Of a DNA stretch of 64,000 nucleotides, positions 1 to 64,000 are shown piece by piece; position 1 is the stretch's first letter, and each line of letters starts with the position of its first letter. The notes under the pieces were generated by a model. That model had not been told where the DNA came from. It did no database searches and saw only the letters and a list, made by a program, of their open reading frames with translations. Location of the stretch: positions 806,001 through 870,000 of the forward strand of contig OZ025653.1 of NCBI GenBank assembly GCA_964019335.1, read 5' to 3'. The stretch is from Diplonema japonicum. Taxonomy: Eukaryota > Protista > Euglenozoa: Diplonemea. Both the position numbers and the translations under genes were made by a program.

Positions 1-141
1 CTTCCCAGGGTGACTTGACCTTATGTTATCAAAGCTAACCGGTGCCACTGGTCCATCACACGTCTTCACCAGCCCCTCGGTCCTCACGCCTTTCTCGAGG
101 TCCTTCGTCCCCATCTTGTCTTTTCCCAGACATGGCCCCAT
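1..141 (-). CDS. 5' part of a gene running off the window; N-terminus MGPCLGK suggests myristoylation/palmitoylation
   Basis: Open frame from ATG at 141 to the window edge (MGPCLGKDKMGTKDLEKGVRTEG...), preceded by a pyrimidine tract and AACAG acceptor on the minus strand; same strand as neighbours. Confidence 0.6.
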   Translation of the reverse strand, partial: MGPCLGKDKMGTKDLEKGVRTEGLVKTCDGPVAPVSFDNIRSSHPGK

Positions 142-251
142 TGTGACGTGTGCTGCTGTTAGAACATTGTCAGGTGTGCAAAAATGCAAGACTAAAAAAG
201 AAAAAGGGAAAAGAAAACAAATAAACAAATCTACAACAAGATCAACAGAGT

Positions 252-1325
252 CTATCTAGGTACGGTGGGAGGGGACATGGCCTTGGTCTGGGGATAGTTA
301 AGTGGGAGCTGGTGTGAGAGAGCGGAGCGGAGCGTGCTGAGCTGCTGCTCCATCATGTACACTTGCTGGAGGGCATCGCCGACGTTGCTTGGTCGTTGTG
401 GTTGTGGCTGAGTCTGGGTGCGGGTTGCGCGGTCACAGGCCCGTACCTGTGCCTGTGTCTGGGTTTGGTCCTGAGGCTGTGTTGACCTCGGCTCATATTG
501 TGGCTGTGGCGATGGCAGAGAAGAAACAGGAGGTGCACTGGTGTAGTAAGACTTCGCTGCTGACTTTGAAGGCGGGGGTGTGGGGACACCTCGTAAGTCG
601 TTCTGTGACGCATGTTTAGGAGTTGTGGGGGGTGAGTTGTGTGGTGGCGAAATACTTCCTGGACAGGGCCTAGGCGAAAGAAGCAACCCCTGCCTCGGTG
701 TACTAGGTGGGTTCCGCACTTTGCTAGTCACCGAAGGGCTATAAAGTGACCCTGCTGAGATGTCATCAGAAGGGCGTCTGGGCGGCGGCAGTCCTGCTGC
801 CCTCCATTTTCTCTCCGCGAGGCCTGCAGTGGAAGCAACCCAGATATCGCTCACTCTCTCGGAGTGTTCCAACACTAGCTGCACATTCCCGTTCACAACT
901 TCTGAATACTTCTCCATGACACGGTATGTTATGTACTTTTCTTCTGCTGCTGCTTGCTGGACGTCTGTTGCCTGCTCCTTGAGGATCTTCATCATACTCC
1001 GCATGCTAGCCTTCTCCGACACTGATGTGGGGCTCGTGCTACTGTACTTTTCTGGTTCTGAATCCCATCTGTGCTGCGTGTCTTTGTAGCTACTTTCGTA
1101 CAAGCTTTCCGAATGATGTGGGATTGATCCCGCACTCACTCCCCTGTAGCTGCCCTGTCCCATAGAAGCCAACAACTCTGCCGACATTGTAATACTGCTT
1201 ACTGAACTGGGTGGGGGCGCATCAGTTCTTGTCTTTGGGGATGCTCTCCAGAATGGTTCTCGTTCTCTCCGTCTGCTGGCGTCAACGAAGCCATCCCTCA
1301 GGGTGAGAGGGAAAGGTGTACTCAT
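252..1325 (-). CDS. Hypothetical Ser/Pro/Gln-rich protein (357 aa)
   Basis: Long ORF; CCCAG acceptor a few nt before the ATG; no recognisable domain. Confidence 0.75.
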   Translation of the reverse strand: MSTPFPLTLRDGFVDASRRREREPFWRASPKTRTDAPPPSSVSSITMSAELLASMGQGSYRGVSAGSIPHHSESLYESSYKDTQHRWDSEPEKYSSTSPTSVSEKASMRSMMKILKEQATDVQQAAAEEKYITYRVMEKYSEVVNGNVQLVLEHSERVSDIWVASTAGLAERKWRAAGLPPPRRPSDDISAGSLYSPSVTSKVRNPPSTPRQGLLLSPRPCPGSISPPHNSPPTTPKHASQNDLRGVPTPPPSKSAAKSYYTSAPPVSSLPSPQPQYEPRSTQPQDQTQTQAQVRACDRATRTQTQPQPQRPSNVGDALQQVYMMEQQLSTLRSALSHQLPLNYPQTKAMSPPTVPR

Positions 1326-1412
1326 GCCTGCCTGGGTGAGTAAATAAGTGGAAAAAAGTCTAAAATAACACTCGTGTTAAGACAAGCGATGCCTCTTCAG
1401 AAGAACAGACCA

Positions 1413-2462
1413 TCAGAACAAGGCAGTGGTAGCTTTTGTCCATCTTCTGGTTGGCCGCACGCTGCGAGATGCCATTTTTTCCCCTAACCATCTCGCGGAT
1501 TTCACATCGCCTGTCCTAGCGTAGACCTCAACAAGGGATGAATACAGTATGTTGCTATCGATGAGAGATAGCATTTCCGCTTCTTTGAAAGCGTCTGTTG
1601 CGTACGTTGAAAACTCGTCCCCCGGTTCTGTGCAGTGTGGAGCACACGAACGGATGAAGATATCGAATGTAGATTCATTGGGAAGGAGCTCGGCCTCGTA
1701 CAATTTTTTAAAATACTGTGCCACTTCGTTGAAGCTGTCCGCCACCTGTGCTGCGAGCATCAAGTTATTATAAATAGTGACATCTGCTCGTATTGTTGTG
1801 TTCCCGAGCAGTGTGTAGATGCCATCAATATCTCCAAGTAGAGCAAGAGCCCTGGTGGCAGCCCCTAGTAAAAGAGGGTCATTCAGTGTCCTGCCTCCAG
1901 CACGCTTCCACACCATCAGTACCTCATCCTTTGTAGTACAAGCACGTAGCCCTTGGTGGTCGAAGTAAGCGTTCTGTTCGTGCAGCATGTAGTACGGCAG
2001 TGCTTCGCGGCTCCGTATATCGCACAGTGTAGCCAACATAATGGAGTGGTGTGCCATGTCGACTTGCAAGCCCTCCCTTTCGATCTCTCCTAACAGGTCC
2101 AATGCTGCTATCACATTTCGCTCCTTTCGGCAAAAACTCAGTCTTGCACTAAATGTTCGTTTTGTCGGCCGGCACTTCTTTGTCACGATTAGGCTCTCCG
2201 CCATAGCACGCATCTGTGTGTCATTTCTCTTCGCAGCGGCAGCCAAAATGCCGTCCAACGTCTGTATCCCGATGGCACAGCCCTGGTTCAGCATCTGCTT
2301 CACTGCCTCTGTGTAGAGAGACCTACCCCTGCTGTCAGCGATGTGGCTTCCCGTCCGATTGTTGCTCCGCATGTACTTGGTGAAAACACTCTTCAGGTAT
2401 GCCGCACACTGGACATCGCCCCAGTGCGGTTGGATGGCGTGATGCCTCACGACGGGCCTCAT
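1413..2462 (-). CDS. Pentatricopeptide-repeat (PPR) protein, probably mitochondrial; likely start MRPVVRHH at 2462
   Basis: PPR-like units (ADVTIYNNLMLA, PNESTFDIFIRSC, ILYSSLVEVYARTGDVKSA, PTKRTFSARLSFC); CTGCAG acceptor 6 nt upstream of ATG 2462; the ORF-track extension to 2786 overlaps the upstream gene. Confidence 0.8.
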   Translation of the reverse strand: MRPVVRHHAIQPHWGDVQCAAYLKSVFTKYMRSNNRTGSHIADSRGRSLYTEAVKQMLNQGCAIGIQTLDGILAAAAKRNDTQMRAMAESLIVTKKCRPTKRTFSARLSFCRKERNVIAALDLLGEIEREGLQVDMAHHSIMLATLCDIRSREALPYYMLHEQNAYFDHQGLRACTTKDEVLMVWKRAGGRTLNDPLLLGAATRALALLGDIDGIYTLLGNTTIRADVTIYNNLMLAAQVADSFNEVAQYFKKLYEAELLPNESTFDIFIRSCAPHCTEPGDEFSTYATDAFKEAEMLSLIDSNILYSSLVEVYARTGDVKSARWLGEKMASRSVRPTRRWTKATTALF

Positions 2463-2464
2463 CG

Positions 2465-4687
2465 TCACCTGCAGATCGTGGTAGAGAGCAAAGATAGGGG
2501 GCAGTAAATGGTTAAGAACAGTATTTGGAAAAATACTAGATACCAGGCAATAGGAAAGTGTGTGCTTGCCGAGGAATAACAAGAAGTGGTGTAGGGTGGG
2601 TTGCGGTACGTTTTCAAGAAAGATGAAAAAGTGCGGTACCGCCACCAAAGAGGCTGGCAGTGCGGCAGTGGGGGTTCGTGACGCGCTGTCCACGCCAAGT
2701 AGGCAACAGGTTGGTATCGACAACGATAGTAGATCTTCTCCAGCCATGAGATGCATGGTGACATCCTTGTGCCTGTGCCTGAGCAAGTACCTGTCAGCCC
2801 AGTGCGCGCATCTTCTAAGCTACGTAGTAGAGCTTCTTTGTCGGGACATGTCCAGCCTATACAGATGGTCACAGAGAGAGAGGCATTATATGCCTTTTCA
2901 GCTTGTGTCACACGGTCGTATTTCCACTGCGGAATAACGCAATAGCTACCCGCAGGACAGTCGGCCGTCACCTTGCATTCCAACTCATGGTCGCTTGTGT
3001 ACTCAGAGAGGCAAGGATAGCCACAGTGCAGCTGATGCATCAAGTAGCTACAGACAGGCTCCACGTCAGGGGCGTATCCTTCGTAAGAAACGTTCAAAGC
3101 GTCAACCCTGCAGAGGCAAACGGAGTCTTCACGACATTCGCCACCGTCTCCCTCATAGAACACCAGGCTTCCAAACCTGTTTGGGGGGTTAAATGTACAG
3201 CCCTTTCTGAACTGGGCTCCTGCAAAGGAAATATTCGGAGTGGGCTTGTCTGTGTAGGAGTACCAAGGACCAGCGAGGACAGGGGCACTGTACAGCCAGG
3301 TCCCTTCCGTGCTGCTCGCGTACAGTCGCCACGTACTGCCGATGAGCACGATGTATGGTGTGTTTGCCACATGCCGGAAGAGAGTGTAACTCTGCTTTTT
3401 ATATACGCCTTTTATCATGTCTGTCACTGAGTCCACTACACGCAGGTCGAGTCGTATGTAGCTGTCCACGGGGGCTGTTTGCTCAGGGTGCACCACAGAG
3501 GCATGGACGTCGGACAAGCGCAGCGTGCGGGCACCTGTTTCACAGTCACCAGCTGACTCTATCTCGTGAAGACCATTCGATACACAGGTTCCTGCCATGA
3601 TCTTGACGTACCCAACAGAGGGATACCTGCAGTTGAATAGGTCTGTGAGACCCTCCGAGGCCACGCGGTACTGTTGTGACGTAAGCTCAGACAGATGTGA
3701 GCAGCAGCCTCGCTTTCTTTGCAGCATCAGTCCACAAGGTGCTTGAATGCCCGACATCTCACTGGAGTTCCACGTCAGCTTAGCCTCGAAGACTCCGACG
3801 TATGAGGTTGTGAAAGATTCCGTAGCCGAGTATATGGCGGTCGATGTGGCAGTGACCTGTACTGGTGGCTGGGAGGGGGGGTCGCTAGCTATGAAGGGGG
3901 AACAGATAGTGCGCCCTTGGTTGATATAGAACTCGCACCCCGTTGTGCATGCCGTGTGGCAGTTGTACGGGACATCTATCTCGAGTTTGCAGTTCTCATC
4001 GCACCCGTCGCCTGGTGACAGGTTGCCGTCGTCGCACTCTTCAGTGGTGGCCTTCTTGGCATCGCCGCACACAGGGCCCGTGCACGTGGTGAGGGATCCG
4101 ATTGTCATGCACTTGTAATCAGGTTCAACGATGCACTGCGCGGAGCAGCCGTCACCTGAGGCGATATTGAAATCATCACACTCTTCTGTGATGTGTTTGT
4201 TGCCGTCACCACAGCCGTTCAGAACGCAGGTCGAGATAAGAGTAGCAGGCGTGAGATGCGGCACGCCGTTGATGACGGCGGGGTAGCACAGCCACCCTGG
4301 CTCTACTGTGCATGTGTCCGAGCAGCCGTCGTTGTTGGTGGGGTTGCCGTCGTCGCACTCCTCTCCTTCTGCGACGCCCAGTTCGTTGTCCCCGCACACG
4401 TTGATCTGCAAGGTGGGTGTCACTTGGAAGGGTGCTGCGTTCATTGTCATTGGTGCCAACAGGGGTGGAAAGACAGGCGGCCACATGGGTACTGTTTGCA
4501 TCAGCTTCCTCCCACTAGTTTGAGCTGTGTCCCCCTTGTCCCAGGTCGGTTTGCGTTCCTTGTCTCCTTTCCATATCTCCTCATCGATAATCTCACACTG
4601 CCCCCCTTGACACAAAGCACTCCTGCTGAGATATGAATCATCGATGCAAATAAAGCCTACAGCAGCCACCACGACATGTACGTGCAT
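2465..4687 (-). CDS. Secreted/GPI-anchored Cys-rich protein with three Myxococcus cysteine-rich (DUF4215-like) repeats
   Basis: Three CGD...EECDD[GF]N...DGC...C..E repeats; hydrophobic N-terminus, RKLMQ propeptide-like site, hydrophobic C-terminus after SSAS; ACACAG acceptor directly before the ATG. Confidence 0.8.
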   Translation of the reverse strand: MHVHVVVAAVGFICIDDSYLSRSALCQGGQCEIIDEEIWKGDKERKPTWDKGDTAQTSGRKLMQTVPMWPPVFPPLLAPMTMNAAPFQVTPTLQINVCGDNELGVAEGEECDDGNPTNNDGCSDTCTVEPGWLCYPAVINGVPHLTPATLISTCVLNGCGDGNKHITEECDDFNIASGDGCSAQCIVEPDYKCMTIGSLTTCTGPVCGDAKKATTEECDDGNLSPGDGCDENCKLEIDVPYNCHTACTTGCEFYINQGRTICSPFIASDPPSQPPVQVTATSTAIYSATESFTTSYVGVFEAKLTWNSSEMSGIQAPCGLMLQRKRGCCSHLSELTSQQYRVASEGLTDLFNCRYPSVGYVKIMAGTCVSNGLHEIESAGDCETGARTLRLSDVHASVVHPEQTAPVDSYIRLDLRVVDSVTDMIKGVYKKQSYTLFRHVANTPYIVLIGSTWRLYASSTEGTWLYSAPVLAGPWYSYTDKPTPNISFAGAQFRKGCTFNPPNRFGSLVFYEGDGGECREDSVCLCRVDALNVSYEGYAPDVEPVCSYLMHQLHCGYPCLSEYTSDHELECKVTADCPAGSYCVIPQWKYDRVTQAEKAYNASLSVTICIGWTCPDKEALLRSLEDARTGLTGTCSGTGTRMSPCISWLEKIYYRCRYQPVAYLAWTARHEPPLPHCQPLWWRYRTFSSFLKTYRNPPYTTSCYSSASTHFPIAWYLVFFQILFLTIYCPLSLLSTTICR

Positions 4688-5383
4688 CCTGTGTGCGTGC
4701 TGACCGTGGCAGGAAAAGGGAGGATGACATGCAAATTTGTTAACGGAAATGAAAAGGGGAGTGGGGGGACATATGTGGGATAAAAGAGGGTGCTTCTTCT
4801 TATCGCTGTTGTTTTGTTTTGTTTCTCTCTCTTTCTCTCCTTTTGTTTTTCTTTTGCTTCACTTTTTCGGGGTTTTTTTTTTTTACTCGCCACTTTTTTG
4901 CAATCCCCCCCCCCCCCCATTTTCATCTCGAAGAAGGTAGCTGCATACAAGTGGAGCGAGTAGTTTTACCCGCATTTTATTTCTTTTTTGTTTCTCTTCT
5001 CTTTTTCCCGGCATTTTTTCTCCTTCTTGTTGATGAACATAGAAACAGGAGGGCCATCCGCAGTCCAGTGGCATATGTGGTTGGCAATATAAAAAAAGGG
5101 GGGAGGGGGAGGGGGAAAGGAGAAATCGGAAGGGAAAAAAAGAAGCCACACCAGAGCAGGTGAGAAGAGGGTACTCACCACTGGGATCGAATAGAGAACT
5201 GATAATGCCTTAGCCTGAAGATGAGTCCCTCCCTTTTCTAGCGGTCCTGGGGTTCAAAAAAGACGGGGAAGAGAAGGGAGATGCTTGTGTATGGCTCGCT
5301 ATTGATTAGCCCAGCCAGAGGGGGTAAGCTACATTTTTTTTTCTTCCTTTCTTTTTATTTTTAGTTTTCTTCCTTTATTTATT

Positions 5384-5418
<35 letters not shown>

Positions 5419-5743
5419 AATTGACACAGCTACAAAAAAAAAATACTGTAAAAACAAGAAAAAACTAATCCGGACAGACAACCTCCTTCCGAGAAAGAAG
5501 TTTTTCTTTTCCTTAAGGACTCGTAAGTCTGGAGCCGCACGGATTGACCCTTTTGGTAACATCAGCTTACTGTTGGAGGATTAACAGGGCCCAGACGTTA
5601 GTCTTGTCCTTTGGCATTTTCCCCTCCCCCCCCTTTTTTTTTACAGCAAAATACATGACCCAAACAAAAAATGGGACGGAAGGCTCTCTCCCACCTGCCC
5701 ATCCTTTCTTCCCTCAATGGCAGTTGCTCTCTTTCAACGAAAA

Positions 5744-5774
<31 letters not shown>

Positions 5775-5778
<4 letters not shown>

Positions 5779-5815
5779 ACATTTAAGGGTACCTGCGGTA
5801 TGTGGCAGGACGCCT
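5775..5815. repeat. 41-bp dispersed repeat end with hairpin next to a poly(A) tract; inverted copy at 20825-20865
   Basis: agagacatttaagggtacctgcggtatgtggcaggacgcct matches the reverse complement of 20825-20865 except at its two CpGs. Confidence 0.8.
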
Positions 5816-7425
5816 ATAAATCGAAAAGTAAAAGACCAAACCCCGACACAGCTCCTCGAGGGGGAGGGGGGAGGGGATCTCTCGACAAATTATATAACGT
5901 GTGTGAACCCACTGTTGTTCCTATTTATATGTTGCAATCGCCATTCTTCTGCGCTGGTGGCCGATCTTCGTCTCTAATAATGTTGGTTGGCACTCTAGAG
6001 CTTCTGTAAGTTTTCCTGTCATAAGAAGAAAGGTGGTATTCACAGCGAAAAAATAATTTAAAAAGGGGGAAAAAAAACACGGTTCACGGCGACCAATTTT
6101 CGCAACACTTGCAAGGGCGCAACACTTGCTTGGCTTCGAGCTCCTCGTCTTTTGTTGGAATGGTTAGCTTCTCTTTTATGTTCGCCACGCCATTTCATGA
6201 CAAGCCCCAAAAGGCACACAAATGGTCGAGGTCATAGTAGTGCAGTATGGTCGGAATTAAAGCTATAAGTTGAAAGCTGAAGGAAATGTTTTTTTTTTCC
6301 TTCTTTTATTACCGTGACAGGTGCTTCTCCAAACAATAAAAAATGGAAACGAGTTTGTTTCTATAGAAGGGAGGGTGGAGCCCTAAGTCCTTTTTTTTTT
6401 TTTGCCACCTCACTGCTTTGTCATGGGTCTTGGAAAGCGAAGAGTCAACGCAGGGCCGCAATAAGAATTTTTTTTCTGAAACTTTTTTTTTCTTCTTTTA
6501 TTCTTTTTGGCACCCTCTCCTTTTTTTTTCCCCCCCCTCTTCTCTCCATCACGATATCAAGAATAGTGTGGGGTATTTTTGGTTTTCTTTTTTTTTTTCT
6601 CCTTGCTCTCTGCTTTTTTTCTTCTTGGCCGCGTGTTGGCGTTAGCAACCGAAATACCTTCTTGAAGAAAAAAAGAATTCACTATGATAGGAACGAAGTG
6701 GTTAGCAACGGCCCGCAAAGAAAGAAAGAAAGAAAGAAGAGGGTCAGAAAAAGGCGTAAGAAAAGTGCCACTGTCTAAGGATAGGTAACACCTGGCGAGT
6801 GAGTCAGGAAGGAACGAGAAACGGTGGGGGGAAAAGAAAGAAACAGTATTTTCGAATGTTACTCTGTTTTTTTTTTATTATTATTCCTATTACATTTTAT
6901 TCCTATTTTGTTCTTTCTTTTTCGACCCGGTGCCCTGTTGCACATTTTTAAACTCGTCATTTCCCTTAATGAAAGGGGCCTGAATGAGTGGTAATGTTGT
7001 AATAAGAGGATAGGATCGTTGGTATGACCTCTACGTTTTGATTCCCTCCCCTCCCTCCCCTGTGCCATCTTTCCTTCCCATCCAATAAGAATCAATGGAA
7101 GTATGTCACGATCTTATATCTGGTTAGATATCCTTAAAAGGGACAAAAGAATCTTTTTTTAAATTTTTTTGCAGTGCCCTCCTTTCCTCTTAAAAAAAAC
7201 TGCCGTCGAGCTTACACCCCTCCCCTGCTCTGCCCTCCCTTTGAGAGCGAAACCTCGTGTATCTTTCGCGCAAGAAAAAAAAGAAGAAAAGAAAAGTGAA
7301 ACATAAGTTCACAGTACTTTTTTTTCCCCCTTCTTCTTTAGAATAGAGCAACTGCACCCACATTGTTCCCGCACGTGGCCTCGAGAGAGTGGAGACAATG
7401 AAAGAAAGGAGGAGAAGAGGGTGGG

Positions 7426-8027
7426 GGGGGTCATATTAGCCTTAAAAACGTCGATGAAGTCACTTTTTTCAGTTTGCCAAAAAAGGGGGTTCTATGTGTT
7501 TTCGGCCAGACAATCGGGTTCATAGGCCCAAAAAAAATAGGTTTTCGCGTAGTTTTAGCCACTTTTTGATGCTTTATTCTGGCCAGAATAAAGCATCAAA
7601 AAGTGGCTAAAACTACGCGAATCAGCAACCTTTAAAAAATTGCCCGCATGGGGTTCCGGGTGGACCTACTCTCACCCCTGTGCCCTATGGTTTTGAGAAA
7701 ATTTCAATTTTTTTTTTCCATACACTCCAACACATGCCAAGAGCCGTGTATATTCCCCGCAACCACCCGTCGGGAAAGAAGAGATCATCTTCAAGGGAGA
7801 ATGGGGTGGATCGTCCCCATATTCTCTACCAGGAGCCTTTTCTTGAACTAAACCGGAACCACATGCAAGCAAAAAAAAAGGTTTTTTTTTTGATTTCATA
7901 GTTTAAAGGCAAATAAAGTGCCAAACACCGGTACCCAGAATCCCGTTTTTCACCTTTTATTAGGCTGTTAGACACATTCTTTGGCAAAACTGAAAAAAGG
8001 TGACATTATCGACCACATATGACCCCC
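7426..8027. mobile_element. Putative MITE with imperfect TIRs (GGGGGTCATAT...ATATGACCCCC)
   Basis: Terminal 11-bp inverted match plus subterminal inverted match gtcgatgaagtcacttttttcagtttgcc (7450-) / ggcaaaactgaaaaaaggtgacattatcgac (7983-8013); no clear TSD. Confidence 0.6.
7544..7621. repeat. Perfect 78-bp spacerless palindrome
   Basis: ttcgcgtagttttagccactttttgatgctttattctgg|ccagaataaagcatcaaaaagtggctaaaactacgcgaa, centre 7582/7583. Confidence 0.97.
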
Positions 8028-8189
8028 CAGGGCTATGTTGGCAAAGGAAACGCGTTTCTTTTTTTTTTTTTTTTTTTGCAAATAAGGAAACGGAAACGTT
8101 TCCTTATTTTGGGGCCGTTTCCTTAAGTATCTGAAAAATAGGGAAACGGATATGGAAACGTTGCCCCCATTCTTGCCAACATAGCCCTG
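8028..8189. mobile_element. 162-bp MITE with 17-bp TIR CAGGGCTATGTTGGCAA (hAT-like ends)
   Basis: Perfect TIRs 8028-8044 / 8173-8189; internal GGAAACG repeats resembling transposase-binding subterminal motifs. Confidence 0.85.
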
Positions 8190-8729
8190 GAGTGGGGGGG
8201 GGGGGGGGGGGGGACAAAGGGAGATATGCGCCAATAGAAAGGAGGCGAAGGAAGGTTGTGGGCACAGTCCCGATCAGAATGAAGGGTGGGAGGAGAAAGA
8301 GAACCAACGCATCGCCACGAGGTAAAAAGAAAAGGAGAATAGGGAGGGGGAACTTCCAAAATAAAAAAAAGAAGAAGAAAAATTGATATACCGAAACCGA
8401 GAGTACATGGCAGGGGGAAGGAGGGGGATAAAGAAATGGGCAGAGGGGAAGTATAAAAATATAAATAAAATAAAAACTGATAAGAAACAACCCGTTGCTG
8501 CTGTTGGGGTGTAGCCTTCCCAAGCACCACTGCTACCTTGCCGCGTAAAATCTTCTACGCGGGCCTCTCCTGCATCGTGGCCGGTGAGAGCAACTACGGC
8601 AATGCGGCCGTTAGCCGTAGAAGGACAAGCGCCGTGCCGCGCAAGACATGAGGACAAACGAAGAGGCAAACTCTAGCAAAATAAGAAAAGCAAAAACAAA
8701 AACCGGGCGAGGTTGAACCTGAGCAAGCT

Positions 8730-9425
8730 CTAGCCAGGCGCGTCGCCCATGAAGATGTCTTCGTCTTCGGCGCTACCTTCGTCCCCCTCTCCCTCTCCCT
8801 CTCCCTCTCCCTCCCCTTCGTCATCTGTGTCCATGTCCTCATCGTCCGTACCCTGCTGTGTGGTGTTATGTGAATAAATGTCATCGCACACCTCTTCTAT
8901 CAGTTTTTCAGCCATCAACACATATTTCTGGCTTTGCCCCACGATGGGCCCGTACTGCATGCTGATCTGGTGGATGTACTTGCAAAACTCATCCAAACCA
9001 ACATGCAAGTCAAAGTCAAGCAGCACCAGGAAGCGCAACTCCAAGTAGTTCAGCTCCGAAAGTCGTATCCCCGCAACACTGCTGTAGTACTTATTACTAT
9101 AATAGCAGTCATCACGCATTTTCGCAGACACCACGACGGCAGTGGCAAGCAGACGGTGCACGTTGAAGGAGGTGAGGTACAGGCCAGGGTGCCTGTTTAT
9201 GAGACGGTCTATTAGGATCACTGATATTACGTAGCATTCATCAGATGTAAAGAAATATTTATCTAACCTTGCAAAATATTTTTTAATCGAAATCACAGGC
9301 GCCTGGTACGCCTCAAACACCGAGACCCCCGTCCCTCTGCTTGAGGGCAGTGCCTGGTCGTTCCGACTCGTGAACTCAGTCAGCATTGTGGACAGCACGT
9401 CCAGCATGTTCCCATCTCCAGGCAT
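8730..9425 (-). CDS. PHO80-like / U-type cyclin with acidic C-terminal tail
   Basis: APVISIKKYFARLDKY, NVHRLLATAVVVSAKMRDDCYYSNKYYSSVAGI..ELNYLELRFL..LDFDL are typical PHO80/CYC2 cyclin-box motifs. Confidence 0.92.
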   Translation of the reverse strand: MPGDGNMLDVLSTMLTEFTSRNDQALPSSRGTGVSVFEAYQAPVISIKKYFARLDKYFFTSDECYVISVILIDRLINRHPGLYLTSFNVHRLLATAVVVSAKMRDDCYYSNKYYSSVAGIRLSELNYLELRFLVLLDFDLHVGLDEFCKYIHQISMQYGPIVGQSQKYVLMAEKLIEEVCDDIYSHNTTQQGTDDEDMDTDDEGEGEGEGEGEGDEGSAEDEDIFMGDAPG

Positions 9426-9522
9426 GTTCCTTCCCCCCCACCCCTCCTACCTACCTGTGATGCGGTATGCAGCTGCTATGAAGGTAGACAAACATTTATT
9501 TGGTGTAAATGAACATAACGCA

Positions 9523-12450
9523 CTATGTGCCTTCACTCTCTTCAGATTCTTTCTCTGGCTTTGCTTCGCTGAAGCCGTCTGTCAGCCGCAACTGCTTCTT
9601 TAGCAGAGGGAGTACCCAGTTCTGCCAGAACCTCTGGACCCTCAGGTGAACAGGAAGGTAAGGGGCAGGGTTCTTGAATGAGGCCACAGCACACACTGCC
9701 TGGACGAATTGGTGATAAAGCATTTCAGGTGACGAGTAGGACGGGTCGTCCTCAGCAACGAACTGCATGAACACTTGCTGCAGCGCGTGATAAGTGCAGA
9801 CCTCGTCCGTCACCTTGCAGTCCAACATGAACTTCATGAACTCCTTCTGCGACAGCGTAGCAGAGTGGTCAGTCATCTCCATCGAGGCATAGTGTTTGAA
9901 CACCTTAACGAAGTCTTGCTGACGCCGCTCCAGCATCTGCCGCACCAGGGGGTCGTCCAACTGCTTCTTGAATACAGCAACGTCACAGTAGTTGGCTTCG
10001 GGGATGACCCACTTCTCCAGAAGGAGTACCAACTGCTCTACCGGCGATTGCACGCGGTGCTTGAACCTGTGGTGGGCTATGTGGATAAGCGCTGCCACAA
10101 ACTCCCGTGGAGAAAGGTTGTTCTTCCCGACAGTTTCGCTGTCACATGCACTGAAAACAAGCTTGAAGTGTGTCCGGTCAAATAAATTCTTAAGGGGCAG
10201 GCCGCAATCCTTCACCAGCTTCCACAGCTCGTTGTACGACACGTTGGCATTCATGGACTTCGTGTCGTTGATACCATAGTACTTGAATATCTTGCGCAGG
10301 TGCTTGTAGTACTTGTGCACGGCGGTCTTCATATCTGGGAAGTCTGTCTCAGGCACTACATCTTTAACCATTTGATGGTCAAGTTCGTACGCAGGCAAGT
10401 CTCGGATCTCGGACTTAGTGAGGGTCATGCACTTCTCGAGGACTCTGTGAGATTCGACGTAACCAGCAATCATATGTGAGGTTGTGATGTAGCTGAATTG
10501 ATGCAAATTGCAGCAGTGCGTGTAGATGTTCTTGAAGTGCTTCGTAAGATCTGCTGGTGTCATCAGGATGTATTCCCGCACAATGTCAGAGGCTTCCGGG
10601 TCGCTGGACTTCTCCCAAGAATGAGGTGTTGCTTCGGGGTTCTCTGGCACTAGGCCCTTGAAGGCGTGTCCTGCGGTCTTGAAGGCGGGTCGCAGAAACC
10701 TGCTGTGCATAACCACTGCCAACATGTTGTGTTTGAAGCTGTTGCTATCGACGATCTCATGCGGTAGGATGACTGTCGGTAGGTCTAGCTTCTGAAGCAT
10801 GTCGCATATAATTTCCCCTTTCTTCGATACAAGCACAGAGTCCAAGACACTTTGCACAGCTTCGGAGGGAACGTCGTGGGGAGACATAGTTCCGCACACG
10901 CATGCCCACACATGCGCTGTGTTGACAGAGCCCTCAAATGCCACCAGTGGGGTAATGGTGTCATTGAAACACTTGTGTTGCGAGGCCATTAGGTTGATCC
11001 AGTTCAGCAGATCCTCTGGATCGCCCGTCGTGTTCACCATTTTGAACGACTTGGTGCCATCCTTGAAAGGTTTGTAAAACTTTTTCCACACTGTCTCGAG
11101 CCTCTTTGTCTCGAACTGTTGCAACTTCAACGCCTCCACGATGTGCACCGACTGCCTTGCCAAGTTGCAGTATTTAGTTTCCAAGTCCTTTTTCTGTTTC
11201 TGTTTTGCTTCTTGCAAGTCCTGTAAAGCAACTTCTAAACCTGTGCACGCGTCCTGAGATTGTTTCAGCTGTTCACAGACTTCTTTATTCTTCTCACGTA
11301 GTGCTCTGATTTGCTGCTCCGCTTGCTTCAAACTTTCTCGCAAGATATGGATCTCTTTGTTTTTTTCTTGCTTCACTTCCTTCACCAGCTCATCAACCCT
11401 CCGCTGACTAATTTCGAGTGCTTTTTTTTGCTGACTTAAATCGCGTATTTGGCTATGCATCTCCTCCGTAGCCACTCGTTCCCTTCTTACATCCTTCCAG
11501 GCATTGAACAGAGACTTTTTGTACAGCGCCTGCCACACAGCTATGATTCTATTGAGCGCCATGCACAGCTTTTCACGTTCCTTAGTTTGTGTTTCGAAGG
11601 TCTTCTGAGCATGGCCCAGCCTTTTCGAAGCATCTCGCAGCGATTGGAAATACGTCTTCCCACTGAATGACATGATGAGCTCCTTGACAACCAAGTTGGA
11701 GTCACCCGTGTGAACAAGGAGAGGTGCAGACAGACCCTCAAACACGTCCCGTAGGAACAGACCCTGGCATACGACACGTAGTGCAGGCATTGCAAGTTTC
11801 CCATAGGAAGGGTAGAGCATGGTGACTAGCAGAGCCACTTGGTACAAAATCGTGCAACCCACCGCAATCATTGGCGTGTTGGGAGTTAGCAGGGCTGCCG
11901 TTTGTTCAAGACCTGTAGTGAACACAGGCAGTAGCCTGTCGCAAAGGGCCTGTGGCTGCTGATCGACGTTGTACCTGTTGACCCACTTGCCGACCCGGAT
12001 TAGCTTCGCATCGAGCGACTCCTCCGTCTGCAGGTTGGCGATGGTCACCTCAAGGGCGTCGGAGAGCTTGTCGAACCCGTTGTTCACTTCCACGTTGTTG
12101 CTAGTGTATGGCGGGACCCTCGCCTCCTCGGGAAGGGTTCCATCAAGGCTCAGGGGGGGTCTTGGCGAGTCCATGCCACTGAGATCCCGAAGCGGTTTCA
12201 ACGGTACGCCACTAACCCTGCGAAGGACGCTCACACCTGCTGTTGCCGGCCGTACCACATGAAGCCCCTGCGACAGCTTGAAGGCCTCATCTGTTTTTGC
12301 AGCGAACCCATAAGTCATGTTGAGTGTCTTCGAGGTTTTCTTCTGCACTTTCTTCAGGGGTTGCTTCACACCCCAAACAGATGCCAGCTTCGACTTCCCA
12401 GCCTCACCATTGCTGCTGCTGGTCAAATTCAGCATGTGTCTAGTTTCCAT
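9523..12450 (-). CDS. Coiled-coil + calponin-homology-like + C-terminal EF-hand-like cytoskeletal/flagellar protein; likely start METRHML at 12450
   Basis: Long ORF; CACACAG acceptor 2 nt before ATG 12450; CH-like EDLLNWIN...ILPHEIV..N; two repeats like VFKHYA....LSQKEFMKFMLDC. Confidence 0.75.
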   Translation of the reverse strand: METRHMLNLTSSSNGEAGKSKLASVWGVKQPLKKVQKKTSKTLNMTYGFAAKTDEAFKLSQGLHVVRPATAGVSVLRRVSGVPLKPLRDLSGMDSPRPPLSLDGTLPEEARVPPYTSNNVEVNNGFDKLSDALEVTIANLQTEESLDAKLIRVGKWVNRYNVDQQPQALCDRLLPVFTTGLEQTAALLTPNTPMIAVGCTILYQVALLVTMLYPSYGKLAMPALRVVCQGLFLRDVFEGLSAPLLVHTGDSNLVVKELIMSFSGKTYFQSLRDASKRLGHAQKTFETQTKEREKLCMALNRIIAVWQALYKKSLFNAWKDVRRERVATEEMHSQIRDLSQQKKALEISQRRVDELVKEVKQEKNKEIHILRESLKQAEQQIRALREKNKEVCEQLKQSQDACTGLEVALQDLQEAKQKQKKDLETKYCNLARQSVHIVEALKLQQFETKRLETVWKKFYKPFKDGTKSFKMVNTTGDPEDLLNWINLMASQHKCFNDTITPLVAFEGSVNTAHVWACVCGTMSPHDVPSEAVQSVLDSVLVSKKGEIICDMLQKLDLPTVILPHEIVDSNSFKHNMLAVVMHSRFLRPAFKTAGHAFKGLVPENPEATPHSWEKSSDPEASDIVREYILMTPADLTKHFKNIYTHCCNLHQFSYITTSHMIAGYVESHRVLEKCMTLTKSEIRDLPAYELDHQMVKDVVPETDFPDMKTAVHKYYKHLRKIFKYYGINDTKSMNANVSYNELWKLVKDCGLPLKNLFDRTHFKLVFSACDSETVGKNNLSPREFVAALIHIAHHRFKHRVQSPVEQLVLLLEKWVIPEANYCDVAVFKKQLDDPLVRQMLERRQQDFVKVFKHYASMEMTDHSATLSQKEFMKFMLDCKVTDEVCTYHALQQVFMQFVAEDDPSYSSPEMLYHQFVQAVCAVASFKNPAPYLPVHLRVQRFWQNWVLPLLKKQLRLTDGFSEAKPEKESEESEGT

Positions 12451-14906
12451 GCCTGTGTGGATAAAAGGAGAAGTTAAAAAAGAGGGAAAATCAATTAAAG
12501 AGAGAACAGTGCAGGTGGAAGTACTTGTGAAGCGACACATGCCAACTTGGTGACTAACGGCAAGGGTGTCCTTCCTACATGTGTGAGGTACTGATGTTTT
12601 TATTTGTTTTGTTTTGTTTTTTTCTTGTTTCTTTTTTTTTCCTTTTTGCTTCTTCCATCAGATTTCATTTCCTAGCCTGCTGTTTGCTGGGGGGGGGGGA
12701 GAAAAAAGATTACTATAAAAATAAAGAAAAGGTCCTTTCGCCCTGCCTCCCCTTTCACGCCGGTGTTGATACAGCTATGTTAAAGGGTGGAGAAAAAAAG
12801 TGTTTTCAGCGTTTCCCTCGACATTAAGAAACGGCAATCTCAAATAACAAACAGTGCCGTACACCGTGTGTTCGAGCCAGCACTTCGTAGCACTTGCTGC
12901 ACAGGACACGAAGCAGCCTCTTCGATCCAAGGCAAAAGGAGACAGGGCGGAAATGTAACAAAAACAGGTATGGGGAGGGCAGGAGCGATATACAGACAAA
13001 AAGTTTTGAGAAGGTTTGAGGTCAATATGGACTGCCCAGTGTTTTTTTTTTCTTTTTTTTTTTGTGTGTGTGTGTGGGTGTGTGTGCGCGCTTAAAGTAT
13101 TAAGTTCTTTTTTCTTGATTTTTCCTTCTTATAGTTTTTCGCACTTTGTTCCCCATTGGCACAGTTGAAGAACGGTAGGAGCCAGCAACACACCCTTTTG
13201 GGCTGAAGAGAGCGTTGGACTCCTCTTTCCTTTATGTACCTGCAGAAACTTTAAAAAAAAAAAAATAAAAAAAGAGAGAAAAACGCCACCCCCCTTGTTC
13301 TTGTTTATGAGGAGAATGGGAGTGGATGTGAAGGCTGCAAAGAGGCGGCTGCACCACAGTGGTGTTCTGCCCCTCTTATGGAAGAACACAAAGCGGCTAC
13401 ATGTCGTCTGCTTCTCGCCTCCACTATCTTACTTTACTTACACTGAAAAGGGTTGTATGCATGCGCCAATCGAGACACCGTGAGGTGGCCTCGTCTGGAC
13501 ACAGATTTGGACACTTCATAGAAAGAAAGGGGCAAAAGATAAAAATAAATAAACAGGAAAAGGGGTGGGGTGGAACAACCAAACCGAAAACCACCTGTCG
13601 AGAACTAACAATACAAGCACGGCAGGTGCGTGCAGTGGGCACTGTACCCGCTGTCCATGCGGGGGAGATAAGGAGGCTGTTGGGCACTGATGGGGCATCT
13701 CTAGGTATCACATTTATTTCTTAGTTCAATTTTTCATGTAAGAAAAAAAGGTCAAAATGTACGGGGGAATGGAAAAAAAATGGGAGAAGGGAAGTACCAT
13801 CTCATTGTTCATCACCACAATAAAGAGCAAGAAAGGACAGAGAAGATGTGAATATGGGGAATGAGGGACAATTGAATTGTTTTTTTTCTTTAAAATAAAG
13901 GGGATTTTTTTTTTTTTTTTTTTTTTTTTCAGAAGGACAAGTGATAGAGGGGCAGGAGACAGGGAAGGAAGACCTTTAAAAAAATGGTGAGTGTGGGTTT
14001 GCAAATTTTATTTTCTTTCTTATTTTTTTTTTCGATTTTCTTTCTTTCTTTCTTTCTTAAAGGATAAGTACTACAAAGTAAAGGTCTCCATTTCCATCTG
14101 CCTCCCCCCTGCCCCCTCCGTATGACTGCCCTTTGTCCTCTCCTCTGTCCGGAGTACGAAGGCAGGTGGCATGTGCCCTGCCTAGCTCTTGTGAGCGAGA
14201 ATTTTCTTTATTGTGATGAGAGATGTTTTGCAATAAGAAGCTAGAGTGGTACAACATCGAAGGCCGATTGGTCTGTGCCTTCAATGATCCCGTCTGTCGG
14301 GCGCCCTGCTGCAGCTTGCAAGGCGCAGCCGGGGGGAGGGAGATCTTTTCAAAGTATCCGTCTGAAGCCTGTCATGGATGGACACTAAAAAAGTAGATCG
14401 AAGGGAAAGGAAAAAAAGGGGGGAATAAAAATAAGTAGAAGTGCATAGTACATTTGCACAAAGCACCCACCCGACAGACGGAACTGGTTCTTGCCGCTGT
14501 TCGCTTGCTGATCGGGAAGTGCTAAGGCTTCCACCCGCTTAATGGGAAACATGTTAAAAGATTGCCCAACAAAACAGAAACTTAACCAACCGAACAAGGC
14601 TGCACCATGCCGTGGAGCAGGGCAACCTTACGGAAGGCTAAAGCTCGGTGACCTTGAGATGACTTACTAGAGATGCCCACAATTGCAGTGCCAGTGCCGG
14701 CATGGCGCCTTTGTTGAAGTAAATACTAATCTAAGACAAAACCTGCCAGCCTTGGCCAGATACCCATTGCTAGTTCACGGTTGTAAAACAGATGAGTTGA
14801 CGTGCACGCATATGTTCACAGGCAACAACAACGAGTGACAAGTAATTTAAGTGGCTTGAAGAATAGGGATGGGAAAGAAGGGAAAGGGAAAACAATAAAA
14901 CTATGT

Positions 14907-17032
14907 TCACCAACGCCTACCACGGCCGCCGCCACCGTAACCACCACCGCCGCCGCCGCCGCCGCCCCTGTTGTAGCCTCCGCCGCCGCCACGGCCACCG
15001 TAGCCACCACCGCCGCCCTGGCGGCCATATCCGTCACGGCCGTACCTGCTCCTGTTGTTGTTGCCACCGCCTGACCTGCCACCGCTGGACTGGGAAGCGA
15101 CCTGACGCAAGAACGGGTCAACAGGCTGGTTGGCCTTCTCGAGAACCTGGGGTCATAAGTTTAACTTACTAAAGCAAGCATACCTCGAGCAAGGGCTTAG
15201 CTAAACCGACGTTGGCCGGAGTGAAGAAGCTGTAAGCATCGCCGATGTCACCAGCACGGCCAGTCCTCCCAATCCTGTGCACGTAGTCCTCCAGCTGTAT
15301 TCGTGTAAAATCAAAGAAAAAGAAAAAGAAAGGAAACAACTACCTGATCAGGGAAGTCGTAGTTGATAACAGCAGGCAAGTCACGAATGTCAAGGCCACG
15401 CTGTGCCACATCTGTCGCGATCAGGATACAGCTCTGAGACTTTCTAAACCAGCCCAAAGCGTGGTCTCGCTGCTGCTGGGTCTTGTCACCGTGGATAGTA
15501 AGAGTCTTGATACCGTTGCCCTGGAGGAAATCAGCTAGATTTTCAACGCCCCTCTTGGTCTGAACAAAGATGAGTACTTTGCTCACGTGGCTGTGGATCT
15601 GACCGAGCAAATCAAGCAGTTCCCTCTTCTTCTCCGACTCTTCAACGAACCAGATGTGCTGGCGCACGTCAGCGTTCGCGGCAAGGTCGCTGTACCCGAC
15701 GTTGATCTGCACCCAGTCGTCGAGGAAGTTCTGAGCGAGCTGACGCACCTCCTTAGGCCACGTGGCAGAGAACATGAGTGTCTGCCTGTCAGGTCTAACC
15801 TGGTTCAAGATCGTGGTAATCTGGGGTTCGAAACCCATGTCAAGCATCCTGTCGGCCTCGTCAAGAACCAGGTAAGTAGCCCTCTTGAGGTTGGTTTGGC
15901 CGCCCTCAAGGAAGTCGATCATCCTGCCTGGAGTGGCGATCACGATCTGGGCACCTCTCAGGTTCTTAATCTGAGGTCCCCTCATTGCCCCTCCGTAAAC
16001 GCAAGCAGTGCGGTAGTTCTGGCGACCTGACACCTTCTGGGTCTCTTCATCGATCTGCACCGCAAGCTCTCTCGTCGGTGCAATGAACAAAGCGATAGGG
16101 CCGTCGCCGTGGTTAAGCGGGGGCTGGGTCCCAATGTGCAGGATCGCAGGAACAGCGAAAGACAGGGTTTTCCCCGAACCTGTTTTAGCAATTCCAACAA
16201 GGTTGTTGCCAGACAATGCAATAGGCCAAGACTGTGCCTGGATGGGGGTGGGTTCAACGAAACCACTCTTGCGGAAAACATCAAGGACGGAGTTCGGGAA
16301 CTTTGCTTCGGCAAACGTAAGAATAGGGTTTGGCACAGCATCACCACCCCTGGCAGGTTCGACCGTGATACCATTCGCTTCCCTCCACTGAGCAACGTCA
16401 GAGGGGCTCCTAGATTCTGTGACGGGACTGGGCTCGTACGAGTTCTTTGACACCTTCGTCAAACTCTCGTTCTGCCAGTTGACTTGACCGAGACCCCTGC
16501 CCAGTCCTGCCATCCTGTCGCCTCCCTTGCCACCACCCTGCCAGGTACCCCAGCCAGAACCGGCCGAGGGCTGGACATAGCTGCTGCCTTGCCATCCACC
16601 GGCAGGAGCGGGAGCCGGAGCAGGAGCAGGAGCACCACCACCGCCCGAGCGCCAGCCACCAGCGGGCTGGGAAAATCCACCAGCACTTCCGCCACCGCCA
16701 CCGCCACCGCCACCGCCTTGCCAGTTGCCACCACTACCGCCACCACTCTGGAAGCTACCAGCACTCGGTGCGCTGAAACCGGGACGTCCACCACCACTGC
16801 TGCCACCACCCTGCCATCCCTGGCTTGAGCCTTGGTTGAAGCCGCCCTGGGCAAAGCCACTGCCACTCTGAGCGAAAGCCTCACCACCGCTGGGTGCTTC
16901 CCATCCCTGAGCACTCGGTCCTGGCATGCCTGCACCACCTTTGACACCAGTGGTAACCGGCGGCATGCCAGTGGCACCACTGGCACCGCCACCACCACTA
17001 CCACCGCCACCTGCTTGGACCCAGCTTGTCAT
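14907..17032 (-). CDS. DBP2: DEAD-box RNA helicase of DBP2/p68 (DDX5) type; 3 exons 17032-15344, 15294-15184, 15146-14907
   Basis: [50 protein letters not shown]; [10 protein letters not shown] restored by splicing GT-AG introns of 49 and 37 nt; RGG-rich C-terminus. Confidence 0.93.
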
Positions 17033-17574
17033 TTTACTACTTAGAATCTGTGTTGTGATATTAATGAAGAAGGTGCAAGGAATACAAATACATTATTTCG
17101 TGTTCAAGGATAACACGACTTTAAGGGCAAGCCAACCAGACGTAAGTCTGATGGTTGTAAACCTTTTCCCTGCTTTCATGGTATCTTCACCTCGTCTTTA
17201 TCACAATCCTTATCATCTGCACCTTTTCTGTTTTACTTCGTTCCGACTTGATAGCCGCTCCCATCAGGAAGTGGTTCAAGATGCTTACCAGTTACATAAA
17301 AAAGAGAACCCTGTTAAACCATTCAAAAAACAAATGAAAATAACCCCCCTCAAATTAAAATACTATGTCAAGCGGTGCTTATATCGGACGATAAGACTAC
17401 TTGATTACAGGGGGTACACCACAGCCGAGTTGTAGCTTCTTCTGCGTTCCGTGTTGTTTCCTTAATCACTGTGGCCAAGCTGTAGCTTCTTCTGCGTTCC
17501 GTGTCGTGTCCTTAATGTGTGGTGTTCAGCTCAACCCCAGCCGGGGCGTCCCGGGTAACCAGATTCTGCTCGTG

Positions 17575-17757
17575 CAGGGGTGGGTCGTTCCGTTCCCTTC
17601 CACCAAACCGAAAAGTCGGAGCTTGGCGGAACGGCGGAACCAGCGGAACCGGAACTTGGCGGAACAGGGAATTCCTTACCTTTTTTTTTTTTTTTTTTTT
17701 TTTTTTCCTCTTTGCATCATCAAGGTTGAAAGTGGTGACTATATCACCACAACACTG
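17575..17757. mobile_element. Chimeric MITE (CAGGGGTGGG left end, CCACAACACTG right end, joined at a T-tract); inverted copy at ~22460-22644
   Basis: CAG...CTG termini, subterminal GGAAC repeats, interrupts the host repeat unit; ends do not match each other and flanks show no TSD. Confidence 0.6.
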
Positions 17758-18430
17758 ACAGCACAATATTCCATGTCGTGTCCTTAATGTGTGCAGTGTG
17801 CAGCTCAACACCAGAGCATCTGCAATACATTCCTCCACTCGGGCGCTACCAGTGATGACCAACATGGAGGTCAACAGCGAACAACACATCTGATGTACTT
17901 CTTATATTTCCATATTTCTGTAATCCCCACCACCAAATAACATGAAAGAGGTAAAGGAGACCAGTGACAGGGGGTGCACCTTGGCCGCTTCTGCGTTCCG
18001 CGTCGTGTCCTTAATGCATGCAGTGTGCAGCTCGACCCCAGCTGGTGCCCTAAGTAGTTTACTCATGCAATTTGTTCTTCCACTCAGGGTGCTACAGGTG
18101 ATGACCGGCCAAGTGGATGGAGGAAAATGCCTATTCGTCGTGTTTGTGGTGCCTGCACAAGAACTGTTAACTTGATACAGGGGGGCACTGCAGCCAAGTT
18201 GTAGCTTCTTCTGTGTTCTGCATTGTGTCCTTAATGTGTGCAGTGCGCAGCTTAACCCCAGCCAGAGCAACACAACCCAGGGTAACCAACATTCTGTGCT
18301 CATGCAGTTTGCTGCCAATTCATCACCCTGAGCATCTGCATTATGTTCTCCCACTTGGGTGCTACTGGTGATGACTGACATGGAGGTCAACAGCGAACAA
18401 CACATCTGATGTACTTCTTATATTTCCATG

Positions 18431-18592
18431 CAGTGTTGGTCCAGACCCTTGAGGGACTCAGGGGACAAAGGGAAAAAAAAAAAAAAAAGTTGCAAAACTA
18501 TCAAAAATAATGACAGTGTTTGGGAGAGTCCCGTGAGTCCCGTCCAGGCCCGTATTCCGTTTTAGGGGACGGGACGGGACTGACCAACACTG
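18431..18592. mobile_element. 162-bp MITE, TIR CAGTGTTGGTC, 7-bp TSD TTCCATG
   Basis: TSD at 18424-18430 and 18593-18599; empty site visible in the paralogous copy at 23261-23280 (tatttccatgttatcccc); GGGAC subterminal repeats. Confidence 0.92.
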
Positions 18593-19069
18593 TTCCATGT
18601 TATCTCCACCACCTGAATGATATATATATGAGTTAAAAGAGGCCGGTGTTGGTGGCGCCCTGCACAAGAACTGTCTACTTGATTACAGGGGGTGCACCAC
18701 AGCCAGGTTGTAGCTTCTTCTGCGTTCTGCATCGTGTCCTTAATCACCACGGCCGAGTTGTAGCTTCTTCTGTGTTCTGTGTCGTGTCCTTAATGTGTGC
18801 GGTGTTCAGCTCACCCTAGCCGGGGTGCCCCAGGTAACCAAGATTCTGCACTCATGTGGTTTGCTTGGTGATGACCGATGAGGAGGTCAACAGTGAACAC
18901 ATCTGATGTTTTTCTTATATTTTCATGTTATCCCACCACCTAAAAAAGAAGATAAAGGTTTTTTTCTTTTTTTTTTTTTTTTTTCTCATTGTTGTTGTTG
19001 TTGTTGTCGTCTCTCAGTACCTGTGTAACATCTTTTCTTGTAGACATCTGTTTATACATTTGAACTCTG

Positions 19070-21509
19070 CAGTGATGGGTGAATCCGGTCCGGTCTGGTG
19101 TACCCATTTTACCGGACTGACCGGACTGACCGGATCGGCCGGACTGACCGGATCGGCCGGACTGACCGGACTGACCAGACTCAAAAATTTTCTGCAATTT
19201 TTGACACACCTGCAAACACTTTTTTTTCAAATATTTTTGGACAATGATTTTTTTTTTTTTTTTTCTTTTTCTTCTTCATACCACAGACATGCACAGCTCC
19301 ATCAAGCCATTTGCACCTATCTACTCCGGTGCACTGCAGCTGCAGGTATGTACAAATGTCCGGAAATGTTGTATTTGGATGTAATACAACCCAGCTGTGG
19401 TGATCAATGTGGAACACAGAAGAAGCTACAACCCGGCCGCGGTGAGAGTTAAAGGACCTGCACAAGACTACTTGATTACAGGGGTACACCACAGCCGAGT
19501 TGTAGCTTCTTCTGTGCTCCGTGTTGTGTCCTTAATGTGTGCTGTGTGCAGCTCAACACCAGCCATGGCCCTGGTAACTAAGATTCTGGGCCTGTGTAGT
19601 TTGCTGCCAATTCATCACCCTGAGCATCTGCATTATGTTCTCCACTTGGACCAACATGGAGGTCAACAGCAAACAACACATCTGATGTACTTCTTATATT
19701 TCCATGTTATCCCCACCACCTGAATGATATATATATGAGTTAAAAGAGGCTGGTGTTGGTGGTGCCCTGCACAAGAACTGTCTGCTTGATTACAGGGGCG
19801 CACCACAACCAAGTTGTAGCTTCTTCTGCATTCCGTGTCATGTCTTTAATGTGGTGTAGTTTGCTGCCTGTTTGTCACCCTAAGCATCTGCATTATGTTC
19901 TTCCACTTGGGAGCTACCGGTGATGACCGATGAGGAGGTCAACAGTGAACAACACATCTGATGTTTTTTCATGCTATCCCCACCACCTTTGGAATAATAT
20001 ACAAGAGTTAAAGGAGGCCGGTGTTGGCAGTGCCCTGCACAAGAACTGTCTACTTGATTACAGGGGGTGCACCACAGCCGGGTTGTAGCTTCTTCTGTGT
20101 TCTGCATTGTGTCCTTAATCACTGCAGCCGAGTTGTAGCTTCTTCTGTGCTCCATGTCCTTAATGTGTGCAGGGTTCAGCTCAACCCTAGCCAGGGCACC
20201 CTGGGTAACCAAGATTCTGCACTCATGCAGTTTGCTGCCAATTCATCACCCTGAGCATCTGCATTATGTTCTTCCACTTGGGTGCTACCGGTGATGACCA
20301 ATGAGGAGGTCAACAGTGAACAACACATCTGATGTTTTTTCATGCTATCCCCACCACCTTTGGAATAATATACAAGAGTTAAAGGAGGCTGGTGTTGGCA
20401 GTGCCCTGCACAAGAACTGTCTACTTGATTACAGGGGGTGCACCGCAGCCAGGTTGTAGCTTCTTCTGCATTCTGCATCGTGTCCTTAATCACTGTGGCC
20501 GAGTTGTAGCTTCTTCTGTGCTCTGTGTTGTGTCCTTAATGTGTGCAGTGTTCAGCTCAACCCTAGCCGGGGTGCCCTGGGTAACCAAGATTCTGCACTC
20601 GTGTGGTTTGCTCAGTGATGACTGATGAGGAGGTCAACAGCAAATAACACATCTGATGTTTTTCTTATATTTTCATAAAAAGAAGATAAAAGTTTTTTTT
20701 TTTTTTTTTTTTTTTACCAACTTGGTTGAGGGTTTTATACCTAAGGTACCAAGGAGGGTGAACAAAGGGCTGAAGGCCACACCACAGCAGAAAGGTTCAA
20801 TCAAGAGATAGATTGAGACTCTTCAGGTGTCCTGCCACATACCACAGGTACCCTTAAATGTCTCTTTTCTTTTTCTTTTTTTTTTATTATTAAGGTGGTG
20901 GGGATAACTTGGAAATATAAGAAGTACATCAGATGTGTTGTTCACTGTTGACCTCCTTGTTGGTCATCACCAGTAGCACCCGAGTGGAAGAATGTAACAC
21001 AGATGCTCAGGGTGATGAACAGGCAGCAAACTGCATGAGTGCAGAATCTTGGTTACCCAGGATGCCCTGGCTAGGGTTGAGCACACCGCACACATTAAGG
21101 ACACGACACGGAACACAGAAGAAGCTACAACTCAGCCGAGGAGCACCCCCTGTAATCAAGTAGGTAGTTCTTACTTCATTGCATGCCACCTAGTGTTGCA
21201 ATCAAAGCCCCATTTTTTTTCTTTGTTTCTCGTTGTTGTCGTCTCTCAGTACCTGTGTAACATCTTTTCTTGTAGACATCTGTTTATATGTTTGAACTCT
21301 GCAGCAAAAAAAGGGGGGGATGTGGTGTTGTGGTTGTATCTTGTACGGTCCAGTTCAGTCCAGTCCAGTCTGGTCCAGTCCGGTCCGGTCCAGTCTGGTC
21401 CAGTCTGGTCAGTCCGGTCAGTCTGGCATAATTGGGTTGAAATTCACACTGGATCCAGTCTGGTCCAGTCCAGTCTGGTCTAGTCCTAATTAGGATTCAC
21501 CCATCACTG
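19070..21509. mobile_element. 2.44-kb non-autonomous TIR element, 17-bp TIR CAGTGATGGGTGAATCC, 7-bp TSD AACTCTG, inserted into a copy of itself
   Basis: Perfect TIRs 19070-19086 / 21493-21509; TSD 19063-19069 / 21510-21516; empty sites at ~21295 and ~23732 (gaactctgcagcaaaaa); subterminal (TCCGG)n arrays. Confidence 0.92.
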
Positions 21510-21974
21510 AACTCTGCAGCAAAAAAAAAAGGGGGGGATGTGGTGTTGTGGTTGTATCTTGTCCAGTCTGGTTCAGTCCAGTCCAGTCAGTCCAGTCAGT
21601 CTGGCATAATTGGGTTGAAATTCATGCTGGATCTGGTCTGGTCTGGTCCAGTCTGGTCTAGTCCTTATTAGGATTCACCCATCACTGCTTGAAGAAAAAA
21701 AAATTCGATTAGGTAACCACAGCTGGGACCTACTTCAAAGGGAATTTTGCTTATCATCACCCAAAATTAGGCTAAAATTCCAAAAATACCATTCTAAAAT
21801 GAAGCTTGATTTTGTGATTTTCAGGTGGCCATTTAGCCTAAGGAAAATTCCTAAAGTGGTTTTTGAAAGATTTTTTTCAGTCCAAGTGGGGTCAAAACTT
21901 TCCATTGGCTGTTCAGAATTCCATTTTCAGGACCAAATTGGGTGTTCAAAAAAAAAAATTATTTTTTGCCCTCC

Positions 21975-22360
21975 CAGTGTTGTTATGAGAATGAGTTGCC
22001 CCCCTGAGATTTTCGGATTTTTACTTACTTTTTACTTCAGAATATAGTTTAGAGATGTGTATTCCACCTAAACACCTTTCTGAACTTTTTGGTTTGCAGA
22101 AATGGGTTTTTAAGGTGTTTTAAATATAAATTTCATGATTTCTAGCTTTTTCCAGAAAAAAAAATTTGGGGTCAAAAATAGCCAAAGTGACCCCAAGTTT
22201 GGGGTCCCCTGGGAAAAAAAAAATTTTTTTTTGGCCAAAAATTTCCAAAAAAGTCTGTTTTGAGGGTGCTAAATGAGTGGGTCCCTAGAAAAAAAAGATT
22301 TTTTGCCCCCCACCCCCCTGCCCCCCCAGCCCCCCTGGGTTTTTTCCCGTAACAACACTG
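21975..22360. mobile_element. MITE with TIR CAGTGTTGTTAYGRGA
   Basis: cagtgttgttatgaga at 21975 and tcccgtaacaacactg ending at 22360; flanks do not form a TSD. Confidence 0.65.
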
Positions 22361-22509
22361 ATTACACATGCCCAGAATCTTGGTTACCAGGGGTGCCATG
22401 GCTGGTGTTGAGCTGCACACTGCACACATTAAGGACACAACATGGAATATTGTGCTGTCAGTGTTGTGGTGATATAGTCACCACTTTCAACCTTGATGAT
22501 GCAAAGAGG

Positions 22510-22540
<31 letters not shown>

Positions 22541-23978
22541 TAAGGAATTCCCTGTTCCACCAAGTTCTGGTTCTGCTGGTTCCACCATTCCACCAAGCTC
22601 CAACTTTTCAGTTTTGTGAAAGGGAACAGAATGACCCACCCCTGCATGAGCAGAATCTGGTTACCCAGGATGCCTCAGCTGGAGTTGAGCTGAACACCGC
22701 ACACATTAAGGACACAACACAGAATGCAGAAGAAGCTGTGGTGTACCCCCTGTAATCAAGTAGTCTTGTGCAGGTCCTTTAACTCATATATCTCTCACCA
22801 TGGCCAGGTTGTTGGTGTTTCCTTTTTTTTTTCCCCTTTTTTTCTTTTCCTCTTTGCATGCAGTGTGCAGCTTGACCCCAGCTGGTGCCCTAAGTAGTTT
22901 ACTCATGCAATTTGTTCTTCCACTCAGGGTGCTACAGGTGATGACTGGCCAAGTGGATGGAGGAAAATGCCTATTCGTCGTGTTTGTGGTGCCTGCACAA
23001 GAACTGTTAACTTGATACAGGGGGGCACTGCAGCCAAGTTGTAGCTTCTTCTGTGTTCTGCATTGTGTCCTTAATGTGTGCAGTGCGCAGCTTAACCCCA
23101 GCCAGAGCAACACAACCCAGGGTAACCAACATTCTGTGCTCATGCAGTTTGCTGCCAATTCATCACCCTGAGCATCTGCATTATGTTCTCCCACTTGGGT
23201 GCTACTGGTGATGACTGACATGGAGGTCAACAGCGAACAACACATCTGATGTACTTCTTATATTTCCATGTTATCCCCACCACCTGAATGATATATATAT
23301 GAGTTAAAAGAGGCTGGTGTTGGCAGCACCCTGCACAAGAACTGTCTACTTGATTACAGGGGGTGCACCACAGCCAGGTTGTAGCTTCTTCTGCATTCTG
23401 TATCATGTCCTTATCACTATGGCTGAGTTGTAGCTTCTTCTGTGTTCTGTGTCGTGTCCTTAATGTGTGTGGTGTTCAGCTCAACCCTAGCTGGGGTGCC
23501 CCAGGTAACCAAGATTCTGCACTCATGTGGTTTGCTTGGTGATGACAGATGAGGAGGTCAACAGTGAACACATCTGATGTTTTTCTTATATTTTCATGTT
23601 ATCCCACCACCTGAAAAAGAAGATAAAGGTTTTTTTTTTTTTTTTTCTTTTTTTTTTTTTCGTTTCTCGTTGTTGTCGTCTCTCAGTACCTGTGTAACAT
23701 CTTTTCTTGTAGACATCTGTTTATACGTTTGAACTCTGCAGCAAAAAGAAGAGGGGGGGATGTGGTGTTGTGGTTGTATCTTGTCCGGTCCGGTTCAGTC
23801 CAGTCCGGTCCGGTCTGGTCCAGTCCGGTCAGTCCGGCATAATTGGGTCGAAATTCACGCCGGATCTGGTCCGGTCTGGTCCAGTCCGGTCTAGTCCTAA
23901 TTAGGATTCACCCATCACTGCTGTCTGCTACTCTTTTTAAAGTACATTTTCCTTTTCATTACTATCACTACAGGTACT

Positions 23979-25885
23979 ATGAGCAATCAAGATACAATAA
24001 ACTTGTTGGAACTGGAGAAGGTGACACAAGTAGAAGTTGATGTCGAAGAGAATACTGATAGGAAAGAGCTTGTTGCTGAATGCAGGCAGATTGAAGTATC
24101 ACTAATAAAAAAAACACAAGAGCTTGAAGACTGTGTCCAGACAAGGCTGAGTAAAAGCTATCCATACAGCCTGTTGATTGTGGGAGGGCGTGGGGTGGGG
24201 AAAACCACTCTGTTTGTAAAGCTTGAAGAGCAGCTTCGAGAATCAACTGTCGCCCAATCACAAGGAACAAATGAATGTCAAGGTGAGGACTCGGCCTACA
24301 GCAAAGACCAACAAGTGGACTCTAAAAAAGAGCTGTACCACCGATGGAAACAGTCTGGTGTCAACCTTAATACAGTGCAGTTGGATCTTAAAAACATGCC
24401 AGGAAAGGGACTCCGCCCTGGTGAAGCTGACATCTTCCTGTGGGACCTCCGGATGGCTTCAGCATCAGCTTTCTACTATAGTGCAAAGTGCATCATCATC
24501 CTCTTCGACCTTGCACGGATCGAGACGTACAGGGAGGCACAACGAGTATGCGAACAGTCTAAATATAGCCACACAGATCCTCGATGATGCAAGTGCCAAG
24601 TCACGGCCTGGTGTGAAGTTCGTTATGATAGGGAACGACACTCTTGTGGAGCAACGAGCCGTGGCGCAGGATGAATTCTTTAATTACTGTCAGAACCATG
24701 CCGTGCCATTCGTGTGCGACTTTTCTAACCCAGCGGAGCTTGCGAGCCTCTCGGAGTTTGTTCAAGGTGAAGTCCTTCGTCTGACGACCGACACCACAGA
24801 AGAGATAGTACTGCAGGACACGGTGGAAGCCGACCATAACACCCCTGTACAGGAGGAGCTGCATGACTCGACACGTTGGGTACCGAAAGAAGGCAAAACT
24901 ACACGTTTTTCTAGTTCAAAAACATTTTTCGACATTGGTAAGGGCCCAAATATTATTTGGCCTGCAACAGGGACGCCTCTTGAGGGGACTGTATTAAGTA
25001 AAGCTAATTTGATAGAGGTTTGAAACTAATTCTTTCCCCCCTCGCACCAAATCACAGAATTTGCGTCCGCTCTTCGACTCCCTTGACACCAATCGGGACG
25101 GAAGCATTCCTGCTGAAGACTTTCATAAGTTGTACACGTACACAGACGAAAGCCCCGAGGATATGAACAAACTGGTAGAAGAAATGAGTGCATTGAAAGA
25201 CGGACGACTAAGTTTCACCGAATTTTGTTTGCTCATGCTGCGCATCAAACCTGTTCATGACGACGAAAAGTTTCTCTTCCCAGTACGGGGTGGGTGGGCA
25301 CTGAAACGAGAACAGAATCCTACTGCGACGTTGGCGCCTGCCTATCGCGAGGCGGCAGATGCATTTTTCAACGACAAAGCCTACCCTAAAGCACAGAGAC
25401 AGATCCATCCTCAGAAAGCCAAAGATGCTCTTGCCAAGCTTCATGCATTGAAAGTACCGAAACACACTACGCGGAAAGAGCTCTTGTGCTTGCTGCGTGA
25501 CAAAGATCAGGATCTTTGCGCCACCCTTGATGAGTGCATGCAAGATGCCACAACACTGGAAGAGCTCAAAGTAATCCTCATAGGTTGCATAGCAAAGATA
25601 CCATTTCTTTTTCAATGCGAAGGGTACCGAATGCAGGTGAAAGATCAGAGCCTGGGTAAGTCACATATTTATATAAAGTCATTGTTTAAGAGTTTGGCTA
25701 CCGATGACAGTGTCAGCACTCGTGACATGGAGGACTGGGCCCTGACGAGAGACACACTGGGGGTGCCTGTAAAGGAGGCAACAATCAAGGCGGCTCTAAA
25801 GCCTTTTGACAAGAATGGGCGGATGTCCTTTAATAGTTTCGTGAATGCTGTTGGACACCTTGATACCTTTCTAGGTATATATTAG
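23979..25885 (+). CDS. Degenerate Rab/Ras-like GTPase fused to C-terminal EF-hand domains; exons 23979-24545, 24577-25017, 25058-25885
   Basis: LLIVGGRGVGKTTL P-loop, IFLWD, IILFDL, VMIGND; EF-hands DTNRDGSIPAEDF and DKNGRMSFNSF; 31- and 40-nt GT-AG introns join three ORFs in frame. Confidence 0.85.
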
Positions 25886-25989
25886 ATGTTTTCTTAGGAA
25901 ATAAGGTTTTTTTATCTTTCTTGTAAAATCTTCTTTCACTTTCATCGATTTTACAGTATTAAGTAATATTCACTTCATCACAGACAGCA

Positions 25990-28007
25990 ATGAGTACACG
26001 CAACAATGAAACAATGGCGCAACTGGGGCTTTTCTGTGCGGTGTTGTGCTCGTTGGTCGCCCCAGTAGAAGGAGCAGGCAAGTCCATTTTTAAGTTGGGT
26101 GACTACGTGGATCACAAGCCCTTTGAAGTATGAGTGCCACTTGAATTTATTCCATCACAGGTCATGTTCATGTACTTCACGGTGTTTGCCATCACCATTG
26201 TGTACGAGTGGATTGTGGCCTATGTGGACAGGTCTGTGACAACCCATTCAGGAAAGAACATTGTGCACCACATCTACTCTGAAGTATGTCACCGAGAAAT
26301 TTTCATGCATGTAGGTTATGATTCTTGGTGGTATCTCAGCTCTGTTAACTGTCTTTGAGAACCTTGGAGGAACTGCGTATGCTGCACAAATAGTAGAATC
26401 ACATATCACAGTTACTTCGAAGCAGCCTTGTTCCATTTTGTACACTTCGTCATCTTCGTCATGGCGTTGTTCTTCATTGCCTTGGTTGGTTCTTTGTTCG
26501 TTTTCATCGACCGCTCTTGGAAGGTATCCCCATGGCACCATCACAGCACTGCAGGTCTGGTCGCGTTTTGAGTTCAAAGTTGTCGAGATAGAGAACGATC
26601 CGTCACTGGAGGCAGAGAGTAAGAGCGCCTTCCTGCAGCAGTATCTAAAGGTATTAACCTCACAACCAGAAACACACAACAGTCCGTCAAAAATGGGCAA
26701 AAGATGCTTGCGTGCATTATCTTTTTCCGTCAAAACTTGCCTGAGCACATGAGAGACATTAGTTTCGCTCGTTACATGAAAAAACAGCAAAGAAAGCTTC
26801 TACTGTCTTTCCTTGATCTGGAATGGACAACGTGGGCTATGTTGTCAGTGTTGTGCACAGTGGCCGCAGTGGTGACATATATCACGTTGCTGATCTCAGA
26901 CAACGACCTTGCCACCATCGGGTTGTGGGTGCTCTTTGTCGGGTTCGGTCCTTTGCTGGTTTTGATTGTAACCTTCTTCAAAATCAAGAGAGAGTTCTCC
27001 ACGTTCACCAACGATGTCCAGGAACTCCGTCAAGTATGTTCTATGTTCTTTGTGAAGCAACTTCAACTAGGACGGAAAGAAAAGCACTATGAACCAAGAC
27101 CAGGAGCGCCATTTCTGGAGGGGCAAACCCGAGTACATGACATTCTTAATGCAGGTAGTGACCCAATCTCGTTTGTTGTAGCACACTACAGGTGATGCTT
27201 GTATACCAGGTGTTCTACTTAGCCAACTGCACTGTCAACTTCACCTACCGTCTCTGGCAGATCAGCGGTGGGTTTTTCCTAATTGTTGTCTGCTTTGTTC
27301 CTTCACTGCTTGTGTTTTTCGTCATGATACCCTTGTCTATGCCGCCTTTCACCATTCTGGCTTCGATGGGCACTTTCCTGTCACATGATACTCTGGAGAG
27401 AATTAAGATGTCTGATGAAATGGGTGGGAAGTACAGAAGAAGGGCGTTGCGTGGCCGAACCGTTAAGGAGTCGGCGCTCTTCCTGCAAGACGACGATGAC
27501 AACATTCTCGGGATCGCCGATGGTCATGGCGATGATCATGGCGATGATCATGGACATGGACATGGACATGGACATGGGCACGGACATGGGCATGGGCATG
27601 GTGATGGCCATGATGATGTTCCCCACCTTACAAGCGACGAAGGGATGCTGCCTCTTCGTGACCCCAACCACCACGGGCACGGGCACGGGCACGACGAACC
27701 AGAGAGGCCTGATGTCATTTGTGAGGAGTGCAACCTTTCCCCAGCTGCCGAGACATGCGGGATTTGTGGTATTCTTTGTTCTAATTGCACAAAGGACTAT
27801 CACAAGCTGAAGAAATTCCGTGACCACCATGTGATAAAGTTGAAGAACTCATTGTTCGCACCCAAACTCCCCCTACTCACAGACAATCCTATTATCAACA
27901 AGGAGCGCACTGCAGCGTCACTATATAAGAAGACGGGGGCAGTCGAAGAGGTGATTGAGGCCACAAAAGCAGCGCATACGAGCCACAACACTGATGCCCA
28001 CCATTAG
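25990..28007 (+). CDS. MLO: MLO-family multi-pass membrane protein with His/Gly-rich linker and B-box zinc finger; 8 exons (25990-26127, 26161-26283, 26315-26376, 26412-26523, 26555-26650, 26683-27033, 27071-27154, 27192-28007)
   Basis: Spliced product has YSEVMILGGISALLT, FHFVHFVIFVMA, SFARYMK, HFWRGKP and LASMGT, colinear with MLO motifs (ELMLLGFISLLL, LHQLHIFIFVLA, FxKYxxR, FWFxxP, TQMGS); CEEC...CGIC...LC..C...H.....H B-box; all 7 introns keep frame. Confidence 0.82.
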
Positions 28008-28251
28008 GCGGTCGCCCCTTCCTCCATTTATTTGGCAGGTGCCAAAGGGCATTTAGAGTCGCGCAGTTGTGACCGCTTAGAGTGCCATAGGCGTACGCAG
28101 GTCTATTGCACCAAGCCTTATACACTATGTTCTGTTAGTTTATGTACTATACGAGTTTCTGTTAATCTGTTTCTTCTTGTCCCGTCTATTTTTTTTTGTT
28201 ACTGCAATCACTTCACCACACCACAGCTCTAGAAAACAACCTCATCTCAAA

Positions 28252-28865
28252 ATGCCTGAAACCAACCAGTGGAGATTCATCGAGGTGGGCCGTCTTGTGC
28301 TCATCACCAAAGGGAAGTACGAGAACAAGGTATGCCGCATGCAGAACACAGTACCATTCATACTCATAATAGGTTGCTACTATTTTAGATGTCGTTGACC
28401 AGAACAGAGTCCTCATTGACTCCCCTGCCTGCAAGGACTCCGCTGTCTGGGCTGGTGTTCCCCGCCATGTTGCCAGTCTGAAGGACCTTGAGCCCACCCC
28501 CGTGAAGACTGAGATCACCCGTGGCCTTCGTGTTGGTGGTCTTGTGAAGGTGTGTACAGGAAAGACATAAATAACACAAAACAGGCTCTGGACACCCAGA
28601 ACACCATTGGTAAGTGGACCGAGCTTACCTGGGCCAAGAAGATCATGCACCGTCAGGCCCGTGCTAACATCAACGACTTTGACAGGTTCAGGGTTGACCG
28701 TGCCCGCCGCCAGCGTGCCTTCTGTCTGCGCAAGAAGGTGTGTAATTGTTCAACGGATAAAAAAAAAAAGAAAATAAAAAAAAAAAATAAAAAACCCTGC
28801 AGTTCGCCGCGAAGCTGACCAAGGCCGGCAAGGACTCCAAGGCCAAGAAGGCGTTCAAGGCGTGA
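28252..28865 (+). CDS. RPL14: 60S ribosomal protein L14 (eL14), copy 1; introns 28330-28372, 28550-28584, 28738-28802
   Basis: WRFIEVGRLVLI, DVVDQNRVLID, WAKK, NDFDRFRV motifs; splicing gives a continuous frame. Confidence 0.96.
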
Positions 28866-29003
28866 ACAAGGTGATAAAGCGAGTAGTGTTTAACCATCAG
28901 TCACGGTTTCGTTCTTTGTCCAGTCATTTGTTGTTGTTCACATTTAAAATATATAAGGAAGGGTTCCAGTTACTTTACAACAACAAAAAAAAAAAAAAAA
29001 AAA

Positions 29004-29565
29004 ATGCCTGAGACTAACCAGTGGAGATTCATCGAGGTGGGCCGTCTTGTGCTCATCACCAAGGGGAAGTACGAGAACAAGGTATGCCTTTGCTCCAACC
29101 ACAAGCTTTACAGGTTGCTACCATCCTTGATGTCGTTGACCAGAACAGGGTCCTCATTGACTCCCCTGCCTGCAAGGACTCCGCTGTCTGGGCTGGTGTT
29201 CCCCGCCATGTTGCCAGTCTGAAGGACCTTGAGCCCACCCCCGTGAAGACTGAGATCACCCGTGGCCTTCGTGTTGGTGGTCTTGTGAAGGCTCTGGACA
29301 CCCAGAACACCATTGGTAAGTGGACCGAGCTTACCTGGGCCAAGAAGATCATGCACCGTGAGGCCCGTGCTAACATCAACGACTTTGACAGGTTCAGGGT
29401 TGACCGTGCCCGCCGCCAGCGTGCCTTCTGTCTGCGCAAGAAGGTGTGTTAACATTAATATTTCTTCAAAGAAAAACAAACAATATAAAAAAAACCTTGC
29501 AGTTCGCCGCGAAGCTGACCAAGGCCGGCAAGGACTCCAAGGCCAAGAAGGCGTTCAAGGCATGA
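29004..29565 (+). CDS. RPL14: 60S ribosomal protein L14 (eL14), copy 2; introns 29082-29113, 29444-29502
   Basis: Tandem duplicate, one amino-acid difference (Q/E) from copy 1; lacks the middle intron. Confidence 0.96.
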
Positions 29566-29638
29566 ACCACTTCTGTAACCCTTTCATAGTATCATTGTTT
29601 GAAACAACGCACAAAGTCAGCATAATCCACTACAGTCG

Positions 29639-32600
29639 ATGTTCACAGAACAGCACAAAAATGCCGCAGAAAATAATATCGTTGTTCCAGCAGCTGCATT
29701 CGTCAAGCGCAAGGAGAGTAGCCATCACACGGTGGTGAACGGTAACAGTGGCGGTAGCGACGCTGCAAAGGTAAAACTTGAAGGTGAGTACTGTACTCAT
29801 ATCTTGAAAGAAGAAGGTGATAGCTGGCGGTTGGGGGCGCACGAGTTGAAATGGAGCCCATGCAGCATAATGGTTAGCCACAATGACAAGTGGCAGGTGT
29901 TCGACAGGCGCGCAGGCATTAGTTTCTTAGAGTCTTCTGACGGCATGTCATGGTACAGGGTCACAGAAGTAGCTGCAGTCTTTCCGATGGCCTTTGAAAG
30001 TGTGCATCTACCGTCCGAAACGACGGTACTTCATTTCAGTAATGCAGTTCTTCGTGGTTCTGAAGGAGAGTTTGCCATTGAGATGTGTGATTCGTTGTAT
30101 CTGGCTGATCTTCCTGACTGTTGCACACAGTGCACTCTGACGTCCACATCCAAGTTGCTGACTGTGCAGACACCTGTGTGCGACTATGTGGTGGGTAGTG
30201 CTTCTCTTGAAAAAACAATGATGGGCTGGCACATGCATGTCATTTCTGAAGGGAGAAACGAGCACACACCTCCACGCAGGCTCACGAAATGTCTTTCTGA
30301 GGTCGTCATCGACATCGAAGAGAATTACCTCTTCATTGAGGTCCCGTCACTGCCCTGCTTAACAGGATGGTGCAAGCAGGTGGCCAGAGATCTCTGGACG
30401 TCTCAGACTCACATTGGTTGGTGGTGGTACACGCCTGGCAGTGGTCGCGGTGGCTGGCGGTCGGCGTTGACAGTAAAATGTAAACCGTACCAAGCGGAAT
30501 GGTCGGGAATGCAGGTTAGCAAGTTCACGCAATCCAGAAAAACACTTTTAATGAAGAAGACAGCGCTGAAGGAACTAAGCAACGAACTCGTGCGTTCGTG
30601 GAAGACAACACACACCCTAGAAGATGACATTGCGGGCTTCATCGAAGTTGAGAACTGTCCAGAAATGCAAAGCACACTTTACACCAGGTGCACCGATTTG
30701 TGGTTTAACTCCTCCGTCACTGCGGGCGATTTCCCTGAAAAAAGATGGCCTGCTCTGCTGTGCGCGTTGTGGGCAGAGATGGTGTTAGCGGCCTTTAAAA
30801 CAAAGCCTGTTGATCTGTTTGCACCTTGCACAAGAAACGATCTAGTTACGTGTGAAACCACTCCCTCTGTTGGATGGTGCCTGCCGATCGAGGCATCTGC
30901 TTCTATGCATCGTACAACTGGATTCCGCTTGAAGAATGTCACGGCAGTCACTATCGGGTCCCAGTGCTTCATACCACCCTTCACCGTGTTCACAGTCGGC
31001 GCCATTACTCGACATAAAGCGAGAACAGTTGTCGAGTTGCACTCAGCGGGGAATCTGCGAAAGCCAAGCTCCTTGTTTTCCCAGATATGCCTTCAAGAAA
31101 GCAGTGATATCTTGTTGCAGCGGGCACACGCACACACGGGACTCACAACGAAAAGCGAAAGCTGCAGCCAACTCAGCATCGGTCAACTCCTTGATACGGA
31201 AGAGCACGAGAACGAAGTACGTGCGGAACCAGCAACAGTACGGACAATTTCAGCTCTCGCAAAAGCAGCGGTTAAATCGTTGAAATCAAGACGTGTGCAC
31301 CCCCAGTACGCCATCCGCACCTCTGCAGCACGAACACGTCTCCTCACAAACACCATTCGTGACAAGTGGCGATTGCTTCGTTCCGTGTGCCGTCTTCTTT
31401 CAAAGATAAGAACGTGGGCCACAAGGGCTCGTGTCACAGCTTCTGCGACAGCCATTTCGCATTACTACATGCGAACATCCTTGTTTAATAGAGTTGGGGG
31501 TCTCATCAACAGGGGCCGTGCTGCCTGCTGGCTGCAACGCATTGGACGTGCCTTGAAAAGCAGGAAGTGGCTCTTCCAGCAAGTGCTGGTCAGAAAGGCT
31601 TTGCAGCGTGCACACAATGCTCTTCTTTGGGGGTGTTTCTGCAAATGGAGACTTTTTTTGTGGAAGGTTTCTGCCGATGCAGTCGCGCGATTTGTTGTCT
31701 GCAGAACACGTGCTTTGTGGTTGTCGAAAGTGTGCTGCGCTAGAAACATATTGACTTCAAAACGAAGAGAACGCACCCAAGCAGCTTGTTGCATCCAGTT
31801 ACATTGGAGAAGATACATGAGTAAGAAACAGCGAGACCATGCTGTACTGATCCTCCAAACCTATTGGAAGAGGCACCGATCTAGGAAAAATGCCCGGTGC
31901 AAAGCGAATGCCCAAAGTATCTTGAAGCGTTCATGGCTGTGCTACCAAGCAAGAATGAGGGCAAGCCAACTTTCGATTCAACGTAGTGTCTTGAAAGCCG
32001 AGGACAGTGCTCAGGCCAAAGTGGCGGAACACCGTGTTGCGGTTGCAATGCTAATCCGCTGCTGGCAGGATTACAAAATAAGACAACTCGCCTCCAAAAC
32101 TGCCATCGACAACCGGTGCAGCCTCGTACAAGTCTTCGGAAATGCGGCCTTGTCTAGGGGAGTAGCTATGAAGAAACGACAACGCCTTGCTGCGGCCACT
32201 GCCATCCAAACTGCTTCTAGGAGGTGGTTGAAGTTGTTTACAGCGAGACGCTTGAGTGCTGCAGCACTCTTACAATGCGGATGGAGAGACTATAAGCTCC
32301 GTTCAGACGCAAGGGAACAGACTCGTCAGAAGCGCGCTATTCTGAAAATACGCCACTGGGAAGGTCTCGAGCATGAGGCAGCTACCCTGATACAGTCGGT
32401 ATACAGGCGCTGGGCTGCACATACACAGTTCCTAGAGTTCCAATTACAAAGAACGGCAACAAAGGCAGAAAATCTCAATAGCGTGGTGCAAATAGAAGCA
32501 GCGCTAGTGCTGCAATCTTGGTGGCGGCAAAGACTCGCCCAAACACACTTACATCTGAAAAGGGAACACATACGTTTGTGTTCAGCTGCCACTCAGGTCC

Positions 32601-32752
32601 AAGCGGTATGGCGCGGCGGTCTCGGCAGGTCTTTTACAGCAGCACAACGGGAGAAGCAAGAAGCCTGGAAGATCCGAGCTTGTAATGCAGCTCAAGTAAT
32701 CCAGACCTTCTGGAAGTGTTATAGTGATGTGTTCCTCGAAAATGGAATATAG
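29639..32752 (+). CDS. Multi-IQ-motif (calmodulin-binding) protein, 1037 aa, with a possible degenerate ADP-ribosyltransferase-like domain
   Basis: Many IQ-like motifs (CIQLHWRRY, ILQTYWKRH, AIQTASRRW, LIQSVYRRW, VLQSWWRQR, QVQAVWRGG); ACTACAG acceptor before the ATG. Confidence 0.82.
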   Translation: MFTEQHKNAAENNIVVPAAAFVKRKESSHHTVVNGNSGGSDAAKVKLEGEYCTHILKEEGDSWRLGAHELKWSPCSIMVSHNDKWQVFDRRAGISFLESSDGMSWYRVTEVAAVFPMAFESVHLPSETTVLHFSNAVLRGSEGEFAIEMCDSLYLADLPDCCTQCTLTSTSKLLTVQTPVCDYVVGSASLEKTMMGWHMHVISEGRNEHTPPRRLTKCLSEVVIDIEENYLFIEVPSLPCLTGWCKQVARDLWTSQTHIGWWWYTPGSGRGGWRSALTVKCKPYQAEWSGMQVSKFTQSRKTLLMKKTALKELSNELVRSWKTTHTLEDDIAGFIEVENCPEMQSTLYTRCTDLWFNSSVTAGDFPEKRWPALLCALWAEMVLAAFKTKPVDLFAPCTRNDLVTCETTPSVGWCLPIEASASMHRTTGFRLKNVTAVTIGSQCFIPPFTVFTVGAITRHKARTVVELHSAGNLRKPSSLFSQICLQESSDILLQRAHAHTGLTTKSESCSQLSIGQLLDTEEHENEVRAEPATVRTISALAKAAVKSLKSRRVHPQYAIRTSAARTRLLTNTIRDKWRLLRSVCRLLSKIRTWATRARVTASATAISHYYMRTSLFNRVGGLINRGRAACWLQRIGRALKSRKWLFQQVLVRKALQRAHNALLWGCFCKWRLFLWKVSADAVARFVVCRTRALWLSKVCCARNILTSKRRERTQAACCIQLHWRRYMSKKQRDHAVLILQTYWKRHRSRKNARCKANAQSILKRSWLCYQARMRASQLSIQRSVLKAEDSAQAKVAEHRVAVAMLIRCWQDYKIRQLASKTAIDNRCSLVQVFGNAALSRGVAMKKRQRLAAATAIQTASRRWLKLFTARRLSAAALLQCGWRDYKLRSDAREQTRQKRAILKIRHWEGLEHEAATLIQSVYRRWAAHTQFLEFQLQRTATKAENLNSVVQIEAALVLQSWWRQRLAQTHLHLKREHIRLCSAATQVQAVWRGGLGRSFTAAQREKQEAWKIRACNAAQVIQTFWKCYSDVFLENGI

Positions 32753-32852
32753 CACACTGCACTGTTCTTTATGGCCAGTAGTTTTTTGTGTACTTCCTTC
32801 TTAACCAGTACTTTCGATTCTCTTTGTGCCTCTTCCTCAACACACCACAGAC

Positions 32853-35800
32853 ATGTCTAGATATACGAGCGAAACATGGCATAGTGATCCTGAAGCAAGA
32901 AACTGGAAGCTCAATGCTCTCAAAGAACAGGTCCTAAAATTAAAAAAAGAACGCGAAATAGACGGCCGTGACACACATGCAGGAGCGGGGACGGGGAGGC
33001 AAACTAAAGTTAGCAACCAGGGGAAGTACTCTGAACCTTTTCGGAAAATAATTACCGAACTTGAAGAAGAAGTAAAGCTCTTAAAGGTTCAAGTGATCAC
33101 GAAAAACCAGACACTGCATGACCTGGAAGACATCATAAAAAGCCATCAGAAAGAAAGCCGTGGTCTTGCGAGCAAGACACAACGGGAACAGGCGGTCTTG
33201 CAAGCAGCTCTCGACCAACGTGATGTTGAGGTGCAGAGGTTAGAAACGCAGCTGGAAAGCGCAGTAGTGTTGAAAGAAGAATGTGAGGAGTCAGTGGCGC
33301 TGATGCAGCAGTTCGTAGAGGAGAAGGACAAGACGATCAACTTGCTGAAAATGAAGTTAGAAGACGAGGTTGACAAGCTAGAGGCAGTGCGCCTGGAGGA
33401 CATCGGGACGGCCAATGAGGAGATGAGGATGTTGAAAAGGAGAGTGAGTGAGTATGTCACAAACATAAGTCATACAAATGCAGCTCACGGTCTGAACACG
33501 AAGACACAAGAAGAACAGTGTCACAGCTCAAGAAGGCCTTGCGGGACGCCCAGCAAAGGTGCGCATTCATGATTTGAGATTAAACAACACAGCCATGCCT
33601 TGGAAATACGCGAGCTGAAAATGCAGGCGGCGGGCGCCGTGACTAATGCCGCTGCAACACTCCAAGCGGAGTTAGATAATTGTCATTTGGAACAAGGGAA
33701 ACTGAAACAAGAAAAAGATTTCTTAGAAACTAAGTTTCAGAGAAGTCTAGACCGTCAGACAGCAACTCTGGAAGCAGAGCACACCGAAGCCTGCACTGCA
33801 TATGAAAAGCAGGTATCACACACGAAGGACGACAAGTCGACAGATACACGACCTTCAAGAAGACATCAAGACAAGCGAAAAAATAAACAAGGAGTTGCAG
33901 CACAGTCATGCCCAGCAAGCTGACGTGATTGCTAGGCAGGTTTGTCACAACAACTGAAAGACCTGCACAGACTGCCGAGCTGGACGAAGCTGATGCCCAC
34001 GCAGAGCTGATCGGTGATTCTGACAAGAGGATCGAAAGCCTTCAGAAGAAATTCGAAGCAGAGATCCAGCGTGTTGAGAGGAAAGTGACACGTATCGAGC
34101 AAGAGGTATCCACAAAAGTTGCTACGACAACATAACTGCAGCGCGACGAAGTAATAGCCAGGCTCAAGGATGTTTCGCAAGAGGTTGCGGATTTTAATGA
34201 AAGCAAAGAAAGTCTTATGAGAGACCTTCAGGCCATCGAACAAGCCAACTCACTGCTCAATCTTGAGACTGCAGAGTTGGAAAAAACAGTTAATGAACTA
34301 AGGACTGAGGTTGATGAAAAAATTGAACAAAACAGGACTCTACAAGTATGTGCAAACAATTTAACGAACAATCACGGCGATAGATGCGGCACAAGGAACT
34401 CGACCTCCTCATCGCGGACAAGAGCGAAGAAGTAGAAGTTCTTAAAAAAGAGCTGGAGCAAGCGCTTGCAATGGGAACCGAGTTGGAAGCTACCAGCGAT
34501 ATGATGCATGTGAGCAGCAAGAGACAAGAGGAGAGGTTGCTACAAAAGGAGGCCGCGCACTCAGAAATGGCAGAGCGCTGTAGGGTATGCACGAGATTAG
34601 ATGGATTATGGCACAATTACAAACAGAACCAAGAGCAACTGACTCAAGAACTCAGCAATAAAGTGTACCATCTCATGAACACGTTGGAGGAAAAGGCCGC
34701 ACAGATCGAGAGACTCGAAGCCATGTTGGAAGCCCAACAAAAGGTTGTCGACGTGGAATGCATGGTATACCATGACAAGGAACGGCTCAGCAGGGAGAAC
34801 ATGAGTAAACTGCAAGCTGAGGTGCGTGAAGTCACTCATGGCAAGTTACAGCAGGAGCAACAGATTACTTTACTACGAAAAGATCTGCAGAATGCAGAAT
34901 CAGAAACTGCGGCATTGCAAGAACGCCTTTCTCTGATTCCGGAAATGCAAGCTGATAAAACAAGTCTCTTTGCTAAGTACGCAGAACTGGAGGACAAGCT
35001 GGCTTGCGAGCAGGACACAGTCAAGTCGTTGAGGAGAGTCATTCACGAGAAAGAGGCTGCCATTGCAAGTGCAGGCAACCAAATGCAGAACACAAAAGAA
35101 TCTTATGAGGAAGCTCTTGAGCAAGTACAAATAGGAGAAGCTGCACGTGATGTGCTCATGTCACTGCTCACGAACTCATTAAACAAGCAGCACGACAGCA
35201 TCTCATCGTTCAATGCAATGAGCATGCATTCCCTTGCTACACAGTGTGTGTACAGAGTAGAAGAATTAGCGAGAAGTCTAACAGAGGCAATGAAACTCAA
35301 CGATTACTTAACATCTGTCAGGAAGCACGTGATCGACAGATGGAACAAACTCAGCACCGAAGTGCAGCTCGCTTTAGACAATGAGCAAGTCCTCCGTGAC
35401 GAAGAGGAGCCGTCCTTAGGAAGGGATACCGACGTGGCTGCTGATCGGGTGCAGTGGAACGCTGTTAAGACGAAGATGCTCAAAGCTGTCAATCTACTTG
35501 AAAAAGCTGTGGTTTCGCAGCAAACAATCGAATCCCTAAAAATAGAAAAGGAGAGTCTCGAAGATCTGGTGGAGGAGCGTAGCGATTGGAAAGAAACATT
35601 CCTCACCGAAACAAGACAGGCTACTGTGCAAGGTATTGCAACGGCATACAAACATGTTATGGAGATCAGCAAGGCTGCTTCAAACGTGAAACGTAAGCTT
35701 CGAAAAGACGCGCCACCTGAGTGTGAGGAGGTAACTGAACACGTTTCACAGACAAAAACCTTGCTTACTAAGACAATAGCCTCTTGCTTTACAGCAAAGG

Positions 35801-35874
35801 AAAAAGTTTCTTGCGGACTGACAGGGCACACGTTCGAGGTAAAGCGCAGAAAGTCTAGACCGACGGCAACATAA
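32853..35874 (+). CDS. Long coiled-coil protein; introns 33452-33483, 33559-33592, 33813-33843, 33940-33970, 34106-34141, 34346-34383 and probably 34585-34626
   Basis: E/K/L/Q-rich heptads; six short GT-AG introns join the ORF-track fragments into one frame; the seventh is a stopless 42-nt candidate. Confidence 0.8.
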
Positions 35875-35929
35875 CACGGTAATCTTCTAGTAATAGTGCT
35901 TCAGTTCCTCACTTTATAATCATACAGGA

Positions 35930-37348
35930 ATGGATGCACGTGGGGAGCTTGACCTACTGCGGTGGCATGGGGCAGCTGTATTGACCTGTTTGATTGTTCT
36001 CTCTTGTGCAGGCAAGCGGAACGACAATTTAGCACCTGAAGAACAAATTCAATTATCAACCTTTAAAAGGCAATATCTTCCTGCTTACCTCCTTGCAACG
36101 TTCTGTGACTGGATACAAGGCCCTTACCAGTTCAAAGTCTACCTGACATATGGCCTGACGGAAGAACAAATTGGGCGTCTGTACGTAGCAGGGTTCGGTT
36201 CCTCGCTCACTCTAGGCACATATGTGGCTTCTCTTGCCGACTCACGGGGAAGGAAGATGGGATGTTTCTGGTACTGCATCACATGTGCCTTGAGCTGCCT
36301 CACGAAGAATAGTTCGAGCTTCACGGTCCTTTTGCTAGGCAGGGTACTGGGTGGTGTTGCAGCGTCACTTCTCTTCTCAACCTTTGAGTCCTGGTGCGTA
36401 ACTGAGGCGAGAAGGAAAGGGCTACCTTCAAACTGTTTGGCCTCTCTTTTTACGACAGCAAGCTTCCTGAATGGGTTGGTTGCCATCATCGCATCGCTGT
36501 TCGGGCACGCGCTCGTTGTGCTCAGCTCTGGTGATGTTGTCACTCCCTTCAACGCAGTGCCGTTGATCCTTGTGGCTTGTGCCAGTATCATGTTCTACAA
36601 ATGGGACGAAAATTATGGCGAGCGTGAAGCCGATGGCACTGGGACCAGCACTTTGGCACAAGGGTTGTCTTTTATGTTCTCCGAGCCGAAGCTCCCGCTG
36701 CTAGGGCTGATCGGATCGCTTTTTGATGCCGCGTTGTACATTTTTATTTTCCTATGGACCTTGTCCCTCGAGAAGCGTTCTGCAGACCCCACTAGCATCC
36801 CGTATGGCATTGCATTCGCCCTCTTTATGGGTTGGTGCATGATTGGTGCATTGATGTGCCAACTGTTTTTGTCTTCGACACAAAACAGTGTCACACTGAA
36901 TGCGGCAAGGCTACTGATGTTGTTGTTATTGCTTGCCTGCACAGGTTTATGGCCGTGTTTAAGCCCTTACTCCTCGTATTCTGCTGTGTTCAATGGGTTC
37001 TGCCTTCTTGAGTTTGCTTTTGGTGCTTACTCGCCAGTAATAGCACTGCTCAGGGCCTGCCATCTTGATGATAAGCATCGGACTTCGGTGACAGCACTGT
37101 ACAGAACACCCACGAACCTGTCTGTGTGCCTTGTCTTGTTCTACGCTGGGAGTATTCCTGAGGCCATGGAGATCGGCCTGTGCATCCTCTTGCTCGTGAC
37201 AGCCTTTCTCGCTAATGTGATGTTCCTCTACGTTGGTGGAGGAACTGTCAAGGAGGAGCCCAATGCTGTCGAGCAAGTTGAAGAACCTCTGAAATCACGA
37301 GAAAAAGTCAAAGCACGGAGCCCGCAGGGCAACATGGTGGAAGTATGA
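35930..37348 (+). CDS. MFSD5: MFS transporter, MFSD5/MOT2 (DUF791) molybdate-anion transporter family
   Basis: FKRQYL..YLLA..CDWIQGPY, ADSRGRK, GRVLGG.A.SLLFSTFESW, WDENYG, YRTPTN. Confidence 0.88.
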   Translation: MDARGELDLLRWHGAAVLTCLIVLSCAGKRNDNLAPEEQIQLSTFKRQYLPAYLLATFCDWIQGPYQFKVYLTYGLTEEQIGRLYVAGFGSSLTLGTYVASLADSRGRKMGCFWYCITCALSCLTKNSSSFTVLLLGRVLGGVAASLLFSTFESWCVTEARRKGLPSNCLASLFTTASFLNGLVAIIASLFGHALVVLSSGDVVTPFNAVPLILVACASIMFYKWDENYGEREADGTGTSTLAQGLSFMFSEPKLPLLGLIGSLFDAALYIFIFLWTLSLEKRSADPTSIPYGIAFALFMGWCMIGALMCQLFLSSTQNSVTLNAARLLMLLLLLACTGLWPCLSPYSSYSAVFNGFCLLEFAFGAYSPVIALLRACHLDDKHRTSVTALYRTPTNLSVCLVLFYAGSIPEAMEIGLCILLLVTAFLANVMFLYVGGGTVKEEPNAVEQVEEPLKSREKVKARSPQGNMVEV

Positions 37349-37974
37349 ATGAACACTAACAGAACATATAAAAAGAAAACGAAGGGAACATAGAAGCACC
37401 TAATACGGTCATGTGTATCTCTTAAGTAGAAACCTGCCTATAGTAACATAGTTTTCCACTTTCCCTTCTTCCTGCATCAGCCATAATTCCCTACAGGATT
37501 TCAATAAGATTGCCACAAGGCCAAACATCATCACATTCTTGACTGTTTTGATATTCTGATCCGCAGTACTTCCCCAGGTGTGCCTTTGACAACACCACCA
37601 AACATAACACAGAATTATCAAAGCGCTGAAATATCAAGATGGCTTCATGTGGACCTATTTTCAAGGCTACCCACTGAGGTGGGCTCCTTGCAATATTCTA
37701 TAAAAGTTTAGTCTCAATCTTAACTAAATCTTTTCCACCAAACAGTTGCTTGCTTTGTCGCTAATAGCTCGCTGTTAGTTAAATCACACAAGCATCTCTC
37801 CCTGTAGCAGGTCATAGGAACAAGGAGCCTTTGTCCTCTACTCCACCATCATACATAGTCACCCCTTCCCATCCACATAAGCTTTTTTCCCCATTCTCTG
37901 TTTTTGTCTTTAAGTCCACCTTCTCCCCTCTCTTCCCTTTGTTCCGTTTTCTTTCTTTCCATTCTACCGCTGAG

Positions 37975-38814
37975 ATGATTGGGAGAAGTAAGGAACGTGT
38001 TGGCAAAAAGAAGAAGCCTCCTTTGGCTCCTCTTAGCACAGGCTTCGTGGAGGTATGGTTGTGCAACAAACAATTATCCTTCAGACACACAAACCGGTGC
38101 ACCGTGTGACCGATAGCGAAAAGGCTCTGGAATTCATCAGACCAGAGAGGACCATCTCTGGTTCACTGTCTCAGATCACACCATGGCTGTACTTGGGAAG
38201 TCTCTCCGATGCGCTTGATAGAACTCTCCTCAAAAGCCACGGAATTGACTACATCCTCAACACAGCCAAGGAATGTGAATCGGGTGGTGAGTCGTCAAGT
38301 GAGTCATCTGGCGGCGAGAGCCCCGATGGCACATGCAAGTGGCCACAGTACCTTAAGCTTGATCTTGTAGACCACGCCGATGAAGCGATCTCAACTGTTT
38401 TCCAAAGAGCGTTCTCCTTCATCGAACATGCTAGGAGGGAGAAAAAGAAGGTAAGTTAGGGCATCACTGCCTGCCTGATGATACTTCCCAAATAAAACAC
38501 AAGGTACTTGTTCACTGCCGCCGTGGTATCAGCCGCAGTGCGACGCTCGTGATCGCCTACTTAATGAAGTACAGCAATAAGCAGTTAGACGATGCCTTCA
38601 ACTACGTCAGAGACAAGAGGTCCATCATCAACCCTAACCTTGGTTTTGTGTTGTCCTTGGAGACATTCGCACAGCAGCTGGGACATGCGCCGAAGTATGG
38701 AATGAATATCTTTTATTACAATAACACAGGTGCGATAGCATTCTGAACATGCCTGACGAACACGCGTTGTCGGGCATCACCCAGCTAGGGTTCAGTCAGC
38801 CTATTGAAGCATAG
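37975..38814 (+). CDS. Dual-specificity protein phosphatase; introns 38053-38084, 38451-38503, 38695-38729
   Basis: SQITPWLYLGS, VLVHCRRGISRSATLVIAYLM, INPNLGF after splicing. Confidence 0.92.
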
Positions 38815-39142
38815 CACATTGCCTATGCAGAGTGGGAGATCGAGGACAGCAACCCATCGCTGCTGTTCTCTCTTCCGTGCCGTACACCTTACCTCTTTCT
38901 TTCCTCTTCCCCTCGCCGCCCCCTGTTTCATACTTTTTGCACGTTCACTTGTCGTTTGTATGTATGCCTTGCCTGCTTGCTGTTGCATTACTTGCTGAGC
39001 GGTGCCAGCTTCCTACGTGGTGTGACCTTGAACGTGGCCTCAGTAGTTCGGGTGTTTACCCAACCTACCTACCCTACCCAGACCACAGACCACCTATGGC
39101 CTGCAACCTCCGTCTCAGCAAGCTGCTAGTGCAACAGCAACA

Positions 39143-39357
39143 GGTCGTCTTTTAAATGCACTCTTTCAATTTAACTCATCCCTTCATTTCCACCTTAACT
39201 TTTTGAGGCCCTGACAACTTAGCCTGCCTGAGGCTCTTTAATAACACGTATCAATGTTCCAAATTTGTGCTTAGACCTTAGTTACCCGTGTGACCTAACA
39301 TTAAATTCGCGAGTCTGGCGTGAGTTAAATTGAAAAAGTGTATTGAAAATACGACTT
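39143..39357. mobile_element. Degenerate MITE-like inverted repeat (~215 bp)
   Basis: gtcgtcttttaaatgcactctttcaatttaactca is an imperfect inverted match to tgagttaaattgaaaaagtgtattgaaaatacgac; no TSD seen. Confidence 0.6.
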
Positions 39358-40392
39358 TCCCTTGTTTACCCGTCCTTTTATTTTCTCCCCTCTTTTTTCT
39401 CACAAATGAAAAAAAAAGAAAAAAAAAAAATAGTACCACGCACTTACCACGCGCGCAGGGATAGGTTTGGGCATCTGTTCCTGTTGTAAATGTAATTCAA
39501 ACGACAATCCCTTTTACCCTCCTCCCGGACCCCTGTCTCGTTGCAAGCCGAACATCTCCTTTCCCAGGCTTTAGTTGATAGCATCTGTGGAAGGTACAAA
39601 ACAATGAATACTACGCCTTGTTCCTTCCTATCCTTAAGGAAACAGGCTTCAGGGCACATCAGAAGAGCACCGCTGGGCAAGGTCACTGTGGCATTGTCTG
39701 AAGTGATGGCTCTGCTTTTGAAACTTTGGGTCTACTTACAAACGAACAAGAAAAAGAAGAAGAAAAATGAGCGAATAAAAAAAAAGAAAGAAATCATATC
39801 CCCTTTTCTTTGCTCTCCCTCCTTCTCACCCCCGTTTTTTTTCTTCTTTTTTCTTCCTCTCCATGTGTCCCAGAGGAATAAGGGCCCTTTCAAAGCCACT
39901 ACCTAGGGTCCCCTGCCCACCAGATTGGTAACTGTTGGGACACCACGATTATCTGCTCCATCATAATGTTTATTGCATCGCTGCCTTACCGCTCTTCCAT
40001 TTTTTTATAGCAACTGGTCGACCCACCTACGCCTGTGCGCCTTGGTGGTACGCCGTGCCTATCCTTGCTCTCGTCCAGGCTTTTAGCTTCTACAATGGAG
40101 ATGGGAGCAGCATGTTGGGTAACTCTTTATGCCACAGCAACCTGCTTGTGCGCAGGGCTGGGTTTAGAAAGAAAAGTAGTTAGAGTTCCTGACAAACAGG
40201 ACAACATTTTTGAGAGCTGTAAAATAAGAAATGAACCTTCCCTCCCTCCCCACCACCTTATTTCGTGATGAGTACTTTGGCATGGACCGCAGCCCGCAGT
40301 TGCAATTGCGGACAACACGCCTCAGCACCATTGCTGTCTACCCACAAGACTTGTTTTCATTTGCTCGCGTTCACCGCCATGGCACCATAGCG

Positions 40393-41181
40393 ATGACACA
40401 CACAAAAGATGTTACCGAGAGCGTGATGGAGCTGCTCATGACAGAAACTGCGTACCACTACGCCGCTCTGAAACCAGACAAGGCAGACATGTACCACTCC
40501 CTGGACTCCCTAGGTTTCAGAGTAGGTACTGCTATAATGGAGCGAATGATGAAAGATAAGCAGCTAATGTCTCTACAAGGTGAACGACCAACAGAAGCTG
40601 TGAAGCTAATATGTAGAGACTTTTGGTCGTTGGCGTTCAAGAAGCAAACAGACGGGCTGAAAATGAACAAGCAGGGGGTATGGCTGTTGTTACATTCAAC
40701 ATACCACTACAGACTTATATTTTGAAGGATAAAAATTTTAATTTACTCAAGCACGTTACACACCAAAAAGAAGAAATCTACCAACCGGGCATGAGGGGCA
40801 CCTTGGCAAGTGAAATCACGGTTGATGATAAGAAATTCACCCCCGGTACTAAAATAGTTATTACCAAAATTGTTAGTGCCAAAGTCGGGGCAGAAGTAGT
40901 TGAATGTTCTGTGGATGGGTGTGTGACAACTCTTGGAGCAGGCTCCTTTGAAGTGGTATGTTACTGTTGCCGCTGCATAGCATACACAGGACTCGCCGCC
41001 CCACATCAACCCTGAGCATCTCCTATACATCCCAGCGGGCATGCTGCGCGGTGCTCTCTACGCCATTGGCGTCGCTGCGTCGGTATGGCAGTAACTAGAC
41101 ACCACACCACACACCACACAGGTGAAGCCGCAAGTTGTCGATCGCGTCGTTGAATTTACAGTTGCGACGAACAAGAGTTAG
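40393..41181 (+). CDS. TRAPPC6: TRAPP complex subunit TRAPPC6/Trs33; introns 40678-40712, 40956-40989, 41083-41121
   Basis: LDSLGFRVG..IMER, KLICRDFW...FKKQTDGLKMNKQGTYILKD..F, PAGMLRGAL..IG. Confidence 0.88.
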
Positions 41182-41271
41182 ATTGTAGTAGGTGGTCTTT
41201 CCTATTTAATGTTATCTTTCTCGAAACCAACGATTCATTAGAAACGAAGAAGAAATAGCAACGTTGCAACA

Positions 41272-44200
41272 ATGGGCAACTGCTGTAGCAGTGAAGAACC
41301 GCAACCACGGAATCGTAAGAAGCTGATGCCCGCGCATGAAACGTCGCGTCAGCCGCAGAAGCCGATTGGTGTGGACCGGTCTGCCCTGAGGAGCTACCAG
41401 GAGTGGGGCAGGGCAATGAATGTGTACACGTCCACGATGACCATTCGTTTCGATTCGGACCCTCATCTCAAGCGCAGAATGCAAGAAAGCTCAGAACACA
41501 CGCTGAATCTACACCACGGAGGGGTACGGCGGGAGTCACGCGAGTGCAGGATGGCAGTTGAAAACGTAGTCAACACAGTGCCCCTTGAAGCGTACTTCCC
41601 TGAGCCCGCGCCCCCTGTGGACGCAGCAAGTGCTAACCGCTTGTTTGAACTACAGGAGAACGCTATATGGAGCGCATTAAAAGACGTAGGCATGAAACTT
41701 GTTCTTGACCGGGTCCTACCTTCCGAAGGCCCCGTCTACCCAGCACCCATGGACGAACCCTTCCACAAAAGAAGAGAGTTCGCTCCTATGCCTAGCACAT
41801 CACCCGAACCACAAGAGTACGAACATCAACAGCAGCAGCCCCAGAAACAAGAACGCATGCCCCTGAATGCTCGCACAAGACAGACACCGGAACCTCAGTT
41901 TGCCCAACCACAACCCCAATATCAGCAAACTCAGAATGAACCGCAGAAACCACATGAACAAGATCCGCATCAGTACAACTACCGCCATCCAACACCCCAA
42001 CTTTCGCAAGATCGCGACCCTGGCTTTGACCCTGAAAGGTCCATGACTCTTAGCGCTCTTATTACAGACGAATCGAGGCCTAGCAACTACAAGATCAGTG
42101 CTCAAACATTCGAGCCAGTCGAAGATCGTAAAAGCCAGGCATCACCTCCGAATGTCCACACACCGCACAGCATGGTCTCGGATGCCCAACTCAGGGGTAT
42201 AGCTACGCCTGTTGCAATAGAAGCTGCAGGTGAACCCTCAATGTGCAAGAGCACAAGTGACTGGACCCCACGAAAGGTAGAAACACCGAAAGGTCTCAGT
42301 TCGGCACGCCTGAGGGTAGATGTGCCTCTCGTAAGTGACAGGGACAGGACCATGACTGCATCGACACAAGGCCTTGTATCTGCACGCATCCCATTGTCGC
42401 CGAAGGAACGTGACACACTCGACTCACCTGTTGACATTTACAACGCGTTGCAGACAACGCCCTGCATTGAGTCCTGCCACCTTATCAAGGCCCCGATAAT
42501 CACTTCGCAGAACCGCGAGGAGCTCTACGACGACAATGGCGTGCCCATCAACGTAGTGCAGATGATTGAGGACAATAAAGTACTCTTCTGGAATGGGAAC
42601 ACAAATTTGCAGTTCATTGTCGACATGTTGGATGTCGAACCGGGCAGTGACGCCAAGGTGGAGTACGACTCTGATATGAAAGCAGAGGTCGTCTCAGCAG
42701 TCGTGTTCCCTGGTGAGACAAGGACCGTGTGCCAGAATTGGAATCAGTCGACGTTCCCAAAGTCAAGGTGGAAACTCGAGACACTGAGCGATGAGTACCT
42801 GAAATGGAAAAAAGCGGAGTTCGACCATTACATCTTTGATAGTTACCAGGACCAGAATAAACTCGTCGACAGCAGCTGGGAAGAGGCACAGGTACTGGAT
42901 GAGATAATACGACGCAATCATATGTTCATCGACTTGTGGTTCCTGCCTGGTGATCCGTCTCTGCTTGGGAAGGACCCGCTGGCTGCTGCCGAGATACCTG
43001 AATCGGTGTTGAAGTGTGGTTGGAGTAGGCACTACTTACCGCTTGATTCGCCTGATAAGGTTTTGTTTGACAGGAAACCAGTTTCTTCTGATGTCGACGT
43101 GTTCACTTCGCCGCTAGGCAACAGGTGGCTTCTGTGCGCTTTGGCCTCTATGTGCGACTACAACAACTTCATCAACAGCGACATCGACTTCATAGGTTCT
43201 ATTTTCTCCCTCTGCACACCTGAAATGTGCGCAACTGGTGGCTACAAGCTCATGCTGTGCAAAGATGGGTGGTGGAGCTCTGTCATTGTTGACGACGTGC
43301 TCCCGATGAGCTTCAACAACCTTGCGTTCGCATCTGACACTGGTGGGCCTCACCGGCAGTGGATACCCCTGGTGGAAAAGGCTTTGGCGAAGCTGTGCGG
43401 ATCATACGCATCACTTACTGGTGGGGGTTGCATTGACGAAGCGCTAGTGGACCTGACGGGATTCCCTGTAAAGTCCTACAGCGGAGAGGCATGGGATGAC
43501 ATGAAGGAGGTGATGATTGAGCTTATTGAAGAGTGGACCCAAAAGAAGTATCTCATTATATTGACAACACCACCAGAAGACGAAGAACCAGTTCAAGGCT
43601 TTGAGAAGCTTGGACTCGGAATGGGTTGTGGATACACAATCATAGGAACCGACGAGGACAAGGTGTTGATCAAGAACCCGTGGGGTGAGAACAACGATCT
43701 GACGGTGGTATGGGACGAGGTGTACAACCTCTTTTCTGGGCTCACTGTGTCCTTTATTGAGCCTTCATTTAAAGAGATTAGAATCTCAATGCCCGTGGAC
43801 ACATCAGGCATTATGTATCCTTTTGGTGTTCAGATAGATCTCGCAGAAGGTACCCCCCCTGTGCGGGCTCACATTCACGCACACCAGCGTGACAAGCGGC
43901 TGGATCCTGAAATAGAGCAGTATGGTGTGATGATGGTGACTGTGCTGGGGTACATGGGAGACGGCGAATGGATCAAGGTAAAAACTGTGAACGAGTGGCA
44001 GCCGCGTGATATGATTGTAAGTGATGATGATGATGCCGATCCTGCCGTACTGCTGCGCAGCAGCGACCATAGAACATACTTCATTGCATGGCACATGCAC
44101 CCACGTGCCAGAACAAGGGACAGCATCGTCGCATCTATTAGTTACGAGCCCGTTGCTGAGGAAATAGGAACTCTCACCTTCAAAGAGAACGCCGATTGGG

Positions 44201-44369
44201 ACTATACCAACGGTATGTCACACACCACACCGCACCACACCACACCACAGGCAATATCAAGACAAGCTTCGACGTAACGGAGCTGGCGCCCGTCGAAGTT
44301 TACATTCAAAAACGTGATAGCTTAGCAGCGCCCATCGATGCAGGGCTTGTTTCTTCTATCTCGCTGTAG
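41272..44369 (+). CDS. Calpain-like protein (dual-acylation N-terminus, DUF1935-like domain, CysPc domain lacking catalytic Cys/His); intron 44213-44250
   Basis: MGNCCSS; FIDLWFLP, LGNRWLLCAL, KDGWW..VIVDD.LP, W.PLVEKALAKLCGSY..L.GG, LVDLTGFP, KNPWG. Confidence 0.9.
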
Positions 44370-44601
44370 TTACTCTATTGTATTTCTGTTTCCACTTAGG
44401 TGAGCAATATAAAGCTGTAGAGCGAGGTCTGTAGTGTCGACGAGATAACCTGCCACCGATCAAGGATAGAAGTTCCGAGGTTTCTGTACACAACAAAATA
44501 GCCCGCTGTTGCTTTGACTGTTTTAGTTTTGTTTCTTTCCCTAGTTAACTTATTCTACATTTTTCTTTCCTAAACCTCTGAAGCTCCAATTGCAGGTAAA
44601 G

Positions 44602-47600
44602 ATGGAGGCCGAGAGGGGCGTAGTAGAAGAACTGGTCGCCTCATTGCGTGTGTTGGGAGTTGTCCCGAAGCCATCGGAACTCGACGTTGACAGCAAAAAG
44701 GCGCTGAGGGCTTTGAAGGAGCTTTATACGTTGTTAAAGAAGGTCGTGGTGAAAATTGATGAAATCGGCACGGGGAGCTGGGAGCAAGTGTGCAGCAATG
44801 ACCTGATAGCTGCAAGGGGGTGTATGGAAGAGTTCATGAGCGAGTATGCGAAGCTACCTGACGAATGTGTCAGCATGCCTTCCTCTACACTGCTGCAGAA
44901 AACACTCTCAGATTTTTCATCCAAGATCAACATCTGCTTGTTGGCCCTGGACTCCCCTCTTGGAGACTGTCATTGGCAGCAACTCTTTGACACACGGGAT
45001 GAGCCTTATAGTAGTACATTCAATCTATCGCAACTCTTTGACGTACTTTGCGATCCTGAGTCCATCGAGATGTTGGAGTCATTAATCGTGATGTCGAAGA
45101 ATGACGAGTTGATGGAGAGCAAGATACACGAACTGAAAGAACAGATGCAATCGAAGTTAGTTCCTTTAAAAAACAATGAAATCAACATACCTGCCGTGCA
45201 CCAGCTGCTAGGCGACTTGTCAGACCTGAAGCGCAACCTACATGCGATTACGGAGGAGAAGTGTGGTCCGTCTGTTCTCAATCTGTGTGAGTCCACATTG
45301 GAGCTGGTTACCAAGATGAAGAATGTTGTGGACATGTGGTGCGACTTGGTCCAAACACTACGTGAAATCAAAGAGCTCCTAAAAAACCCTCGCGTTATGG
45401 CGGTCATGCAAAACGAGATAGAGATGCTCACAGATGCCGAGGTGGACCTCGAGGAAGTCACCAAAACGATGGCTGCTTGCGATAACAATCTGCTTTTCCC
45501 GCTCATCGAAAACGAGCACAGGAAAGATGAGTTAGAGGGTCACATCGAGGAGGGCCGTAGTAAGGTTCTGAAGGTGAAAGCGCGGCTTTCGGACACAGTC
45601 CTTGAAGTCTGTTCTCGCTTTCCGAAGTTTCACCTTCTTGATGAGCAAGTCTTGCTTCAGGTTATCACAGCAGGGAACGATGTAAATGTCATCCAACAGT
45701 TCCTCCCACTGCTGTTCCCTTCAATAACAAATTTTGTTACCAACGGGTCTGGGGGAAACCTCTCCATACTAGGCGTCGTTATGCACGAAGGGGAGCGGCT
45801 CATGTTTGAACAGCCGTTGCACGTACCTCATAATCACAAATTCACGGACTGGGTCGTTGACCTGCAGAAATGCATTGACGCAACCATAAAAAACCTTCTT
45901 GTTGACGTGACCCGCTACTCGACGCTTATCCGCGATGGCAAGGCTGTCATAGATATAGAGTATTTGAACCGCTTCCCAGGTGCACTAGCGTCCGTGGGTC
46001 TGTACTTAGCATGGACATCGCTTGTAGAAGGCTCTTTAGGCATAAGTCCCGTGATACGTTCCTCCCTCGTATCTGAGCACAGGACCAAGCCAGGGTTGGG
46101 TCCTATTGAGGGACAACAGGAGAATGCACCATGCAGATTCGCTCTGAACCGTCCCATGTCAGCCCAAAAGCAGCCTTCTCACAGGAGACCTGCCACAGCT
46201 GACCATCGACTGCGGCAACTGACTTCGACACAAGTGGCAGACTCTGTGATGGTATGAGAGATGCTAAACAAACAACACCGCCAGATCCGCCCTGGCTCCG
46301 CTGGCACGAAGACAAAGACTAAGAAAGAAGATGAAGACAAACCTACTAAATCGTATGCGACGAACATTTTTTGCACGTTGATACAGGAAGCGTCGGTCCT
46401 CTGCCAAAGCCGCGAGGGGGAAAAAGGTGATTACTGAAGAAAAAGCAAGCACCCAGAAAGCTAGTAGGAAAAGCGTGGCGAGGATGACTGCTGTGAGGCC
46501 TGGTTCGGGGCTGCGTTGTACTGAACTTACAGAAGGGTTTGTGAAATCGGGTAAAGTGTTCTTAGAAGAAGATGGGGCTAAGCAAGCCACATGTGGGTTA
46601 CCCGTTGGGGGAGCAGTGGCTGCAAGCAAGTGTAAATGGGTAACAAGTCTTGGCTCAACAGACGTGCACAACAAGCTGATGAATTTAATGAACCACTGCG
46701 TGTCCCTGACAAAAGGATACCTCCCGAAGATGAAGCGAGTTCAAATTGAGAGCATAATCAACCACTTAAACTACTTGATATCAATTTTGAAGTCTGACGA
46801 ACTGAAAAATGTTGAGTCGCCAGAGGACTTTGCGTGGCAAAGACAGCTACGTTTTTACAACTCAAAGCAAGTGAGCTGTTTAATTAAGATAGGCAGCGCT
46901 TGTTTGGACTTCGGAACAGAGCTGCACAGCTCGTACACAAGGAGCGTCATCACAGGCCAGACGTCCAGCATGTGGTTGCATTTGTCGCAAGCCATCTCGT
47001 TACACTTTGGAGCTGTGTTCAGGACACAGGACGTTGCTTGCATCGACAGCGTGCAAGACCTCGCTGCCATTGTCGCACGCTTTGTCCCTGTTTTGTCCTG
47101 TAGCGCCAAAGTGCAATCAACACAGCTTACGTCCTTCTTCATTGGTGTCATCCTCACAGGAAGCTGGGGCGTGTTAAAAGACGTCACTTCTTTAGATCTT
47201 GGAGTTCTGGCCACGGCGGGTGTGCTTTGTGACCGAATGCATGCGGCACAGAAGGGGTTTGTTAAAATCGGTGGTAGTACTCACAGAATGCGTCCTAGTG
47301 CAACAGTGTTCGCGACACTTTCAAATGAAGTTGGTGTGGCTTTACCTCCGGAGTTGCGCTCTCGTTTTAGAACTCTCAACATGCCTCCCCCGGACCTGAC
47401 TGCGACTGCTTACTCATTACTGGTCACTGCAGGTTTTGACAACCCTGAGATTACAGCTTCCAAGCTCGCAACTCTCCTGAAGCTCCTCGCGACCGTAACT
47501 GCAAAGAGCAGGCCCCAATACCTGTTTGAGCACCAGCTGTTGCGTATTATATTGCAAAAAGCAAGTTCGCTGTTGCGAAGGAAAACGACAAAACCTGACA

Positions 47601-50600
47601 AGCGGCACCGCATCCAGGATGTCGTTATCGTGAAGATCTTGAAAGAGGTTGTGCTATCCTTGTGCAGCTGCGATGATGTCAACGCGGTCAACGAAGCCAT
47701 CACAGACGTCTTCCCTGAGCAGTTGTCGCTTGTGTGTCATATTAAGATCAGCGAAGTTATGGCTTCTTGCATTCAACACAAGAAGATGTCGCCCAGCAAG
47801 CTCTGGTCGGAAAGAGTTCTTAGCATGTACGAGCTTCATTCATCAGTGAGGTCTCTACTCTTGTTGGGTGCTCCTTTCTGTGGCAAGACAACGGCACTTG
47901 ATGTCTTACGGAACGTGCTGGCTAATATTTGCTGCAACGAACAGACTGAAGTGCGCCTGTACCCTCATTCGTATAACCAAGCGGAGTTCTGGGGGTCACT
48001 GTCTGAAAGGTACGAGTGGGTTGAAGGGGTTTTCGTACTCGCCTTGCGAAAATTGGATAATAAAAGCTCGTGGCTGGTCCTCGATGGACCTTTCAACTTC
48101 GCAGAAGACATCCGCACCCTTCTGGCACCGCATGCCGTTTTCATGAAGGAGCCTCTACAAGCCCCTGTCCCGCTTTCGCACGTTACAAAATTTATCGTTG
48201 AAACCGACAGCGCCGCAGACGTCGCGCCCTCTGTGGTGTCAAGCTTCGGGATTGTTTACTTTGACACTGTTGTGCTTCCTTGGCTTGCGCATGTTGAGAG
48301 GATGCAGCGCAGTGCTTGTAACAAGATGGAAGAGGTGCTTGATGAGGTGAAAAAACTGTGCGGAAAATATTTTGAATCAGCTTGTAACTTCATCGCACGC
48401 CAGTGCGGGCATTTTGTGAACATATGTCATACTGTACATTCACTAGTCGCCTTGATTGAAGCAATGCTCGGTACCCCCAATGCACGGATTAGCACGCTTG
48501 CCGTCGTGCGATGCTTCTGGTGGTGCCTGTCTTGGACATTGGCGGCATCCCTGCCGCGAAGTGCGAAGGAAGCCTTTTATCAAACGATCGTCAAACCAAA
48601 CATGAACGAGGCCATCCCCGACGACGTGACGCTTTTCGACTACTCCTTCGACCCACAGATCTCGGAATTCGTGCCCATGAATGGCATGGACAAGACAGAG
48701 GCATATGGTATTGGCCCACCGGACAAGCTTGCACAACAATGTATCCTGTCGCTCATTCAGCCAGCGCCTTACCTTCTCCAAGTTGCTCATTCACACGGCC
48801 TGAATGTGGTCCTCAACAGCATCAGCAGAGATGGAAAGACTACATTAGCTGAGCACCATTTACGAAATTCCAAAGAAAAATGGTTGAGAATGGGTTACGC
48901 CTCTAATTGCAACATCGGCGAGCTTAAATCCACGATAGGTGACAAGAAGCTGGTGCTTATTGATGACGTGAATGTAAATCAGAACCATCCTGTGGACGCA
49001 TTCTATGAGTTGCTGGCTTCCAGCGTGACACAGAAGTGGATATGTACATCTAGTACGCCTCATGGCACAACTCACCCGGCAAAGAGACTGCTCAGCAGGT
49101 TCGTACTAGTACATTGTTATTTGAACTCAGACGGCTGTAGTGATTCGTTCACTCCCCTGTTTAAGCAAACGCTTTCGCCTTCCTTGGGGAAAATACCAGA
49201 GCTTTTGTCCCCAATAACATTGAGGACAATGAAGTTACTATCTAACAGAGGGTGCGCTGTATTGAACGTGCAGGCAATAATGAAGGTCGTTGCTACTGTC
49301 GCTACAGCTAGTGAAGACTTAAACGCGAAGCAAGTCATCTCTCTGTGGAAGACATCTGTTGCAGATATGTGTCAAGCGCCTGATGAACGCGCAACTGAAT
49401 GCTGCACGCGTGCTCTTAATGAGTACCTCCCCGACCTCATCATGCCTAACAGCCAAACACACTTTCTTGCTGATTCGTCGCGCAGGCTGTCAGCTGCTAT
49501 TCCAGAGACAACTCCCTCATTATCTAAGCATGCGCCTCACCACCTACACCCTTCCCTGGTACAAACAGTCGCGGCCTTGTCGCGGCATCTTGTAAGGATG
49601 AATTCTCACATCGTACTTTGTGGCCCTCCCGGATCTGGAAAGAAGATGCTTGCTCGCACCACCGCAAAGCTGTTGGGAATGCACATCGTCGAAGGCCTGC
49701 CTCTTTGTCAGAGCCACACTGAGGCATACCATGCAGCAGCATCTGGCAAGCATGTTGTATTCCTTGTGTCGAATTATAGACAAGAGCAGTTGAACCTGAT
49801 CACGGATTTGATGCAAGGGCTCGTGGTGGGCGGACAAGAAGCAAAAACTCTTCAAGAAGAGTTAGTACAAACACACGGAGACTCTTCTGCTGCTTTAGTT
49901 AAACCAATCATCACGGACATTAAATATGAAGATAGCTGGAATCTTATAAAGCGCATGCTTGCAAACCACATCCACGTTGTTCTGTGCCACGAGGAACCAG
50001 TGCCCGAGCTGGAAAAACACGCCTCTGTTGTGGTGATCCCGCCACATACAGTGGAGGATGCCGAGTCTGTGGTGAGCCATGTTCTACAGGACAGTCATGG
50101 TGTTAGCATTGACCACAAAGCTCTTGGCACGGCTCTGGAAAAAATACACACCTGGGTACAATCGCAGTTGAAAAGAAACTGGAACCACACAGTACGTGCA
50201 ATCCCTAGGTTGCTAACCTTGGCTGCTCTGCAGATGAAGGAAATTCTAAGGTCTCAGCAAGCATACATTTCAGAGGCGGAGCACACAGCGAGACTTGCGA
50301 AGCCTCTTCTCAAGCACTCAACCCATTTGATGGAAGGAACGGGCACCATACCCAAGGCATTGATCCCAGAGTTACCTTACATTCACTTTCAAGGAAGTTA
50401 CATGACTGCTGAAGGGCAAGATGTGCCTGTGAGGCTTGTTTTCTTTATCGACCACACTGACAATCGAGTGGAGAACGTGCAATTTGCTGGCTATTTCACG
50501 TGCATGAATGAGCAACCTCTCTATTGTGTGCAGGGAATGGCAGACATTGAGACATGTGGTGCGGACCTCAGAATCGGTGCCTTCAAAGGCAGCTTGAACC

Positions 50601-53600
50601 ACGAAGAAGGTGAGTGGAAGTACAATGGCATCATCGAAGGGTACGACTTCACTGTCACAGAAGTAGTTCCTTTAGAACCGTCGCATGTGTGGTTGAGGGG
50701 GGAGTTTTCAACAGGGAAGGCGGTGGATCCACCAGGGGTTAGCGACGGTGCAGGAAGTACGACGAAGAAGGTACATGACTTAATAGAAGCTGAGAGGCAA
50801 CGTGTGTGGTCCAAGATGGCTGAATTAGCACCCAGTAGCATAGTGAGCGATGCATTCGTCGCTGCAACAACACTTGTTTACGGATCCAGTCTTCCGTCAG
50901 AATGCAGAGATATTCTGTTCGAGTTCGCAAAGCGTGTAGCGAAGGAGCACCTTGCAGAGGTCAGTCGTTGTGCTGACCGCTGGGGTGTTTATAGTGTGTA
51001 TTTGGGTGTTGGAACAGCAGAGGCAAACAATTTTTTGCTGACAGCTGTTACAAACAAACTCCCCCTTGGAACTGCTTGGTCTGATTTAGCTGTTGCCATG
51101 TCAACTGTGTCTCATGCTTCATCACCCGAGAATGGCAAACTGCGTGTCCCATACGTCTACGACCCGCACTATCTTCTCACACAATGGATACGACGAAGTG
51201 AGGAGATATTCCAGGAAGGCTTCTCTGATGTATTGTGCATGCAGGCAGATGACCCGACCCTAGACGGAGTGTTTATTGACGCTGTCAGAAGGGGAAGGAC
51301 GCTGCTCATCGAAGGTGTGCAAAGCGAGCATTGGGCGAAACTGGAACTCTTCTTGTCTCTGGAACTGGACACTTCGGTGGGTAAGGCTCGCTGCCGGCAT
51401 CCGCTTTTCACTGACGATTCGACTTACTCAGATAAGTTCAGAATGATCCTGATTGCAGATCCAAACATCAAGGACATCCTACCTTGTCTGCAGTCGCAGT
51501 GCACTTACTTCGACGCTTCACTGACAGGTTGTTCAGTCAAAAAACAGGTCGCGGAGATTCTTTGTAATTGCAACCAGGACTTTCATGCTGAGTTCGAGAA
51601 GCTTAATACGGAATTGGAGGTAGCAGGGGAAAAGCTCAAAATTGTAGAGAATCATTTTGCAAACTTGGAAGTGAACGCAGCCGAGACACCGCCACTTGAC
51701 TGGTACTACGGCGCTGAGGCTTCTGAAGTGTTACCCCTACTGCAAAATAACTCTGCAGCATATCATAAAATACGAGGCAAGTTGCGGGTTCACCGCGAAA
51801 GCGTTGAAGCGTCACAGAAGGAGTGGGCGCCCCTTATCTCCAGGCTCGTGTCCATGTACGAGGCTGCCAACCTCACTGCAAGTCTTGTGGAGTGCCGAAT
51901 GCCTATTGTGTCCCCGCTCAGACTACTCAGCTTGGTGGTGCACCTCGTGACAACAAAAGCTCCTGGTGAACGCGGGAAACATGACCTCTCAGAGCAGCTC
52001 CTTGCAAGCCTGTCGCAAATGATATTCAGAGCCACCCACGTTGATGATAGGTTGCTCCTTTCCGCCATCATGAGCATACAGCAGGAGCTGAGTGTCGAAG
52101 AGATTAAACCTGAGGGCATTGCATTTTTTGTGTCTTCGCTGGGGTCACGCAGTATAGAAGACCAATTAGCACACGAAAACAAGTGCAAGAACGATATTGA
52201 AATAATGTACGCACAGGAAATGAAAGTTTATCACGAGAAACAAGCTCTCCTCAAACAAGATGAGGAAGACGAAGAGCAGGAGAAAGGAAAGGCCAGACCC
52301 ACTTCAGCGAAGCCGAGAGCTAAAGGGAAAAAAACACAGGATCATCTGCAAATACCTCAGAAAAATCCCCTTCCCGTGACAGTCAAGCCTTCTTACAACT
52401 GGCTTTCGCACAGCACGTGGCTTTCTGTGCTGCGGCTGTCGGAGTTAGAAATTTTCAAAAAACTACGCGAAGCTATCCACGAGACTCAGCCTGCTGGTAA
52501 GATTTCGAAAGAACAAAAGTGGCTAGAATGGTTCAACACTTTGGGGAAAATTCCTGAGTATGAAAAGGTCCATTTGAGCAAATTCGAGAAGATGATGTTG
52601 GTGCTTGCCGCCCGTCCCGACAAAGCAGTTGGCTCTCTGCGAAAGTACTTCACTGACATATGCAAACATTTCGACCCGTACACACTCATCACACCGCTGG
52701 GTCCTGATGTCTACGCTTTGTCGCAGTACAATGTGCCCGTCACCTTCGTGCTTTCCGAGAACGACTCAGATGCCGAATGTCTGAGCTGCATAAACGGATT
52801 GGCACAGTCCAAGAAAGCAGTCTTGACTGACAGCGCATGCATCACCATGCAGCACGGAAGCGAGCAAGCTGCTCTCAGTAAGGCAAAGCAGGGCTTGGAA
52901 TCAGGTTCGTGGGTATTCCTTGCCAATACACACTGCTGCACTGCCACTTTCATGCGCGATCTTTCACTCTGTATCCGCGAGTTCCAGAATCCCAATAAGA
53001 ACTTCAGGCTATTCTTAACGTATCGTAGAAGCGGCACGAGCGAAGCAAATGTACCACAGTTCATAGCGAACTCGCTATGCATCGCCGGCAGTGGCTGTCG
53101 GGGGGTGAAGAACCTGATGACAACCCTCTACAAGGGTATAGAGGATAAAACACTGCATGCAATGAAGACTCTTGAATGGCAGAGGTTGCTGTTTGCTGTT
53201 ATGCTTGTAGTGGTAATTGCACACGAGAGAAGGTGTTTCATGACTGCCATGCAAAGGGACGCACCCGCTCCTGCGGACATAAACATTGCTGACGCACATC
53301 TTGTTGTTTCCGCACTACACCAGCACATGTCCACCTTGCGAGATGCCGACAAGCACAAAGAAGCCAAAATAGGTGTTACTTCATGGCGCATGGTGCGCCA
53401 CATTTTAACAGAGCTCCTTGGCTTGTCTCTATCTCAGGAAGAGGAACTTGTGATTAAGGCCCTTGTCGACTGGTGGGTGCATCCTGATGTGGTAAAACCT
53501 GGCATGAAAGTGTGCAAAGGGTTTACGATGCCTTCTGATGCGCAGTCCCTGAGTTCACACAGGCAGCTAATTGAGGCAATGCCCACTTCAGACTTCACAG

Positions 53601-54509
53601 AGTTATTCGGATTGCTACCAGGCTGCGAAGTACGTGCACAGCAAGTGCAGGTTGAAAGGATCAAGAAGAGTTTAAGTGCATCATTTCTGAACGATGTTGT
53701 GGCCCCTGATGTGGTACAAGCTTTTCTCAAGAAGCTGCCTGCAGGGTGGGACCCGTGTACCATAGAAGGCGTGCTTCGCCAAAAACCGTTGACGTGTCTT
53801 GCACAGCATCTTCATGTTGAGATGGTACGGTTAACTTCCTTCTTAGAAGATGTGCGCAGGGATGTTAACAGTGGTGCCTGCGAGATCCGTGATTGCGTGG
53901 TCAAGGATGAGTGGGTGCAGGGACATGGAACTCGGCTGATGTCCGAGTGGCTGCCTGCGGTGAACAATGCGAGAGAGCAGCTAGAGGCATGGAGAGTGGA
54001 AGGCGAGCCATCAAGTCCATTGCAGTTAAGTGGATTCTCAGATGCAGAAGGCTTGTTGCTGGCCCTACGCCGTGATGCTGCACGGGCATGGAATGTGAGC
54101 TTGTCTTCTGTCCAACTCCGTAACACAATAGTCAATGTTCTCCCTCCGAGGAAAGGGAAACCCCACCTCGACGGCATAGCTCTTACAGGTCTTTACTCCA
54201 GCGGTTGTAAGTGGGATACTGCTTCGAGGTTGTTAAAAGATGCTCAGTGCAAAGACTGGTGGGCTGATCCTGTTGCGAAATTCCCTCTGCTGCATATATT
54301 TGCAACCCAGGAGCCAGATACACTTCCCCTAAATTCTCTGGTCTCGTTGCCGCTGGTCACCAACACTTCCAAGGAGCCTGTTCTTTACGTGTCTCTGCCC
54401 TCGCAGAGGGAACCTAACTACTGGGTATTGAGGGATGCTCGTATCCTTTGCAGGTTTGTAGCCTCAACGCAACAACAAGCAAAACACATACAGACATGCG
54501 AGCAGATAG
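44602..54509 (+). CDS. Highly divergent dynein heavy chain-like protein (~3266 aa); exons 44602-46251, 46285-46352, 46387-54453, 54494-54509
   Basis: RFPKFHLL linker motif, FAWQRQLRFY, LPPELRSRFR, GAPFCGKTT, EWVEG, WLVLDGP, GPPGSGK, GSWVFLANTHC, NFRLFLT, ERRCF, ELFGL; introns of 33, 34 and 40 nt keep frame. Confidence 0.88.
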
Positions 54510-54650
54510 CTGTAAATACAGACTTTTTTTTTATGAATATTTCTAGACTCTTATGGATTCCTCCCTTCAGGTGCTTTCTAGCATCATGGGCAGCATCTAC
54601 ATCTTCCAGTTGTTCCATTTCCACTCGACACAAATCTCTCAGGGGTTAAT

Positions 54651-55547
54651 ATGTTACAGTACCTGTACAACTGGTCATCTGGGAATCGGACTGAGGGCCC
54701 CTCGACGAGGGTAAAGGACCTGGTTGCGGCACAGCAAGTATCACAGGAGCGGGAAAATGAAGAGCAACAGGTCTTTGGTAGAGTGCTGACTCCAAGCGAA
54801 AGGATGAATATTGGAACGAACAGTGTTTCTGTGTTGCCGACAGCCAAATCAGTGTCTAAAGAGGGGATGCAGCTTAAGGTTTTGGAGAAGGATGCACGCA
54901 AAAAAACCCGAACAGAGTGCATGCCGTGTTGTGCTCTTATGGGATGCCTCAAATTTGGTACACCTTTGTGCATAGCAGCGGGTATCATGGTGTTATCCGA
55001 CATTTCCCATAGGCGTCTTCCCCAGGCAAGGATCAAGTATCATGTTGCTGCAGTATTTGCGCCTTTCATAGTTAGCACTCTTGTCGGACATGCCACATTC
55101 ACCCATGCTTTTTATACCTTGAAACCAAGAGATGAGGGTAATCTACAGAGAGCCCTTGGGTACTACGCTGCAGGGTCGTTCTTGCTGACGTCTGTGCCAT
55201 TCCTCGGCTACCATGGCATACGGCATGTGCTCTTGCGGCCTAGAAATATTCTTAAGGCCAAGTACAATGCTAAGCTGTTTGCAAACCCAGCACCGTACAA
55301 AAAAGGCCAGCTCATTGGACTCTGGAAATCTCTTGGTGAAATAACAGCCTTAGAGTTTGGCGCATTTACGACATTCTACTCCGTTGTCTTCCCTTTGATT
55401 ATTTACTTGTTCAGTTTGATAGCGGGTGGCGACATCTACCTTACCACTAAAGGCAACGAGTATATATATTCTTGTGTGTCTCCAGACACTATAAACCACA
55501 TCGAGCGTGTGATGCAAGTGAGCCCCAAACCTCGGGCAGAGAGATAG
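54651..55547 (+). CDS. Hypothetical multi-pass membrane protein (298 aa)
   Basis: Long ORF with about 4 hydrophobic segments; CTCTCAG acceptor 8 nt before the ATG. Confidence 0.75.
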   Translation: MLQYLYNWSSGNRTEGPSTRVKDLVAAQQVSQERENEEQQVFGRVLTPSERMNIGTNSVSVLPTAKSVSKEGMQLKVLEKDARKKTRTECMPCCALMGCLKFGTPLCIAAGIMVLSDISHRRLPQARIKYHVAAVFAPFIVSTLVGHATFTHAFYTLKPRDEGNLQRALGYYAAGSFLLTSVPFLGYHGIRHVLLRPRNILKAKYNAKLFANPAPYKKGQLIGLWKSLGEITALEFGAFTTFYSVVFPLIIYLFSLIAGGDIYLTTKGNEYIYSCVSPDTINHIERVMQVSPKPRAER

Positions 55548-55702
55548 GAGAGATTGTATCAATGCTTGTGTGCTTTTCATTCACTTTAACTTCCTTTTTA
55601 AAAAGGTCGACGTCCGTGCCAAGTGCATTATTTTACCCTGAACCTAAACCCACACAGGAACGGGGTTGGGGCAGGGCTCATTTGGTTTCGCCGCATCAAC
55701 GA

Positions 55703-57032
55703 ATGTCAATGGAGAACGCCAACCTATCTACAGGTGGCTTGGAGGGATTGGTGAGCCCAGGGCTTGGTGCTTCAGATGCACCTGTGAGTACACCCTCGAA
55801 GCGTCAGAGTACGTCAAGTGTCACAAGCAGCAGTAGTAACAATGCGAACGAGAAAGATAACTACGAGTGGCAGAAAGTGCTGGGATACGGCAGCTACAGT
55901 AGGGTGGTGATGGCGGTGCACAAAAGCACCAACAAAACGTATGCCGTGAAAGTTGTCTCGAAGATGATGGTTGTGCGAGAGATGACGCTTCTGAATTGCG
56001 TGAAGAACGAACGCGACATCTTGAAGCAGTGCAATCACCCCAACATAATCAAACTAATCAAGACCTTCACGTCACCTGACGAGCTCTACTACGTAATGGA
56101 ATACGCGGGCGGCGGGGAGTTGCTTGAATTCATCAAAAAGGTCGGCAGATTCGATATCGAGATCCTACGTTCTGTGTCTGCCGAGATTGTCAATGGTCTT
56201 GAATACCTACACAGCAAGGGCATCGTCCATAGAGACCTGAAACCCGAGAACCTCTTACTTGACTCTACAAACCATATTAAGTTCATTGACTTTGGTACCG
56301 CCTTCTTGCAAACAGAGAAGGATCCCAAGCCGCCTGTGCAACCTCTCATGCGCGACAGCATTTCAAAGAATGGCAGTGTGAACCTCCCCGGGGAGGGCAA
56401 TGAAATAAGAGGACAGACGTTTTGTGGGACTTTCCAGTACATTTCTCCTGAGTTGCTGGACCAAGGAATCACCACCATGGCTTCCGACTTGTGGGCCATG
56501 GGCTGCATCATATTCCAAATGGCTGCAGGGCACCGTCCTTTCGACGGGTCAGTGATGCGGATATTCGAAAAGATCCGTTCACCTGAAAAACACCTCTCCT
56601 ATCCTCCTGACTTCCCGGTGCCTGTGCGTGCTTTGGTGGAAAAGCTGATTGTTAAAGACCCACAGCAAAGGCTTGGCGTGCCTGCTATGGGGGGCTATAA
56701 AGTTTTGAAGGGACATGAACTGTTTAAAAAAATAGATTTTGAGGCACTCCCAGAGCAAGAGCTGAACTACCAGTGGAAGTACTCAGCACCAGTGTGGGTA
56801 AGCGACGAAACAGTCATGACGTGCCGTGCTTGCCAATCGCAGTTCACGTTCACAAACCGCCGGCATCACTGCAGGAAGTGTGGTGACATATTTTGCAACT
56901 CATGCAGCAGTCACCAAACTTCTATCCCTGGTCTGTACCAGGGGAAGGTATGTTCTGTAAATCGTGACTAATTCAAAGGTTCGCGTGTGCAACAACTGCT
57001 ATCAAACACTTCGCAAGTCCACCTTGGCGTAA
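55703..57032 (+). CDS. PDK1: PDK1-like AGC kinase with C-terminal FYVE domain; intron 56948-56978
   Basis: LGYGSYSRV, HRDLKPENLLLD, DFGTA, TFCGTFQYISPELL, SDLWAMGCIIFQMAAG; FYVE WVSD...CRAC...RRHHCRKCG..FC..C and RVCNNC after splicing. Confidence 0.88.
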
Positions 57033-57586
57033 GGCGTGACAAAACGACAAATCGATAATCGCACACCGAAACAAACCTGTAGTGCAGGTTTCGTTCTGTG
57101 ATTCATTACCCTGTGGATGAATAGCTCATACAGGAGGCAGCTGGTGTTGAGCCAACCACGCTGCCGCACGCTCAATACATGCAACACTCTTACTATCCTA
57201 AGGTAGGTGTATAATATGAGTTTGTGCCATGCTGGCGGTGCTTATGATGAGTGTCCATCGCTAGCTGATGGCAAGCAGAGGTTTTGTTGGTTAGTTGTCG
57301 TTTCAGTTTTCTTTATGTTTTGGCCCTTTCGTCCCTGCTCTTATGTTTTACCTGACCCTAGAACGCAGAGCCTTTGGCAGCCGAACGATACACGTATTGT
57401 TGGTATTTCTGTAGTGAAGGCACGTCCTCTCCTCTGCATATGAGGACCGTTGTCAAGTAAGGTTTTACTTCTGGGGTGTAGGTTTGGGGCACTCCCCCCC
57501 CTTCCCGTATTCTTTCCCTTTCTGTATTATTATTCACGAGTACCTTGCTGCGTTGTACTTCGTTCAGGTCAGCTCGTTGGGTTACG

Positions 57587-58090
57587 ATGAGTATGAAGCG
57601 AACCCTGCAGGATGTGACTGAGGCGGCATTGGAAGAGAACGCAGGTACTTTGCTGGGAGCCGTAAGCGTGGAAAACATCGAGAAAGGAACGTGCACAGAA
57701 GAGGCAATAGCTTTTGAATTATTCTTGAAGGCAGCCATGATGCAAGGGGAGGACACGTTTGACAAAGCACTTAGCATGAGCGAAAAACTATTTAGCATAC
57801 CACTACCGAAGAAGGTTAAGTGTATAGACCAAGTGAAGAATAATCCGCTACTGAAGGTAATGGAAGAGCGCCATATCGCAACCCGGAGGTTTCTTCCAGA
57901 AGAAGACCATTGCAGTAAAAGGATCAGCATGTTGGGTAGCATGAGTGGTCAACTTAAAGAAATGTGTGAAGAGGTGGTGTCGCTGAGCGATGCGCTAGCA
58001 GAGCCCTGCGATAAGAAGATGGCAATCAAGCTCAGTTTAGCAAGGCGGAGAGTAAACGCAGGTGAGATAAAAAAGGATTTGATGTCGTGA
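57587..58090 (+). CDS. Hypothetical protein (167 aa)
   Basis: ORF with TTCAG acceptor upstream; no in-frame splice to the next ORF found. Confidence 0.6.
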   Translation: MSMKRTLQDVTEAALEENAGTLLGAVSVENIEKGTCTEEAIAFELFLKAAMMQGEDTFDKALSMSEKLFSIPLPKKVKCIDQVKNNPLLKVMEERHIATRRFLPEEDHCSKRISMLGSMSGQLKEMCEEVVSLSDALAEPCDKKMAIKLSLARRRVNAGEIKKDLMS

Positions 58091-58136
58091 TATTTCCTCT
58101 TTTTCCTTTCATGTGAAGTTGCACACACAGGAAGAC

Positions 58137-59138
58137 ATGAACACGCCAGTCAAAAAGCGTGACCCCCCTTCCCTAGTCGGTGATGACAACAAAAAAGGAA
58201 AAGTGACTATGTGGATGACAGGTGGTGGAACTGCTTCGATGACGATGCCCAGCGAAAGGGGGTTGACGCTGACGCAGCAGACACAGTATTCTGTTCTGCG
58301 GCAGAAAGACGTGTGGAACGAGGTGCGTGATGAGCTGTCTGGCGAAGTGTTTTATGTAAACACTGACACTTTGAAGACAACGTGGTACATCAAAGACACG
58401 CCATTCACAAAGCCCAAAAAGCCTCTAGGGTGCCTTACAAAAACCCTCAGAGAGCGCAAGATAGACCAATGGAAGTCCATACTCTCGCAGCCCGAGGCAC
58501 CTGAGCCACCGCAAACCCCCTGCACGGCTCCTGAGAGTGTTACAGCTCCTGAGAGCGTTGCAGAACATGAGCCAGAATTAGAATCCAGCAGCTTCACATG
58601 TGGTACAGCAACTGCGACTCATGTAATGTGCCCTTACACAGGACACATGTTTCCTCAAAACATCTTCCCATGGGAGCTGGCTCACCGGCGAAGAGAAGTC
58701 CGCAGCTTCCTCATGAAGTATGGCGTTCCGGATGAGTATATTCTGCTTGCAGAACCCGAGCCATCTCTCGAGGATCTTGCAGTGTTCAACGCACGAAGCA
58801 AGAAGAGTTTTTCGTTGATGGTTTCTGAAGCTCTCTCTTGCATTAAAAGCGAGCAAGGCAGCTGGGCAGCCAAAACACTGAAGGCCCGCCTAAATGATTT
58901 ATTTAAAGAGCTCTCGGAATACGAAGAGAGTGATTCGATTCTGCCCCTCACTCTGCCGGAGAAGGGAACCCACGTCCGCCCTCATCCCACGAACTGGACA
59001 TGGGGCACCGCAGAGACTGGTAGCAAGTGCGGTGTGGTCATGGCTTCATATCCTGTTACTGGATGGGTTGCTGTCAAATGGCCTGCGACGAACTGCATCG
59101 GAACATACCACTGGGCCGATGAGCTAATACCAGCCTGA
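58137..59138 (+). CDS. WW-domain and MIB/HERC2-like domain protein
   Basis: WNEVRDELSGEVFYVNTDTLKTTW (WW); GTHVRPHPTNWTWG...GVV....GWVAVKW....GTY (MIB/HERC2-like); CACACAG acceptor 6 nt before the ATG. Confidence 0.75.
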   Translation: MNTPVKKRDPPSLVGDDNKKGKVTMWMTGGGTASMTMPSERGLTLTQQTQYSVLRQKDVWNEVRDELSGEVFYVNTDTLKTTWYIKDTPFTKPKKPLGCLTKTLRERKIDQWKSILSQPEAPEPPQTPCTAPESVTAPESVAEHEPELESSSFTCGTATATHVMCPYTGHMFPQNIFPWELAHRRREVRSFLMKYGVPDEYILLAEPEPSLEDLAVFNARSKKSFSLMVSEALSCIKSEQGSWAAKTLKARLNDLFKELSEYEESDSILPLTLPEKGTHVRPHPTNWTWGTAETGSKCGVVMASYPVTGWVAVKWPATNCIGTYHWADELIPA

Positions 59139-59261
59139 ATGGCAGCTCTGTTTCATATGTATTGTGTTTGTTAGGTTGTAACTAAAAGGCACTGTTTAAT
59201 TAGTACTGTATATGCACTCTTTGATTACTTTTACCGACCAATGTTCACTCTACCAGGCACG

Positions 59262-60155
59262 ATGGAGCTCGTTGTTTTGCAGCATGGGAGCCACGGTGAG
59301 TATGCTGATTTCAAGACTGTGATAGAAGAGCTGAAGGCGAGGCGCGAGGATATCGTCGTGTGGGGCAGCGATACATGTAAGTGGCTGGGGACAGACAAAG
59401 GAGTCAGTGCTGTTGCTGAGATTGTCGCCAAAGAACTCGACGCATATTTGTTGCCCATCCTTGAAGAGAAGCAGGTACGGGTGTGTTTCATTGGGCACTC
59501 GATGGGGGGACTGATTATCAGATCACTTATAACAAAAACTGTGAGCTTCACACACACAAATTTTACGCCGCTGATGTACATGTCTATTGCAACTCCGCAC
59601 TTAGGCATTAGACATCTCAATCCACTTGTACAGTGTGCTGCTTGGGTTTTTGGAAAATTGTGGAGCACAACATGTCTCCAACTGTTACAATACACACATG
59701 CCATGATGGAGTTGGTCGATGATAATCATATTGCTCAGCTAGCGAAGTTCAGAACACGTGTCGCTTTCGCAAATTTGAATCGAGACCACCTGGTTGGCTT
59801 CAACTCAGCTGCGTTGGTGACGGGTTCTGGGGAAATGCTTGAAGATGACCCCACGTGCACGCTTCTAAAAAATACAATGAAACTAACAAGAAGCTCACAA
59901 CCTCGAGAACAAGATTTCCTTTCTTCCTTCCCAATGTTTAATGACGGAGATGGGACATATGCAACGAAGGTTGGCTGTCAATTTGAAGCACTCAGGAGTC
60001 TCGAGTGGAATATGACTGGTGTCAGAATTAACTCGCACCTCTCACATCATCACATCATTGCTATTGGCACGTGGGGGAGAAACCCCGAGACAGGACGCCC
60101 TTGTGCACTGCACTTTGCAGAAAGAATAATAGAAGTATTTGATTCAGAGGGATGA
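59262..60155 (+). CDS. DUF676 alpha/beta-hydrolase (putative lipase/serine esterase); likely start MELVVLQHG
   Basis: LVVLQHG..G, FIGHSMGGLI.R, IATPHLG, FANL..D.LV; TACCAG acceptor at 59256. Confidence 0.9.
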   Translation: MELVVLQHGSHGEYADFKTVIEELKARREDIVVWGSDTCKWLGTDKGVSAVAEIVAKELDAYLLPILEEKQVRVCFIGHSMGGLIIRSLITKTVSFTHTNFTPLMYMSIATPHLGIRHLNPLVQCAAWVFGKLWSTTCLQLLQYTHAMMELVDDNHIAQLAKFRTRVAFANLNRDHLVGFNSAALVTGSGEMLEDDPTCTLLKNTMKLTRSSQPREQDFLSSFPMFNDGDGTYATKVGCQFEALRSLEWNMTGVRINSHLSHHHIIAIGTWGRNPETGRPCALHFAERIIEVFDSEG

Positions 60156-60276
60156 GATTTTTTTTGGATTGCAAACAAAACTGGAAACCATAGCAGACTG
60201 GGAACCAGGAAACTGTTCACAAAGACGGGAGATTTTTGAAGGGAGATTTTTGCCGGAAACAAAGGTTGTCGAAAAT

Positions 60277-60602
60277 TGTCACAATTGAAACTCCACCAAA
60301 GTTCTTAAAATCTGGGAGGTCGTCTCTTGTTACTAGAGGCGGCTAATGCCTCGAGACCCAGGTGCTGCCTGGTGGGTGGGATCGGTTTTATTTTAAAATG
60401 AAAAGAGCGTGGTGAGGGGGTCCAAGTAATTTACTACAGGGAGCAGTGGACCAGGACCGACCAATGGCTCAGTAACAGAGACTGCTTTTCACGAATCACT
60501 TTCATACACTTCTCTTGGTTTGAAGTGATATCCCTTTCCCCTTTCCCTTGAATTGTTTTCTCTACTCCCCTTCCCGCCTGGTAGTGGAATATTTATTATT
60601 AT
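60277..60602 (+). mobile_element. 5'-truncated short retroposon with (ATT)n tail and 11-bp TSD TTGTCGAAAAT
   Basis: TSD 60266-60276 / 60603-60613; near-identical second copy at 63332-63680. Confidence 0.85.
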
Positions 60603-60613
60603 TTGTCGAAAAT

Positions 60614-63120
60614 CCTTGCTGGAACACGACACCCTGGTGCTCTACGAGAAGGCACAGCGTCAACCGGGGACGACAGCGGAGAAGGCAACAAAGATATCCG
60701 GGGGTCAGATGTGGTACGGGAAAAGCTGGCGAAACACCGCGCTCGACTTGGCGAAGAGTCTCGGGATGCCGGAACGCGAAGACCTACCGCACCACTCAGT
60801 CACTCAGAGCGCAGACCTGCAGCTCCCTCCATAGGTCCAACCCAAAGTGGGCTGAGTACACGAAGGAATTGTCACAGAAGAAAGACCTGGGGCATGCTTT
60901 CAGGACGATAAAGACGCTCGATGGTAGGAAGGGCAAAGAACCTGTGGCGCCGCTGATGGCTGGTGAAAGATTACACACCACAGCGACAGAGAAGGCAGAC
61001 GCACTGGTGGACCACTACGCGGAGGCATTTGCACCGACGACATCGCGGTGGTGGTTCATGAGAAAGATGTTGAGAAACTGAACGAGAAGCTGTCGAGGAT
61101 CCTGAGGATCGTGGAGACTTGGTGCTCCTGGAACTCGATGGTGATATCAAAAGACAAGACAGAGTTCTTGCCAGTAGCGGGCATCTCATATCCCCAAAGG
61201 ACCCTAAAAGGGAAGATATCGGCAACCTTTGCGGGGGGTGAAGAGCTCAGGGTAGTTGAAAAAACAAAGCTGCTCGGAGTCACGTTTGAGGAAGACATGT
61301 TTTTCGCCGCACATACGGCAGACGTCTTGAGAAGGGCGGAAAGCAGAGTCAGGCTACTGAGAAGACTGGCAGGAACGAAGTGGGGTTGCAAGAAAGTGGT
61401 AATGAGGGCACTCTACCTCACAATCGTACAGCCAGTTTTCCGTTACTGTCTGGGGGCGTACGGACCTTTCGTGATAGGCGGGAGGGGCACGTACCACGAA
61501 GGAATCCAGAAGCTGCAGTACCGGGCAGCTTTAACGATCACAGGATGTGTAGCGACATCAGAGACATTCGCTACACTAAACGAGGCTGGCTTGTGGACAC
61601 TCGATGCGCTGATCGAACACGACAGTCTACTGCTGTACGAGTCCATCATTAGGAAGGAGAACACAGCTGCCTTTCAAGCTACACAACCCCTGAAGGATCT
61701 GACCAGATACGAGGTACTGTTCCCGAAGAAAACATGGTCAGATCGACAAAGGGAAGCAGCCAGGGCCTACAAGCTCCCAGAGAGAGCGGCAACACCATTC
61801 TCAGGTTATGCCTTTGAGAAGAAGTACAGAGTTACACCTTGGCAGAGATTCGAGGGTAAACTGATACTGGCCCCCTTCCTCGACATACATGTGAAGAGAT
61901 CGGACACCAGTGAAGTCAGAAGGAAAGCAACAGAGGACACTCTGAACGGGCTTATCGAGAAGCACGGAAAAGCCTTCTGCATGATCTTCACAGACGGGTC
62001 ATTGAAGGACGGCAGGAACGGAGGAGCTGCTGCGATACTGTTGCGAGGGGAGAGAAAAGCTTCGTATGGGGTCAGCGGTGGATCCTATACGTCATCCTAC
62101 AGGTGCGAGCAAAGGGCCATAGAGCTGGGGCTGCACCTCGCGACAAACCTCTCGAAGAGAGTGGGCACGAGCCAAGAGATGGTCCTTATTTGCACTGATT
62201 CGCAGTCGGTAATAAGGAGGATGTGCCAGGGGCACCTGTCCGCTGTCTCTGCAGACGAGTACAAACTGTGGCACGAGGTAGCGGGACTTGTAAAGAGAGG
62301 CCACAAAGTGGTCATACAGTACGTACCAAGTCACTGCGGATTCAAATGGAACGAGATGGCGGACAAGAAGGCGAAGGAGACCTGCCGGGCAGTTGCCCAC
62401 GAACAGAAGACCAGCATAGACATCGTGAAGTCACTGGTGAGAAAAAAGGTACTGGCGAGCCACCTCCTCTTCTGGAAAAAAACGGGTGTCAAGGAGACAT
62501 ACCGAGAGCTTTTCGCAGGGAATTTCGAGAAGTTTGAAGAGCTGAACAGGGAACAAGAAGTTGCGATCATGAGGCTGAGAGTGGGGAAGAGCCCCCTCAT
62601 AAGCGGGTATCTACTCAATCCCCCGGCCGATGTGGTCACATGCCACCTTTGTTCGATGCCTCAGACGCTGAGCCACCTCCTGAAAGAATGCCAGGACGAT
62701 GGTAGAGCTGACCAGAGAAGTCAGATCTTCGGTTCCTCCCTTCCTTCGCTCAAGGCCCTACTGTCAACTGACGCCGGGAAAACCGTACAATTCCTGGAAC
62801 AGCAGGGCCTGTTGTGACCAACCGTGAGATATAATCCCCTTTATAAATTATATTATAAACTAAACTTTACTTATATACTTTTCTCTCAAATTATCCTGAG
62901 TTTGAAGCTGTACTGTTATACGACTTCAGACAGCAATTGTTTCTAACTCAATCTCTCGACTCTGGCTTCACTCCTATCCTTTCTTTTCACCTCCCTCCCC
63001 AGTGTCTTCCCTTATTTTCCATTACCAGGCCCCTGACCCCCGCCCCCAGTGTTATTCAAATTTTTCACTCACCTTTCATATAGAAAGAAAAAAGAAAAAA
63101 AAAAAGAAAAAAAAGAAGGA
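60614..63120 (+). mobile_element. Internally deleted ingi/I-group-like non-LTR retrotransposon (linker, RT C-terminal half, RNase H, CCHC knuckle, 3' UTR, A-rich tail)
   Basis: KWAEY..EL...AFRTIK...EKADALVDHY linker abuts DDIAVVV; W.....MVISKDKTE, KLLGVTF, FTDGS, CTDSQS, YVPSHCG..WNEMAD..AK, CHLC...SHLLKEC; ORF ends at 62817. Confidence 0.9.
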
Positions 63121-63267
63121 CAGATGATTCAAGCTTCGGTGTACACGATCGAGCTTGATTTGAATTCCTTTATTTTTGAGAAAAAAAAAGAAAAAAAAAA
63201 AAGAAGAATATATAAAAAAAAAAAAAAAAAAAAAACTGTAGAACGAAACTTAATTGAATTGAATTTA

Positions 63268-63680
63268 TTGGCTCCCGAAAGCCCAACAAGTCCAGCAGAC
63301 GGTGGAGTTTCACAGTCAGCTGGTTAATTTTTCACAATTGAAACTCCTCCAAAGTTCTTAAAATCTGGGAGGTCGTCTCTTGTTGCTAGAGGCGGCTAAT
63401 GCCTCGAGACCCAGGTGCTGCCTGGTGGGTGGGATCGGTTTTATTTTATTATGAAAAGAGCGTGGTGAGGGGGTCCAAGTAATTTACAACAGGGAGCAGC
63501 GGACCAGGACCCCTCGACCAATGGCTCAGTAACAGAGACTGCTTTTCACGAATCACTTTCAAACACCTCTCTTGGTTTGAAGTGATGTCCCTTTCCCTTT
63601 CCCTTGAATGGTTTTCTCTACTCCCCTTCGATCCTCCCGCCTGGTAGTGGAATATTTATTATTATTATTATTATTATTAT
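63268..63680 (+). mobile_element. Longer copy of the (ATT)n-tailed short retroposon
   Basis: 63332-63680 aligns with 60279-60602; upstream ggtggagtttca (63301-63312) is complementary to tgaaactccWcc inside the shared part, so the element extends 5'; exact 5' end uncertain. Confidence 0.75.
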
Positions 63681-63692
63681 TTTGGAAAAAAA

Positions 63693-64000
63693 ATTGCCGC
63701 CGAAGCCGCACACATAGCTGACGCCACACACCCCCTCGAAGCCGCACGCACTGCGGCCGACGTCGAACTCGCGGGAATCGCTGCTGATTTGGAAGCTGCA
63801 CGCGAGTCGGCCGACGTGGTAGCTGCAGAAATAGCAGCTAAGATGAAGGCTGCGCAGGAGGTGGCTGATGCTGCTGTTGTCAAAATGGCAGCCGAGACGG
63901 AAGCTGCACGCGTGGCTGGTGTGGAGGCTGCTCGCAGAGCAGTCGAGGCAGAGGAGAAGGCTCTGCGCGAGCGGTCTACTGCACGACTTGCGGCAGAGGA
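63693..64000 (+). CDS. Ala/Glu-rich helical reading frame running off the window (host gene fragment or retroelement ORF)
   Basis: Open frame IAAEAAHIADATHPLEAARTAADVELAG...; first ATG at 63843; start uncertain. Confidence 0.5.
   Translation, partial: MAAEAAHIADATHPLEAARTAADVELAGIAADLEAARESADVVAAEIAAKMKAAQEVADAAVVKMAAETEAARVAGVEAARRAVEAEEKALRERSTARLAAE

Follow-up and report, generated by a model that had tools for sequence, protein, structure and literature searches.

A CpG-depleted repeat island at a divergent strand switch of Diplonema japonicum, probably the scar of regional CpG methylation

The analyzed stretch of the Diplonema japonicum genome (64,000 nucleotides, hereafter the window) contains two diverging gene arrays separated by an island of ~6.5 kb, in which most CG dinucleotides are now TG or CA. 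Regional symmetric methylation of CpG followed by deamination, rather than RIP, is probably the best account of this island. We infer that 5mC caused the loss, that DNMT5 would be its writer and that the methylation may still be present. The source of the DNA, which the earlier note had taken for a probable euglenozoan, is indeed one, namely the diplonemid assembly peDipJapo1.1. The features discussed below are listed in Table 1.

In the window, ORFs of at least 200 aa lie exclusively on the - strand up to position 17032 and exclusively on the + strand from position 23979; they include a DEAD helicase (15311-17032, - strand) with 76% identity to DDX5/17 of D. papillatum. The repeat cluster between the arrays comprises 15 direct and 48 inverted repeat families, and no 200-bp bin of 17401-23000 is free of repeated DNA: the contig depth of run X1 sums to 44,000 or more in each of these bins vs 844 at the unique positions 17001-17200. 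The proposal that these repeats are DNA-transposon clusters found no support, since no Pfam domain scored above the cut-off in the ORFs of the cluster and the 17-mer regarded as a terminal inverted repeat is a single element end occurring in both orientations. Rfam and tRNA scans for a SINE head in the cluster gave two chance-level matches and no tRNA.

Table 1. Coordinates of the island, its repeats and a control element in the window
Feature	Position	Strand	Observation
Divergent strand switch separating the gene arrays	17033..23978	.	ORF orientation
Cluster of short non-coding repeat modules, highly repeated genome-wide	17393..23920	.	
Repeat fam1 copy A, island edge, CpGs kept	17461..17814	+	17/21 consensus CpGs kept; non-CpG changes 1/251
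Older arm of 428-bp direct duplication	18003..18430	+	98.4% identity to 22843-23270
CpG-desert core	19251..23500	.	CpG o/e 0.05-0.34 in 500-bp windows, 0.19 overall
Two tandem 371-bp units	19855..20596	+	Start-to-start spacing 371; 92-94% identity; 5/14 and 4/14 CpGs kept
41-bp repeat inside the island, neither CpG kept	20825..20865	-	Compared with 5775-5815, which retains both
(TCCGG)n-bearing module, core copy, decayed to TCCAG/TCTGG	21213..21517	+	4/17 CpGs kept
Repeat fam1 copy B, core, CpGs erased	22402..22760	-	1/22 CpGs kept (13 TG, 8 CA); non-CpG changes 4/252
Core arm of 428-bp direct duplication, 2 further CpGs lost	22843..23270	+	CG->TG at sites matching 18033 and 18106
(TCCGG)n-bearing module, edge copy	23650..23928	+	14/17 CpGs kept
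LINE ORF with RNase H, unaffected control	61048..62817	+	RNase_H match

Comparison of repeat pairs within the window reveals a loss that is nearly restricted to CpG. Positions 17521-17680 (copy A) and the reverse complement of 22539-22698 (copy B) form a gap-free alignment with 18 differences, of which 14 coincide with the 14 CpGs of copy A and four lie elsewhere; copy B reads TG or CA at these 14 sites, and its segment contains no CpG at all. With 28 of the 160 positions belonging to CpGs, at least 14 of the 18 differences would coincide with them by chance with a probability of 1.8e-9, and the 14:0 asymmetry of CpG loss between the copies is likewise significant (p=1.2e-4). The earlier note had described exactly these counts; however, with 27 other genomic copies as an outgroup, 13 rather than all 14 of the CpG differences can be assigned to loss in copy B; at 17609, copy A alone among the compared copies reads CG. 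Its other pairwise comparisons were reproduced in full. The segments 18016-18430 and 22856-23270, which represent the youngest duplication, differ at two of 415 bp; at each of them the 22.8-kb copy has TG in place of CG, so that the core arm lacks two of six CpGs with no non-CpG difference. The two differences between the 41-bp repeats, one CG->TG and one CG->CA, are both losses in the in-island copy, and the (TCCGG)n arrays decay as described, with the same three non-CpG changes in the edge and core modules. Retention of CpGs was also borne out for the perfect 78-bp palindrome at 7544-7621 and for the LINE at 60.6-62.8 kb, which keeps 90 of its 93 CpGs at a non-CpG divergence of 0.55%.

Systematic miscalling of 5mC would yield purely CpG-restricted differences of this kind. 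It is nevertheless highly improbable that modified cytosines were misassembled or misread here, or that base composition produced the pattern independently of methylation. Over 22550-22712, copy B is reproduced letter for letter by short-read contigs from runs X1 and X4, whose depth is roughly one to two times single-copy, and no alternative letters are listed for 22539-22698 in the run contigs. The assembly is based on 102-fold PacBio HiFi coverage and reaches QV 59.4 (PMC13598402), which together with the exact match of independent contigs indicates that the decayed copy B is not an artefact. Nanopore-type miscalls at 5mC were rejected on the same grounds. Moreover, TG and CA increase as CG decreases, and TG+CA o/e in the desert core reaches 1.7.

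The loss is confined to one locus, with genes and LINEs spared, as had been claimed. The CpG o/e of 0.05-0.30 over 19.25-23.5 kb stands against 0.70 for the entire window, and CpG retention across the island is U-shaped, falling from ~0.8 at 17.5 kb to 0.05-0.44 over 19.2-23.5 kb and returning to ~0.8 at 23.7 kb. Expressed per copy, ~80% of CpGs survive at the island edges and 5-30% in the core. Genome-wide, the retention of an individual copy of the repeat at 17461-17814 (fam1; 29 genomic copies pooled) rises with the CpG o/e of the flanking DNA (Spearman 0.56, p=0.0015), and two LINE families of 14-16 copies, 1.8 kb long and 99% identical, retain 98-99.6% of their CpGs. Thus, judged from these sequences, the targeting looks positional, as of a chromatin domain, and not set off by repetition as such.

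The CpG excess also holds for the family as a whole: 53% of the CpG sites in the 29 fam1 copies are now TG or CA vs 0.74% change at other sites. The pooled CpG sites comprise 273 CG, 162 TG, 141 CA and four other dinucleotides, and 44 of 5982 non-CpG cells have changed (odds ratio of CpG vs non-CpG 152). The CpG to non-CpG ratio per dinucleotide, which may be overestimated if non-CpG sites are homogenised or under purifying selection, is 15-102 in four island families (~100 in fam1, the highest, and 15-60 in the other three) vs 3-7 in the two LINE families. Some fam1 copies have lost 22/22 or 19/19 CpGs with zero other changes, which corresponds to a ratio of roughly at least 170 as a rough bound from the counts; this is several-fold above the value for mammals and would be compatible with enzymatic conversion as well. 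Both strands are affected, as claimed before, with a TG:CA proportion of 162:141 that does not depart from 1:1 (p=0.25), and every NCGN context is mutated (41-79%). Adjacent mutated sites are of the same strand type in 128 of 274 cases vs 127.6 expected, i.e., without strand-coherent runs. Heavily decayed fam1 copies agree in the choice of TG or CA at just ~50-70% of sites; the decay has therefore occurred in place after insertion and independently in each copy, and descent from a decayed master copy was rejected.

Active enzymatic deamination of CpG in bursts, either as a RIP-like defence or by a methyltransferase that deaminates when SAM is scarce, is quite unlikely. Although it would explain the copies with all CpGs converted and nothing else changed, CpG retention among the fam1 copies is continuous from 0.95 to 0.00 and not bimodal, and the mutated sites lack the strand-coordinated C-to-T clusters expected of AID/APOBEC-type editing. 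The concentration of C-to-T changes in repeats does resemble fungal RIP (Neurospora, and the TCG hypermutation of basidiomycetes); however, the desert has TpA/ApT of 0.78 and (CpA+TpG)/(ApC+GpT) of 1.37, opposite to the Neurospora-type criteria of >0.89 and <1.03 with a CpA->TpA bias, and neither TCG nor any other context is preferred. RIP would mutate both duplicate partners alike, whereas copies A and B are mutated 14:0, and it is directed by homology, whereas long identical repeats such as the LINE families are spared here. The top ratio of ~100 exceeds the mammalian value, and a bacterial-type C5 methylase is encoded along with DNMT5, both of which would suit an enzymatic process; yet RID-like, APOBEC_N and NAD1 genes were not found in the genome (the NAD1 control matched nowhere either). 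The earlier alternative between locus-restricted CpG methylation and active deamination is thereby narrowed: a CpG-specific loss on both strands and a candidate DNMT5 speak for the former, while a RIP-like or AID/APOBEC-like system is unsupported.

Under the preferred reading, the region between the gene arrays would be a domain whose CpGs are, or were until recently, symmetrically methylated, most likely by a DNMT5-type, SNF2-coupled CpG methyltransferase. Each 5-methylcytosine would be subject to spontaneous deamination to thymine, and with poor repair of the resulting T:G mismatches, single CG sites would change one after another, to TG where the top strand is hit and to CA where it is the bottom strand. 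Repeats landing in the domain core would thus lose CpGs 15 to >100 times faster than they accumulate other changes, and copies at the domain edges by the first genes, copies outside the domain and LINEs elsewhere would stay intact. A fossil scar, left by past CpG methylation that is no longer laid down there while DNMT5 now serves other targets, is unlikely: in its favour, few CpGs remain in the core to be maintained, but even the youngest duplication has already lost CpGs in its core arm, DNMT5 is full-length and intact, and family copies are found at every stage of decay.

By its sequence, D. japonicum encodes an intact, predicted CpG-capable DNA methyltransferase that is an orthologue of DNMT5. 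The stop-free ORF (L006:3103-9399, - strand, chromosome 108; 2098 aa) has the Pfam architecture DNA_methylase, SNF2 and Helicase_C. It matches Cryptococcus Dnmt5 (PDB 7r76) with E=2e-234, retaining the catalytic Cys (agtvCkdfs) and the ENV motif (vilENV), and is 42-49% identical to >1000 proteins, with the same architecture among the matches listed. The five PF00145 matches in the genome are DNMT5, one HhaI-like protein (the bacterial-type C5 methylase) and three DNMT2-like proteins, where L003 was typed from Pfam and similar size alone; no RID/Masc1-type gene is among them. Of the enzymes suggested previously, DNMT5 is present, while the RID- and APOBEC-type genes were not found. The HhaI-like enzyme is unlikely to be the sole cause of the loss if it shares the GCGC specificity of HhaI, since all NCGN contexts are affected. 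Searches of the genome for TDG/MUG-type and MBD-type genes gave no match.

The closest parallel may be Cryptococcus neoformans, where CpG methylation maintained by DNMT5 reportedly occupies transposon-rich centromeric and subtelomeric DNA. D. japonicum DNMT5 is orthologous and has the same MTase-SNF2 architecture, and the two systems appear alike in being CpG-only, symmetric and located at repeat-rich chromosomal landmarks with genes spared, although here this is read from the mutational scar. In contrast to Cryptococcus, no chromodomain was detected by Pfam in D. japonicum DNMT5, no UHRF1-like SRA protein was found in the genome, the genome is polycistronic and the domain takes up the space between diverging gene arrays. 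Cryptococcus DNMT5 is known as a maintenance-only enzyme, so a de novo writer would still be needed; that the bacterial-type methylase fills this role is only a guess.

In vertebrates, methylated Alu and L1 copies undergo CpG decay. The D. japonicum repeats similarly show CG->TG/CA on both strands, graded by copy age, and CpG-rich DNA persists beside gene starts as in vertebrate CpG-island shores. However, the decay occupies one short domain per chromosome and not the bulk of the genome, and the CpG to non-CpG ratio, at up to ~100 per dinucleotide, is several-fold higher than in mammals.

Euglenozoa are the classic base-J lineage, whose best-studied members, the trypanosomatids, have little or no 5mC; these carry base J at array borders, and decayed retroelements occur in their centromeres located at strand switches. 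D. japonicum likewise has a polycistronic genome, degenerate repeats at the switch and a JBP-type gene. No report of CpG decay at strand switches was found in the trypanosomatid literature searched. Leishmania has DNMT6 alone and no detectable 5mC (PMC7463849), whereas D. japonicum encodes DNMT5. A methylation system had been thought uncharacterised in Euglenozoa, which needs amending: DNMT5 has been noted in euglenozoans (PMC12344493), and section 8 of the supplement to the D. papillatum genome paper (PMC10161547) lists five DNMTs and refers to van Leeuwen (1998) for the presence of 5mC in the DNA of Diplonema. The location of the methylation and its scar were not found described, and the searched literature held no methylome of any diplonemid.

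The scar offers a map, read from sequence only, of where CpG methylation presumably acts in a diplonemid, with DNMT5 indicated as the writer, and would place the mark in one repeat island per chromosome, here at a divergent strand switch. Few marine heterotrophs are as abundant as diplonemids. The questions opened are whether the islands carry 5mC, whether 5mC delimits silent cores and the CpG-rich zones where polycistronic arrays start, and whether the islands are centromeres. One possible though doubtful answer is that each chromosome has exactly one, usually subterminal, CpG-methylated island serving as a functional landmark, either a near-terminal centromere or a single bidirectional start zone. 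If so, DNMT5 methylation would mark the silent core, the unmethylated CpG-rich edges would be transcription start regions, and 5mC would contribute structurally to how diplonemids organise their polycistronic genomes. A new observation concerns the distribution of the repeats themselves: the repeat family occurs as a single cluster on each chromosome, usually in a subterminal position, and the 90 matches of one of its 19-mers on 57 chromosomes always lie in a single cluster of at most 13.6 kb (P ~2e-7 under random placement).

Two copies of the fam1 repeat family lie in the repeat island at ~17.4-23.9 kb of the window, copy A at its edge (17461-17814, + strand) and copy B in its core (22402-22760, - strand). 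The stretch 17521-17680 and the reverse complement of 22539-22698 differ at 18 positions, 14 of which coincide with the 14 CpGs of the former (p=1.8e-9, hypergeometric test), and the latter contains no CpG; the 14:0 asymmetry of loss between the two copies has p=1.2e-4. As a correction to the earlier note, 13 of these 14 changes are losses in copy B; the CpG at 17609 is CG in copy A only, among 29 copies. Two further pairs described there were confirmed: 18016-18430 and 22856-23270 (415 bp) differ at two sites, where the outer copy has CpG and the inner one TG or CA, and a 41-bp repeat, intact at 5.8 kb outside the island and decayed within it, differs at two sites in the same manner. Also as claimed, CpGs are intact in the palindrome at 7544, and 90 of 93 are retained in the LINE of the window (ORF 61048-62817, + strand, with RNase H). 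The CpG o/e is 0.05-0.30 over 19.25-23.5 kb versus 0.70 for the whole window, and where it drops, the TG+CA o/e reaches 1.7.

HiFi base calls are not known to be affected by 5mC. The peDipJapo1.1 assembly was built from PacBio HiFi reads at 102-fold coverage with a QV of 59.4 (PMC13598402). An assembly artefact at copy B was ruled out by contigs from other public runs (four runs, two from one study; library type not on record), which match 22550-22712 without one differing letter at ~1-2x single-copy depth and list no alternative letters within 22539-22698; thus the differences are real.

The fam1 repeat is dispersed in the D. japonicum genome (62,535,345 bases, 132 contigs), with 1091 first-look candidates, from which 29 non-redundant copies were aligned. 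Their 22 consensus CpG sites comprise 273 CG, 162 TG, 141 CA and 4 other states (53% mutated), whereas 44 of 5982 non-CpG cells (0.74%), most of them shared subfamily markers, are off consensus; two copies have lost all CpGs with zero other changes. Three further island families show 38-62% CpG loss vs. 1.6-6.3% other divergence, and the rate ratios per CpG dinucleotide for the four families are 102, 60, 23, and 15. The CpG bias thus extends beyond the first pair, while LINEs are largely spared: CpG change is 1.8% vs. 0.26% elsewhere in one LINE family (16 copies, ratio 7) and 0.42% vs. 0.15% in another (14 copies, ratio 3), therefore only some repeats are affected. The two LINE families share ~73% identity, and for both there are at least 14 copies at ≥99% identity. 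Chromosomes 52 and 61 hold many of these copies; among mid-sized chromosomes, they also have the highest GC content (52.5%; PMC13598402, Table 2).

Both strands are struck, as the earlier note held, since TG and CA are equally frequent in fam1 (p=0.25) and each decayed copy carries both. The mutated fraction is 41-79% in every NCGN context. Neighboring mutated sites share their strand type in 128 of 274 cases vs. 127.6 expected, so there is no processive single-strand action. Where two heavily decayed copies are both mutated, they show the same product, TG or CA, at no more than roughly 1/2 to 2/3 of the sites, therefore decay was separate at each locus and not passed on from a decayed source. 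Retention of CpGs over fam1 copies is continuous, from 0.95 to 0.00, and correlates with the CpG o/e of the 1.2-kb flanks (Spearman 0.56, p=0.0015). Across the window, CpG retention starts at 0.81 (17.5 kb), falls to 0.44 (19.2 kb) and to 0.13, 0.36, 0.29, and 0.24 over 19.6-21.2 kb, is 0.05 at 22.4-22.8 kb and 0.14 at 23.1 kb, and returns to 0.82 (23.65 kb). Decay is thus positional: one and the same family stays intact next to the first genes, at the island edges, but has been erased in the core. In the youngest duplication, the core arm lacks two more CpGs and is otherwise identical; such CpG-only losses suggest a process active until recently.

These patterns fit regional, symmetric CpG methylation in the island followed by spontaneous deamination of 5mC, whereby poorly repaired T:G mismatches would convert CG to TG or CA. 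A RIP-like genome defence, the alternative in the earlier note, is disfavored: repeat-targeted mutation of the Neurospora type does not fit the RIP indices (TpA/ApT 0.78, substrate index 1.37), the long identical LINEs left untouched, or the duplication arms struck 14:0, and a six-frame genome search detected no RID-like gene. Because the CpG:non-CpG ratio is very high in some copies, an enzymatic contribution may still play some part, or else the non-CpG sites may be under constraint. For methylation decay, we infer 5mC as the cause, DNMT5 as the writer and a mark present today.

A six-frame search of the whole genome for DNA methylases (PF00145) gave five matches, similar to D. papillatum, in which five DNMTs have been described (PMC10161547, supplement section 8). 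The DNMT5 ORF, one of the enzyme types that the earlier note proposed to search for, lies on a chromosome of 282,262 bp and aligns with Cryptococcus Dnmt5 (PDB 7r76) over five stretches (E=2e-234) with the catalytic Cys and ENV motif kept. More than 1000 proteins match its methylase part at 42-49% identity, with the same architecture among the matches listed. The bacterial-type methylase, which might supply de novo activity alongside DNMT5, has relatives in a eukaryote (EukProt) transcriptome (64% identity) and on two 0.5-Mb ENA contigs (40-42%). Two matches are DNMT2-like, i.e., tRNA enzymes, and the fifth (stretch L003) was typed by Pfam and size only. On chromosome 36, a DNMT2-like gene (98772-99809, L003) is followed ~1 kb away by a fam1 repeat island (repeats from 100906; L030, G000 C36:99406-102620). 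Six-frame searches gave no match for SRA, MBD, APOBEC_N, NAD1, or TDG/MUG, weak negatives since the genome has introns. The single Tet/JBP match (G000 C20:468781-469245, within an 897-aa open frame) is consistent with base-J synthesis.

The earlier note knew of no such system in Euglenozoa. However, 5mC and base J in Diplonema DNA are attributed to van Leeuwen 1998 as cited in PMC10161547, which also predicts a 5mC pathway in D. papillatum, and DNMT5 is mentioned in euglenozoans (PMC12344493); Leishmania has DNMT6 only, with undetectable 5mC (PMC7463849). The D. japonicum genome note is silent on methylation (PMC13598402), and our literature search found no diplonemid methylome or CpG-decay account.

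Features of the window and candidate methylase genes of D. japonicum
Feature	Location	Strand	Description
Poly-T tracts	17676-17706, 18955-18985, 20690-20716, 23628-23660	+	ends of repeat modules
DEAD-box helicase	last - strand gene before strand switch	-	76% identical to D. papillatum DDX5/17
Perfect palindrome, 78 bp	7544-7621		39-nt arms, no spacer; AT-rich intergenic stretch; CpGs kept
DNMT5	chromosome 108		uninterrupted 2098-aa ORF; DNA_methylase + SNF2 + Helicase_C
Bacterial-type C5 cytosine methylase	L001:1063-2550 (G000 C74:154218-155705)		495 aa; closest to M.HhaI

The window covers 806-870 kb of chromosome 6 (0.88 Mb). ORFs of ≥200 aa use the - strand exclusively as far as 17032 and the + strand exclusively from 23979 onward, thus a divergent strand switch at 17033-23978 separates two unidirectional gene arrays. 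A conserved 19-mer of fam1 (17662-17680) has 90 matches on 57 chromosomes, which places the family on at least 57 of 118, with all matches in one cluster of ≤13.6 kb per chromosome; under random placement, the probability that no two clusters fall on one chromosome is ~2e-7. The clusters lie at a median of 16 kb from the nearest chromosome end (p=5e-16 vs. uniform position), that of the window being ~50 kb from the right end. The single island per chromosome suggests a candidate chromosome landmark, for instance a centromere or the only start zone, serving both directions. On the + strand, several repeat modules end in long runs of T that vary in length (runs of A on the opposite strand), thus they may be retroposed and not, as the earlier note assumed, DNA transposons.
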